The notes under the pieces were generated by a model. That model was not told where the DNA came from. It saw only the letters and a list, made by a program, of their open reading frames with translations, and ran no database searches. Positions 1 to 64,000 of a stretch of DNA of 64,000 bases are shown one piece after another; position 1 is the stretch's first letter, and every line of letters begins with the position of its first letter. The stretch is from Meyerozyma guilliermondii (taxonomy: Eukaryota). The DNA is taken from contig CP128816.1 in assembly GCA_051546255.1 (NCBI GenBank), positions 372,001 to 436,000 on the forward strand, in the 5' to 3' direction. Both the position numbers and the translations under genes were made by a program.

Positions 1-1
1 G

Positions 2-1414
2 GTCGAAAAGCTTGGCCTCGATAACATGGAGACCTCTTCAGTAAGTCACTTGAACACAAGGTCACCATATATTTATTTCAAGTCCCATCAATTGCCCCAA
101 GATAAAGTCTATGCTGTATACAAGGCATTGTTCAGCGATAAGGACTTGACTGAGGATCCGAAAGAAGCATTAAAACGGTGGTCTAGTCCTCCGTATAAAA
201 ACGGAAAATCAGCACTTTTGATGATTGGTGGTGGTCACTTTGCTGGAGCAATTGTCTCTCATACTCGTAAAAGTGTCCACGGAAATGCCCCAAACAGCAA
301 GATTTCGAAAGAAGAACAAGCGGTAGAACTTTTGGCAAACAAGTCGTTTCACAGATACACTACAAGACGGAAACAAGGTGGCTCTCAAAGTGCTAGCGAT
401 AACGCACGGGGCAAGGCAAATTCAGCAGGTTCCAGTATCAGACGATACAACGAGCAGGCATTGATTCAGGAAGTCAGAGCACTACTCACAAGCTGGCGAG
501 GTATGCTTCAAGAATGTGATAATATTTTCATCAGAGCCAACGGTGCTTCCACAAGAGGCATTTTGGTCGGATACGAAGGTGCACCTTTAAAGTCCAGTGA
601 TCCACGAATCCACAGCTTTCCATTCACCACTAAGCGTGCCACAACTTCAGAGCTCAAAAATGCATGGGCGAAACTCACAACCATATCAATTCAAGACGTT
701 CCCAAGTCCGACGAGAGGAGCCGCCAAAGACTTCAACAGCAATTAGACAGCCTCTCAAAATCAACCACAAAAACCACGAAGGTTCGCGAAGAAGAGTCCA
801 AAGAAGTGCAGTCGACCAATGAAATTATCAGTCTACTCAAACGTTCGAAAGCACCTCTTTTGATCAGCTATTTGAAAAAGAACAGTATACTGCCCAATTT
901 CGAACTTGAACCCAAAGCAAACTTCAAGCATTATCCCACACCATTGCATTATGCTTCCGCACATGGCTATACGCACATGATCCAGGTATTATTGGTGACT
1001 TTAAAAGCAGACCCAACTATCGTCAATGAATTTGGAAAGAACCCAGCTGATCTTTCTGCGAACGCATCCACCAGAAGAGCTTTTCAAATCGCCAGAAACA
1101 GTCTTGGAGAGAGCTATTGCGACTGGAAGAACGCCAGTGTTGGCAGCCCCATGTCTAGAGAGGATGTAGCCAAGGAGGAAGCCGCAGAAGAAATGAAACA
1201 AAAAACTGAAAAAAGGCAGCTACTTGAGGAAAGCTTAGCAAAAAAGACTGAATTAGAGATGAAAAAACCCTCGATCCAATCGAATGGAACCGTTGGAGGC
1301 AGCAAAATATTGACGGCTGCTGCCGACTTGAATGCTTTGACTCCTGAGCAAAAGATGAGAGTCATGAGAGAACAAAGGGCTCGAGCTGCTGAAGCCAGGT
1401 TAAAGGGAAAATAA
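2..1414 (+). CDS. VMS1: Vms1/ANKZF1 peptidyl-tRNA release factor, 5'-truncated by the window edge
   Basis: VLRF1 motifs GGGHFAGAI and KSFHRYTTRRKQGGSQS..D...GKANSAGSSIRRYNE; ankyrin TPLHYAS; C-terminal RE.RARAAEARL. The frame is open upstream of ATG 26 to the window start. Confidence 0.93.
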   Translation, partial: VEKLGLDNMETSSVSHLNTRSPYIYFKSHQLPQDKVYAVYKALFSDKDLTEDPKEALKRWSSPPYKNGKSALLMIGGGHFAGAIVSHTRKSVHGNAPNSKISKEEQAVELLANKSFHRYTTRRKQGGSQSASDNARGKANSAGSSIRRYNEQALIQEVRALLTSWRGMLQECDNIFIRANGASTRGILVGYEGAPLKSSDPRIHSFPFTTKRATTSELKNAWAKLTTISIQDVPKSDERSRQRLQQQLDSLSKSTTKTTKVREEESKEVQSTNEIISLLKRSKAPLLISYLKKNSILPNFELEPKANFKHYPTPLHYASAHGYTHMIQVLLVTLKADPTIVNEFGKNPADLSANASTRRAFQIARNSLGESYCDWKNASVGSPMSREDVAKEEAAEEMKQKTEKRQLLEESLAKKTELEMKKPSIQSNGTVGGSKILTAAADLNALTPEQKMRVMREQRARAAEARLKGK

Positions 1415-1456
1415 AGGGAATGGTTAACATCACATAGAGCACAGCAATATATTGGT

Positions 1457-4123
1457 TCAGGCCTCAACTTCTTTCATACCCGACGTCTTTGTCATCACAA
1501 ACGTTATAGGTGATGGAATTCCCTTCTTCTTCATGTTATTTACAATTTCGTTGACCGCTTCATCTTCGCAAAAATGGCCCTCCTTCACATCAAAGTGTCT
1601 GTAATCCTGCAACGCTCTTCGCATATTGTCTTTTCGAGCCTTTGGACGTTTGTCTTCCTGTTTAAAGTCTAGTGCTGAAATGTATCCCAATTGACTAGAT
1701 GTTAAGTCTTCCAGTGAATTCTCGCTCAGGTCTTCTAAAGGCACTTCTGCAAGTTCACCATCTCCTCCACATTCACATTCAAGTAAGTCATGCGTACTGC
1801 TTGATGTTTCGGAAACTGAAAAGAGATCCTTAAGATCGTCCGAATCGAATACGTCAGTTTTGGAGTCAACCTTATTATCCAAAAACTTGTCGCTCAAATT
1901 GTTTTTCATCAATTGCCTTTGAAAAATCTTTTCGTCAATGCATCCAGTGGTTAAAAGCCGGTAAATGAAAACCGGACGCTTTTGTCCATCTCGATGAATT
2001 CTAGCCATGGCTTGTAAGTCCACTGAGGGGTTCCAATCGTTGTCAAAAAGAATTAACCTTGAAGCTCCAACCAAATTCAACCCCACACCCCCAGCTTTAG
2101 CTGAGAGCAAGAAGATCATAGTGGATTCAGCTGACAGTTTATTAAACTGGTTAACCAACTTGTCGCGTTCTTTATTTGCAGTGGTTCCATCAAGTCGTAA
2201 TGATTTCATGTTAAGTTTGTTGACGGACTGCTCGAGAAGCTTTAACGTTTGAGTATAGTTGGAAACTAGTACAACCTTTTCACCTAGACGTTGTATTTCC
2301 AAAAGTAATGGTATCAAGACAAGAAGCTTACCACTAGTTTTATTGTTGAGTTCCACGTTCAAGCCAAAATCCAGACCCAGCAATTCTGACTCCTCCACTT
2401 TTCCCTCTGGGGCTAGCAAAGAAGGTGAATTGCATATCTTTTTAAAAAGTGTTATAAGGCCAAGGATTCCGCCCCGGGAACCAGAATATGAAGCTTTAAA
2501 CGTCTTTGAGCGTTTAATATCCTCAAAGAGCGATAGTTGTAATGTCGTTGGTTTGCAAAATAATATTACATCAGTCTTCGTTGTCAAGAAGGAAGATAGA
2601 ATGTCGCTTGTTCTCCTCAATGTGAATTCGTTGGTGAGCGCTATTAGCTTACTTGACAATAGGTCTCCTCTGTCTATAATTTCCTTGTTTGTGCAATTCA
2701 CATCTCTAGACCTTAGGATGTGTCTGATGTAGTCCTTTTGGAAAGAAGAAAACAGCCCCAAAATGCCAGGGTTGATAAAGTCGACAATGGTAAAAAATTC
2801 AACCAAATCATTCTGTATGGGTGTTCCAGTCAAGACAATCTTCTTTTCAACATCAAGATGTTTCAATACTTTCAAAACTTTGTTCGTGCTGCTTTTAAGG
2901 CGATGACCCTCATCACAGACTAGAAGGTCAAACTTTATCTCTGAAAGTTCTGATGCACAGGTCAAAACCTTTTCGTATCCCATGATCAATACGTTGTAGA
3001 CTCTGTTCTTGCCAAAGTTTTTGATATCCTGCTTGTCTGCAGCGGCACCTTGTTTCCCGTTAATCGATAAAACACCCAATCTATTTATATCAATCCACTT
3101 CTTGAACTCTCTATTCCAATTTGCAATAAGTGTCACCGGACATACAATTAACACCTTGTTGCATACTTGAACACCATCTGAGTTACGACGAACAAGTTTC
3201 CATATCAATGCAATTGTTGAAAGGGTTTTACCCAAGCCCATTTCATCGGCCAAGAGGGCACCCTTTCCTTGATATGAGCGTTGACCGGTAACACATTCAT
3301 GTAAAAAGGCTACTGCTTCTTTCTGGTGGGGACGCAAGACCAGGTCAAGTTTGGAGTCGATATCTATACCTGAGTTCTGATAATTTTGTTTGAAGACAGG
3401 TTGTTGTTTCTGTATTTTGTTGTTGGTTACATCCAGAAGTGGATCTCTGGCGTGTGGGGCCGACTTAAGGGAAGGAATAACAGGTTTAAACTCAGAGGAA
3501 AGACCTGACAGATTCTGAGAGCTTGTCATAGAAGCCGAACGACTAGCTGGTTCACGAGATATAGACTCTCCATCAGTCACTGCTGATATTTCATAGTCGA
3601 TTTCAGCTTCATAACCACCAAGCTTAATTATACCGTCGATATTAGTATGCCGTGCTCGAGCTATTTCTCGAGATTTGGAGTCAAGCTTTAGCGACATTGA
3701 GTCCACCATGACCAACAATATCCCGTCTCCCTCCCATGTCTTGTTCTTACGGTTCGATGTCTTTCTCCATTGGACGGCAAAGCGCCGAGTTGATGTTTCA
3801 TTGGATGATGGTGGGCTTGAGTGAGACAAAGTCGAGCTGTATATGGAATGCAACTGTTGTCTTTTTCTCGAAATGGAATTCTGTGAGTTTGAACCTGGAG
3901 CTATTTTGATGTCTGGTGTGCTAGTCGGTGGTTTATTTGATGTTTTAGGTAACTTTTTTGGTGAATTGTTTGCGGTGATGGTTGGGTCATCTTCATTGAC
4001 ATTTGATCTGCGTTTTCCTGTAGGTGATGATTTTAGTTTTCCGAATGTTTTAGTCTTCAGCTCGTCACCGCCTTGAATGAACGGTCGTGGAGGCCGGAAT
4101 GGTGCCGATGGACCTCTTTTCAT
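1457..4123 (-). CDS. RDH54: Rdh54/Rad54B Swi2/Snf2 DNA translocase
   Basis: LADEMGLGKT, CDEGHRLK, TGTPIQNDL, DWNPSVDLQAMARIHRDGQK; N-terminal WRK...KNKTWEGDG typical of Rdh54. First in-frame ATG is 4123. Confidence 0.9.
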   Translation of the reverse strand: MKRGPSAPFRPPRPFIQGGDELKTKTFGKLKSSPTGKRRSNVNEDDPTITANNSPKKLPKTSNKPPTSTPDIKIAPGSNSQNSISRKRQQLHSIYSSTLSHSSPPSSNETSTRRFAVQWRKTSNRKNKTWEGDGILLVMVDSMSLKLDSKSREIARARHTNIDGIIKLGGYEAEIDYEISAVTDGESISREPASRSASMTSSQNLSGLSSEFKPVIPSLKSAPHARDPLLDVTNNKIQKQQPVFKQNYQNSGIDIDSKLDLVLRPHQKEAVAFLHECVTGQRSYQGKGALLADEMGLGKTLSTIALIWKLVRRNSDGVQVCNKVLIVCPVTLIANWNREFKKWIDINRLGVLSINGKQGAAADKQDIKNFGKNRVYNVLIMGYEKVLTCASELSEIKFDLLVCDEGHRLKSSTNKVLKVLKHLDVEKKIVLTGTPIQNDLVEFFTIVDFINPGILGLFSSFQKDYIRHILRSRDVNCTNKEIIDRGDLLSSKLIALTNEFTLRRTSDILSSFLTTKTDVILFCKPTTLQLSLFEDIKRSKTFKASYSGSRGGILGLITLFKKICNSPSLLAPEGKVEESELLGLDFGLNVELNNKTSGKLLVLIPLLLEIQRLGEKVVLVSNYTQTLKLLEQSVNKLNMKSLRLDGTTANKERDKLVNQFNKLSAESTMIFLLSAKAGGVGLNLVGASRLILFDNDWNPSVDLQAMARIHRDGQKRPVFIYRLLTTGCIDEKIFQRQLMKNNLSDKFLDNKVDSKTDVFDSDDLKDLFSVSETSSSTHDLLECECGGDGELAEVPLEDLSENSLEDLTSSQLGYISALDFKQEDKRPKARKDNMRRALQDYRHFDVKEGHFCEDEAVNEIVNNMKKKGIPSPITFVMTKTSGMKEVEA

Positions 4124-4219
4124 GATATGTTTAAGTCTACAAATCGGCTGCAACAACACGCTTCAGTCGCGTGTTTTTCACCAGTACACCATAGGAATAT
4201 CATTATTATACATACTAAA

Positions 4220-4631
4220 CTAAGCTTTCACAGAGTCACCAAACAAGTAGTAGTAGCATCGGGACGTCATGAACATGATGTTGGATGGCATGTAGCAGTA
4301 GAGCCCATAAGCTATTAAATAGGTGAAAGCGAGAATTAAGAAGTCTGAGTTAGCAGATAGAACAGAATGCAAATAATCAATGGAAAGTGACCAAACATCT
4401 CGAAGAGTAGAGAGTAGAAAAGGTCACCAAACGGGAAAGTTTTCGGTGTGTCAATTTTTGGTTCGTTTCACATATGTTTGAACTTTCACTTATTCAAATT
4501 CAGTCTCTTGTGCTCCATTCTCAGCCGATATACTTACGAAGTATTAATTGTTCTGCAGGGGTAAGCATCGCAAAGGGGACATGGTGGTAGTAAAGAGTAT
4601 ATAATCTTGACGGCGACTTTAAGAATGCCAT
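4220..4631 (-). CDS. TSC3: Serine palmitoyltransferase small subunit Tsc3/ssSPT, spliced (exons 4631-4538 and 4344-4220), 72 aa; a longer in-frame start exists at 4829
   Basis: Intron GTAAGT(4537)...TGCTAACTCAG(4345). Product MAFLKSPSRLYTLYYHHVPFAMLTPAEQLILHFLILAFTYLIAYGLYCYMPSNIMFMTSRCYYYLFGDSVKA resembles Tsc3 (LY..YY.H.PF, one TM helix) and ssSPT (MLTP.E...Y.P). Confidence 0.85.
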
Positions 4632-5056
4632 TTTGCAAAGAAATATTTCTAAACTGGCGCGCGATAAATCCAGGTAACGAAAACACCCAGTACACCAAAT
4701 AGAGCCGATAATGGAAAACCGAGGAAGCAGGAATGGATTTGAGATGTAAATTGCTAAAAATTGTTGATATCTACAATCTATGGTGATTCCATGCTGGGTT
4801 TGAGTCAACGTTTTAGCATTTTTCGACATGGATGTAGGCAGATTTACAGCATAGGAGCTACTCCCAAATGGTAAAAAGCCATAAATTTAGCCTGCACGAT
4901 CACCGTTTATGGAACTCGATTGATCTGTATACTGTATGGTGGAATTTCACAAAGGAAAGCTAACAACTTTCAAGTGTCTTGCTGCAAATTCCTGTATATA
5001 CCTGCACATCGCAGCCGAGATGAGATGAGCCGCGCGGTTGGTGGAGTAGCTAGAGG

Positions 5057-8000
5057 ATGCCAGATGAAAGACCACTTTCACACATCAAGACCTCGCTTAT
5101 TAGCGATGAATTGAGTCAAAATGAGATGGTGGACACTGTCCATGGTTTGTTTGCTTTGCTAAATTCAGAAATTGAAGAACTGCAACAAACTCTAGCTTGT
5201 GACTGTATTTCCATATGGATAACAAAGTGTCTAAAAATGAACTCTCAGGACTTGGCATCTCAATTCACATTCAAATACGCAGATACAGTCTTCTACTACG
5301 TCCTTGATCTTGGAGGAAAAGATACCGGCCCTCTTGCCAATTCTTTGTCTGGTCTATTCACCAAGACTATCACCATATTGAAGAAATATCAGCAAAACTT
5401 TCAAGATACTTTCAAGTCGTGGATCGACAAGACAATGACTATTCCTAGTGATTCCAAGCAAAAGTACATGCTTATCGAGAAAGTTGGGAGTAATATAGAC
5501 GACGAGTACATTGCTTCTCACTACCTGGAATTCTGTGCTAATGCCATACAAACTATGTCTTCGAATCGACTTGCGAATGTTATAAGCAAGGCACTTTTGA
5601 CCACCTGGAAACCATTTCTCAAGACACAATTCCCCGAAGAAACAGTAATGCAATGGCTCAATGTGTGGTTTGATACGGTATTGAAGGGCTTGAAAGATTT
5701 GCAACTTCGTTCAAATATAACAACTTACCTCATGCCACTTTTGTTCAAGCAATGTCCCTCCTGCTATACTATATTCTTATCCAGAATCGAAGGTCCTCTA
5801 GGTTTAAGTGAAGATTCATCGACTGATCTTTTGATTGGAACATTGAAAATTGGCCAAGACTTGGGTCTCAAAGGTGCTGAAGGAACTTCCACCAAAGCTT
5901 TGTTACCTCTTCTCACACACAGAAATGGCGACTTTCGAAATCGAGCATTACAACTACTTGTAGGCAGCAGAAGAAGCACCGACAAAATCGACCAAGAGAT
6001 ATATTTCACGATTATCTCAGAAAATTTACTTGCTTTATTCATTCTGGAAAACCAGGCAGTGGAAAGTCAGAATAGCTTCATCTCCACGATGAGACAGTTT
6101 CTTATCCGCATCAGAGACTCATGCCACACCGCTGAAAAATCCCGTTCCAACTCTAAGCGACAAAAGGGCAGTGATACAGATAACTTGACTCAACAGATAG
6201 ATGAGGCAAAGAAGTTTCTTGTTCATTTGATCAATACAGCCAAGTCCTACATGGTTCCAGAGTCTTCTTTCTCCCAGCATAGTTGCTCTTTGCAGCTTAT
6301 TGAGCTTATAATTGAAGCTAGGGTATGCCCAGACTTGAATCCAAAGTCGAAATTACTAGTGCAATCGAAGCATATGCTCCACAATAAGTCCAAGTTTCCT
6401 TTCTCCATTGAGGTCTTTGATGCTGAATTGATACGAATTTTACTCGATGATCATACGAGCAATTACCGCTATATCAGAGAACACAGCGCTCAAATACTAT
6501 TGTCATATGACCCGGAAAAACTTTCAAGTATGATTCTTCAGCACTATGATGTACTATACAATCGTGCTCTTGCACTACTTGCTGACCTTAAGGGTCGTTC
6601 AAGTGAGGGAGGGGCATTCATTATCAAGATTTTGGGACAGGTTTATCTTGAAACTGAGAGATTCGACTCATTTTTTGAAATTTTTCAGAAGCTTGTCCTT
6701 CAATTGGAGCTGAATATCAATGTTCTTAAAGCCAGCGGTTTTGACGATGAGAAACCCAACATTGCCCACGGTGCCCTCTCAGCCCTCAGTATGTTATGCG
6801 AGAGTATAATCGATTCAAAAGATGTCAAATTGGTCTCAGAATTGCACAGCTATGCCAATCAAATATTGTCCAATATCACCAGCATATGGGTTTCCGTCCG
6901 TCACAATTTGCAGAACGTGGCTGCGGTTCAAGAAGAGGACTTGCTTCTGGAAAAAAAGGTTGTAACGTTTGGATGGAAAGCGGTGAAAGAGTCAAGCAAA
7001 TTACTTCAAACGTTGATGACTATGCAACTCATGGGGCAGACCAACTTTCTAAATCAACAATGGATTGAGGACTGTGCCTCTACGCTCATGGAGCAGCTAA
7101 CAACCATCAAACATAGAGGTGCCTTTTCGTCAGTATATCCATGCTTCGTCGCACTTTGCAATCTTTGCAACAATTCATATCCAGATATGCCTTTGAAGTG
7201 GCTTGCCAAAAACATTGAAATGATTCAAAACCGAGACCAGCTCATCAGTCGACGTTCGGGAGGAATACCGTATCTCGTCACAGCGATTTTGACTTCGAAA
7301 ACTGCCAATGAAGATATACAGAGCAATACTCTTGAACATCTACTAAGAATTGCAGAAGATCCATACGAGAAGTTAGAAGACGGCAAGAGAGATTTACCAC
7401 AAGTACATGCTTTCAATATCTTGCGTCAAATATTCACTGACCCAGCGTTGAGTGCCCATAACTTCCGCTTCATTGGAAAGGCATTAAACCTCTCTTTAAG
7501 ACTTTTCGTCTCAAAAAACTGGTCAATAAGGAACTGCTCAATGATGCTCTTCTCCACGGTCCACAATAGAATCTTTGGTAAAAGTGAAAAATTACTGGCT
7601 CGTCAATACTTTTCACTTTGTGGTGATTCAAGCAAGTTTCTAGCTAAGACTTTAGGAGATCTGATCAAGACTTCAAATTACGATATGATGTTCCCCATTC
7701 TACAAATCTTGTCAAGAATTTCGTTCCTGGATGGTGACAGTAACTATGAAGAGTTTCACCTGCTTCTTTCACAAAGCGTTCGTTCCAGATCTTGGAAAGT
7801 TCGTGAGATAGGTGCTAAAGCACTTGCTTCAATTATCATTGCAAACCAAAGAATTGAAGTAGCCCAACAAATGTTGGAGAGAACTTTAAAATCCACTGAT
7901 AACAATGAAGCTCATGGCAACTTATGTTCCGTACTGGAACTTATGGAGCTCATTTCTGACCAGAAGGGACAATTGCCTGGCACACTTGGTACCTCAGTTG

Positions 8001-9289
8001 CGGACTTGTGTGTTCAAATTGTTCTACAGAATGACTGCTGGACAGTTCGAGGCAAAGCGACAAAGATCCTTCAAGGAATAGAAAGACTCAACAAGGAGCA
8101 CCTTACAGTTCTTCTCGACTTTTTCAAAGATGAAATCGAGAAAGTTCATCGTACTCTCAATGGAGAGAGGAAATTGTGCTTGAGAAATCTACTCGAGCTC
8201 TTTTTACGAGAGACCTTCGACGAGAAATTGGCTTTCTCTTCCATTCTAGAGTATGTTTTACAACTAGATTTCCACGATGAGCTTAAAGTGCTTGCAATCG
8301 AGTTCTTACTTGAGCACGGTATTTCAAATGTTATTTTGAATACGGCTTTGGTTGACAACTTGGGAGCAATTTTGACTGAGTCTAACTGGAGATATCTTCA
8401 GACCAAGGTCCTTGAGCTTGCACTGCAGCTACCTATTTACAGCTTACAATTACCGCTCCAAACTTTGGAGGAATGGTTCAAAGATCAGAATGATCGAGAC
8501 TCCATTGGTCATGCACTCACCATAATGGCATCTATGGACTTTGACAAGGCACTCATGAATGGCATATTGGACAGAGCCCAGAAACTTTTACTGGAAGAAA
8601 ACTCCGAAAAGACCAGAAAATCAGGACTCACGACTGTTATTAGAGTTGCTGAAAACCAAGAACAAGCATCTGCAATCAGTTCAAGAGCCTTAATGATTGT
8701 CTATGATTCCCTTTGGGATGATAGCGAAGAGCTAAGATACATGTGTTCGGAATACCTTGCTTCAAAAGTGGAATTGAAAAGCTCTCAATCTCCATATCAT
8801 ATAATGGCCCGGTTCATTGATGTCATTCCAACATCTACTCACATCGCTGAAAGTGCCTGCAACTACTTTATATCTTGTGAGCCGAGAGTCTCAGAGTGCC
8901 TTGCTAACGCAATTACAAACCGTGAAAGCACAGACCAGCTCTTTGAAATTGAGGAAGTTAACTTGTACAAGAACAATATCGACCGGTGCACAAGTAGCAT
9001 AAAGTTGGCTGAACATGTTAAAGATGCAATTTCTGAGACTAGGATGGAGAATATGCTTCATTTTGTGCGTGAAGACCTCCTGAAAATTGTTCAACACATA
9101 AAACTAATGGGAAAGGATGGTCCAGCTGGTTGGCTCCGCGGACGGTTCGAATTCGAAAGTGTCTATTGTACCATTATTCGAGCAAAATGCATCGAAAATA
9201 TTTTGAAAAGTCACGAAATACTCGGAGAATTGCGGCTGTTGGGACCAGAATTGGAGATTCACCCTACTATCGCTAAGCTTCTTGATTGA
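5057..9289 (+). CDS. TRM732: Trm732/THADA, armadillo-fold partner of Trm7 (DUF2428)
   Basis: 1410 aa helical protein with KHRGAFSSV, RRSGGIPYL, DLPQVHAFNIL, WSIRNC; PAC-like GATGAGATGAG at 5019-5029. Confidence 0.9.
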   Translation: MPDERPLSHIKTSLISDELSQNEMVDTVHGLFALLNSEIEELQQTLACDCISIWITKCLKMNSQDLASQFTFKYADTVFYYVLDLGGKDTGPLANSLSGLFTKTITILKKYQQNFQDTFKSWIDKTMTIPSDSKQKYMLIEKVGSNIDDEYIASHYLEFCANAIQTMSSNRLANVISKALLTTWKPFLKTQFPEETVMQWLNVWFDTVLKGLKDLQLRSNITTYLMPLLFKQCPSCYTIFLSRIEGPLGLSEDSSTDLLIGTLKIGQDLGLKGAEGTSTKALLPLLTHRNGDFRNRALQLLVGSRRSTDKIDQEIYFTIISENLLALFILENQAVESQNSFISTMRQFLIRIRDSCHTAEKSRSNSKRQKGSDTDNLTQQIDEAKKFLVHLINTAKSYMVPESSFSQHSCSLQLIELIIEARVCPDLNPKSKLLVQSKHMLHNKSKFPFSIEVFDAELIRILLDDHTSNYRYIREHSAQILLSYDPEKLSSMILQHYDVLYNRALALLADLKGRSSEGGAFIIKILGQVYLETERFDSFFEIFQKLVLQLELNINVLKASGFDDEKPNIAHGALSALSMLCESIIDSKDVKLVSELHSYANQILSNITSIWVSVRHNLQNVAAVQEEDLLLEKKVVTFGWKAVKESSKLLQTLMTMQLMGQTNFLNQQWIEDCASTLMEQLTTIKHRGAFSSVYPCFVALCNLCNNSYPDMPLKWLAKNIEMIQNRDQLISRRSGGIPYLVTAILTSKTANEDIQSNTLEHLLRIAEDPYEKLEDGKRDLPQVHAFNILRQIFTDPALSAHNFRFIGKALNLSLRLFVSKNWSIRNCSMMLFSTVHNRIFGKSEKLLARQYFSLCGDSSKFLAKTLGDLIKTSNYDMMFPILQILSRISFLDGDSNYEEFHLLLSQSVRSRSWKVREIGAKALASIIIANQRIEVAQQMLERTLKSTDNNEAHGNLCSVLELMELISDQKGQLPGTLGTSVADLCVQIVLQNDCWTVRGKATKILQGIERLNKEHLTVLLDFFKDEIEKVHRTLNGERKLCLRNLLELFLRETFDEKLAFSSILEYVLQLDFHDELKVLAIEFLLEHGISNVILNTALVDNLGAILTESNWRYLQTKVLELALQLPIYSLQLPLQTLEEWFKDQNDRDSIGHALTIMASMDFDKALMNGILDRAQKLLLEENSEKTRKSGLTTVIRVAENQEQASAISSRALMIVYDSLWDDSEELRYMCSEYLASKVELKSSQSPYHIMARFIDVIPTSTHIAESACNYFISCEPRVSECLANAITNRESTDQLFEIEEVNLYKNNIDRCTSSIKLAEHVKDAISETRMENMLHFVREDLLKIVQHIKLMGKDGPAGWLRGRFEFESVYCTIIRAKCIENILKSHEILGELRLLGPELEIHPTIAKLLD

Positions 9290-9358
9290 ATTTCGCAGCC
9301 AAATTCACACTAAACCTTCGCAGCCAAACTTCCGGTAGTGCCCCGACCAGCTGAAGTG

Positions 9359-9549
9359 TATAAAAAGGCATCGATGCGAATAATTTTCCAGTCTTAATTT
9401 CATAAGGTATGTAATCCATGAATTCGCTGATGAACGAAAACACACAACTACGAATTTCTTCACCTGAACCACCGTGTAGAACAAAATTTTTCAGAGCTTT
9501 TTAACACTGAGAATTCGATTACTAACAAAAGCTTTACATTTCTGTTCAG
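9359..9549 (+). other. Non-coding spliced snoRNA host unit: TATA box, short exon, intron from 9407 to 9531 or 9549
   Basis: TATAAAA 9359-9365; GTATGT 9407-9412; TACTAAC 9520-9526; AG at 9531 (AAAAG) or 9549 (TTCAG). The only exon-1 ATG stops after 7 codons. Confidence 0.8.
9420..9516 (+). ncRNA. SNR47: Box C/D snoRNA snR47 (guides for 25S and 18S rRNA), intronic in a non-coding host
   Basis: Box C TGATGA 9428-9433; guide GAATTTCTTCAC + D' CTGA 9464-9467, complementary to 25S GUGAAGAAAUUC; guide GAGCTTTTTAAC + D CTGA 9507-9510, complementary to 18S GUUAAAAAGCUC; terminal GAATTC/GAATTC stem. Confidence 0.92.
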
Positions 9550-9772
9550 AAACGACTGTGGGCTTTGATACCCATTCTGCCGTAGAGTATTGTACTAGCA
9601 CAGTAGTTCGAATACAACTTGAGTACAGCTTGAATACTGTTTCAACAGCTTCAAATTGTACTTGGTTTCACGAGAACTACACAACTTTTCCCTTCGCTAA
9701 TTTCATCACGTGATTCCATCTCTCATCGCTACTTAATAATCTTTACTCTTCATCACTAAATCCCAGACTAAC

Positions 9773-10765
9773 ATGGCTGATGAGTTCCCAGCCTTGTGTA
9801 GCGACTGCTTTGGTCCCAACAAAAACATCAAGATGGTGAAGCAACAAAACGGAGAGGAATGTAAGTCATGTACACGGCCCTTCACAGTGTTTCGATGGAA
9901 TAATAAAACTGGTTCTCGTCGTTCCAAAAAGACCATTATTTGCATTACATGTGCACGAGCAAAGCATTGCTGTCAGAGTTGCATGTTGGACATTGTATAC
10001 CGAATACCGTTAGAAATCAGAGACACAGCACTTAAAATGGCTGGTCTTGAGGGTGCTTTTGGAGATGCAAAAATGCTCGGAGAAGGACCTGCTTTTCGAG
10101 AAACCAAGGCTATCAAGGCTGATCGGGCTGAAGCTGCGTACCGAAACCAAGATGACACGATGCCTGTAAGCGAAAAGGAGAAAAAAGCTCGAGAAATGCT
10201 TGAAAAATTATCGCTGCGATTAACAGAGAAAGAAGCACATAGCGGTCAAAAGTCAATTAAATCTGCCAAAGAACTGCTGAAAATAGATTTGAAGTCCGGA
10301 GACATACAAAAAGTTGTGTCTAAACTACCGTTCGGAGGACTGCTTGCTGACGACGATGCTACTTGTACATCATTTTTTGTTTTCGGTTTCGATGAGACTT
10401 TTCCTCAGTATATGCTAACCGACTACTGTTCCAAATTCGGTACTATAAAGTCAATTGTTATGGTGCACAGAGCAAAGTGTGCCTTTGTCACCTTCTCCTC
10501 CAAACTGTCAGCACAGGCATTTGCAACAGAGGTTGATAATAATGGGTTTAATAACAATAAGAAGACCGCAGGCATTTTGGTAATTGAGAAGTATTTTATG
10601 CGAGTAGCATGGGGCCACCCCACAAAACTAGGATACACAAACGATGACCAGAAGAAGATCAGATTGGTCGCAGACAGCGTTATGCGCCAACTTGCTGAAA
10701 AGGATAATAAGTCCAAACCTGAAAAAAGGCCCAGAATGCCCAGAATAGGAGCGAAAAAAGCATAG
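9773..10765 (+). CDS. SLT11: Slt11/Ecm2 pre-mRNA splicing factor
   Basis: N-terminal Zn fingers (CSDC, ECKSCTRPFTVFRW, CARAKHCCQSCMLD) plus RRM (KCAFVTF, RVAWG). Confidence 0.9.
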   Translation: MADEFPALCSDCFGPNKNIKMVKQQNGEECKSCTRPFTVFRWNNKTGSRRSKKTIICITCARAKHCCQSCMLDIVYRIPLEIRDTALKMAGLEGAFGDAKMLGEGPAFRETKAIKADRAEAAYRNQDDTMPVSEKEKKAREMLEKLSLRLTEKEAHSGQKSIKSAKELLKIDLKSGDIQKVVSKLPFGGLLADDDATCTSFFVFGFDETFPQYMLTDYCSKFGTIKSIVMVHRAKCAFVTFSSKLSAQAFATEVDNNGFNNNKKTAGILVIEKYFMRVAWGHPTKLGYTNDDQKKIRLVADSVMRQLAEKDNKSKPEKRPRMPRIGAKKA

Positions 10766-10968
10766 ATGAAATTTGCATAAAAACTGTTACGAAACCAAAA
10801 AGATGATAAATTAGTGAATTACAGGGAGTGATCTACAAACAGTGATTAATAGTGATTTACAAATCCACGTATCCTGGTGATACAGTAATATACGCTTCAT
10901 TGTCTCCACCTATTTCAGCCTTGCGCGTGTCTGCAGGACATTTCAACGAAATGTTTTCATACCAAACT

Positions 10969-11661
10969 ATGGAGTCCGAAACCAAGCTCCTCATACAAGT
11001 GGCCGCGGTCCTTTTACCGTTCTACATTGCCATAATACGACTTATGGTGATACTACCATCGCTCCGAACAAGAAAAGTGAAAGGAGAGACGAAAAAAATA
11101 GCCAATGTAGTTTGTGGGTCTCTGAAAAGCATCATGATATTCTTGGGTTCTGGAGGTCATACCGGCGAAATGCTTCGGATCGTGGAGAAAATAGATATCT
11201 CGGGCCTAAACCGTACTTGGATAGCATCGTCAGGCGACAATTCTTCTTTGAACAAGGCAAAGGTATACGAAGAGCAATACATTTGCCAACAAAACCCAAC
11301 TAAAGTAAATTTTTTGACGGTTCCAAGGGCAAGAAAAGTAGGCGAGTCGAAGCTCCTGGCTGTTGGAAGCACCCTTAGATCGTTTGTGGCCACTTGGAAA
11401 GCATTGTATGAGGAACCAAAACCCGATGTGGTTCTCCTTAATGGTCCTGGAACCAGTGTACCAATTGCTTATATTTTGTTTGCTTTCAAATACTTTGGCC
11501 TCTGTAACACCAAGATTATCTACATTGAGAGCTTGGCAAGGGTACACCTGCTAAGTTTGAGCGGAAGGTTGGTGACTCCTACAGCCAACCGAATCATAGT
11601 CCAATGGCCCCAAGCCAGAAACTCGTGTCACCGAGCAGAATACTACGGTATTTTGGTCTGA
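10969..11661 (+). CDS. ALG14: UDP-GlcNAc transferase subunit Alg14
   Basis: FLGSGGHTGEM, PRARKVGE, LNGPGT, IYIESLARV, VQWP. Start is ATG 10951 or 10969. Confidence 0.93.
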   Translation: MESETKLLIQVAAVLLPFYIAIIRLMVILPSLRTRKVKGETKKIANVVCGSLKSIMIFLGSGGHTGEMLRIVEKIDISGLNRTWIASSGDNSSLNKAKVYEEQYICQQNPTKVNFLTVPRARKVGESKLLAVGSTLRSFVATWKALYEEPKPDVVLLNGPGTSVPIAYILFAFKYFGLCNTKIIYIESLARVHLLSLSGRLVTPTANRIIVQWPQARNSCHRAEYYGILV

Positions 11662-11803
11662 GGGCTGAGATTGCCAAAATTGGTAATTCCTGCTATAATC
11701 TAACAACTTAGTCGTTGATTCCCCATATTGCTTCTTCCTGCATTTTGGGCGATGAGATGAGCGTCGAGTGTGGGGTCAATGCTCCGGTGATCTTCAACAC
11801 CAT

Positions 11804-13759
11804 ATGAACAATGGACGAGGAAGCACCTTTAATGGGTGTATTTTGGAGTTTCCTGGGGTAGCCGCTGACAAATTCAACTGCAACGCTAGTATATTTTTGC
11901 TCAGTCATCACCACGCAGACCACACTATTGGACTTCGAAATCGAACATTTAACAGACGAGTTTATTGCTCCAAAGGAACCAAGAAACTTTTGGAGAGCAA
12001 CGAGTCATACAACCACATACAGCATCTAATAAGAGCCTTGGATTACAATCGCCAGTATACTTTGAACGTGGAACAAGACAAGGAGATTACTCTGGTCGTT
12101 GTGACTTTGATCCCGTCTTACCATTGTCCTGGATCTTGCATGTTTTTGATAGAGCAAGACGAGAAGGCTGTTATTTATACTGGCGACATCAGAGCAGAAG
12201 ACTGGTGGATTAAGGGCCTTCCGTACAATCAATTCTTGTACCCTTATACATCTTCCAAGCAGCTAGAAAACATCTATATCGATACCACATTTGCTTATCG
12301 AGGAGAACCATACGCCAAGTACGCTACGAATTCAGATGCTTTGAAAATATTAGCTGGAATACTTGCTTTGTACCCGAAAGATGATCCTGAAATTCAATTT
12401 TATTTCAACGATAGCGTTTCTGGATTGGACGAATGCTGGATCAAACTAGCATATGAATTTGGGCTCGAAATACATGCTGAAGCAACAAACAGCAAGATCC
12501 TAAATGTCGTTGAAGTCACGGAAACATTACCCTCGTACGGTGGTCGGCACACTTTCACTCATACTATAGAAGGCACAAAAGCTCCACAAAAATCAAAGCT
12601 ACATGCCTGTGGAAGATACTGGAAATGCACTGAACCCAAGGCGAAGTTTCCCGTCTCAATTTGCCAATACTCGGACTTCAATGTGGTAGATTTTGCTGCG
12701 GCTTCTATGCCAATCAGAATAGACTCGATACATGGAGTCGACATAGAAGGCTTGAAAAAAATTGATACAACCGCAAAAGGGAACAAAATTTACAACTTCA
12801 AGAATCGAGTGTGGCTTCTTTCACAGGATGGTACGGAGCTTCTTCCTGATAATTTGAAACTCTTGTTCAGTCGCCATTCGTCTTACGAAGAGACTGTCAA
12901 TTTCATGAGTATATTCAAGCCGAAACAGGTCTTTCCGTGTTGCGAATCCAGACAAACATGGCTCAATGGGTTTACCGTCAAGCGTATATTTGGCAGCGTA
13001 TGTTCGCCTGGAATGGAATCTTCCTACGATCAGATGATGGAGAGAGAACACGGAATGCCTCTTTCTCAAATTACTGATCGAGAAGTGAAACAAGTCAATC
13101 GATGGTCAGTGGCAGAATGTGAACAAGAGCGGAAGTTTGTAGCTGGTTTCTACTCAAAGCTTGACCAGAACCCTGGAAATGGAAAGCTGTTAGCATTGGA
13201 GTATGCGAAAGATTACAGAACCAATACTTATACTGGTGAAGTCGCCAAAGATGCCAAAAACTATGACTATAAGGTTCAGGATTTGGTTGCGGGCCGAAGA
13301 GAAAAGTGGTATTCCAACTTTATTGAAAACTGCCAAAACGAATACTTCGAAATGCTTCAATATGGCGAGCTGTCGGGAAGCAAGAAAGATGTTCACTCAT
13401 CCAGCATTTTCATGCCCAGCTCCTCTGATAACGACCTGATCCCTAGTTCTGCGGTGAAAGAATCCATGAGAAACTTAAGCGAATTACTGAACATGAAAAA
13501 ACGACAGCCTTATTTAGTCCGAAAGCCCAACTGTCGCAATCTCGATATGCGAACCAGGTCGATGGTGTTTTCCAGCTTTGACTCTTTCGAGATGTCTTTT
13601 GCAGAGAATACGACAACCAATAACAATGGCAACCAGGTTCTTTTCAGGTCAGGTAATAAGTTCGACGCCGAGAGTGTTGCGTCAATCAATGCCAAATTAC
13701 GAGGAAACCCCGACCTATGGAGCCTGACTCCTCTGACTAAACTCACCTTGAAACCTTGA
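11804..13759 (+). CDS. Artemis-like (SNM1C-type) metallo-beta-lactamase/beta-CASP nuclease
   Basis: Catalytic domain at the N-terminus: STFNG..LEFPGV..DKF, LSHHHADH, HCPGSCMFL, YTGDIR, IYIDTTF, FSRHSSYEE. Confidence 0.8.
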   Translation: MNNGRGSTFNGCILEFPGVAADKFNCNASIFLLSHHHADHTIGLRNRTFNRRVYCSKGTKKLLESNESYNHIQHLIRALDYNRQYTLNVEQDKEITLVVVTLIPSYHCPGSCMFLIEQDEKAVIYTGDIRAEDWWIKGLPYNQFLYPYTSSKQLENIYIDTTFAYRGEPYAKYATNSDALKILAGILALYPKDDPEIQFYFNDSVSGLDECWIKLAYEFGLEIHAEATNSKILNVVEVTETLPSYGGRHTFTHTIEGTKAPQKSKLHACGRYWKCTEPKAKFPVSICQYSDFNVVDFAAASMPIRIDSIHGVDIEGLKKIDTTAKGNKIYNFKNRVWLLSQDGTELLPDNLKLLFSRHSSYEETVNFMSIFKPKQVFPCCESRQTWLNGFTVKRIFGSVCSPGMESSYDQMMEREHGMPLSQITDREVKQVNRWSVAECEQERKFVAGFYSKLDQNPGNGKLLALEYAKDYRTNTYTGEVAKDAKNYDYKVQDLVAGRREKWYSNFIENCQNEYFEMLQYGELSGSKKDVHSSSIFMPSSSDNDLIPSSAVKESMRNLSELLNMKKRQPYLVRKPNCRNLDMRTRSMVFSSFDSFEMSFAENTTTNNNGNQVLFRSGNKFDAESVASINAKLRGNPDLWSLTPLTKLTLKP

Positions 13760-13996
13760 TCGTATCCTCATTACTACTTTCTATTTAACAAACTTGCAAG
13801 TCAATACCACAGTATCATCTCGATACTAAATTTTAGGGCCACATAGCTTTAGAATCACCTAATACTATGGATTATCACTCCAACACTTTTTGATATCTCA
13901 GTACTTTAAAATACCATTTCACTTCTCCGAAGTATTACTTCAACTCTTTCAATAAATCCTTTCCCTCTTCTCCTTTCCTTCTCCTTCCCTTCCTTC

Positions 13997-14332
13997 TCAA
14001 TTCTCTCTCCACTGGTGATTACACTTGACACATTTGTAGAAAGTCGTCATCGGCTCATCAGCAGATCGTATTTGCAATTGGAAAAAGTATGCCTTGTCTC
14101 CGCCACAGCTGTCAACAGGACATTGTGCCGCGGTCTGGTCCACATTCTCCCACGCTCCATCTCCTCCAAGAACATCATCAACCTGCTTTCTTGACAAATT
14201 CTTGCGATCGTACATCTGTAATCCATTGATCTTGAACTCATATGGACATGTCGTGCAATACAAGCGATTGCAGCCATCTTCACTCAGCCCCACAAGCAAC
14301 ATGTTCGAGCAGTATGGGCAAAAAGAAAGCAT
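13997..14332 (-). CDS. RPC11: RNA polymerase III subunit C11
   Basis: MLSFCPYCSNML and the TFIIS-like QLQIRSADEPMTTFYKC..C.H.WREN. Confidence 0.97.
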   Translation of the reverse strand: MLSFCPYCSNMLLVGLSEDGCNRLYCTTCPYEFKINGLQMYDRKNLSRKQVDDVLGGDGAWENVDQTAAQCPVDSCGGDKAYFFQLQIRSADEPMTTFYKCVKCNHQWREN

Positions 14333-14492
14333 GGCAAGACCGGGGATCAACTACAAACGGTGCAACAGTCGCAGGCTGCGATGGGCATCGGCAGTTGAGC
14401 TTGGTCTGTGTACAGGATTTTTCATAGCGACCAGTTCGCGGTTGGATAGTTGGAGACTTGCAACGCGACGACAAGGTGCTTGACCCATTCCT

Positions 14493-16826
14493 ATGCCATC
14501 ATCTGAGAACAATGGAACCTCCCAGGATGCTACGGATGTACATTTGAACACACCCACCAAACAAAAGCGCACCAATGCTAATATAGAGGGCAGATATTTC
14601 TCTTCACCAACCAGTGCTCGTCGAGGAATCCTTCGTTCTGGTACAAAGAGCCAAGGTGATGTGCTGATACTGCCTCGAAACGGCTCCAGCGGCCGCTCCG
14701 AGTCCAGGTCCCCGAGAAAGAGGAGCTCTAAACTTGAATTGGAACAGATATATGATGAACAAGACGACCTTGAAGAAGCAGAACGAATAATTAACGAGTC
14801 TCGAAACGAAGAATTACACGAAGAGAATAATGAAGAGGCCGCAAAACACCCCAAAGAATACAAAGACTTTCATTTCGAGGAAGATCTCGCGGATGTTGAA
14901 GAAAAAGAGTACGGTCTGAACGAGGACAATGATAAAAACGATGAACACAAAAATGACGAAAATGACGAAAATGAGACGGAGGAAATCCCTCAAAGCGGGC
15001 CAGGGATACGCCGAAGACCCCGTAGAGCAGCGAAAAAAGCGCTTGAAGCGGCACGAAATGCATATTCAGATGACTATATGGACTCGAGTGAAGAAGCAGA
15101 ATTCAACAGCAGTGAAGCCAGTGACGACAGCAACATGTCAGACGTAAATGAGGGTAGCGATGACTCTACTGTGGAAACGGCAAGTGACGACGAGGCTGTG
15201 TACCAAGAACCGATAAAACATAAAAGAGGACGACCACCCAAACGAAGACGAGAGAGTGCAGAAGAAACCGAGGTAGATGTGATGGAGACCGAGCTTACGC
15301 CTAAAAGACGAGTTGGACGTCCGTCCAAAAATATCATTACGGCCAAAATTAAGAGCATATTTGAGCAGGATGATGAGATGCTAGGTGTTGAAAAGTCGCC
15401 TTTGAAGCCTATTGCTACAACAATTGCATCACCACAGAACCGTAAAAGGGACACAGATATATGGGCAGAATTTGACAAAATAAAGACCGAAGAGGACAAA
15501 ACTCCGTTTGTGATTAGTGGCATTGAGAGCACAGAGTCTGAGACGAAAAAAGACCCTAAAAAATTTGTTCCATTTCCCGAACCCAAAGTCAACGCCAAAG
15601 GGAAGATAGACCCAGATTATCTTCGCAAGCATCTACCTAATATCGATTTCGAAGCCAGAGGAGCAGATTTAATGGACGATCGGTCTTTCTTCATGGAAGG
15701 CACCGAAGGCTATTTTGAACAGCATAGCATGCGCCCAAAGTTGGGGCGAAGTTCATTGGCTCTGCTTGCTCCAAATGTGGAATACAGTGACTTCATATTG
15801 TATAACAAACTTCCCCAGCTCATCAAGCAGAGTGCTATACAACAATTGGAAGACATGCACAGGGCCCTATATCACCAGTGGTGTTTTGAGCTCTCGGAAG
15901 GATACAGCATAAACTTTTTCGGATTTGGTTCTAAACGGCAGATGATCATTGATTTCGTCCAAAACTATCTTCTTGAGTGGATTGCAGGTCATTTCGACAC
16001 AGAAGAGACGAAGGAAATCGAAGCTTTCATCGTCAACGGCTACAATCCAAATACTCAACTCAAGCAACTTGTGTACGAGATTCAGTCAATACTCGTCCCG
16101 AAAGAAGTACAAAAGAAGCTCAAGTTTTCGAAACATATTTTTGAAACGATTCCATTGATGCTTAAGTACCTTGGTTCAGTCAGACCAGAAAAGGTTATTC
16201 CCCGAGCAGTTGTTGCAATTCACAACGTCGATGGCCCAGCTTTTCTGGATGAAAAAACCCAGAGTTTACTCTCGCAACTAGCATCTCTCCCAGAAATCTG
16301 GCTCATTACCTCGACTGACAATATCAATGCATCGCTCTTGTGGGATCTGTTCAAGCTCAAGAATTTCAACTTCGTTTGGCATGACCTAACCACGTATCAG
16401 CCATATACCGTGGAACTTTCATTTAAAGACTTACTTAACACGGGCAAATCGACCAAGTTTGTTGGTACTCGAGGTGCTAAATATGTCTTGAGCTCATTGA
16501 CTGTAAATGCGCGGAACTTATACCGAACTCTCTTAGAGTTGCAAATTGAAAATCTCACCAAAAATGCAGCCAGCGAAGCTGCCAAGGCAAATCTCAAGGG
16601 AAATCTCAAGTTGGCAGTTGGTTTCAAACAGCTATATGACGCTTGTAGCGAGCAATTTATCACCTCCAATGAGATCAGTTTCCGCACCATGTTGGGTGAA
16701 TTCGTCGAGCACAAAATGTGCAATTTGAAAAAAAATTCATCTGGAGGAGAGGTGGTGTTTGTTCCGTTCAGCTACGACGAGATGAGAAAGCTACTTTCCG
16801 AAGAATTTTCGGTGTCCATAGATTAG
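14493..16826 (+). CDS. ORC2: Origin recognition complex subunit 2
   Basis: EGYFEQ, QWCFELSEGYSINFFGFGSKR, NFVWHDLTT, EFVEHKM; acidic N-terminus with AT-hook-like KRGRPPK and RVGRPSK. Confidence 0.93.
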   Translation: MPSSENNGTSQDATDVHLNTPTKQKRTNANIEGRYFSSPTSARRGILRSGTKSQGDVLILPRNGSSGRSESRSPRKRSSKLELEQIYDEQDDLEEAERIINESRNEELHEENNEEAAKHPKEYKDFHFEEDLADVEEKEYGLNEDNDKNDEHKNDENDENETEEIPQSGPGIRRRPRRAAKKALEAARNAYSDDYMDSSEEAEFNSSEASDDSNMSDVNEGSDDSTVETASDDEAVYQEPIKHKRGRPPKRRRESAEETEVDVMETELTPKRRVGRPSKNIITAKIKSIFEQDDEMLGVEKSPLKPIATTIASPQNRKRDTDIWAEFDKIKTEEDKTPFVISGIESTESETKKDPKKFVPFPEPKVNAKGKIDPDYLRKHLPNIDFEARGADLMDDRSFFMEGTEGYFEQHSMRPKLGRSSLALLAPNVEYSDFILYNKLPQLIKQSAIQQLEDMHRALYHQWCFELSEGYSINFFGFGSKRQMIIDFVQNYLLEWIAGHFDTEETKEIEAFIVNGYNPNTQLKQLVYEIQSILVPKEVQKKLKFSKHIFETIPLMLKYLGSVRPEKVIPRAVVAIHNVDGPAFLDEKTQSLLSQLASLPEIWLITSTDNINASLLWDLFKLKNFNFVWHDLTTYQPYTVELSFKDLLNTGKSTKFVGTRGAKYVLSSLTVNARNLYRTLLELQIENLTKNAASEAAKANLKGNLKLAVGFKQLYDACSEQFITSNEISFRTMLGEFVEHKMCNLKKNSSGGEVVFVPFSYDEMRKLLSEEFSVSID

Positions 16827-16920
16827 CTTACTGTGCCATAGCCTTGTAAAACCGCAGCCGCACACCCAGCCGTCTGCGACAATCGCACTCGCATTTCAAT
16901 TCGTGCCCCCAAGATTCACC

Positions 16921-19419
16921 ATGAGTGGCTTTCCCAAGCTCCCAGATGGAGCACAGCTTTCTGTGGGATCCCACAAGGTGACAATCGTGCGATATTTGTC
17001 CGAGGGAGGCTTCGCTCACATTTATGAGGTTCAAATAGCAACGGACGATAAAAAAGGAAGGGTCGGCTGCTTGAAGCGTGTCATTGTTCCGGATAAAGGA
17101 GGTTTAAACCAGCTCCGAAAAGAAGTGGATGTGATGAAAACACTCCGCAAATCACGTAGTATTGTCCAGTACTACGATTCCCATGCCGAAAGGCTTGATA
17201 ATGGCACATACCAGGTATTGGTTCTCATGGAACTTTGCCCCAACAAATCGCTTCTCGATTATATGAATGCCAAGATTAAAACCAAGCTCACGGAGCCGGA
17301 AATCCTCAAGATCATGAAGGATATTGGCATTGGTGTGTTTGAAATGCATAAAAAGTACTTGATCCACCGAGACATCAAGATCGAGAACGTGCTTATAGAC
17401 GCCAAGCACAACTTCAAGTTGTGTGATTTCGGCTCCACGTCTCCCCCTATCCCTCCTCCGGCCGACCAGAATCAAATGAGAGTGCTAGCACACGATATCA
17501 TGTACCAAACGACGCCCCAGTACCGTTCTCCCGAGATGATCGATCTCTATCGAGGATTTCCCATAGACCAAAAAGCGGATATCTGGGCCCTTGGTTGTTT
17601 TCTTTACAAACTATGTTACTACACTACTCCCTTTGAGGCCCACGGCGACATCGCCATATTGCATGCGTCGTTTCAATTCCCCCCTGCTCCAGCTTACTCA
17701 GGTGACTTAAAGAACCTCATTATCATTATGCTTCAGGAAAACCCTGTCATGCGCCCTACTATAGTCCAAGTCCTCATGTTAGTGGCCAAAATGCTTCACG
17801 TAGACTTTACCGAGTGGAAAATCGAGGACATTTATGCTACTGGAGAATACAACTTCCACGCACTCAGCGAATACCAGAGACAGCGCCAAGAGGAGATGAT
17901 GAAGCAACAACAAATGTACTACCAGCAGCAAAGCTGGAAACCAGACCAACACAACCAACAACAGTTGAACCATTACAATCAATACAAACCGAGCCAACCA
18001 GCACAAAAGGTGCACGGTCACCTTATCCCACAAAAGTCAAGATTACCCAGCCAAGAAGAACCCAGCCAAGTCAGTGAGGCAATGCCAGATACTGTGGGAT
18101 CATTGGACAAGCAGCATTCATCATCCAGCTCAGACGGCTTTCCTGAAATTGCAGATCTCGATAACATCAACGAAAGATATCCATCAGTCGAAAATCTTCT
18201 TGCAGATATTAACTCTGAGAAACCTTTGGAGAGGTCCAGTAGAGAAGGGACCGATAAGACAGGAGAACTGCACAAGAGCTACGGATCAAGGGCACTGTCC
18301 AAGCACAGTGTAGAGGATAGTAGAAGCCATATACCAACCGTCAGTCCTTCAGAGCCTCACTCCAATTTATATCAAGAACCCTCGCAGACGAAACCAAAAC
18401 ATAAACTCGACAACAAGGAAGCATGGGAGACTCATAAGTCGTATATTGATAAAAATGCCGAACAATTGGCTGATGATATCTTTGCTCGTCCCCATTCTAC
18501 AATTCCTAATCAAGAGTCCAGAAAGAGCACCGAGCTTCAACGTACAGTTTCTGAAGGAGCTGCTGTCCAGGCGTCAAACTACGACCTTGAAAATGATTTC
18601 GTTAACGATTATGTTGACCAAGAGCCGGAACCTGAAGAGAAGAAAGTCCAAGGATCAGTTCAAGGTCAAGTTCAAAATCAAGGACAAGCTCCAGGTCCGA
18701 AGACAGAGGAAAAACAGCCCGAATTGGGTGCTGGATTTCTGCCATCATTGGTACCAAACACCGTTTCAGTGAAGCCTGTGCCCGTACCGAACAACATGGC
18801 TCCATTACAAGCTAGTCCTGAGATGCATGCTATGAACTATTTCAGTCCCGCTCAAGAACCATCTCGAGTCCCCAGTCTTTCACGCCACCGTCATTCCAGC
18901 AGCAATATTGGATCTAGCTATGAAAAGGATGCACCACCGCTTCCTACTCGCAAAAGCGCCAACCCATGGGGCAGCTATACGCTTCCCAAAGTTGACAAAC
19001 CAGATGAAACACAGTTTGAAGCATTGCAAATAAGCACGCCCAAGGAGCACGAAATAAGACTGGCAAAGCATCAGAGCAAGAATTCTGCCGCGGATTCCAA
19101 TTTAATCGATTTAGAAGTTGGGTTGGAATCGTCTAGTTCAAGCATAAGCGGTCCAGAAGTAATGGATGGAAGAGACTTGCACCTTGCCCAGGGACCTTCA
19201 TTAATTGATCTCGATATCGAGGAAACGCCATTGCCCGATAAACCACATTTCAAAAAGAGGATCTCTTCTGCCCAGGCTCCTGCTTCGATGAGTCTTCAAG
19301 AAGAGGTGATTGATTTTGCGTCTGACGACGAGAACCCCGATAACCAGTCGAACATGAACCGGTTGTCCATTAGAAACTCTCTTTCAAAGAAAAAGGCCAA
19401 GGAACACAGAAAGAGCTAA
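16921..19419 (+). CDS. AKL1: Ark/Prk-family Ser/Thr kinase, Akl1-like
   Basis: YLSEGGFAHIY, HRDIKIENVL, TTPQYRSPEMIDLY, YKLCYYTTPFE; next to ORC2 as in S. cerevisiae. Confidence 0.82.
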   Translation: MSGFPKLPDGAQLSVGSHKVTIVRYLSEGGFAHIYEVQIATDDKKGRVGCLKRVIVPDKGGLNQLRKEVDVMKTLRKSRSIVQYYDSHAERLDNGTYQVLVLMELCPNKSLLDYMNAKIKTKLTEPEILKIMKDIGIGVFEMHKKYLIHRDIKIENVLIDAKHNFKLCDFGSTSPPIPPPADQNQMRVLAHDIMYQTTPQYRSPEMIDLYRGFPIDQKADIWALGCFLYKLCYYTTPFEAHGDIAILHASFQFPPAPAYSGDLKNLIIIMLQENPVMRPTIVQVLMLVAKMLHVDFTEWKIEDIYATGEYNFHALSEYQRQRQEEMMKQQQMYYQQQSWKPDQHNQQQLNHYNQYKPSQPAQKVHGHLIPQKSRLPSQEEPSQVSEAMPDTVGSLDKQHSSSSSDGFPEIADLDNINERYPSVENLLADINSEKPLERSSREGTDKTGELHKSYGSRALSKHSVEDSRSHIPTVSPSEPHSNLYQEPSQTKPKHKLDNKEAWETHKSYIDKNAEQLADDIFARPHSTIPNQESRKSTELQRTVSEGAAVQASNYDLENDFVNDYVDQEPEPEEKKVQGSVQGQVQNQGQAPGPKTEEKQPELGAGFLPSLVPNTVSVKPVPVPNNMAPLQASPEMHAMNYFSPAQEPSRVPSLSRHRHSSSNIGSSYEKDAPPLPTRKSANPWGSYTLPKVDKPDETQFEALQISTPKEHEIRLAKHQSKNSAADSNLIDLEVGLESSSSSISGPEVMDGRDLHLAQGPSLIDLDIEETPLPDKPHFKKRISSAQAPASMSLQEEVIDFASDDENPDNQSNMNRLSIRNSLSKKKAKEHRKS

Positions 19420-19521
19420 GTAGAGTTACCTTTCCTATTCTTATAGACTCGAAAGCGTAGTTTCGCGCGAATCGATGCTCATCGAAATTTTATTTGTAGT
19501 TGGTGAGCAGAATTAAAGGCT

Positions 19522-22290
19522 ATGGCAGAATTTTATAGACACCTTCTTTCCCAGCTCTTATTGTTGGTGCCTGCCTCCAAGTTCCAGCCGCCCTCTTCAG
19601 ATGACCCAGACCCTCACACAGAGGTTATTGACGTAGTTAGTGCAATTCTCGCTGGCAACTCGGGTTCCATTTTCACAGATACTAGGTATAAAGGAGTGTT
19701 TTACAATGCTAATGCTTTACGTGTGTTATCCCAGTATCCCAATATAAGCTTGAAGAGTGCATTACACGGCTATGTGGACGAAATTATCAAGTCTGTGGAA
19801 CAGAGCTCTTCGACCGATTCTCGACTTTTAGTGCAATTAACTGCAATTGTTGCATTGCAATTATTCATCCAGCTCAATTTTACTGGACCAAATGTTGACT
19901 TTAAGGCTCACGAGCTCTTAATGCCCCATGCTGACTACGAAAATTTGCACTTGGACCTCATAGACTTGCTCACCGTTGAGGGCCAACAGGCATATGAGCT
20001 TATGAATGAACCATTGCTTTTCATTATAGCCAGTTTGATGTTTGAAAGATTGATGAATGTGGGACCACAGTACTCGTTTATTGGCAAAGATATGAACGTA
20101 GAGCTTGACCAAATGGTAGAAGCCACTAGACCTTTGGTCGCCAATCCAAGCATAGAAGACGCTTCGCTTTTCTGGTGGAGATCACGAGCGTTGCAAATCC
20201 ACATCTCGCTCCTATCAGAACCTCCAAGTGTTTTGACGAGTATATCGGCACTTTTGCTCGGTCCTTCCACGGCAGAAGTTTTGGCTCATGGAAATGACAC
20301 TCTTCTGTCACTTGTCAAATACGAGTTTCTCATAGAAACCGCTCGAGCCAGCATTCATTCATACACAGAACATTTGGCTACCTCACTTTTGGCGAGAGCA
20401 TCAGAGGTTACTGAGTTGCAATTTGTGTTGACTGGAGCTAAGGCTAAACGAACAAAGTTCCAAACATTCACCACATCTTCGTTGGTATTGCTAGCAAAGA
20501 GCAAAGGGTCTACTTTACTCGATGAAGACACGGCCGAGGAACCAGCAAAGTTCAATTTGGATTCAGACCTTCTTCTCGAACGTCCACAGTACGATGCTCT
20601 CGAAGACATAAAAGAACCCGTTTCTAAAAAGACCAAATTTGAAGATGAGGACCAGAAAAACGAAGTTCCGCTCTTGCCTATAGCACGTCACCAAGACCAA
20701 ATTCCTTTGGAGCTTTCAGCCTTGGATCCCAACGATCAACCCGCATTGAACGACTTGGACAACCTTCAGCTTTTGCTCCGTTTGATGGTGCTTCGCCAAT
20801 CTTCGCCAGCTAGCAATTCGCTTGTCGAAGAAGAGCTCATGGCAATTGTGAGCAGAGTCATATATCAACCATCGAAATCTGTCAACTGGGCCATTTTTGG
20901 AAGGGCGTTATGGGAGAGATCACTATTGGAAACAAGCAAGGCTCGGACCGTGGAAAGAGGAATATTACAGATGACATCGTTAGTTGAAGAAATCGGTCTC
21001 AAGATTAAAACCAGGCTTTTGCCTCAGGAAATGGAAGCGAACAACTCTTCCCCAGCTGCTTCTCGGCTCCGGTTCATCCACCAACTTCCGTTGATGCCAC
21101 AGTGGACCATGGACGTTAAGTTGGCAGAAAAGTACATGTCTTTGGGAGTGTTGAAGTCTGCGTTGGAAATCTACGAAAGACTTCATTTGGAATGCGAAGT
21201 GGCACTTTGTCATGCTGCGGTTGACAACGAAACTGAGGCGGAAAACGTCCTCTTACGTCGTTTAGAACAGCACCCCAACGATGCCAGAGCCACATCAATT
21301 CTCGGTGATATTCGCCAGGACCCTCAGCTCTGGGAACGAGCCTGGGAAATTGGAAGGTACTCAAAAGCAAAGAACTCGTTATCGAGGTATTACTATAACC
21401 CTCCAGCAAATTCTGGACTTTCCAAAGACTTGGAAGCAGCACTTTTACATATGAGTGATTGTTTGAGGGCCGACCCACTTAATTTTGAAAATTGGTTCTT
21501 TTACGGCTGTTGTGGACTCGAAACTGCAAACTACGAATTAGCATCGGAGGCATTTACTCGTTGTGTTTCGTTAGATGACTCGAATTCGCATGCTTGGTCC
21601 AACTTGGCTACGGCGCTTCTAAGATTAGACAAGACCAGACCAGCATTCAATGCTTTGAAAAAGGCAATGGTGAGTTCAAAAGAAGGTAAGCGGTCTTGGA
21701 GAATTCATGAAAACTTTGTCATTGTTGCCATGAAACTCAATGAATGGTCTGATGTCTTACAAGCGACCAGAGAATTGATAGACATGAAAGAAGGTGGAGA
21801 GTCAAGTATCGATATTCCTGTCATTGAAAAGTTGGTGGAAATTCTCGTGGCCACAGATTATCCTAAGGAGGGAGAGAGATTGACTCATTATCAGAACTCG
21901 TGTATTGATTTGGTGTGCAATATGCTTCCTAATGTAATTACCAACTCTGGTAGATGTTGGAGAATTGTTGCTCGAGTTCATATCTGGAGAAAGAAGCCAT
22001 GGGAGGCATTGGAATGCTACGAGAAAGCTTATCGAGCGGTATCCCAAAAGCATGATTTGAGTACCAACGAAACCATTTGGAATGAAGCTGTAGAGGCTTG
22101 TGAAGACTTGGTCGCAGCATATGAGTCTCTTGGAGAGCTTCCAGGCAAACATGGAGCCGACGATTTAGTGTGCAAGGACTGGAAATACAAAAGCAAAACG
22201 ACAATCAGATCGTTAATGTCGAAGGGAAAGCTGATGTGGGAAGATAGTCAAGGCTGGGATCGCTTAATGGCGCTCAAAGAAAACTTATGA
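19522..22290 (+). CDS. EMW1: TPR protein Emw1/TTC27
   Basis: LTGAKAKRTKFQ, ALWERSLLE...RTVERG, TPR array, DWKYK; PAC/RRPE-like GCTCATCGAAATTTT upstream. Confidence 0.9.
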   Translation: MAEFYRHLLSQLLLLVPASKFQPPSSDDPDPHTEVIDVVSAILAGNSGSIFTDTRYKGVFYNANALRVLSQYPNISLKSALHGYVDEIIKSVEQSSSTDSRLLVQLTAIVALQLFIQLNFTGPNVDFKAHELLMPHADYENLHLDLIDLLTVEGQQAYELMNEPLLFIIASLMFERLMNVGPQYSFIGKDMNVELDQMVEATRPLVANPSIEDASLFWWRSRALQIHISLLSEPPSVLTSISALLLGPSTAEVLAHGNDTLLSLVKYEFLIETARASIHSYTEHLATSLLARASEVTELQFVLTGAKAKRTKFQTFTTSSLVLLAKSKGSTLLDEDTAEEPAKFNLDSDLLLERPQYDALEDIKEPVSKKTKFEDEDQKNEVPLLPIARHQDQIPLELSALDPNDQPALNDLDNLQLLLRLMVLRQSSPASNSLVEEELMAIVSRVIYQPSKSVNWAIFGRALWERSLLETSKARTVERGILQMTSLVEEIGLKIKTRLLPQEMEANNSSPAASRLRFIHQLPLMPQWTMDVKLAEKYMSLGVLKSALEIYERLHLECEVALCHAAVDNETEAENVLLRRLEQHPNDARATSILGDIRQDPQLWERAWEIGRYSKAKNSLSRYYYNPPANSGLSKDLEAALLHMSDCLRADPLNFENWFFYGCCGLETANYELASEAFTRCVSLDDSNSHAWSNLATALLRLDKTRPAFNALKKAMVSSKEGKRSWRIHENFVIVAMKLNEWSDVLQATRELIDMKEGGESSIDIPVIEKLVEILVATDYPKEGERLTHYQNSCIDLVCNMLPNVITNSGRCWRIVARVHIWRKKPWEALECYEKAYRAVSQKHDLSTNETIWNEAVEACEDLVAAYESLGELPGKHGADDLVCKDWKYKSKTTIRSLMSKGKLMWEDSQGWDRLMALKENL

Positions 22291-22291
22291 G

Positions 22292-23272
22292 TTAGTTGAG
22301 ATCATTGATAACCTCGATAGTATCTAAAGCGAAAGAGGCCAATCTGATACTTGGTTCTGGTGATTGAGGTTTTCTCTTTTTGCGGCTAAGTTTTGGCATT
22401 GGGGGAGGAACATCAACTGCCGGCTCGAGAGACATGGCTAAGAAATTCTTGACATTTGACCAGTGTTGATAGATACTCGAGTTCAAGTTGAGGAAAATGC
22501 GGTCAATGAAAAGGACAAGATACCAAAGTGATTTTCGACTAGGATTAGAGTGTTCAAGTTTCAACACGAAAATCATGGAATAAATTGCAGCCAACGTATA
22601 AGAACTTCCAACCAATGAAACACAGATACACATATCTGCATAAGCTTCCACCATTTTCACCGGCACTCGAAGATAGTCGTAAAGAGGTCTAACGGCAACA
22701 CAAATTTGGACTTCTGGACTTAAGTGATTGAGCAAGTAGTGACTCAAATCTAGCAATGAATGGAGCATTACTGGAATCACAAACCATGGTTGCAAACCGG
22801 CATGGACTAGCACCAAGCTCTTCATAATGTAAAGGCATGGACTCATGGCCACAGGGGTCATTATACAATGTTGTGGAGGCTCATCGGGTAGATTGTGCTG
22901 TTCTAGGAAGTAATACTTGGTAAGGACCATGGCATTTGTGCTGAAATAAAGGTGGTACACAATCCCACTAAAGTTCTTACTCAAGAGAGTTGTCACCGAG
23001 AGAATGATAAGTAGCACATTTAATGCAAGGAACAACCGCTGGAAGAGTATATTCGATTGACTCTTCCATTTTTCAAGGGTCTGCTGTCTAATCAGACTCC
23101 GTATACATTTGGCACACAGGTCAAGTTGACGGAAAAGCCAACGGCAGAATACAAACAAACTTTCAAGTTCAGGCGCAAATCTCATAACATCTTTCATGGT
23201 TGGACTGTGGAGAGGATAAACCCTTGGCATAGTAGAAAAAATGTTTGGATCACAAATGCAATTTGCACCCAT
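22292..23272 (-). CDS. Multi-pass membrane protein of unknown function; weak resemblance to the TMEM33/Pom33 family
   Basis: About 326-codon ORF with several hydrophobic segments; IYSMIFVLKLEHS...LVLFID recalls TMEM33. Start uncertain. Confidence 0.55.
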   Translation of the reverse strand: MGANCICDPNIFSTMPRVYPLHSPTMKDVMRFAPELESLFVFCRWLFRQLDLCAKCIRSLIRQQTLEKWKSQSNILFQRLFLALNVLLIILSVTTLLSKNFSGIVYHLYFSTNAMVLTKYYFLEQHNLPDEPPQHCIMTPVAMSPCLYIMKSLVLVHAGLQPWFVIPVMLHSLLDLSHYLLNHLSPEVQICVAVRPLYDYLRVPVKMVEAYADMCICVSLVGSSYTLAAIYSMIFVLKLEHSNPSRKSLWYLVLFIDRIFLNLNSSIYQHWSNVKNFLAMSLEPAVDVPPPMPKLSRKKRKPQSPEPSIRLASFALDTIEVINDLN

Positions 23273-23970
23273 GCTGCACAATGCGGCTCAGATTGTCGAG
23301 GTGCATCGAGAGGAAGTAAACGAAGTTAAACAAGGTTTACTTCCATGCAGTAGTCAGTATACAGAAACGATCAAGTTGAATTATGGAGTCTTGAAGTAAC
23401 ATGTTACAAATTGTAAAATGTTGCATTCATTACTGATTGTTTCAGATGCCTTACTAGGCTCGAGCCGCAGACTACACAGCCGCGCTAGACCTTTGTAACA
23501 TGAAATTGGTGTCTGGGTTGTGATTCAGGGGTATTGTTTGAAGAACTTCAAGAGAGATCTGGTTCTAATTTGACTGCATTGTTTGGTAGAATAGAATAAA
23601 ACTACAAAAAATTATTCTATATAATCTTTCAAATCTGTTTCTTCCAATATTTCCAGTAGAACCTTTTTGGCCAAAGTTTGCCATTGCCGCTTCCAGCCTC
23701 AAACTCCTTCTCTTAACTCTAATATCACCACCGTAAAACCATCAGCTTTCCTCTCACACTTTTACCTGTTTCATCTGTCTTCTCTGCCCCATCTCATTCG
23801 TCCCGATTTGGCAGGTGCCATTAGTGCGCACAAAATCGCGATCCCGCGAACAAAACCTCGACACCTGTTTACTACTTGTCCCAGCTGTTTACACCTTTAC
23901 CCAAGTCTTGCGGTGTCTTTTATTCCAATAACATACACTCGCGTACTCTCTCTAATCACAACCTTCGCAA

Positions 23971-25062
23971 ATGAGAATGGTGGACGACAAATATATCGGA
24001 TTAGCTTTGGCCATGTCTTCTTCCTTGGCCATAGGAACATCTTTCATCATAACAAAAAAGGGCCTTATGGACTCCAGTGCCCGAAACGGGTCCGATATGA
24101 ACCAGGGCCATGAATACTTGCAAAATCCCATCTGGTGGGCCGGAATGATCACCATGGCTATCGGAGAAATCGCCAACTTTGCCGCGTACACTTTTGCTCC
24201 TGCCATTTTGGTGACTCCCTTGGGAGCCCTCTCTGTCATTATTGGAGCTGTGCTCGCTGCTGTGTTCCTCAAGGAAGAATTGGGGACATTGGGAAAAATG
24301 GGATGTGCAATTTGCTTGATGGGTTCGGTGATCATTGTGTTGCACGCACCGCCCGACAAAGACATTCAAACTGTCGACGAAATTTTGGGATACGCTACTC
24401 GTCCAGGATTTCTCTTCTACTGCTTTCTTGTGACTGTCTACTCCCTTTTCGTCATCTACAAAATCGTGCCTAAATACGGTGAAACAAACCCCATGATTTA
24501 CATTTCCATTTGCTCATCGGTGGGCTCTATCTCTGTGATGTCCATCAAGGCGTTTGGCATTGCTCTCAAACTCACGTTGCTGGGTAATAATCAGTTCACA
24601 CACGTTTCTACCTACCTTTTCATCATGGTGGTGGTGGTGTGTATTCTCACACAAATGAATTACTTCAATAAGGCTTTGGACCAGTTTGATACCTCGATTG
24701 TCAATCCGTTGTACTACGTGACATTCACCACATTCACGCTTCTCGCGTCGTTCATTCTCTTCCGTGGATTCAATACCGCGTCTGCCATCAACATTATCTC
24801 GTTACTTATCGGTTTCCTTATCATTTTCTCTGGAGTGTATCTTCTCAACATCTCACGCAAAGATAACGAGGGAAGAACAAGAGAAATCTTTGGTATCCAC
24901 TCGTCGAAGGACATGGCTCCATTAGACAATGGAGTAGGCGGTTTTTCGTCGATGAGAAGGTCGATGCAACAGAGTCGTGATTATGACGAAGAGACGGTTG
25001 GATTACGCCGGTTTGATAGTTTTGAAATTGGAAGCGACGAGGATGTTAGTCACAGGAGATAG
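23971..25062 (+). CDS. NIPA-family magnesium transporter
   Basis: DKYIGL.LA, GEIANFAAYTFAPAILVTPLGALSV, QMNYFNKALDQFDTS. Confidence 0.92.
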   Translation: MRMVDDKYIGLALAMSSSLAIGTSFIITKKGLMDSSARNGSDMNQGHEYLQNPIWWAGMITMAIGEIANFAAYTFAPAILVTPLGALSVIIGAVLAAVFLKEELGTLGKMGCAICLMGSVIIVLHAPPDKDIQTVDEILGYATRPGFLFYCFLVTVYSLFVIYKIVPKYGETNPMIYISICSSVGSISVMSIKAFGIALKLTLLGNNQFTHVSTYLFIMVVVVCILTQMNYFNKALDQFDTSIVNPLYYVTFTTFTLLASFILFRGFNTASAINIISLLIGFLIIFSGVYLLNISRKDNEGRTREIFGIHSSKDMAPLDNGVGGFSSMRRSMQQSRDYDEETVGLRRFDSFEIGSDEDVSHRR

Positions 25063-25199
25063 ACACTATGAACAGTGTAAAATAAGAATTCATGGAAACA
25101 AAGTAGTTCACGAAAGATATATCAGAATAAACTATAGATTTATAAAGATGTTATCCAATATACTTTCCACCAAATCGAAATCTCTCCAAATACGCGGTA

Positions 25200-25661
25200 T
25201 TAAATGTCATCTATGTCCAACTCGTCGTCGTCTTCATCATCATCGCTATCCTCCGCACCAAACTCAAAGTTCACTTCCTCGTCGTCATCGGCACCAAACG
25301 TATCGGTTTCGTTAATCTTGGCGTTCTCTGGTAATTCTCCTACATTCTTCAACGTACGAGCTTCGTCCGAGTTATACTTGTGTACCACATCACATTGATC
25401 ATCCTGGAAATCTCTCAACGAAACAAGAATGATATCTCCTTGTCCCATCCACACACGCTTTCTCAACTTACCTCTAATGTGACCCATACGTTTTATTCCG
25501 TCGAAACAACTGACTTCAATACGTCCATTTCCAAGCATCTTTGTAATTTGTGCATATTCTTGGCCGTCTTCTCTGTAGATCAACTCACGCTTTTGTCCTC
25601 CGTTAAAGTTCTTTCCTCTTCTTCTGTTTTTGCCTCCTTTTCCTTTACCTGTTTTACCCAT
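25200..25661 (-). CDS. TIF11: Translation initiation factor eIF1A
   Basis: [25 protein letters not shown], acidic tail LDIDDI; RRPE-like TGAAAATTTT at 25681. Confidence 0.98.
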
Positions 25662-25780
25662 GTTTGTGAAGCGTTGGTACTGAAAATTTTATCTTTGCAC
25701 TGATTGTCCCTGCAGACAACCCGTTCCCACCTAAATTCCTGCAGACAATCCACACATCTATCGTTTCTCTTCTTGTTACT

Positions 25781-26692
25781 ATGGACTCATTCGAAGCCAC
25801 CAGCCAGTTTTCCCAGGTGTTGAGGACACTCACGCTGTCGGTTCAGAGTCTTACTCGAGCAGCACACTTTGCCTTAAAAAACAGTGATTCGGAAGATTAT
25901 TTATTTCGTGCAATATTAGATGTTATCGACTCTCCAGATGTCGACTTGAACTGCAAATGTTCAGTTTTCCAGCTAGTTGATGTGTTGTTGCACGAGTCAT
26001 ACTTTTATTCGCAGCTGCCGAAGTCCAGTTATAACTATCCTTACGTTCACAGTCTCAAAAACGCCGTTCCTTCTTTGATCCTCAAGGTGCTTCCTGGCTC
26101 CAATAATCAGAATCTTTATAATGTGTTCACCAGCTTGAAAAATATCCTGAAAACCCTCAAATTGGTTTATGAGGACTACGAGAAACAGTACATGTCGGGA
26201 AAGGACCTTTTGACCGAAGAAGATATGCAGAATATTGAACAAGATGTTCCATTCAACGAGGACAATTTTGTGGTTGACGAGTCCGCCGTGGACCCCATAA
26301 TAAAGGCTTGGACTTTGCTCGTTATGAAGAAAAAACAAGGTCATTATGAACGTCTCCGCCTTCTTAAACATAAACTACACTCAAATGATAACGAAAACGA
26401 CGAGGTGATGTTTGGTGTTCGAGGACCGCAAAATGACGACAAGCAATTACTCACGAAAAAGCAGATTCTCATGCGAATGGAGGACGACCGAGAATCCCAC
26501 AAACGGTCCAAAGAGAGCCTTTGGCTTGTCAATCGTCCTCGAGACACCAATGTAATTACTGAAGACGAATTTTTCACCCAATACTGGACCAAGATCAAAC
26601 CTTTCGACGACGGTGAAAAGGCATCTTTTCTCCAAAACTTGGACGACCTCAACAAAATGGTGGCTGCAAGCTACAAAGACAAGCAGTTCTGA
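25781..26692 (+). CDS. CTK3: CTDK-I gamma subunit
   Basis: MDSFEA..QF start; QILMRMEDDRESHKRSKESLW motif. Confidence 0.88.
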   Translation: MDSFEATSQFSQVLRTLTLSVQSLTRAAHFALKNSDSEDYLFRAILDVIDSPDVDLNCKCSVFQLVDVLLHESYFYSQLPKSSYNYPYVHSLKNAVPSLILKVLPGSNNQNLYNVFTSLKNILKTLKLVYEDYEKQYMSGKDLLTEEDMQNIEQDVPFNEDNFVVDESAVDPIIKAWTLLVMKKKQGHYERLRLLKHKLHSNDNENDEVMFGVRGPQNDDKQLLTKKQILMRMEDDRESHKRSKESLWLVNRPRDTNVITEDEFFTQYWTKIKPFDDGEKASFLQNLDDLNKMVAASYKDKQF

Positions 26693-26732
26693 TAGCTCTC
26701 ATCTGTGTCATATCTATCTCATGTAATATATT

Positions 26733-29700
26733 CTATAACTCTTTACCTACTTTGGACAACATAACAAGAACCTCGTTCTTTCCTCCCACGCAATATCTAG
26801 CCGACGACTTCAAGTTCGCCTCAGCCCCAAACGAGGTAACTGTTTGCACTTCGTAGCCATCACCAGCCAAAGAATTGGCATACTCGAAACATGGCTCGTC
26901 GATCTGGGTTGTACCACCGATTACGAACAAAGACTTGACCTCTTCTGCCTCCAACGCCTGCATCATCGATGAAGTACTTTGTACTGGCGACAAGGTTCCT
27001 GGGGAAATCGCCAACTTTGCCTTAAACTGGTCAATGATGTCGGCTGGACTTACGCCTTTTTGGGTATGATTGTGGAATTGAACCAAAAATTCAAGTGCTC
27101 GCAATGAGAGCAAATTCTGCTGAACAATCACCACATTTTTGCTGATAAAAGCATGAACACCGTCCAGTTCTTGAAACAAATCATTTACATGCTGGATGCA
27201 ATCTCCCATCATGTCGATACTCCGCTCTCTATCCTCCATGAATGCTTTACCTGGACGGAAGCTAACAGTGCAATCTTCAACTTCCATGAACGAACCAGGC
27301 AACCGCTCCACCTTGGACTGAATCAACAGGCGAACCTGGGGCATCCAGGCTCCAACTTCGTTTTCATCAGTCAATGTTAACCACTGTTTCGAGTCGACTA
27401 TCTTGATATAGCCACCATTCTCTGCAACAAGACCCAAACGAGGTATACCTCCGTAGAATCTATCCAAGTCCAGTCGGCGAAGAACACTCACAAGGTAAAC
27501 CCTGTTGGAAGTGTCACTCAATAAACCTTCAAGAAGCTTGGAAATGGTGGATGGTTCAGAAAATGAAGCTGATTTGCCGGCTACTGCTGCAGCATTGGTA
27601 ACAGACTTCATAGCCGCGACCACTGTATTGGGGTCTTGACCGCCAATGACGGTTGCAGTCTCCAAATTCAAGAAGAATAAACGATTGGCTTGGTTTTTGC
27701 GGTAAAATTGTTGGAAAATCTCCTCTGTAAAACGAATCATCTTACCATTATGTCTGGCTTCTTCGCGAGCCCATGCTTGGTTGATATCCTTCAAGCAAGA
27801 AGCTATCCAAGTATTGGAGTCGTGAGTGAGAATCATGTCGTACATGTTCTTCCACCTGCGCTCTTTTTCCTCCTTGGACATGGTTAACAGTTGCTTGAAT
27901 GTCTCTGCAAATGCCTTCAAACTCCAAGGATTGAGCAACAAGGCTCCTTGTCCCCTACAGTCCAAAATCTGAGACGAACCAGCAAACTCGGAGATCATCA
28001 ATGGTGACTTCTTTTCACTGGTTGCAATCACAAACTCGTGGCACGTCAAGTTCAAACCTTCACGCATAGACGATACAACGAAAACATCCGCTTCGCATTG
28101 TAAGGCAACGTACTGGTCAAAGTCAATGTCTTGCTGAAGAAAAACCACAGGCTGGCTGATGGAGATGTTCTCAGGAAGCGAGTTGATACGAGAAACAATG
28201 CCCAAAAGCTCACTTTCATAGTCTGGATCGTGTGAGGTGCCAATACAGATCTGGATCAACACTGTGTTATCAATGTATTCTGGGTTTGAGAGAAGAAATC
28301 TCTCGTACGCAAGAAGTTTCTGCTTGATTCCTCGAAGCTTATCGAGCTTATCTCTACTCACAATGAGCTTCTGATCTCCCCATCTTTCGCGGATCATCTG
28401 TCTCCAGTCCGTGACATCTTCCGTTCGAGTAACTGGACCAAACTTCTCAGCATCAATGCCAATTGGTATGGTGGAAGTCATTACAAAATTCTTGTCATAC
28501 GTCAACCCCAACTCATTGGTATCTGCCAAAAGCAACCGAGAGCAGGTTTGCAAAAAGTGACGAACGTACTCTTCCGTTTGAAACGAAATACAATTGGCGC
28601 CAAGCATGCCCTCCAAAAGACTCTTACGCTGGGCGAAGCATCGGAAAACTTCTGACAGAGGAAACGAAACGTGAAGGAAAAACCCAATTTTGGCGTCAGG
28701 AAGCTGTTCACGAACCATTTTTGGTGCAAGCAAAAGGTGGTAATCATGGATCCAAATGATGTTTTCGGGATCATTGGGGTCCTTTCCAGCATTTTCTCTC
28801 TTGTAAGTCTCCACCAATTTGTCTGCAATGAGCTGGTTTAAAGCCTTGTATTGCTCCCATGAATGCTCTTCAAATGCCTTCGATTTGGGGTCGTCTGGAA
28901 TCTGGTAGTGGAGAGTGGGCCACAAGATTTGCTTGCAAAACGACTTATAGTGGCCCTGGAAGATATCATCGTTTGGAAAAACCGCTTCGCTATCATAGTC
29001 GTCATGGAGAGTTTTCGTAATATCGTCTATAACTTTTTGGGGAACCGCATCGCTGGGCATGGCAATGGTACCTACCCACTTTCGTTTGTGAATTTTTCCA
29101 TCACGAAGAGCCTGGTCCACTGCCTTGATCAACGACCCATTGCCCTTTCTGTAACTTGCTACACTCCAAGGAGCAGTCTCAAAGATATTCGAGTGGGAAA
29201 GTATTCCGTCTTCAAGCGAAGGTTTGGAAAAACCGCCATAAGGAGCCAACTTTGACGACGACCGGGCGTGCGAAATATCATTAAAGTCATTGGCCCAGTC
29301 GTCCTTGCCGTCAAGATGAACCGAACCAAGATTTGAGGCCTCCTCGTGGATGGAACTGGTGCTATTGTTGCCATGAAGAGTGAACGGAGAAGGACGGTTT
29401 ATAGTACGTCTAGCAGTTGGGGCGGAAGTATTGGTTTGGTTACTGAGTGCTGCCAAGTTGGTGTACGAGCTCAGAGTCGAACTGCCCATTCCAGCAAGAT
29501 TGCTTGAAGAACGGTTGATTTTGAGAGACGGCAAGCCGACATCGTCCACCTGTTTTTTCACATCAACCACCAGTTTTTGTGGCTGTGGCCCCGCAGGACG
29601 AGCTCTTGGCTGGATATACTGCGGAGTAGGCGACTGGCTTTGGGCTGATCTCTGGAGATTACCTACAAGTGGATTGTTCTGCAGCGGCTGCTGGCCCCCA

Positions 29701-30154
29701 CCACGACCATCGTAAGACAAGCCACGGTTCAATTTTTTCTCGTAGAAAAACAGCTCCGCAGACTCCTTGGTTTGGTCGCTTGTCGCTGGGTTGTTGGCAT
29801 TATTGGTTTTGTGGGGATTGGAACCAAATTCGGGAGCCTGTGCTAAGGAAGGAAGAATAGATGCAGAATTATCTTGAGCTAAACCGTCTTTTATCTCCAG
29901 TTTTGCTTTCTCCGACGAAAGTAGACTGTGTTTCCGTACCTCTCGTGCCTCTTTTTGGGCGTGTTGGGCCGAAGAACCTTCTTGAGTGACTTCGATCTCG
30001 TAGGCAGCCAGATCGGCTACCTCGAATTGAACGGTATGGGGAAGAAAACTTTGGTTAGTTGATGTTTGTGGAGGTGTACAGACGGGCTAGTTTGCCCAAA
30101 ATGGCTTTTTTTTGCTTGGAATTGTACTTACAGTGATCCTACGATAATTGTCAT
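26733..30154 (-). CDS. TPS3: Trehalose synthase complex regulatory subunit Tps3/Tsl1, spliced (exons 30154-30132 and 30048-26733), 1112 aa
   Basis: GT20 motifs CKQILWPTLHYQ, WIHDYHLLL, REGLNLTCHEF. Splicing GTAAGT...AACTAACCAAAG gives the family start MTIIVGSLFLPHTVQFE. Confidence 0.9.
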
Positions 30155-31097
30155 GATGGTTATCTGTGGTGAACAGAGACTTTAGTTAGTTGCTTGTCAC
30201 GTGACGCGCCGAGCAATCTAGTCCGAGATGACAATGCGAGAAATAGAAGGCAATAGAACTTTCTGAAGAAGCGATATAGTAGATGTAAAATCACGGAAGT
30301 GGGCGACTTTAACGTAGTGCATTAGACTGTGTTAGTCAATTTTGCGAATTGTGGATTGGTCCCAATTGAAAATGCATCAATGCACCAACTACAGTATAAA
30401 AGTTGCTATACGAAGAGTTGCTAATCCAAAGGGATTTCCTGATGTAGAAACAGTTCTCGACCGAATTGCGGAACCTCCATTTCCTGCCGTGAATACACGT
30501 GTAGGCGGTACCGGACGATACAAAGACATCCAGTACACCAATTCAACAGCCATGTTTCTGGCAATTTCTTCAGCCAGTGTGCAGTTTAGCAACGTCAAAC
30601 TGGTTGACGATCCCATAATGTGAGATTGTTGGCAGTACGTGATTACGGTAAGCTGGTGGAAGTGCTTTGTCTAATAGAAAACAATTGGTAATTGTAAAAG
30701 CTGCAAAATTATGAAAAATTGAAAATAAGTGTAAAAAGAATCAAAGCTGACAACCGCTTCTCATCAGTTAAACAGATTATCCTTGAATTTTAGTCACTTA
30801 TCTTGTATTATGCAATCGAAAAAGTTATTTATAAGAGAAGTTGTTCAGAAGAATTAGTCAGTGAGCATGTAATATAGCCATCACAGACTTATAATTCACC
30901 CTGAAAAAGTTCTCAGCTTGAGAAATTGTCGCTCATAATCTCGGTTTCCTTCGTTTGCAATTTCTAGCCTACTTAAACGGGCGAAAGGGGAGGTCTTAAA
31001 GTAGTTGGTTCACGGCATCTGGCTGCGAATTCCTGCACTTGCCCTTCGCAAGTGGTTGTGTCTCCTTGCACCCGCTGCACCAGTTCCCCAGATCATC

Positions 31098-32105
31098 ATG
31101 TTTTCAAAAGTAGCAGATAACCACTGTCATATCGATGTAAATTGCACGAAAGAAGACATCATGGAAACTGCAGATGCAATTGCGCTATCTCCAGAACTCC
31201 GAGATGGATTTTTCAGCATAATGACAACGTATGAACGAGATATGCATTTGCTTCAAATTTTATTTCACCGTCTAGGAAAAACTCAGAATAAATTGATGCC
31301 TTATTGGGGTGTCCATCCTTGGTATTCTCACCTATTCACGTTCTGTGAGCGCGATGGTGAAAGTTTGGCTTCGTGGAAAGAGAAACATTACCGACAAGTG
31401 TTAGAGCCAGAGCCAACCAACGAGATGATGAGGGTACTTCCTGACCCAATTGATATGAATCTGTACTTGAAGACACTTCAAGACACAATACAGCGGTGCA
31501 AACCACCTCACGGCAAGTTTGGAATAGGAGAAATTGGCCTTGATAAATTATTTAGGGTTCCCTCAGCAGGCTACTATGGCAGTCTCGCGACTATAGACTC
31601 CAATTCTCCTCGTCTTTCGCCCTGCAAAGTGACTATGGAGCATCAAGAACGGATCTTGCAGAGCCAGCTTCTACTAGCGGAAGAACTCCAGGCTCCAATC
31701 TCGGTCCATTGCGTCAAGGCTCATGGTCGGCTATACGCGGCTATTGAAAAATTCCGCGGTCCAACTATCATACTCCATTCATATACGGGATCAACCGACC
31801 AGGCGCAGATGTGGATTCGAAAAACCGACAAGCTCAATCAGCAGATCTTCTTCTCTTTTTCACAGTGGATAAATGGAGAGAAAGCTGCTCAATTGCGGGC
31901 ATTAATGGAAATTCTTCGAGACGAGCATATACTAGTGGAGAGCGATGTCAGTATAGACAGATACGATCTTGAAACTTATAAGCTGGAACATATACAGCAA
32001 ATAGTGGAAACTGTGAAAGCAATACGAAAATGGGACAGTTTGGAGATTTTGAGCCAAAATATAGAGAGGGCTATCGGGGTCAAAGAGATAGAAAATTTAT
32101 ACTGA
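31098..32105 (+). CDS. TatD-like metallo-hydrolase (YMR262W/Scn1-like)
   Basis: DNHCH, GVHPWY, IGEIGLDK, SVHCVKAHG, ILHSYTGS, ESD; next to TPS3 as in S. cerevisiae. Confidence 0.88.
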   Translation: MFSKVADNHCHIDVNCTKEDIMETADAIALSPELRDGFFSIMTTYERDMHLLQILFHRLGKTQNKLMPYWGVHPWYSHLFTFCERDGESLASWKEKHYRQVLEPEPTNEMMRVLPDPIDMNLYLKTLQDTIQRCKPPHGKFGIGEIGLDKLFRVPSAGYYGSLATIDSNSPRLSPCKVTMEHQERILQSQLLLAEELQAPISVHCVKAHGRLYAAIEKFRGPTIILHSYTGSTDQAQMWIRKTDKLNQQIFFSFSQWINGEKAAQLRALMEILRDEHILVESDVSIDRYDLETYKLEHIQQIVETVKAIRKWDSLEILSQNIERAIGVKEIENLY

Positions 32106-32255
32106 TGAAGAATTGATATGACCGGCAAGACAGATGAAGCATTATAAGCATGCCGATTCACCATTGCCTTCTCTTCGTTATTCTGGTACTACTTCCTTGG
32201 TCTTACTTCCTCTTGGTCTACTTCCTCTTCTCATTATCTCTCATTGATTGTCTAT

Positions 32256-33002
32256 CTACAATCTGGACTTGATAATGTCCACAAACTCAGGCTTCAACGA
32301 GGCTCCTCCAACCAAAAATCCATCGACATCTGGTTTGTCTTTGAACTCACCAGCGTTCTTGCCGTTAACCGATCCTCCGTACAAGATTCTCACCTTCTTA
32401 GCTTGGTCAGCACCAATGGTCTTTTCCAAGTGAGCTCTGATTCCCTTGTGGGTCTCTTGGGCATCGTCAGGAGTGGCAGCCAATCCGGTTCCAATTGCCC
32501 ACACTGGCTCGTAAGCGACAACTATGTTGGACCAGTCGCTGACAATCTTGGAAACGGCATCCAATTGTCTGGCACAAACATCCAAAGTCACGTTGGCCTT
32601 TCTCTCATCCAAGGTCTCTCCGATACACAAGATAACCTTCAAGCCTTGTTCCAAGGCAAACTTGGTCTTGGCAGCGATAAAATCATCAGATTCCTTGATA
32701 ATGGTTCTTCTCTCAGAGTGACCAGTCAATGTCCATTTAGCTCCCAAATCCTTGACTTGTTCAGGAGAAATCTCTCCAGTGTAGGCACCAGAAGCTTTGT
32801 CGAACACATTTTGGGCTCCAACTTCAACAGTTTTTTGCTTATTTTCAGAAACGGCCAATGCAAGATATGGAGCTGGAGGAGCAATTACCACTTCCACATT
32901 TTCTGGAAGGTCTGATTTGTTCAAGCCGTCCACGATTTTGGTAATGGACTCCTTGGTACCATTCATTTTAAAGTTTCCACCTACGAAAAATTGACGAGAC
33001 AT
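32256..33002 (-). CDS. TPI1: Triosephosphate isomerase
   Basis: [39 protein letters not shown]; minus-strand TATA near 33041-33047. Confidence 0.99.
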
Positions 33003-33615
33003 GGTTAATTGATGGTTGGGAAAGGAGCAAAGGTGTGCGCTTTATATGGTGCCGGGTGGACGGATGTGCCCCGACGTGGCCCGGGTGTCGGCCGTGGCCG
33101 TGGGGTGGGGTCATGGTGTACGGATGCGTGGGGCTAGATGTTCCGAGACAAAGACTTCTGAGTTTGCATAGTTGATGGTATTGATTGTGTTTTGGTTTAG
33201 GTGACTAAAATTGAATAAATTGATGTAAATACGCGCTACCTAAATACTTACCTTTAAAGTACATATCCGAAATAGGACAAAGCAGTGGTAAATCTGTGGT
33301 AGATTTGTGGTATATCTGATCTTGAATGGACTAGAACCGCCGGTGATATGGTCCTAGAAGTAGACTTAGTCTGCTTTGTCTTTTTGGCTCTTGATTTTGA
33401 TGAAATTTATGAGGGTATTGCAATGGGTGCAAAATTGAAGTTATGGTGTTCTGCATTGAGAGATTCCCTAAATTCCAGCTGGGAATCAAACAGACAAATT
33501 CAGCATAGCACTGCTTGTTTTCACAATTTGCAATAAAGTGAAGTACCTCTCTTCCATCTATCGGTGATAAGTACATCCGTGCACCCACAATCACCGATGA
33601 ACTACCAACCATATA

Positions 33616-34670
33616 TCATGGCTCCTTTTCCAAGGTATCGGCGCTATTGGCGGCACTCTGGTTCTCCATTTTGAACCGCAGAGCCCCATGGCCGTTCATG
33701 AGTTTTTTGTATTGGTGAAGAATGTGTTTGTCTTTATAGCGGGCTTCGCGAATGGCTGTGGTTTGGGCTTTGATGATGCTATGGATGTCGAGATCATTGG
33801 GGTTCTGCAATTTGTTTTTGGAGTTGAAGGACACTTCGTCGCCGATCTCTTTGGTGACTTCGTAGTCGTCAATGTCTTCTTCGGGTAGATCGTCCCATGT
33901 CTTTAGTGGTGTCTTGAGGTCATATTTGCCAGTGGATTCGTTTTGTTTCATGATTATATATTGGCAGTGGGGAATATTTCGGAGCGATTCGAACTCCTCG
34001 TAACTCCATCGAAACCATTTCATCAAAAATACTCGCGCCCAAATGCCGTGGGTCACAAGAACGAGAATATTGGGGAAGTCTTTCTGGCGAAATTGGCGGA
34101 ATAAAGACTCGTTGAAACTGGCAGCTCTATCATAAACGTCTGCTGCCAGCTCACCGTGAGGAATCCGGTAGAAAAAATGGCCATAATGAGCTCGTTCTTC
34201 CCACACTTTTTCCATCTCTTCCGGGGTCGATTGAAAGTTGCCAAAATCCTGCTCCCGCATCCGTGGCTCTTCGTTGACAGAGTATTCCACATCCGGCAAG
34301 TCCTTGATTTCATTGATAATGTCGGTACACGTTTGTCTTGCTCGGGAATACGGCAGAGTATAGAACAGAATCGACTTGCAACTTCGCAGCAGAGGACAAG
34401 ATTTATTGCATTTTTCAAACTGGTCGTGGTCCAAGAACGATCGGAGCACTATTCCAGCGTTTTTGGCTTGCTTGTGGCCAGTTTCCGTGAGCACAACTTT
34501 GTGGTTGGCGATAAATCTGTTAACTGATTTGTCACAATTTCCTTCCGATTCGCCGTGACGAACAAGAAGTATGTACTGAAGGTTAGTATTTGTTGACGTT
34601 GGAGTATGCCAGCTATATAGCCGAAATATAGACAAAAAGTCGAGTTGATACATACTTTTGGTTTTGCCAT
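33616..34670 (-). CDS. DET1: Histidine phosphatase Det1, spliced (exons 34670-34656 and 34575-33616), 324 aa
   Basis: GTATGT...TACTAACCTTCAG intron gives MAKPKYILLVRHGESEGN; REQDFGNFQ, LVTHGIWARVFLMKW; adjacent to TPI1. Confidence 0.92.
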
Positions 34671-34971
34671 TGGTCACAAATGAAAAAAGGTCGCTAATCA
34701 GCCGTTTTGCTGCTAAATGCTGGTGTACGGGTGCAGGACATAAGCCAAGATTGTGGATCGGACATTGGCTAGGCGATAAGGTGGCTTTGATCAGATCAAT
34801 CAACATTTACTTTTACATTTACATTCTACCTTTTGCATTATGAACTCTGAATTTCACCTTTTACATTTCCACAACCTCTTGTTTAATCTTGTATTAGATC
34901 TATTCTCACTCCCTTCACTCTTCTTTTTCCTCTTCACTCTCTTCTTTTCTTTCTCCTCTCTTTTCTTCACT

Positions 34972-36032
34972 TTAGACATCGCCAACCAATTTACGCTCAA
35001 TTGCAGAGCTCTTGGTCAACTCCTCGTCGCACTTTTTCAAAATATCGTCGGCCAATACATCAATGGCATGCGAGTGCAACAAGTTGTTGTAACGAGAAGG
35101 TTCCACAGGCAATTTAAACAAGGTTTTCCACTCGTTGGGGTCGAGTTCCTTTTCGCCGGCTCTTGATCTTTCGATGTTTTCCAACTTTCTTTGCAGTTTC
35201 CACTGGGAAATTTTAGCATGCTCTTTCTGGAGGTGTCTTTGGTAGTAGTTGAAATTGTTCTGGTCGTAGTTGTAGGAGTCTATTTGGCCATAGAGCGACT
35301 CGAGAAGCTGAGCAGTAACATTTTGGTTCGATGTCAATTTCAAAACATCGTATTCGGTTTCGGATTGGGCGATGGTTGGTAATCCAGCAATGTAGGTGGA
35401 CACCAAGTATTGGTTATCAATTTGAAGTTCTACCTCTTCGAAAATGTTGAAGTACGATAACTTGTGTGCCTCCAAATCCTTGGACTTCCATTTGCCGTCC
35501 AAATATGTCGTGACAAAATTTTCGGTCAACCGATACCCTTTCACATCAACCTCTTTTCCTACAGATGCCATGTTGTGGATCAAGATAAAGGTGTTGGCGT
35601 TAGCCAACTGCTGCTGAACAAGGGTGTCCACAAGCTGGTTGGTAACAAAATTGCCCGACGTGGTCGACTGAAACCATCCTTGAAACTCGATTCCATAACC
35701 CAATTTCTTCAAAGATTCCAAGATATCTTGCTGGTACTTTCCTCCATTTCTTGAACGCAACGACCCTCCTTCATACTGGTCCGGGTAGGGATAGGGATAG
35801 GCATGGGTAATGTCGATTTTTCCCTCGTCGGACTCGAACCCAAGAAGCGTTCCTGAATAAAGAGAAGGATAGTTTTCCGACGTGTGTCTCAAAAGCGTCA
35901 AAAGCGCGCTTGATTCGATGTGGATCTTGCTGGCAGTCGGTGCCAGGTATTTGCTGGGTTAGCACATCACAAAGAGCCGGGTTCCAACCGGAAATTTTTG
36001 GGTCGTGGTACTTACGTTTGCTTGATGGACAT
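34972..36032 (-). CDS. Translation initiation factor eIF3 subunit h (MPN domain), spliced (exons 36032-36016 and 35953-34972), 332 aa
   Basis: G.LLG, KYQ...L..L, GWFQS, NNFNYYQR, EN..R...GE..L, P.EPSR; intron GTAAGT...GCTAACCCAG supplies the ATG. Confidence 0.85.
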
Positions 36033-36151
36033 GGTGGAGAAAAATTCAAACCATTTCCAAAAAGTTGATGTGCGCGCTGCTGACGTAAGCCAGATGAGTC
36101 TTGAATTTTCTCATTTTCTCAAATTTGAACAAGCGAAAAATTTGTACCAAA

Positions 36152-37915
36152 ATGTCTGACGCCGTGAAGCAAGTGGCGGAAAGTTTGCAGAAAACGTACC
36201 TCGATGAGGCTACCGGCGAGCAGGTTTCCAAGAGTGAATTGAAGAGAAGACAAAAAGTCCGGGATATCGAAGCCAAGAAGGCTGCCAAGGCTGAAAAGGC
36301 TGCTGCCAGTGCTCCAAAAGTGGCCAAAAACAAGGATAATTTGGCTGATTTGACACCCAATCAATATTTCGAGATCCGGTCGCGTCAGATCGACGAATTG
36401 CGTGCTGAACACGACAAGAACCCCAGTGGCTTTAACCCATATCCTCACAAGTTTGATGTTGGAGTGCGGTTGCCGGAGTTTATTGAAAAGTATAACCACT
36501 TGAAGAAGGGTGAAACCCAGCCTGAAGTGGAGATCAAGGTCAGTGGTAGAATCATGGGTAAGAGAGAGGCCGGTTCCAAGTTGAAATTCTACGTTTTGAA
36601 GGGAGATGGAGTTCAAGTCCAGGTGATGGCCCAAGCTCAAGATGTAGCTCTGGCTGAAGAATACGCCAAGATGCACGAGTATCTTCGTAGAGGTGATGTT
36701 ATTGGTGTCACTGGATACCCAGGACGCACAAACCCTGCCAAGGGTGGAGAGGGAGAGCTTTCTGTTTTTGCAACTTCGGTGCAATTGTTGACTCCATGTT
36801 TGCACATGTTGCCCACGGAGCACTTTGGATTCAAGGACCAGGAGGCTCGTTATAGAAAGAGATACTTGGACCTCATTATGAACGATTCTGTGAGGGATAG
36901 ATTCAAAGTCCGGTCCAAAATCATTGGGTTCATTCGTGACTTTTTGGACTCTCGTGATTTCATCGAGGTGGAAACTCCTATGATGAATGTGATTGCGGGA
37001 GGTGCCACAGCCAAGCCTTTCATCACCCACCACAACGACTTGAACATGGACATGTTTATGAGAGTTGCACCGGAATTATTCTTGAAGGAATTGGTTGTAG
37101 GAGGCATGGACAGAGTGTACGAAATCGGACGTCAGTTCCGTAACGAAGGTATTGATATGACCCACAACCCTGAATTCACCACTTGTGAGTTCTACCAGGC
37201 GTACGCAGACGTTTACGACTTGATGGATATGACCGAGGTTTTGTTCTCGGAGATGGTCAAGAAGATCACCGGTGACTACAAGATCACCTACCACCCAGAA
37301 GGTCTTGAAGGCAAGGCTATGACGTTGGACTTCTCGAGACCATGGAAGCGGATTAATATGATCGAGGAATTGGAAAAAGTTTACAATGTCAAATTTCCAC
37401 CAGGAGATCAATTGCACACTGAAGAAACCGGTGCTTTCTTGAAGCAAATTTTAATCGACAACAAATTGGAGTGCACTCCACCATTGACCAACGCCCGTAT
37501 GCTTGACAAGTTGGTTGGAGACTTGGAAGATTCATGCATCAATCCTACGTTCATTTTCGGCCATCCTCAAATGATGTCTCCATTGGCCAAGAAGGACAGA
37601 AAGATTCCTGGTTTGTGTGAAAGATTCGAGGTTTTCGTGGCTACCAAGGAAATCTGTAATGCTTATACCGAGTTGAACGATCCATTTGACCAACGTCAAA
37701 GATTCGAGGAACAGGCCAAGCAAAAGGCCCAAGGTGACGACGAGGCTCAATTGGTTGACGAAACTTTCTGTAATGCTTTGGAGTACGGGTTGCCTCCTAC
37801 CGCTGGATGGGGATGTGGAATTGACCGGTTGGCGATGTTTTTGACCGATTCCAACACCATTAGAGAGGTATTGTTGTTCCCTACTTTGAAGCCGGACCAA
37901 GAAAAAGCCGTTTAG
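36152..37915 (+). CDS. KRS1: Cytosolic lysyl-tRNA synthetase
   Basis: [41 protein letters not shown]. Confidence 0.98.
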
Positions 37916-38088
37916 AAACAATTAGCCTAATTTAGAATAGCCTCTAAGTCTAAGCTTTCTACTGATTAACTCCGCTTACTGAGTTTCTAGTCGTGGTTGT
38001 ATCTATTATACATCTTGTCCTGGAGTCTTCTGGTTCAGTCTTCTATTATACATGTCATCTCTCTCTTTTCTCTCTTTTCTCTCTTTCC

Positions 38089-38970
38089 TTATTTCCCTCT
38101 TTTATTATCCCTCTTCATCTCCAACGCCCTTTTGTATGGCGGTGCCGTGGGCATTTGCACTGGGTCAAGTCCAGACTTGATTCCTCCGACATAAGTGGCA
38201 TCGGAATCTACACTGTTCAAGTCACCACAAGCCACAAATTCGGCCACAGTTCGCTCTTCTTCGGGCATTTCAAAGTGCTCGAGATTGCCTGGTTTAATCT
38301 GGGCGTCCTGGAAAAACTCTTCGGTACTCAAGGCAATATTGGGAGTCCATCCTGGACGAGGCTTGTAACCAATGCACACAATAAATGCTTCCAACGACGT
38401 TCCTCTCAGAGCTCTTGGTTTGGCACACACAACACGCTCGAACAAGTGACCAAGCTGGCTGTATAGCAAGTCGATATCTCGGCCCCGGAAGATTTTGGCT
38501 ACAAAAGTTCCACCTTCTTTTAACACACACGTAGTGAGTTGAAGTGCACACAAAACTAATTGTGCTTGGATATACTCGTCCAAGTCGTGCAATCCAGTAA
38601 CATCAGGGGCTCCGTCGCTACAGACAAAATCTGCTGGCTCTCCGCCAAATATGTCCAAAATTCGTTGAAGTGTCTTGGGATGTGTGATGTCTGCTTGCAA
38701 GGTTATCACGCCATCTATGGGTGTCATGGGCTGAAGATCCACCGCCACGATCTTGGCATCTTCGCCTTTCAGATTCTTGTATATTTCCCTCGATAACACC
38801 TGGGACCATGAACCTGGGGCCGCACACAAATCAACCACTCTTTTCACTCCGGAAAAAAGTCCAAATTCTTCGTCCAACTGTAGCAATTTAAACGCTGAAC
38901 GAGCACGCCAGCCTTCCTCCTTGGCCCGCCGGTAGTAGAGATCGCGCTTGTCCTTGCTGGATTTTCCCAT
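38089..38970 (-). CDS. TRM7: tRNA C32/N34 2'-O-methyltransferase
   Basis: [50 protein letters not shown]. Confidence 0.97.
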
Positions 38971-39105
38971 TGGGGCCAAAAATCAGATATGAGAAAACAA
39001 TCGCATCGAAGCCATCGCGGCCTTGTGGGATCTAGGTGTGTGGGTGTGTTGATAATTTTGGTTCGCGGTGAGAAAAAAAGTGTTAACCAACCAAAGTTGT
39101 CCAGA

Positions 39106-39837
39106 ATGTTCAGGGCTTCAGTTCGGACCTTCGGGAGTGCTTCGAGGATATGGAAGAACGCCAAGCAGTCCCCAGAAGAATTTTTGGCTTCCAGAAAAGG
39201 CAAAGGTGTTCTGAATGCCGAATTTCTCAAATCGTTATCCGCCAAACCGTTCGAATATAAACCACAATATTTGTCTGAGGACAAAGTGGACCCTTCTACG
39301 AAGCGGCCTATACCCCTCAATGTTGAACTTTTGCAATATATACCTCTTCAGGTTCCCAAAACACACGGACACAAAGTTGCCGAAATTCAATTTCGAGGCT
39401 ATAACGAAGAGAATCTTGATATGGCAGGAGAGTTTGCCGCTCGTGCTGGATTTTATTTGGGAATTCCTTGCTCGAAAGTGCAAGTTTTGAAGACGGAGAA
39501 ACGTCTTTATACTGTTATCAAGTCACCATTTGCTCAGGCCAAGTCGAAAGAGAACTTTAAAAGAACCACTTTTAACCGTAAAATCGAAGCATTTGATGCC
39601 AACCCAGAGGTGGTGGACTTGTGGCTTTCGTACATCAACAAGCATGCGTTGTCAGACGTCAAGTACAATGTTCATATATACACCAGAGAAACGGTTGATT
39701 TCAGCCGCGAACTCGATGCAATCACTGGTGGAGATTTGCAACTTCCAAAGGCATACGACGGTGCAGACGACCCAATTGGAAAGAAGGTGGAGGAGTTGTT
39801 GAAGTCGGATACGTTCAAAGAGCACTTTAAACTGTAA
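39106..39837 (+). CDS. RSM10: Mitochondrial ribosomal protein uS10m
   Basis: Presequence-like start; PIPLNVE, TVIKSPF.QAKSKENFKR. Confidence 0.9.
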   Translation: MFRASVRTFGSASRIWKNAKQSPEEFLASRKGKGVLNAEFLKSLSAKPFEYKPQYLSEDKVDPSTKRPIPLNVELLQYIPLQVPKTHGHKVAEIQFRGYNEENLDMAGEFAARAGFYLGIPCSKVQVLKTEKRLYTVIKSPFAQAKSKENFKRTTFNRKIEAFDANPEVVDLWLSYINKHALSDVKYNVHIYTRETVDFSRELDAITGGDLQLPKAYDGADDPIGKKVEELLKSDTFKEHFKL

Positions 39838-40423
39838 ATAGATAGAGGAATTCATTATTAAAAGAGTCGAACAATCGATGTATTAGAGATATTTGGTCTT
39901 GACAATGCTGCCTATGTCTGTTCAGTTATTGGAGAGTAATCACTTGAATAAGCAATCAACCATGTAACGAACTTACACTATTAAGACATTTTGTACAATA
40001 GCGTTCTAAGAGTTCAATTCGAGTATAGTTGCTTAATCTTGTTAGAAGCTTGAACTGGAAAGCTATACAGCTTTTATTTCAAAGTTATACTACGAGCATA
40101 TATACCAAGATGGTGCAAAGTTGATACCAAAAAGATAATTTTGAATATTGTATTCTAGAGTATTACATGTGACAATAAAATACTAAGAAACTACATCTTG
40201 GTGTTATAGACGAATCTCACCAAAAGTATTAGCACTTTGATCATTATATACCAAATTATAGGCTAAGATGATACACCAACAGTTCATCCACCGTATTCTC
40301 AGAAAATAGTCAACTCTTTCACTCATATCTTCCATACCCATTCTAGACATGTCTCCGCTCATGAACCTTCCATATAAGTGTAAAGAAGCTTATAGACTCA
40401 ATCTTAAAAGCTGTCGTTTTCTG

Positions 40424-40498
40424 GTTCGTTTCTCTTCGTTTCTTCGATCTCATGTTCGTTTCTCTTCATTTCTTCGATCTCCTGTCCGTTTCTTCTTC
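40424..40498. repeat. 30-bp tandem repeat, about 2.5 copies
   Basis: GTTCGTTTCTCTTCRTTTCTTCGATCTCMT units start at 40424, 40454 and 40484 (partial). Confidence 0.85.
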
Positions 40499-41141
40499 TC
40501 ACCCATAAACGTCCCATCCTTCTTCCTCCTCCTCAGATTCCTCTTCGCGTGCCTTTCTGAGCTCTTCTTCCAACTGCTCTTTTCTCTTTCTCGACGCTTC
40601 TGTCACATCAAATCGACAAAGTGGACACGTAGAATGCATTTTCAACCATGGTCCCACACATTCAAGGTCAAACGTGTGCCCTTTAGACTGGATTTTTTGA
40701 CACGGCAATCGTACCACCAACGGGTAGTCGTCTTCCACAAACTTATTGGTACATATGGGACACTCAGCAGTCTTATCTGTTAATTTTGATACTGGAACTC
40801 TTTCTAGCGAATCGAGAAAGTCTTGAGAAACACCTTTTTGAGGTGAAAAATCGTCTGGATGTTCATTCAATTGAGAAAAGAGCTGTTGGGCAAGTCCAGA
40901 TACATCTTCTGAGCCTAAAACTCCCAAAGCTTGCGTAAATGTGTCTCTTTCGTTTTGTGAAGTTGATCTTTCAGAGGCAAGAAATGAATCTATAACCGAT
41001 GCCAAAGTTTGGTGCTGGCGTCTATGGGTTACTGTGGATGATGTGGTTGTGTTGGGTTGGATATTGTGGTCGTCTGGGTTAGAAAAGATGAAAAAAAGAT
41101 GAAAAAAAGCTGGGTTTGGTCTTACCTTCGTAAGTAGACAT
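40499..41141 (-). CDS. RING-H2 protein (YBR062C-like), spliced (exons 41141-41126 and 41073-40499), 196 aa
   Basis: CPIC...LVVRLPC...H.FDLEC..PWL..HSTCPLCR; intron GTAAGA...TTCTAACCCAG gives MSTYEDDHN. Confidence 0.85.
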
Positions 41142-41568
41142 GGTGGTGAGATTGAGATAAAGTGAGATTGAAAAATGAGAATGAGATAAGTGAGATGAAA
41201 ATGAGAATGAGAAGATATTAGTAAGAGATGGAGAGAACGATACCGTAGACTGGGTCCAGGTATGATCTACACCTTGAATTTGGTATGCTTTATTACTTAT
41301 GTTGTTTATAGTTTGGTTATATCTTGTTTTATGATTTGCTTTTGATTTGCTTAGTCTGTAATGCTAGCTTCGTGCTTGAGAGTCTTTATTGCCTTGCCCT
41401 GGTGTTTCTCAATTGCTTTTCTCAACTGTAGTCTCCCGGTTATGTCTTTCTCAGCTATTTCTGTCAGCTATGCCTTCATATATTTTCCATATTCTTCCAC
41501 CGTGTTCTCCACTGTATTTTTCCACTGGTTCATCCACTGTGTTCATGTTCTCTATGCCTTCCTCGTCT

Positions 41569-42396
41569 TCATTCCTGCTCACTTTCGTCCATCTCTTCCT
41601 CCTTTTCTGGTATTCGCAGCGCAAAATAGTCATCGCCATTCAAGTACAATGGCGTCATAGGGGGATCCTCCGAAGGGGTTTGAACTGGATACAAGATTGG
41701 TGACGACCCTCCTCCCTTGGCCACGTACATTGGCTCGCGTGCCGCCATCGTTCCATGCATCTGCAGCATCTGCAACTGATAACTCTTGTTCTTATACGAT
41801 CCAGCAAGGGACCGTGGCGGCGTCTGTGACGAAAGCCAAAACCTAGAGGGCAGACCACCTATTGACGTGGGGTCCAACATGGGTGAGTCGGGGACTACTT
41901 CACGAATTGGAATTGCTGCTGGTGTTTGCCCCGCTAGTTGGCTGTGTAAAGTAGCATTAGAAGGCGGCGGGGGCAGTCGGTACGTCTGGAATCTATGTTG
42001 GTTTAACCTGGTCACTGAATTGCGACTGGTTATAGGCGCTGGCTTGAAAGGCTGCATTTGAGCATTTTGAAAAACCTGGGGCAGAACTCGGTTCGAGTTT
42101 TGTTGCGGAGCAGAAACTACCACCGGTTGGTTTGATCCTTCAAGGTCTTGGTTCAACGAAAGAAGTGATATTGTGGACGATGACGGTATGATTCTTCCAT
42201 CGATTTCCTTGCCAACAGACAGCGCTAGCAACTCGGGCTCAGGATGTTCGTCGGTAAGCATGGCACTGTCTATATTAAGAGGCTGCGACGCTTGTGGATG
42301 TACGTTTTCCCCGGCAAGACTGGAAGAAAGGAGCGACTTCCGTGGCTGAAGCTCTTCTGCGAGAATCCGCCTGCTGAACGAATCCGGGCTAGCCAT
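41569..42396 (-). CDS. Disordered Ser/Pro-rich protein, possibly YBR071W-like
   Basis: 275-codon ORF with SSTISLLSL, SRFWLSSQTPP and PVQTP..DPPMTPLYL islands; the assignment rests partly on recalled synteny. Confidence 0.65.
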   Translation of the reverse strand: MASPDSFSRRILAEELQPRKSLLSSSLAGENVHPQASQPLNIDSAMLTDEHPEPELLALSVGKEIDGRIIPSSSTISLLSLNQDLEGSNQPVVVSAPQQNSNRVLPQVFQNAQMQPFKPAPITSRNSVTRLNQHRFQTYRLPPPPSNATLHSQLAGQTPAAIPIREVVPDSPMLDPTSIGGLPSRFWLSSQTPPRSLAGSYKNKSYQLQMLQMHGTMAAREPMYVAKGGGSSPILYPVQTPSEDPPMTPLYLNGDDYFALRIPEKEEEMDESEQE

Positions 42397-42863
42397 GCTG
42401 ATTATCCGGGGCTGTTTTGCACTTGTGGGGAACCGGAATAGCCGGGCTTATTGTTGCTCTATCTTATTTTCTACCGTGGCTGTTTGGAAAGGCTACAACC
42501 ACAATTGCCAGACGCTGAAATGCTTGAATTTGGTTCTTTCAAACTAGGGTTGTGCTTTTTTTTCACCTTCCCCAAATGTCGTTTAGCTTCAAAGGTTGGG
42601 TGACGAATGTAAAGTTGGACCTAGTGCTTAGAGAACTGTTAAATGTGCTTGAACAATAATCCCTGGAAGGTGATTGCAACGAATAACAGCTACCTTGCTG
42701 GTCAGGTGTATAAATATCGACTTGTAGTGGGTATGTGTCCCGTGAAAATTCGCTATCGACAAATTTTGCGATAAGGCGATTGCGACACTACTGCGATAAC
42801 AATAGGAGCCCGCGTATGTGGGGATAAGGTCATGTGCGATATTATTACGAAAACCTTATCGGA

Positions 42864-44528
42864 CTATGCCTCATTGGGATCGGTTCGGAATACTTTGTCG
42901 GGGTTAAGTATACACTTGGGGTCCACAGCCATTTTTAATTGCCTCATTGTATCCACGGCATCAATTCCTAGCTCGACCTCAAGGTACTCCCTCTTCCCAT
43001 TTCCAATACCGTGCTCTCCACTACTTGTACCTTCGTTGGCTAAACCAATTTGCATCATCTTGTGAATAAGGGTTTCGCATTTCTCTTTCTCATCTGGCTT
43101 GTAGAACACATCTGCATGGAAGTTTCCATCGCCAACATGTCCCAATATAACACTTTGCAATCCCAGTTGACGAATCAATTGATGCACCTCTGAGAGCACC
43201 GAAGAGAGTCGGGAAATGGGCACAGCAATGTCTGTGACCCATAGTCTCACGTTCTCGTCTATTTCGTTACGCCCATAGTTGAGAATGGCATAAAAAGCAT
43301 TCTTGCGTGCCGCAAATAGTTCTTCTTCTTCTTCTTCTTTGTCTGCAGCAAAAATGAAACTTTGGGAATTGTTGCTCTTGGCTATATTTTCCACTACTTT
43401 CACCTGCTCATCAACATGGTTCTGCGAGATTCCACCAATTTTAAAGAATAATGTAGGTTCTTCTAGCCATTGACGGCTGAAATATCCCGAGTAGTTGATG
43501 CAATGCATCATATCTTCATCTAATAACTCAATGGCTGTTGGCTGCACCCCGGCTCTAAAAAGAGCTGAAACCGTGGCTGTAGTATCTTGTATTTTAGGAA
43601 ATTGTACCACTACCACAGTCTCATGCTTCGGCTTGACATGGAGTTTCACAGTGGCTTCGGTAACGATTCCAAGTGTTCCCTCACTTCCAACAAACAACGA
43701 TGTAAGATTGTACCCAGCACTAGTTTTACGAGGTCGTTGACGGGTTTTGATAATAGTTCCATCGGCCAAAACAACCGTGACTGCCACCACGTTAGCCGCC
43801 ATGGCCCCGTAGTACAGAGCATTGATACCAGAAGCGTTCGTAGCTATCATGCCGCCAATTCGTCCGTCAGGTCCACAATCGGCACCAATCATCAATCCAG
43901 ATGGTGCAAGATGTTGGTTAAGATCCTGCCAGTTAACTCCTGGTTGTACAACAGCATCAAGGTCGTCATGGTTTACGGCAAGAATCTTGTTCATTCGGGA
44001 AACATCGAGGACCACGCCTTGACGAGTCAGAAAAATGTGGCCTTCAAGCGAAGTTCCGCCGGCGAAAGGTACCACTGGAACCGCATATTCGTTAAGAATT
44101 TTCATACACTCGGAGACCTCTTCAGTGCTTGCAGGGTACACAACATATCGAGGACGTTCACCCGGACGTGGTAAATGGGGTGTAAATTCATTTTGTGAAT
44201 GGCTATCGAGCTCAACGGCTGTACTCCGAACCCATTTTTCACCAACTACCTTTTCGATCAAGGACACTGCGCGGCGTATTTCCGCATCACTGCAGTACTT
44301 TGGCGGCTTTGTGTCGCGGAGAGGCAACGACGAACGGGTGCTTTGATTCTTACCAACAAAACGATCGTACGCTAATGTGGCGGAACATACCGTGGTGATC
44401 GCTAATGCTGCCTTGATCAAAATGCCATTGGACGCTCTAACAGGGTTGGCCGCACCGTTGTGTACAAAACGATGGCGGAGAGACGAGCGAATAGTCGCCG
44501 AACGAAGTTTCAAAGTTGAGCGAAACAT
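42864..44528 (-). CDS. Mitochondrial FAD-linked D-lactate dehydrogenase (Dld1 family)
   Basis: GGTSLEGH, GSEGTLG, GHVGDGNFH, GEHGIG, DP..ILNPDK. Confidence 0.9.
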   Translation of the reverse strand: MFRSTLKLRSATIRSSLRHRFVHNGAANPVRASNGILIKAALAITTVCSATLAYDRFVGKNQSTRSSLPLRDTKPPKYCSDAEIRRAVSLIEKVVGEKWVRSTAVELDSHSQNEFTPHLPRPGERPRYVVYPASTEEVSECMKILNEYAVPVVPFAGGTSLEGHIFLTRQGVVLDVSRMNKILAVNHDDLDAVVQPGVNWQDLNQHLAPSGLMIGADCGPDGRIGGMIATNASGINALYYGAMAANVVAVTVVLADGTIIKTRQRPRKTSAGYNLTSLFVGSEGTLGIVTEATVKLHVKPKHETVVVVQFPKIQDTTATVSALFRAGVQPTAIELLDEDMMHCINYSGYFSRQWLEEPTLFFKIGGISQNHVDEQVKVVENIAKSNNSQSFIFAADKEEEEEELFAARKNAFYAILNYGRNEIDENVRLWVTDIAVPISRLSSVLSEVHQLIRQLGLQSVILGHVGDGNFHADVFYKPDEKEKCETLIHKMMQIGLANEGTSSGEHGIGNGKREYLEVELGIDAVDTMRQLKMAVDPKCILNPDKVFRTDPNEA

Positions 44529-44827
44529 AATGTTATCATGATATCCATCGCTGATAGTGATGGAAAGTCACGTGTGAGATGATGAAGTTTAGATATGGAA
44601 AAGGATGTTTGTACCACATATATGCTCTGGGGCCGCAGATGGAGCTAATCTACATTTTTTAAGTGCCAAGAATTCTTTTTATGGCCCTATTTATAGTTGC
44701 GGGAAAAGGGCTGCTGCGTGACCGTTTTGCAGCCATGGTTGCAAAACCTCACTATAAAAGGAGGGGTATCTCGGCGTAAATCGGCTTCTTTCTTTCATAA
44801 TTTTGCATTAAATATAAACATTACTCA

Positions 44828-45694
44828 TTAAACTACCAAGTCTTCGATATAAGGCTCGGATTTGAACGTAGCCGCGTAATCTAGGTCCTCGAGCTGATCT
44901 AAAAAGTCATCATTGGATGCACTTTTTATACTTATGAATATGGCGTTTTCCACGAGTTGTAAATTTGATTTCCATTCTTTACACTCTTTCAGAAGTGACA
45001 TTTGTAAACTGCGACGTATCTTGTCCTGTTCCAAGCGTTCAATGTCTAATGATTTTCGGTTGTTTATAGGAAGATATGAGGTTTGTGCTTCGCTATCTAC
45101 ATGATCATGAAGCATAAGCAGCACGAAATCTGAGATCCCATAATAGTTGGTGGTTCTATGAAGTTTCTGTGATTTCAAATCGAGCTCCTCGTCTTCAATA
45201 GAAATTGTTGACACATCAGGAATGGTGTCTGTGACAACAACGGCATCGGGAGTATATGGTGAGTTAGTGTCTTCAAGCAGCTGTTCGTCCAACTTGTCGC
45301 TGGCTGCGTCTGGAAGAATGGCAATGGATTCGCGGCTGCCTGGGGCTGCAATTGATCCGAGGTATACGGAACTTCGCTTGAGGTTTGGAGTGCTCAGTCT
45401 CGTTTTGAGTGTGCGCGAGTTGTTGGTATTGGAGAACAAAACCGACACTGGACGCTGAGAGCGGCCTGATTTTGACGATTTTTCAGGATTGAGGTTTTCC
45501 TTGAAATCGTCTTGTACGTGGCGATTCAACGTCATGGACGACACCAGCAGTGATAATGGTCTTGGTTTCGAAGTTGGAGCTGATATGCTAGCTGAGTTGA
45601 GACTGGAGTTTGATGATTTACGCGACCGAAGTGAGCTTAAAAACCCCTTTTTCTTCGAGTCCGAAAAGTTGGAGATGCTTTGACTGCGAAGCAT
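44828..45694 (-). CDS. Ser-rich protein of unknown function
   Basis: 288-codon ATG ORF, basic/Ser-rich N-terminus and acidic C-terminus; ACGCGT and CGCGAAA (MCB/SCB-like) upstream at about 45808-45876. Confidence 0.65.
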   Translation of the reverse strand: MLRSQSISNFSDSKKKGFLSSLRSRKSSNSSLNSASISAPTSKPRPLSLLVSSMTLNRHVQDDFKENLNPEKSSKSGRSQRPVSVLFSNTNNSRTLKTRLSTPNLKRSSVYLGSIAAPGSRESIAILPDAASDKLDEQLLEDTNSPYTPDAVVVTDTIPDVSTISIEDEELDLKSQKLHRTTNYYGISDFVLLMLHDHVDSEAQTSYLPINNRKSLDIERLEQDKIRRSLQMSLLKECKEWKSNLQLVENAIFISIKSASNDDFLDQLEDLDYAATFKSEPYIEDLVV

Positions 45695-46169
45695 GATGCA
45701 CTAGCTAGGAATGGTGGATTAAAATATTGTTGGTTGCAATGTTTTCGTCTGTGTTTACGTTCCACAACGTCACTTTAATTACAATGATGAAAAACAATGC
45801 CGGCCACACGCGTCTATTTTGATCGAACAAAAGAGTGCCCTGGCAGCTGCATCCCTTGTGTTTACATACGCGAAAGTCGACTCGCGGCTACGCCGCATCA
45901 GAATTATGCAGACAGGATTGAGGTTGCATAGAGCTTATGCAGGCAAGGCTCTTATTCCGGCCGCAACACGAGGCCAATTTCACCTGCAAAAAGCGCTTGT
46001 TGTCTTAGTGAAATGAAACTGAGCCGCTCGGCATAATTTCCGATGCATGAAGGAGATTTTTAGTCAACCGACAAATAAGCCCCGCGGAGAAGAATAATTT
46101 CAACGCACGTCGTTATTTCCAGTTTGGGATTGTGTCAAATTTACTATGTGCAATGGACTATGTACAGGT

Positions 46170-47969
46170 TTATTCGTACCACGCAGGGTACCTATTATCT
46201 TTGGTAGCCATGGTGTTGTCTGGATTGGCTGAGAGACGGGTATAAAAAGGTGTTTTGCCGGTATATCGCTCGACATGAGTAACACTTTTTTGTTTCCACA
46301 ATTCTTTGCGAAGCGGATTACCCTTTGCATCTCTGCCGGCAAGAGTACGAGTTATGTATCGAGTAATGGGCTGTCTTACCCAGATTCTTACTCCTTGAGG
46401 AACCCAAACTATCCATGGTTCATCAGTTGGTGTTGGAGCTCCTGTGGGGGTCAAATTGACATGACCTGCACCGGCTACGACCAAATCAATGGCACCGTAG
46501 AAAGCAGGAATGTAACGAGGAACAAGTTTTTTGAGTGCTGAACCAGGCATGATGAAAACATTACGAAGTCCAGCATGAGCTCCATTTTCATCTTCATTTG
46601 CTACTGCTTCAAGCAGTGCTTTAGCCTTGTCAACATTTGAGAAAATGTGCGCTTTATGGTTGATACAATTTCGAGCTTGCACCATGGTACCAGGAGGTGG
46701 AACCATGTAAAAGATTCCACCAACTGTGTAACATTGACCTCCCTTTATAGTCTCGAAGGGAGATTTATATGTTCCGTATTTGTGGATGGGGACACCTTTA
46801 CTTAATTGCTTCATTTGAGATGGCTGCAAATACGAGAAAAGACTAGCAAATTCATTCGAATCCACATTCTCGCCAAATCCTGGAACATCGTGCATAGTGA
46901 TACCGTCCACGTCGTATGGAATAGTTCCTCTGGTATACCCTGGCATGTACGAGGCACCTGGACCCGTGCGATTCTTTTCTTGCTCATTCTTACGACGGAG
47001 TGCTCGTATATCCGATGGGGTTGAGGCTCCAGAATTGATGAGTCTATCTTGTTCCTTTTCAAGTTTGACCCTCTCTCTGGAACTTAGGTGTTGTTTCTTG
47101 GCTGCAAGTTTGTTTGAAACACTGAGCATTGATTTGAGTAGGGTTGATTTTCCGCTATTGACGCTGCCAATCAAGTATGAATTGTCACGGATCTTGCCGT
47201 TTTTTAAAAGTGTTGGTATATTCCAGTCGATTTTTCCACTGGTAAGAACAACATTCTCGCCCAGCACTCCGTGCTTGCGATAGAAGTAGTCCTGGAAAAA
47301 TGGAAGACCATACTTGTTGGCGAGATTCAATGTGGGAAACAAAAGGTCACATTTGGTTATGACAAAAAGTATCTCCAAAGCGCTCCGATACAGAAACACT
47401 CGCAGGTCCAACGACATGGGAAAATCGGCAGCGCTAATGACGTAAACCAACTTGGCATCGGGAGGTAATGAGGTCATGATCGCATCGAGCGATTCTATTG
47501 GAAACTCATCTTGACTATATTCCGACCGAAATTGTGCTTCCCTACATCTTATGCACTGAATTGATTGTGGAGCAACTTTGGGAGATGGTTCATTTCTCTG
47601 CTTGAATAAGGAAATGTCTTTTTCTTCACCACTTGAATTTAAGAGGAGCTTTAAGTCATCGTCATCAAGACCATTATAAGCATTAGATGCCACAAGATTC
47701 TCCTTCCGAACCAATTTTTGACCGGTTCCGGGTTCTCTGTAGAAACCAGGACGATCTGGATCAGTTTTTTGAAGAGTTATTCCGCACGAATTGCATGTTG
47801 GTACTAAAGATTGCAAAAGCGGAATTGTCGAGTAAGGCCGAAATTTGACATTGCGAAGTGATAGTACAGGTTGTGAGTTTGTATGCAAACTTTTAATTGG
47901 GATGGTGGTTCTAAATGACAGTACACGCTTGCAAGCAGCGATCCATATCAGCCGTCGAAGGCTCAACAT
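46170..47969 (-). CDS. GEP3: Mitochondrial circularly permuted GTPase Gep3/Mtg3
   Basis: CNSCG..LQ.....PG.Y, CIRC, TKCD, GSVNSGKS, PGYTRG, DVPG in permuted order. Confidence 0.88.
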   Translation of the reverse strand: MLSLRRLIWIAACKRVLSFRTTIPIKSLHTNSQPVLSLRNVKFRPYSTIPLLQSLVPTCNSCGITLQKTDPDRPGFYREPGTGQKLVRKENLVASNAYNGLDDDDLKLLLNSSGEEKDISLFKQRNEPSPKVAPQSIQCIRCREAQFRSEYSQDEFPIESLDAIMTSLPPDAKLVYVISAADFPMSLDLRVFLYRSALEILFVITKCDLLFPTLNLANKYGLPFFQDYFYRKHGVLGENVVLTSGKIDWNIPTLLKNGKIRDNSYLIGSVNSGKSTLLKSMLSVSNKLAAKKQHLSSRERVKLEKEQDRLINSGASTPSDIRALRRKNEQEKNRTGPGASYMPGYTRGTIPYDVDGITMHDVPGFGENVDSNEFASLFSYLQPSQMKQLSKGVPIHKYGTYKSPFETIKGGQCYTVGGIFYMVPPPGTMVQARNCINHKAHIFSNVDKAKALLEAVANEDENGAHAGLRNVFIMPGSALKKLVPRYIPAFYGAIDLVVAGAGHVNLTPTGAPTPTDEPWIVWVPQGVRIWVRQPITRYITRTLAGRDAKGNPLRKELWKQKSVTHVERYTGKTPFYTRLSANPDNTMATKDNRYPAWYE

Positions 47970-49509
47970 TCAGTTGAACTGAGTTTCCTGATTCGATGCG
48001 ATGAGGTCTACATCCACAACACCACGACTATTTTCTCACTGTTGAATTTTGTCATACCGTAAATGTGCAGTGCCCGCATTCGTCAAGAAAAAAACCGTCT
48101 AGCTGCATCGCAACGAGCTTAAACTCCCAACTGTAATTGTCATGCATCTGATGTCATGCATAACTTAATTCCTGGAAAGGAAGTAAACGGTAAACCGAAA
48201 GTCGCGGTTCGCCGAGCTGATAATATAAATATAATAGCGCATGGACATGCGTCCCTTGTATGCAGCTGACTAAAAGGGGTTGAAAGACATTTGTTACACA
48301 ACAATAACTGAAATGTGGACACGCGAAGGTCACCACACGACTACAAGATATACCAAGCCAGTAATGGTTCGCAAAACATTTTTAAATTGTAAAGAGACGT
48401 TATCCACTTGCAGGCTGATCATAGTGAAAGGAACCTAATACAGAAAAAAACTAGTGAATGGGTTCTTACGCAATATGGATTCTTTCGACGTCTTACATGA
48501 TGCACAATGCAATGCAGCCGCACAAACTGCATAGTTCGACATGCAGCTTATGGTCCTGCAGCCCCCGTAAAAGATATAATAAGGAAAGAAGCGGCGCGTT
48601 CGGAATTGACCAGACCCGCGGGGTGGGGTGCTTAAGCGTTACGCATGGTGGTAATTAATTCAGAAGGTTCGAACGGGAAAATTTTCCGATATCACTTTGA
48701 TATGTTAAATTTTCATCTCGTTTGTTGCTTCTAATTTGTGAATTGAGGCTATTATATTCACGCTAATCGCATGATACATGCAGCCTCATGCATAAGCACC
48801 ATGTCCGTTTTCGTAAGCCGGTATGTTACATGCATGTGGTGCCGCTTACCATAAGAATTGAGCAACAATAGACGAGAGGCTTTACCTGGTAAAGGTATGA
48901 ATGAGGAATATTATATGATATCCGCGCAAGTTGGTATATTTAAGTGTTCGCGATTTGACGCTTGCAGTTTCCAGTTTGCCACTATTGTTTGATTGGCGTA
49001 CTACTGCGGTCAGACGTACGTCTGGCGCATCGAAAAAAAAATGTGGTTGCTTCTGCAGGACGGTATGAGGTACCGCAGGTATGCATTATGCGGGTGTAAG
49101 CCCGATCCCCGGCAACGGTAACCAATCAAGTCGGCAACATTGCCCCTCTAAGAAAGTTATCAAGTCCTTCCGGCTGCATCCGAAACTTAACGCTTCCTTC
49201 CCCTCCGCTTCATGCACAAAACTGGCCACTAACTCGCGCTCGAATGCTAGTTGCCCGCCTCCAAACGTTTAATCTCGCATAGAAGGTGCGGCTTATGCCC
49301 TATTAATTCCTGCCAGTTTCATGCAGCTTGAGTCGTCATGTACATGATATGCATGCGACTTGTCATGCGTCAATGCTTTAGATCATTCTGCAGCTGATTG
49401 ATTCGGTAATTTCTCTGACGGACCCGATTCCAGGAGTGTTGCGGTGAGAATTCTTTCTTACGTTTTATCGCCACTCGTCGATTTTTCAGGTTTTTACTAT
49501 TTCTACCTC

Positions 49510-51558
49510 ATGTCCTACTCGGCGTGTGCCTCCGAAACATGGACGTTATGTGGTGATTGTGCCCTGTCATTAAGCCTAACCCAGGTGGCAGTACGGTCGT
49601 ATGAAGCGGCACTCGCCCATGATCCTAGTAATGCCAAGGCGCTCTGTGGTATCAGCGCTGGTTTAAGACTCATTGACATTAGCCGAAACGAAACCGTGCG
49701 GTCACAAAATGCCATTGAAAATCTTACAAGGGCCCTTTCTGCATATCCACATTTAACCAAGGTGGCTGATATTTTCCGTCACTTAGCTGAATGCTATCTT
49801 CTAATTGGTTTAAATGACCAAGCACATCAGTCAGTACAAACAGCACTCGAGCTTTCTCCAGAATCTCCCACACTTTGGTTGCTAAATGCACAAACACTCA
49901 TTCGGTCCAATGCAAGACAACATGCAACGTCGGCACTCACTCATTGTTTGATGCTTCTTTCGAATAGAAACCTGTCGCAGGATAACGATATCGAGACGGC
50001 ACGAGCGGCACATGCGGAGCTTGCTGCCATTGCTGCAGCAGATGGAAATGTAGATGCATCAATTGCAGAACTCACTGCAACTTTGGCGCTTCCTCCTCCA
50101 CCACTCGCACAAACAGAGGAGTATATAGCATTATGGTGTGCATTGGCTACCGCTAAGGAAAGAGCTCGTGATTTGGAAGGTGCCATTCAAGCCTGTGAGG
50201 GTGCTGAGCGTGCTGTGGGACGCCTGCCTCGGATCTTGCTTACCCATGCTTACTTGTTGCTTGTGCGTGAAGAGCCGCAACCAGATGTGGCTATCACTCT
50301 TTTGCATGAAGTTGTGGGTGATGTCGAGCATGAAAAACACCAAAACGAAAACCAAAAGGAACAAACTGAACAAACTGAACAAAGCGGTCAAAACAGTCAA
50401 AATGTAAGTGAGAACGGCTCCCCTCATACCAAACCATTGAAACTCGAAAATTGGCCTGCGGAAGATTTTCTTCCCTACTTTCTTCTTGGTCAAGCGTACT
50501 CGCTTCTCAACCATCCTCGTGCTGCGTACGATGCGTACCAGGTTGCACTTCGTCGTGCTTCAAACTCACCAATTGCCTGGCTCGCGGTTGGAAAACTTTA
50601 CCTCAAACTCAAACAACTTCCAGATGCTCTTGCAGCTTACTCGCAGGCATTGCGTCTTCAAATGGACGATGGTTCTGCAGGAGCTGCAGCTGCTTGGGAT
50701 GGACTCAGTTGTGTGTACGAAAGATGTGATTTTCAACTAACGGATGCTGCCGATGCTTGCGACAGATGTGCTGCTTGTTATAGAGCTATTGGAGATGTGG
50801 ATGGAGCCCAGTTTTTCGAAGAACGTGCCAAGACGTTGATAGCGGCCCTGCGCAAGGAAGTTGCGGTGCCTCCGCTTCGAGACCCGGTTAATGTTCCGGA
50901 GTTCTTGGTAAGAGATCTCGTGGCACTTCTTCCATCGGAGCGTATTTCTTACGTGCGCGGCGACAGAGACTATGAAAGACAGACAGAAGAGCAACAGCAA
51001 CGCCAAGAAGAACAACGTCAAATTCAACAGCAACAACAACAACAACAGCAACAGCAGCAACAAGAACAGCAACGTCAAATCCAAAATCAGCATCTCATAA
51101 ACAATCTGCATCAAGATCAGCTGCGTATCCAGCAGCACCAACCTCAGCATCCCAATCTCATTCGTCCAGAGAACCCCCAATTTGCTCCACATTCTCCCGC
51201 TGGAGCCTCCGCCGTCATCAATGGCTCAGGGATGTCAGGACCGGCTCCTGGCGTGCCTGGACGCCTTCAAGCTTCACCGCATCAACTTCCTCCTCCACCC
51301 CATTGGTCGCCAAGCCAACCTCCTGGCATGCTTCGTGGTCCTCCTGGCATGCCTATGCCTCCAGGAGTGATTCAGGGATCTCCAGGACCTCAGCAGCAAA
51401 TGATCCAGGGCTACGCAACGTCTCCACCACCAGGACCAAACGGCGTGCCAAACCACCCTCCACCTCCACCTCCAGGTTATGCCTATGGGCAACATATGCC
51501 TATGCCTACGATGGTGGGTATGCCTTATCCCCAGCCTGTTAACGGGTGGATGCGATGA
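49510..51558 (+). CDS. TCC1: Divergent Ssn6/Cyc8-like TPR protein with poly-Q and Pro-rich tail, Tcc1-like
   Basis: TPRs resembling Ssn6 (AYDAYQVALRR...WLAVGKLY....QLPDALAAYSQALRL) but far more divergent than true Ssn6. Confidence 0.65.
   Translation: MSYSACASETWTLCGDCALSLSLTQVAVRSYEAALAHDPSNAKALCGISAGLRLIDISRNETVRSQNAIENLTRALSAYPHLTKVADIFRHLAECYLLIGLNDQAHQSVQTALELSPESPTLWLLNAQTLIRSNARQHATSALTHCLMLLSNRNLSQDNDIETARAAHAELAAIAAADGNVDASIAELTATLALPPPPLAQTEEYIALWCALATAKERARDLEGAIQACEGAERAVGRLPRILLTHAYLLLVREEPQPDVAITLLHEVVGDVEHEKHQNENQKEQTEQTEQSGQNSQNVSENGSPHTKPLKLENWPAEDFLPYFLLGQAYSLLNHPRAAYDAYQVALRRASNSPIAWLAVGKLYLKLKQLPDALAAYSQALRLQMDDGSAGAAAAWDGLSCVYERCDFQLTDAADACDRCAACYRAIGDVDGAQFFEERAKTLIAALRKEVAVPPLRDPVNVPEFLVRDLVALLPSERISYVRGDRDYERQTEEQQQRQEEQRQIQQQQQQQQQQQQQEQQRQIQNQHLINNLHQDQLRIQQHQPQHPNLIRPENPQFAPHSPAGASAVINGSGMSGPAPGVPGRLQASPHQLPPPPHWSPSQPPGMLRGPPGMPMPPGVIQGSPGPQQQMIQGYATSPPPGPNGVPNHPPPPPPGYAYGQHMPMPTMVGMPYPQPVNGWMR
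51024..51073 (+). repeat. CAA/CAG poly-glutamine microsatellite
   Basis: caacagcaacaacaacaacaacagcaacagcagcaa run inside the TPR gene. Confidence 0.85.
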
Positions 51559-51582
51559 ACCATTCATAGAAATTAGATATAG

Positions 51583-52404
51583 CTACTGTCTATACTGTTT
51601 CAATGCATTTAAAATATTGGTCCAACTGCCTTCAAAAAGGCAGTTTTCTTCTTTCAAGGTTTGTGATTTTTTCACAGTTATACCGAGATTTTCCGCTAAT
51701 GGTTTGACCGATCCTCCTTCTATGATAACCCCAACATCGCTTTCCAACAACGGAAACAAATCGGTTGAACTGTCGCCGATATATATAATTTTTTTTTGGT
51801 GATTCACCTTCCTCAAATACTCGACTTTATCGAGTCCGGTGCGAACCGAAAATTTCCCATCAAATTGTCCGGTGCAAATATCATTTTTGTACTCAAAATC
51901 ATTGCAAACAACCTGTAATAGCTCCCCAGACTCAAATCCATACCGCCGAAATACCTGCTCAATAAAATATCGACACCAATTGATGCTAAGAACAATTACT
52001 GGAATTTGGCTGCAATGGCAGTATTCAAGAAATTGTAAAAAATTGTCACGAAGCTCTACTTTTTTCGCAATTGCATCAAAATGGGATTTATGAACACCTT
52101 TGAAAAGTTCTTTGGCTACAATCTCGTTTATGGAACTCATTTCTACCGGGTGCAACCCCAGCTGGTACTGGCGTTCCTCAGCAACGGTGGTGCGTGGATG
52201 TGCATATTTGCGCTTATAGGCGCATGAAGCTTGCATATAGACGTCGACGAAGTGCAGAAACGGTGGTTTATACGAGGGTTTTGCATTATAGGCAGCTTCT
52301 GCTAGAAGCGCGATGGTGTCTTTTGTGGTTATGGTTTCATCCCAGTCTGCAATAACCAAGGGAGAGCGTTTTGGTGGCATGCGTAAAAATGCTCGGAAAG
52401 ACAT
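51583..52404 (-). CDS. CTO1: HAD-like hydrolase (Cto1/YCR015C, UPF0655-like)
   Basis: DWDETIT..DTI, VLSINW, YIGDS.TDL..LL. Start could be 52455, 52404 or 52380. Confidence 0.75.
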   Translation of the reverse strand: MSFRAFLRMPPKRSPLVIADWDETITTKDTIALLAEAAYNAKPSYKPPFLHFVDVYMQASCAYKRKYAHPRTTVAEERQYQLGLHPVEMSSINEIVAKELFKGVHKSHFDAIAKKVELRDNFLQFLEYCHCSQIPVIVLSINWCRYFIEQVFRRYGFESGELLQVVCNDFEYKNDICTGQFDGKFSVRTGLDKVEYLRKVNHQKKIIYIGDSSTDLFPLLESDVGVIIEGGSVKPLAENLGITVKKSQTLKEENCLFEGSWTNILNALKQYRQ

Positions 52405-52840
52405 ATTTCGACATTGCATTGAGGGATGAGTATGCGGTGTCTGGATGTCACGCATGGAAGCAGGTGACGAATCGTGGAAGCAACTGAAGATGGAGAATAG
52501 GATTTGATCGGGAAATTTTTAGGTTAGTTGTGTGTGGAATTTGAATCATCCTGAAATCATCCTGAATCTTATAGTTTATTTATTTATTCATGATTTATTT
52601 TGTGGTTGTGATTGTCAAATCTTTCTTTGTCAAATCTTTTTTGGTATATCCTTTTGATTTCTTTTTGGTTCTGATATCCTGGTTGTGAGTTGGTTGTGAG
52701 CTGGTCGTGATCTTTTGGTTGTGAATCTTTTTGGTTGTGATATTTTTGTCTTCTTGGCTATTCTTGCATATGACTTGGAATTTCCCCATTAGGAAGTCGA
52801 TCCTGGTATATATACCTTAACCCCAAAGAGCAACAAAAAC

Positions 52841-53107
52841 ATGAGTGAGAAATCCCAAGCACCCCTGAAGGAACAGCAGGAACAGCTCAAAGTGGAGTTG
52901 AAAAAAGCGCTCAATCCAAATGGAGAAAACCCAAATATAGAGTCGTACGTCGACAGCACGTTTGCTTATATAAGTGACTCGATTCAGAAAATGGAACAAA
53001 CTGACGACAAGGACAAAACTGCCAATGAAATAGCGGAAGATTTGGGTAAAAAGATCCAGGATTGGCTCAGTCAGAAGCAAAAGGAGTTGGAAGCCGAGAA
53101 AAAATAG
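52841..53107 (+). CDS. Small charged helical protein, 88 aa, unknown function
   Basis: TATATATA about 30 bp upstream, A-rich AAAAAC ATG context, natural composition. Confidence 0.65.
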   Translation: MSEKSQAPLKEQQEQLKVELKKALNPNGENPNIESYVDSTFAYISDSIQKMEQTDDKDKTANEIAEDLGKKIQDWLSQKQKELEAEKK

Positions 53108-54625
53108 AAAGCTCAAGGCACAAGAGCTGACTTGCTCAATTAGAACGGCTGCAAAAATAGGTTCACGTTTCAATTCAGGTCAAATGATTTAATGATGCAA
53201 ATAGTTTAAGTGGATTCAGTTTCTTAATATCACATCATCCAATGATAAATAGGCCAGATACAGTATTCGATAATCACTAAACGAACATTTCAAGTATGAC
53301 ATGGAAGAGATGTCCAGAGATTTAATGTTCGAATACGACGAGTGAAAGACAATGATCTTGCTGAATCTGCTTGGCTTCATCCTTGAAGACCACTTCCTAA
53401 ATCTATGGTCGGCAATGATTACCTTCCCGAATAACTTCTGTTTTCCTGTTATCGCCTGAAATCTTCCAACACTCAATGCTCGTTTCCTTGTCAGCATTTG
53501 AGCACTGCTTCTGTTACGGGTCTAGTATCGTCACATATCCAAGAACAAAAACGATCGACTTCTGTGTGACTTCCAATTCTCAAGCTGGCTGATAAGAACC
53601 TATAAGCTTTCTGAATAACGGTTCATTACCAAGAGTTGCCTCACTTGACTCCAACGTCCTCCACTAGAATCGCTGGAACCCAATCTTATGGCTCTCAATC
53701 CTTTACCTTCCGTGGTTAGCAGCCAACCGAGATCTACATAAACGTGGTTGTGCACAAGACCAATGCAAGCAATGGCAAATACTGCAACTGCAAATCCAAA
53801 GCCCATTTTCTCGATGTCCAAAATTGTGGAAGTAAAGCAGCGGAAATCCCAGCTTAGTTTCTGGAGGCTACTGACAGTACTATCCGTCAAAAAGTTTAAT
53901 TAAAGCTGTTCGTAAGCATTAAATGTTAGAAAACTTGAGAAATTGAGGCAGCCGGTAATCAGGAGTTCAAATTGAAGGATCTTTTGCCTGTTGTTGATCT
54001 GTTAGATTATGATTATCGGGAAGAGAAGAAGCTGCAATCTAAGCGCAAACGGAGAAAGTTTTGTGCTTACTGCAATGGTCGGTCCAAAAATGTTTCAAGA
54101 AACTCAACAATCCTGAGTAGAATTCACACTGTACAAGCGACCAAAACAAGAATCAACGTTTCAAATTTGGCTTGTTGTCAACTTTGAACGGAACGATGGC
54201 ACTTTTTCTTACGTATTTGCAGCCACCAACAATATATTCCTATCACATTTGTTGAGTGTTTCCAACCAGCAACTTCGGTAGCTGATTCATCTTAGGTAGC
54301 TACTGGTTCAACATGGTTTCTTTCATTTTGATCGTTCGTTCATTCTGATCTCTGGCAAAGAAAACAGGAAAGAAAAACAGAAAATGAGGGCAGCTTAAAC
54401 TTTAAAATGGTTTGGACCAATTAATGGTTTCAGAATCAATTTGAACACAATTGACTCCTAGAATCATCTTTTAAACCCGGTCAAAATTCCTCAAGATCAA
54501 GGATTCAAAAATACCAACAAATAAAGTTTTAATTCTCTGCTCACATTCTTCGAATGCTCGAATGCTCGATCGTTATCTCACACCCATGCACCCGTCAAAT
54601 ATCGAAATTCTCAACCCCAATAACA

Positions 54626-55756
54626 ATGCGGTTATCATGGCTAGTGTTTGCTGGGTCGGCCATTGCATCCTTATGGCAAGACCAGGTTGTTCTCGGAACT
54701 GAATCAGCCCCTCAACTCAAATCTGAGACTGAAAGCTCTCTTCTTGAATTCCACAAAAATTTAATTACAATTCCTTCTGTCAGTGGAAACGAATTGGCCG
54801 TAGCAAAGTATCTTGGGTCATATTTAAAGTCGCTCAACTTGACTGTGGAATACCAGAAAGTCACCAAAAACAGGTATAATGTGTATGCGTACTTGGGAAA
54901 CAAACGTAATACCACTGTTTTACTCACCAGTCATATTGATACGGTTCCTCCATATTTGCCATACAAAGTTGAAGGATCCAGGATTTATGGACGTGGGTCC
55001 ACGGATGCCAAGGCTTCGGTAGCAGTGCAAGTTTTTGCATTTGCACAAATGGCTGCAAAAAAAGTCATTGGTGAAGGTGATGTTGGGTTGCTTTATGTTG
55101 TAGGTGAAGAAGTTGATGGTCGAGGAATGGAAACCGCTTCAAAGTCCCTTGGGGCCCAGTGGGAAGCTGCGATATTTGGTGAGCCCACAGAACTCAAATT
55201 GGGTGTGGGACATAAAGGTGCTTATGTTGTGAATGTTCTGGTGAATGGAACCGCTGCTCATTCCGGGTATCCTGAACTTGGAGTTTCCGCTACCGAAACG
55301 TTGGTTCCATTGTTGGCTCAATTGCTCAATGCCGAATGGCCAACATCCAAATTGCTTGGTCCTTCAACCTTGAATATTGGCAAAATTGATGCTGGAGTTG
55401 CAGCCAATGTGATTCCCGCCCATGCCGAAGCACAATGTTTTGTCCGAGTTGCTGCCGATTTGGACGCCGTGGACAAAACCATGACTTCTATTCTCAGCGG
55501 CCACAAGAACGTAAAATACGACGTTTTGACAAAAGTAGAACCACAATACTTGGATTACCAGGTGCCTGGATTCGACTCCATTGTTCTTGCTTATGCCACC
55601 GATATCCCACATATGCATCTACAACTACAAAAACGGTACCTCTACGGACCAGGAACCATCCACGTGGCCCACGGAGCCAACGAGTACGTGGAAATCCAGG
55701 ATTTATACGACGGTGTTGACGGCTACACCAGGTTGATTAGACACTGTCTCGAGTAA
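54626..55756 (+). CDS. Secretory-pathway M20 family metallopeptidase/deacylase
   Basis: Signal-like MRLSWLVFAGSAIA; SHIDTVP, GRGSTDAK, VGEE, GEPT, AH...E. Confidence 0.88.
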   Translation: MRLSWLVFAGSAIASLWQDQVVLGTESAPQLKSETESSLLEFHKNLITIPSVSGNELAVAKYLGSYLKSLNLTVEYQKVTKNRYNVYAYLGNKRNTTVLLTSHIDTVPPYLPYKVEGSRIYGRGSTDAKASVAVQVFAFAQMAAKKVIGEGDVGLLYVVGEEVDGRGMETASKSLGAQWEAAIFGEPTELKLGVGHKGAYVVNVLVNGTAAHSGYPELGVSATETLVPLLAQLLNAEWPTSKLLGPSTLNIGKIDAGVAANVIPAHAEAQCFVRVAADLDAVDKTMTSILSGHKNVKYDVLTKVEPQYLDYQVPGFDSIVLAYATDIPHMHLQLQKRYLYGPGTIHVAHGANEYVEIQDLYDGVDGYTRLIRHCLE

Positions 55757-55976
55757 ATGTACGCAATCTTCTATATCCAATGGTAGTAAAATCTACCAGC
55801 GGACTCAAACCATGCTCTCAATCTCGCAAATGTCTACACGAATGCCCTAGAAAAGGCAGCCATCGAGACACTCGCTTGCGAATAGAAAGAATGAAAACGG
55901 TGAGAATTTATATTCCGTTGGTGTCTGGATGTCATCTCCACTACAATTCATCTCTCGATTCGCGACAGAATCCATC

Positions 55977-56849
55977 ATGGCGGAACCGGCGTGGAAAAAG
56001 CTCGGGCTCAAGGTTTCCGATAGTGGCGATTCCGGGGTTTCTGTTGCACACATAGACTCGGCGCAGCTCACAAATCGCGATGTTAAGGCGATAAATAAGC
56101 AAAAACGGAAATTGGAACATGGAAATAACGGCACCAAAAAACCACCCAAACGAGTCAAAGTTCCTAAAAGTGAACGTAAACCTCCCCCAGAGAAAGATCA
56201 GCTCTTCTACTTGCGCCAGTATACAACAGATCGAGACAATTGGAAATTTAGCAAACAGAAACAAAACTGGATTTTGAAAAATATCGAAACGATTCCCGAA
56301 AAGTATCACCACGACTTGATAGCATATTTAGAAGGTATTCAAGGAGGCTCACGACTGCGACTTTTGGAGGAGATGCAGGCGGTGGTGGAAAGATGGAATG
56401 CGGCTGGTAATGCTGCGGAGGAAAAAATAAGGGAGAAGGGGAATGGAGAAAAGACTGAAGAAAATGGAGAAGAAAAGTCTGAGAAGTCTGAAGGTAATGA
56501 GTCTGAGAAGGAAGGACCAACTTATACTTATGCCGTGCGGTGTCGTGACATCATAAAGGCTTTGACGGAGGAGTTTTTCCCTCTTAGCGGCGTTGACGAA
56601 ATTGAGAGTGATGAGAAAAACGAGCCTGAAGAAACCGAAGAAAAGGCTGAATTCCCGGAATCACACGACGAGGAGGACAATCTTATAATTGAGGAGGTAG
56701 ACGTTGCGGGCGTGCAGCTTGAGCCACCATTAGCATTTGAGAAAAAGGAACATGAGGAGGAGGAGGGAAAGGAGAAGAAGAAGAAGAAGAAAGAGAAAAA
56801 GGAAAAGAAGGAGAAGAAGGAAAAGAAGAAGAAGGACACAAGTAAATGA
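55977..56849 (+). CDS. RBP95: WKF-domain nucleolar protein (Rbp95/YCR016W-like)
   Basis: PAWKKLGLK, KDQL.YL, WKFSKQKQNWILKN, KKE tail. Confidence 0.82.
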   Translation: MAEPAWKKLGLKVSDSGDSGVSVAHIDSAQLTNRDVKAINKQKRKLEHGNNGTKKPPKRVKVPKSERKPPPEKDQLFYLRQYTTDRDNWKFSKQKQNWILKNIETIPEKYHHDLIAYLEGIQGGSRLRLLEEMQAVVERWNAAGNAAEEKIREKGNGEKTEENGEEKSEKSEGNESEKEGPTYTYAVRCRDIIKALTEEFFPLSGVDEIESDEKNEPEETEEKAEFPESHDEEDNLIIEEVDVAGVQLEPPLAFEKKEHEEEEGKEKKKKKKEKKEKKEKKEKKKKDTSK

Positions 56850-56957
56850 ATGAAGAATTAGAGGATTTTCAGCGCACTAGTCATAAATACGCCAATTAAT
56901 AAGCTCGCAGGTACTTGATATCTCTTTGATTCTCTAGCGTGGGCCAGGGCATTTACT

Positions 56958-57200
56958 GTCTCGCTACTTCGCGCTAAAATTTGTCGTGGTTTCTCGCTAG
57001 AACTTTAATAAATTTCTCGCTAGTCTCGCCATTTTCTGGTACTTCGCGCTAAAATTGTCGCGAATTCTCGCTACTATTCCCGTAATTTCCACTACTTCTC
57101 GCTAAGTCTCGCGCTATTTTCAGCCACTCCTCGCTAGAATTTCCACTTCCCAATTCTCCTATCTTTTCTTTAACTTCTCTGACCTAACTCTCGCTAGCTT
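56958..57200. repeat. Degenerate CTCGCTA/TCGCGCTA repeat array
   Basis: Seven CTCGCTA copies and two TACTTCGCGCTAAAATT copies. Confidence 0.75.
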
Positions 57201-57342
57201 CCTTAACTCTCCTCAATTCTCCTTACTTTCTATTTTTTCCCAAAAATTCCTCACTAATTCCTATTTTTAAGTCTCCCTTTCCCTATTCCCTACTCCCTCT
57301 TTTCGCGAATCCACCCCGAATTCGCAAACTCTCACCTTTCTC

Positions 57343-60300
57343 ATGCCCGATCTCTTATCCCTGTTGGCCGACAAGGCCCTAGATGTCGATCCCGATCTCC
57401 GGTTCATGGCATTGGAAGACTTGCGCAAACACCTTAATGACCCAAAAGTGGAAATCAGACCCCGTCAAGTCGAAAAATTCGTGCCGATTCTCTTTCGACT
57501 TTTGCACGATTCCAACCCCAACGTTCAGAGCCAAGCCGTCAAGACTTTTGCGCCGGTAGCACAGTATGTTGAAGAGAAAGTGGTGCTCAACATGCTTACA
57601 AAGTTGTACGATGAAGTGGAAAAGGAAAATAGTGATGGACGAATCACCACCTCGATTCCTTCAATGGCACTTCACAATATTCTTGCTAGTGACCACCGGT
57701 TCGAACCCCAATTGGCCCGTAAAATCATCCACGCCATCATTCCTGCCATATTTTCCAAAAACGCCACCATAGACTCGATGGAGTTGCTCATCGATATAGT
57801 TTCGGCAACTGGATTTGTCATTGAAGATTCGGAAATTTTGGACCTTCTGGTACAAGTAATTGACATTGTGTTTCGCCACGATGGAATGCTAGGCACTAGA
57901 GCCGCGGTAGCGCTTCAGGAGCTCTTGTCGTACCTCAATGGAGGAACTACACAGCAAATTATTCACCAATTGACGGTATTGGTGAACGGGCACGAAGGAG
58001 ATATCCAAAAGAAATTGAGTCTTTTTTCCATTATTTTGAAACATGATGCTCCCCACGATGCTATTCAAGTGGTACGTTCCACCATACAATCGTGTGTTTC
58101 GTTGCAAAATGACACCGACCTCGAGAACATCGACCTTGATGTGGTGGCTCGCGACAATTCCATTCGTGCTTCTGCGCTCACCACTTTGGCAAATATGGTG
58201 TCGTGTGTGAGTAGTGACGAGGTTCCGGTAGACGAATGTATCGATGTTGTGGTGAAATTTGCAAATTATGATCCACTTTCGCTGAACGATTCTGACGAAG
58301 AAGAAGAATATTCCGATATGTCGGACCTCGAATTCGAAGACGACGGCGACCAGGAGTTCGAGTCTGATGACGGCTCGTGGCGCGTGAGACTCAAGGCTTG
58401 CAATGTGGCCAAAAACTTGGTTTTAAACGTTCCTTCGTCGGTTCCAAAAATACTACAAAAATGCTTGGACGTTTTGATTCTTGCTATGACCGGCTCAAGC
58501 GAGGCAGTTGCACATGAGGCTATTGGCTCTGTCACCGCGGCACTCAATACTCCCCAAAAAACGAACCCATCTGACATCTCCAAAATTGAAAAAACCACCC
58601 TCGCTCTCATCACAAAGCCCGACCTCATGCACCATGTTTTGGAGCTAGTTATAGCATTGGCTGCGAAAAACGTCTCCTCCGAGTTCTGGGACCACTTGTT
58701 TGATAAACTTGGTGAGCAGTCCAATACCGAGTACTGGCGACTCTACCGTGCTGTTCTCTCCGAAACAGAACCGGAAAAATTATCCACCAATGTTGTGGAA
58801 ACCATCGCCAAGGATGTTGCCCATGCTCTCCAAGCGTCCACAATGCACTATGTGCTCACCGAGAGCCTTACCATAGCCAGCTTGTTGCTCCATCGTCACG
58901 AAACAACCACAGAACTGCACCAAACTCTTGTGGAAATTTTGGACGTTATCATCGCAAAATGTGGAGATCGTCAGTATTCCAGTGATCTTCGCCAGTCGCT
59001 CATTTCTACGCTTTGTGAGTACTTGTCCACCATCGAAACGTCGGAATCTCAGCAGGAACAATGCTCAAATGTGCTTTTAGCAGCATTGGGATACGAAGCT
59101 ACTATGCGAACGGTATTGGCGAGTTCAGGTCCAATTTTTCAAAATGCAAATTTAGCTAAAGGTCAAGGTTTGCAACAGTTTGCAGTATCTTTGGGGCACC
59201 GGCTTCAGGCCGTGCTTGCATCTCCAGACCAAACTTACCATGGTTTATCTCTTCAGTTGCTAGCGACTCTTACCGAGGAGTTGGATGCGGATGAATCAAA
59301 AAAGGCGGTTTCGGCAGTTGTGGAGTTTGGTTTGAGAACAGAGGACTCTCTGCAAATTGCCGAGTGTTTTGCTATACTCGAAAAAGCAAATGTGCAACTT
59401 GGTGAACAAGAAGTTTTGGTAATTGCCCAATTGGCATTGAAAGTGGACGAAGAGTATAGTGTGAAATATTTCCGGAAATTGGCTTCTTGTGGTGGAAACT
59501 TGTTCAGCGTGCTTAAGACGACGCTAAAGGATCGTCCCCGGCTCTTGGCGGCAGTAGCCGTGCTGGAAAAAGATTGTGATATTTTTGAAAAAGTTGGTCA
59601 AATTGATCTCAGTGATAACCAGTTGGAAATGTCACTAAAATTTTTGGGTTGGGCAGCTTTCTACGGAGCAAATGTTCCCCCAGCAACCTTCTTTGACCAA
59701 CTAAACAACTCGTCTGCTGCTATAAAGACAGCGGCTGCTTCGGCGCTCGGTTTGGTCATTTCTAAAGAGCTCGAGTCGCACATCGATACTACGCTCAATG
59801 GACTTTTGCAAGCTTACCAAAACCATCCTTCGCTCCACACATGGCTTCTCGTGGCCTTCAGACCCATACCTACAAAGCATACCGACTACTTGCAAAATAT
59901 CTGGACTACAATATGGAACACCATTTGGTCGAGCGTCGCAACTGCGAATCTTGAAAAACAGTTGGGAGAACTTCGCCAAGCAGGAGAGATTTTGGCGCTT
60001 GCCTGCGATGCCAATGGTGATCTACTTGACCGTGAGTATCTAAATGGCACCGATGCGGAGATTTATGTTGATATTGCTGTACTTAAACAACTGTTAACAA
60101 AACTGCACTCGGCGCACCTTCTTGAGAAAAAACTTGTACAAGTTATGCCAGCAATTAAGAAGATGTCTATTGAAATCAAGCAAGCTATGATCGGAACATT
60201 CTTGACTGCTATTCACAGAAGAATTGATGTTGCTGACCGGGTTATGGACTCGATACTTTTGGCAGTTTATGGCGAGTTGGACGCTCGCGACGAATTCAAA

Positions 60301-60780
60301 AAAACAATCCCCATGGGTCCCTACAAATACGTGATTGACGAGGGATTGGAAATCCGAAAGCTCTGCTACGAACTACTCTACACTGTGGCAGGCCACGAAA
60401 ATCGAGATCATATTGTGATAGCTCACCATGCTATCAGTCATGGACTTATCGATAATGAACCGGATGTGGTGATGTTGGCGTGCGGCGTGGTGCGGCGGTG
60501 CGCTGCAGGTGGCGGTGATAACGACAGCGTAATTTCGGAAAAATCGTTTGTGACAAACCACTCGGTGGTTTCACAATTGATTGCCAATATTCGAGTTTTG
60601 TTTGCCAAGAAAGTACGTCCTAAAGCTAGTGCTCAGGAAACCGAAACTTTCGAAACAATGATCCGAACTGTGGTGCTTATGTCAAATGACGTAAATACGG
60701 CGATGCAGTCGTCGGTTATACCTCCGGAAGTGCAACTCGAGTGGAATAGGTTCTTCCATGAGGTCGAGACCCGCATGTGA
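57343..60780 (+). CDS. CAND1/TIP120 cullin-associated HEAT protein
   Basis: D.DPDLRFMAL.DL, DD.SWRVR, MGPYK..IDEGLEIRK.CYE. Confidence 0.87.
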   Translation: MPDLLSLLADKALDVDPDLRFMALEDLRKHLNDPKVEIRPRQVEKFVPILFRLLHDSNPNVQSQAVKTFAPVAQYVEEKVVLNMLTKLYDEVEKENSDGRITTSIPSMALHNILASDHRFEPQLARKIIHAIIPAIFSKNATIDSMELLIDIVSATGFVIEDSEILDLLVQVIDIVFRHDGMLGTRAAVALQELLSYLNGGTTQQIIHQLTVLVNGHEGDIQKKLSLFSIILKHDAPHDAIQVVRSTIQSCVSLQNDTDLENIDLDVVARDNSIRASALTTLANMVSCVSSDEVPVDECIDVVVKFANYDPLSLNDSDEEEEYSDMSDLEFEDDGDQEFESDDGSWRVRLKACNVAKNLVLNVPSSVPKILQKCLDVLILAMTGSSEAVAHEAIGSVTAALNTPQKTNPSDISKIEKTTLALITKPDLMHHVLELVIALAAKNVSSEFWDHLFDKLGEQSNTEYWRLYRAVLSETEPEKLSTNVVETIAKDVAHALQASTMHYVLTESLTIASLLLHRHETTTELHQTLVEILDVIIAKCGDRQYSSDLRQSLISTLCEYLSTIETSESQQEQCSNVLLAALGYEATMRTVLASSGPIFQNANLAKGQGLQQFAVSLGHRLQAVLASPDQTYHGLSLQLLATLTEELDADESKKAVSAVVEFGLRTEDSLQIAECFAILEKANVQLGEQEVLVIAQLALKVDEEYSVKYFRKLASCGGNLFSVLKTTLKDRPRLLAAVAVLEKDCDIFEKVGQIDLSDNQLEMSLKFLGWAAFYGANVPPATFFDQLNNSSAAIKTAAASALGLVISKELESHIDTTLNGLLQAYQNHPSLHTWLLVAFRPIPTKHTDYLQNIWTTIWNTIWSSVATANLEKQLGELRQAGEILALACDANGDLLDREYLNGTDAEIYVDIAVLKQLLTKLHSAHLLEKKLVQVMPAIKKMSIEIKQAMIGTFLTAIHRRIDVADRVMDSILLAVYGELDARDEFKKTIPMGPYKYVIDEGLEIRKLCYELLYTVAGHENRDHIVIAHHAISHGLIDNEPDVVMLACGVVRRCAAGGGDNDSVISEKSFVTNHSVVSQLIANIRVLFAKKVRPKASAQETETFETMIRTVVLMSNDVNTAMQSSVIPPEVQLEWNRFFHEVETRM

Positions 60781-61227
60781 CGCAATATACGGTTGAACAG
60801 CCACCCACCACCGGCGCAATCACATGTCTCACTTCAAACCCCGAAGTGACAATGGTGCGCGCACGCAGTTCTGGAATTGCAGCCGACTACTTAAACTGCT
60901 GGTTGCCATTAATCAACGAGCTTTGTTTGGTAAAGGTCATCTTGTATTTACGACCGACCAGTTCGCTACTTCCATATCAGCAAATCGTCTGTTTGTCTAC
61001 TTCCACAGATTGTAAGAAGGATACATCCAAATTATCAATAGTGATACATCACTTTTTGGTTCATCACTTTTGAATAGTCACTTGCTTCATCTTCGTCAGA
61101 TTTGATACCCCACAATCTGTCAACTCCGCTCGATCCGAGTGACGTTTGTTTATTTTTCGTTCCCCTCCAAGCTTCCCCGCTGACTTGACTTGGCACCCCT
61201 CCCCCACAAACCGGGCCACGCACGACC

Positions 61228-61449
61228 ATGCTTGTAGATTGGGTTTCGCAGTCGATACATGATTCTACGGAAGCCATGTGGGACAACACATATTACATCC
61301 TAGATACCACGTCGTATTACGCGGTAAATTGCTTGATGCTCACCATGGAATTTGCTGATGACATTGGAGAAATGGTGGATCAAATGTCTTACAATTACAT
61401 GATCTTGCTGACATCGGTCAAACACAAAATGTATAACAATATTAATTAG
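61228..61449 (+). CDS. Putative 73-aa orphan protein
   Basis: ACC ATG start, protein-like composition, stop 19 bp from the convergent LYS4 stop. Confidence 0.45.
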   Translation: MLVDWVSQSIHDSTEAMWDNTYYILDTTSYYAVNCLMLTMEFADDIGEMVDQMSYNYMILLTSVKHKMYNNIN

Positions 61450-61468
61450 CATTTATTGGCATTCTACT

Positions 61469-63493
61469 CTATTGTATTTGTGCCTTAACCCAGCCTTCTA
61501 AACCTCCCTTGACTATAATATCTTGGAGATTGGTGCCGAGTTCACCAACTTTTTGTTGCATGATGACTTTGTTATCAGCATCTGTCACTGTGACTTGAGC
61601 TTTAGGAACATCCCATTTCAAAAACCAGCCTGTTCTAATAGTCAATTCCTTATCTCCAGCGTACTTTTGTCTCAATTTGTCAATTAAAGCTGGAATTTCC
61701 AAAGTTAAAAGAGCATTGTTAATTGAGTTTCTGGAAAAAATGTTACCAAACGAACCGGCAACCACCAATTGCATTCCCCGAGCAAGAATTGCGGTTGCTG
61801 CTTGTTCTCTGGATGATCCAGTACCAAAATTGTAACCGGAAATGATGATATCTCCCGGTTTAGTTTTCGAGTAAAATTCTCCGTCATAATTTTCCATGCA
61901 AACTTGGGCCATTTTTTCTTTTGGAACGTCATCCTGGTAGGTATATTTACCAGGATAGATACCGTCGGTGTTAATGTTGTCGGCATTACAAAGAATAAGC
62001 TCTCCAGTAAGTTCCTGAGGAAAACCAGGAATGATATCCACGCCAGCACCAGTGGCCGAATCTTCAGAATCCGAGGTCGAAACCGATGTGGACCGCTTCA
62101 ATGTTGCAGGAGCAGCAATTTTGGATCCGGAAATCTCCTCTGGACCTCCAATCCGACCAAGAATAGCCGATGCTGCAACCACTTCCGGAGATGCAAGGTA
62201 TGCCAATGCATCTTTTGAACCCATTCTTCCTTTAAAATTCCGGTTGGTGGCTGAAATTCCCACCTCGCCAGGCTCTAATAATCCTGTTCCAAGCCCAATG
62301 CATGGTCCACATCCAGCAGGCAAAGGTTTGGCACCGGCGTCAATGATTGTCTGCCAAGCCCCTGCAGCTTCTGCGTCTTGCTGCACTTGCGACGAAGCTG
62401 CAGCAACATAAAATTCGACTCCGTCGGCAATCGTATGGCCACGAACAATGTCTGCAGCCGCTTGGATGTCACTTAAGCGAGAATTGGTGCATGAAACCAA
62501 ATATGCCTTGTTGATCTTGATGTCTTGTTGCGCCAAATCATGCAAAGAAGATGCAACTTTGACAGAATTGGGTCCAGATACGCATGGTGAAATAGTGCTG
62601 AGATCCACTATCAAATGTTTGGCGTATTTGGCATCGGAATCCGCTGCCATTTCCTTGGCATTTGCAGCCAATTTACCAACTGTGTCAGAATTTATCCGTT
62701 CATGCGGCTGCTGCAACCTTTGCATACGTCCCTCGTAAAAATCAATCACCGTCTGATCCACCGGAAATAACCCGGATAATGCCCCCCATTCAGTGGTCAT
62801 ATTGGCAATTGTGAGCCGGTAATCGATCGGAAGCGACTTGACCCCATCACCCACAAACTCAATGGCATGGTTCAATACCTCATCTTGATTGAAAACTCCA
62901 CAAAGAGCAACAATAACATCTTTACCGGTAACACCCTCGGATAATTCCCCGGTAAATTCCACTTTAGCAACCGGAGGAATCTGCCACCAAGTTTGACCGG
63001 TGGCCCAAATTGCAGCCGCATCGGTCCGCACAATCGGGGTTCCAAGACTTCCGACTCCTCCATACGTATTGGAATGCAGGTCGGATGCCACCGTCAAATT
63101 ATGCGGGAATGCATAACCTTCTTCGATCATAATTTGATGCCCGATTCCACGACCGGCCGGATAAAAATCAATTCCCTGCTCGGTTGCGAATTTTTCAATG
63201 TTGGCATATTTTTTCATATTCGACTCACTCCGGTTCTGAACATCATGATCCAAAGTACATACAACCTGACGGTTATCTTTAACCTTTGTAGCACCGAGTC
63301 CCATAAATTTGGTGGCTACCGGCCATGAATTATCATGTGACATGCAGTGGGCCGGTTTGATGGTTACATAGTCGCCGCTGACAACCTTCTTTCCGGGGGC
63401 CACTCCGACCGCATACTTCTGCACGATCTTCTCGGTTAGATTCTGTCCGCGCAATGCACGCAATCCGGTCGAAAATTGTCGGATGCTCATCAT
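61469..63493 (-). CDS. LYS4: Mitochondrial homoaconitase
   Basis: [45 protein letters not shown]. Confidence 0.97.
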
Positions 63494-63765
63494 GAGATGA
63501 GTCAGAACTATCGCGAATCATAGTATTGGCGGGGACCCTGGTTTGTGCAGGATTGATATCCTGCATTTTGATAGTTTATCACCTTCGGTCGCAATATGAT
63601 AGATCAGTTATGTACACTGCAGGCCTTGCATGGATTTTGTCGGTCATTGTTGCGTCATCGTACGTGGTGGCAATCCGATGGCGCGTTCCTGGTAGTATAG
63701 GTGCTCTTCCTCGGGATCATCCCTCGGTTATACGATTCCGGTTTTATCGAGTATCAATTTTATGC

Positions 63766-64000
63766 ATGTCTCTCTTAACAGGACTTCCTTGCATATTGAC
63801 AGCTACAGGTGCATACACCAGTATAAAAGAGGTATTTTCAGCATTCTATTTCAAACCCAATGGTATACCGTCTGCCCTCATTCTCCTGCTCGTGCTCTAC
63901 TGTGGTCCAATTGCAAATTACATCTATATTACAAGGCTTCAGGATTTAGGCCCAGACACCATATCCACATTTTTCACCCTCGATGGATTGCGAGATCACG
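63766..64000 (+). CDS. Possible ORF running off the window end, with a hydrophobic segment
   Basis: ATG 63766 followed by 78 codons without a stop. A TATAAAAG inside it at 63822 makes the start doubtful. Confidence 0.25.
   Translation, partial: MSLLTGLPCILTATGAYTSIKEVFSAFYFKPNGIPSALILLLVLYCGPIANYIYITRLQDLGPDTISTFFTLDGLRDH

Follow-up and report, generated by a model that had tools for sequence, protein, structure and literature searches.

The window analysed here, a stretch of 64,000 nucleotides of Meyerozyma guilliermondii DNA, harbors a small nucleolar RNA (snoRNA) gene of the box C/D class, enclosed in a predicted intron and lying between two protein-coding genes of the same strand, TRM732 and SLT11 (ECM2). 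An Rfam covariance-model search assigns positions 9423-9512 to snR47 with 69.8 bits, above the gathering score of 61 (E 5.4e-6), and bears out the identity proposed in the original prediction. This is the sole Rfam family listed in the window, at gathering score or with E values up to 1, and the same scan led to rejection of any further snoRNA, be it within the host or elsewhere in the window. The elements that had been named from the letters alone (TATA box, GTATGT, snoRNA boxes, GAATTC stem, TACTAAC and AG dinucleotides) are all found at their positions. They are listed here together with the neighbouring genes and a downstream hairpin.

5057-9289, + strand: TRM732 (THADA family), 1410 aa, upstream gene; Pfam PF25150, PF10350 and PF25151
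9359-9366, + strand: putative TATA box TATAAAAA of the host transcript; a TATA-like word stands at a comparable place in 6/6 syntenic loci
9367-9406, + strand: exon 1, upper bound; holds just a 7-codon frame at 9374-9397
9407-9412, + strand: predicted 5' splice site GTATGT, present in 6/6 syntenic loci
9420-9425, + strand: 5' arm of the terminal stem, GAATTC; each species has its own stem of 5-8 bp
9427-9433, + strand: box C (C-TGATGA), from the Rfam alignment; TGATGA (9428-9433) is invariant in 7/7 aligned sequences
9445-9453, + strand: extra 9-nt complementarity to 18S rRNA; its reverse complement is at position 629 of the L052 SSU rRNA, beside the D-guide target
9452-9463, + strand: D' guide, 12 nt, for LSU rRNA; perfect complement in the L052 LSU rRNA, with A at D+5
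9464-9467, + strand: box D' CTGA, from the Rfam and seven-sequence alignments
9474-9480, + strand: putative divergent box C', assigned from its position; TGT-R-GA is conserved in alignment A1
9494-9505, + strand: D guide, 12 nt, for SSU rRNA; perfect complement in the L052 SSU rRNA, with A at D+5
9507-9510, + strand: box D CTGA, from the Rfam and seven-sequence alignments
9511-9516, + strand: 3' arm of the terminal stem, GAATTC; separated by 3 nt from the branch heptamer and by 8 nt from the branch A
9520-9526, + strand: branch sequence TACTAAC, predicted branch A at 9525; no second TACTAAC on the + strand of the window
9529-9531, + strand: candidate proximal 3' splice site AAG, giving a 125-nt intron; L009 and L021 likewise have AAG as their first AG
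9547-9549, + strand: candidate 3' splice site CAG, preceded by many pyrimidines, giving a 143-nt intron
9603-9680, + strand: hairpin in the downstream exon, with an inner 21-bp stem (9616-9667) and a UUCA loop; G-U pairs favour the + strand
9773-10765, + strand: SLT11/ECM2 (RBM22-type splicing factor), 330 aa, downstream gene; Pfam PF21369 and an RRM

The snoRNA displays boxes C, D', C' and D in that order, flanked by the terminal stem. Its box C carries a C instead of a purine before TGATGA, likewise in the orthologous loci L005 and L020 (see below), and its box C' is divergent. The D guide pairs over 12 of 12 positions with nucleotides 619-630 of the SSU rRNA of L052, and the D' guide pairs over 12 of 12 with the LSU rRNA of the same locus. 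The D+5 rule designates an adenosine in both cases, SSU 622 and LSU 2224, in agreement with the two targets foreseen by the original prediction (18S A619 and 25S A2220). Judged by position, and with L052 being the rRNA of another eukaryote, SSU 622 and LSU 2224 would be equivalent to 619 and 2220. In S. cerevisiae, snR47 guides 18S Am619 and 25S Am2220, according to the accessible text of a preprint (bioRxiv 10.1101/2024.08.07.607065), one passage of which swaps snR47 and snR78. The extra pairing adjoins the D duplex on the L052 SSU rRNA, overlapping it by 2 nt, and additional rRNA pairing has been described for snR47 in the available part of PMC3116282. Taken together, the locus is best annotated as Meyerozyma snR47, a dual-guide box C/D snoRNA predicted to direct 2'-O-methylation of the A619 and A2220 equivalents. 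The adjacent SLT11 agrees with a Meyerozyma (Debaryomycetaceae) origin: its relatives belong to CTG-clade yeasts, its 90% cluster contains a protein named from Meyerozyma sp. JA9, and its table-12 translation is identical to an NCBI protein encoded on a 1.97-Mb contig.

The rRNA used above comes from a scan of public genome contigs with short words derived from the window, which returned at least 47 loci. Among the matches listed, three loci have the targets of the two guides on a single strand; two of these loci were scanned and proved to be eukaryotic rDNA. Five loci on viral contigs were discarded as an rRNA source and treated as chance, 0/4 scanned giving an Rfam match. Four viral contigs (L025-L028) share a stretch that reproduces ~20 nt of the 18S site exactly; it has no Rfam match and is probably a coding coincidence. 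Many bacterial assemblies (L029-L075) contain contigs matching eukaryotic 18S words; 2/2 scanned are eukaryotic rDNA, presumably contamination.

Signals for splicing are complete around the snoRNA. GTATGT at 9407 and TACTAAC at 9520 flank snR47, and the intron predicted originally from them finds its counterpart in 6/6 syntenic loci, where the order is kept. Given the local base composition, GTATGT and TACTAAC would both lie no farther than 60 nt from the snoRNA with a joint chance of ~1e-4. In the 64 kb, TACTAAC occurs once per strand, and both copies have a GTATGT upstream. The copy on the - strand belongs to a predicted 80-nt intron (34655-34576; GTATGT, TACTAAC and a CAG 6 nt later), which interrupts a protein gene starting at 34670 after its fifth codon. 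Once joined, the reading frame of this gene carries an RHG motif that we take to resemble that of a histidine phosphatase/phosphoglycerate-mutase protein. Two further near-matches to the heptamer, in 9407-9772, were rejected as branch sites: TACTAGC at 9593 is devoid of a branch A, and GACTAAC at 9766 abuts the SLT11 ATG, with no such use evident. Of the two candidate 3' splice sites, CAG 9549 is moderately preferred over AAG 9531, all C. parapsilosis cluster I introns ending in TAG or CAG (PMC5033589).

The predicted spliced host (9367-9772) has a 7-codon frame as its sole ATG-started frame, as expected from the earlier claim that the host exon holds no real ORF. The 6-bp terminal stem of the snoRNA is matched in 30 of 5000 shuffles of the flanks. 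It does not appear in the minimum free energy fold of the free intron RNA, which is no better than that of shuffled sequences (z 0.16), and the stem would therefore need protein to form.

Relatives of this locus were collected by scanning metagenomes with a two-guide pattern, which yielded 23 loci (25 matches); the same pattern found none in prokaryote genomes or viral contigs. Six loci with SLT11 downstream on the same strand were retained for the spacing comparison: L005 (Sungouiella intermedia-like), L009 (Metschnikowia pulcherrima-like), L010 and L014 (C. albicans-like), L020 and L021. TATA, GTATGT, snR47, branch heptamer and AG follow each other in identical order in 6/6 of them, with unrelated spacers. 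The TATA box precedes the 5' splice site by 48 nt in the window, against 50-81 nt in these loci. Terminal stems are species-specific: arms swapped between a pair of species match over just 2-4 bp, as compared to the 5-8 bp of the own stems. TRM732 is also the upstream neighbour in L009, L020 and L021, as found by tblastn. In the C. albicans-like loci, ALG14 is upstream instead of TRM732: ALG14 and a PSO2-like nuclease gene precede snR47 in opposite orientation, and in the window both follow SLT11. This order points to a local rearrangement that kept snR47 beside SLT11.

The other 17 of the 23 metagenome loci, having no SLT11 synteny or no clear yeast-type branch site, were left out of the comparison. 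Branch-like words nevertheless occur in several of them: CACTAAC ~66 nt after box D in L011, TGCTAAC ~95 nt after it in L015, and, in candidate animal-type introns, CACTAAC at ~19 nt in an L016 copy and GGCTGAT at ~17 nt in an L002 copy. Intron signals are absent from L019. Among these 17 loci, there is no yeast-type TACTAAC as close to box D as in the window. In two contigs, L004 (1-1152) and L008 (7-1204), both U36/snR47 guides, with boxes C and D, occur in a sequence lying ~200 nt downstream of an RNase MRP RNA and in its orientation; this sequence gives no snoRNA match at the Rfam gathering score.

The distance between box D and the branch site distinguishes the window from all six syntenic loci. 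Box D is located 15-18 nt upstream of the predicted branch A 9525. It is separated from the branch heptamer by 9 nt, against 27, 32, 44, 44, 38 and 41 nt in the syntenic loci, and from the branch A by 14 nt, against 32-49 nt; the original remark that this spacing is unusually short holds. Linkers outside the stem measure 13 nt and 8 nt (stem end to branch A), 21 nt in total; in the orthologous loci, the 3' linker spans 24-42 nt and both linkers together 39-79 nt. A published model of the A complex gives minima of 20 nt from stem to branch A and 42 nt in total, with no pairing within the 20-nt zone (PMC12350175). These limits were derived in a simplified way for generic stems in introns of S. 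cerevisiae, and not for snoRNPs or Meyerozyma; on this scale, the 20-nt limit is passed by 6/6 orthologous loci and the 42-nt limit by 5/6 (39 nt in L005), and the terminal stem of the window, ending 8 nt before the branch A, falls inside the 20-nt zone. On this coarse model, a closed C/D motif and a bound U2 snRNP would be unable to coexist here.

According to the accessible part of a review (PMC8162545), a position ~50 nt upstream of the branch point is optimal for C/D snoRNP assembly. With just 14 nt separating box D from the branch A, this gene falls outside the position-dependent class, whose 3' ends lie tens of nt (~50) upstream of the branch point. The consulted portions of PMC5824354, PMC2780460, PMC11028025, PMC9045821, PMC4138321, PMC11460701 and PMC13736004 give no yeast figure for this spacer. 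In the literature consulted, no report of so short a spacer was found; compact P./M. guilliermondii cases may be found in supplements or in Mitrovich 2010, Vincenti 2007 and Hirose & Steitz 2001. The spacing is a real deviation of the locus, in a layout that is itself already published. Indeed, snR47 is listed as a "non-genic intron" gene in four Candida species (PMC5033589, S1 Table), and non-coding snoRNA hosts as well as de-intronization have been documented in these yeasts (available portions of PMC3596301 and PMC4202332). The statement that Candida-type yeasts keep snoRNAs in non-coding host introns was thus true and yet understated, and snR47 in such an intron is not new for CTG-clade yeasts.

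As to the functioning of this locus, we consider it probable, on the strength of the sequence and its conservation, that snR47 resides in the single predicted intron of a short spliced non-coding Pol II host, and that its snoRNP forms only after U2 has left the lariat. Transcription would start from the TATA box at 9359, and consensus and conservation suggest splicing from 9407 to 9549 or 9531 through the branch A 9525. Because box D and the 3' arm of the stem both lie less than 20 nt from the branch A, a U2 snRNP on the branch region would keep the C/D motif from closing. Assembly would be completed, aided by the 6-bp stem and the core proteins, once the excised lariat has lost U2. As with known intronic snoRNAs, the lariat would then be debranched, and exonucleases would trim ~13 nt on the 5' side and 15-33 nt on the 3' side, yielding a cap-free snoRNA. 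Cap removal has been put forward as a reason for excision from introns, capped snoRNAs being mislocalised (accessible text of PMC12508059). The spliced exons would be a by-product; that splicing serves solely to free the snoRNA remains a proposal of the original prediction. Splicing appears to be under selection, since perfect splice signals persist amid fully diverged spacers. Two observations count against this scheme: the protein-free fold of the intron lacks the terminal stem and, in S. cerevisiae, shortening this spacer reportedly lowers both snoRNA level and splicing (Vincenti, 2007).

The exon downstream of the intron bears on the nature of the host. The hairpin at 9603-9680 has a folding energy of -24.2 kcal/mol and a z-score of -4.4, for a segment chosen after the hairpin had been seen; the whole 223 nt before SLT11 fold with a z-score of -2.1. 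It is possible that this hairpin marks the end of the host RNA, as an RNase III or a termination signal. The idea of a conserved downstream hairpin was rejected, a similar one being found in 1/5 orthologous loci tested (L020) and absent from four. The segment 9550-9680 also contains seven words that we take to resemble Nrd1/Nab3 motifs, a number reached by 492 of 10000 shuffles, which is borderline.

Alternatively, the SLT11 mRNA might carry the intron in its 5' UTR. Splicing would then free snR47 and remove three intronic AUGs at once, and how much of a splicing factor is made would depend on the competition between snoRNP assembly and U2 binding at this tight site. This is unlikely in our view, and less likely than a separate non-coding host, although several observations speak for it. 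SLT11 starts 223 nt after CAG 9549, on the same strand and with no ATG in between, a point absent from the original prediction. These 223 nt, whose lack of ATG is matched by 486 of 10000 shuffles, include no TATAWA; the missing ATG fits a 5' UTR and counts to that extent against the preferred reading. Furthermore, SLT11 is found downstream of snR47 on the same strand in 6/6 syntenic loci, including the rearranged C. albicans-like ones, where the 114-nt gap is ATG-free, and snR79 in a 5' UTR intron of four Candida species provides a precedent. At 4/5 distinct orthologous loci, however, 6-11 ATGs intervene between the 3' splice site and SLT11. In addition, a Candida study that uses RNA-seq and recognises UTR introns has snR47 as non-genic, C. 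albicans included (PMC5033589), and the -24 kcal/mol hairpin and the seven Nrd1/Nab3-like words suit a terminator more than a leader. An elaboration of this alternative, in which the shrunken intron makes box D and the branch site one footprint, so that snoRNP and U2 are mutually exclusive, would turn an SLT11/ECM2 leader with upstream AUGs into a switch that makes splicing-factor output depend on how much C/D snoRNP protein is available; we hold it to be highly improbable.

The competition could also end in favour of the snoRNP, Snu13 closing the C/D motif once box D is transcribed and blocking U2, in which case snR47 would mostly mature from the unspliced precursor by termination and trimming, like the monocistronic S. 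cerevisiae gene, and the intron would be on its way to de-intronization. Transcription indeed reaches box D ahead of the branch site, and the modelled U2 footprint overlaps box D. Splicing-independent processing has a precedent (PMC5033589), de-intronization is documented in these yeasts (in part of PMC3596301 and PMC4202332), and S. cerevisiae snR47 is described as monocistronic (accessible text of bioRxiv 10.1101/2024.08.07.607065). This remains a doubtful route, given that consensus splice signals, with a TACTAAC as rare as one per strand in 64 kb, are perfect amid diverged spacers and argue for selected splicing, and that a capped leader would have to be removed, while folding revealed no 5' cleavage hairpin. 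Very improbable, finally, is that the short spacer results from an assembly error or from a private deletion in one strain. The spacer is known here from one Meyerozyma sequence; nevertheless, the window is free of N, its SLT11 is identical to proteins P0105 and P0109 encoded on ~2-Mb contigs, and stem, branch heptamer and acceptor are intact, whereas a random deletion would tend to damage them.

An snR47 gene in an intronic layout amounts to routine annotation for a CTG-clade yeast. Physiological stakes are small because loss of snR47 alone has little effect on growth in S. cerevisiae, according to the accessible part of bioRxiv 10.1101/2024.08.07.607065. What the locus offers is a real snR47 gene in a host of published type, with one measurable deviation in spacing. 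Should the intron splice well and snR47 be normal, a C/D snoRNP could be built wholly after U2 release, and the spacing rule would be no physical necessity in yeasts. Should the host be the SLT11 leader, a cis-regulatory snoRNA would be added to a splicing-factor gene.

Among known systems, terminal or external stems reportedly compensate for a poor intron position and allow splicing-independent C/D snoRNP assembly (Hirose 2003, Vincenti 2007). Those cases are said to concern engineered or far-upstream positions and longer stems, whereas here a natural gene lies too close to the branch point with a stem of 6 bp. The animal SNORD36/U36 (Rfam RF00049, clan CL00051) carries the same two guides, is intronic and is matched by the same pattern scan; the flanks of the animal U36 loci presumably correspond to RPL7A. 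It differs in being located in introns of a protein-coding gene and in a review optimum of ~50 nt upstream of the branch point (accessible part of PMC8162545). S. cerevisiae snR47 (Rfam RF01203) shares with the Meyerozyma gene the guides, the predicted targets 18S Am619 and 25S Am2220 and the extra rRNA pairing, but is described as monocistronic in the accessible text of bioRxiv 10.1101/2024.08.07.607065, in contrast to the full splice signals found here. Closest are the Candida snR47 genes (PMC5033589), which belong to the same family and lie in the intron of a short ORF-free host delimited by GTATGT and TACTAAC. In the C. albicans-like loci, snR47 is, as here, directly upstream of SLT11, with 44 nt instead of 9 nt between box D and the heptamer, and an intron of 177 nt instead of 125-143 nt.
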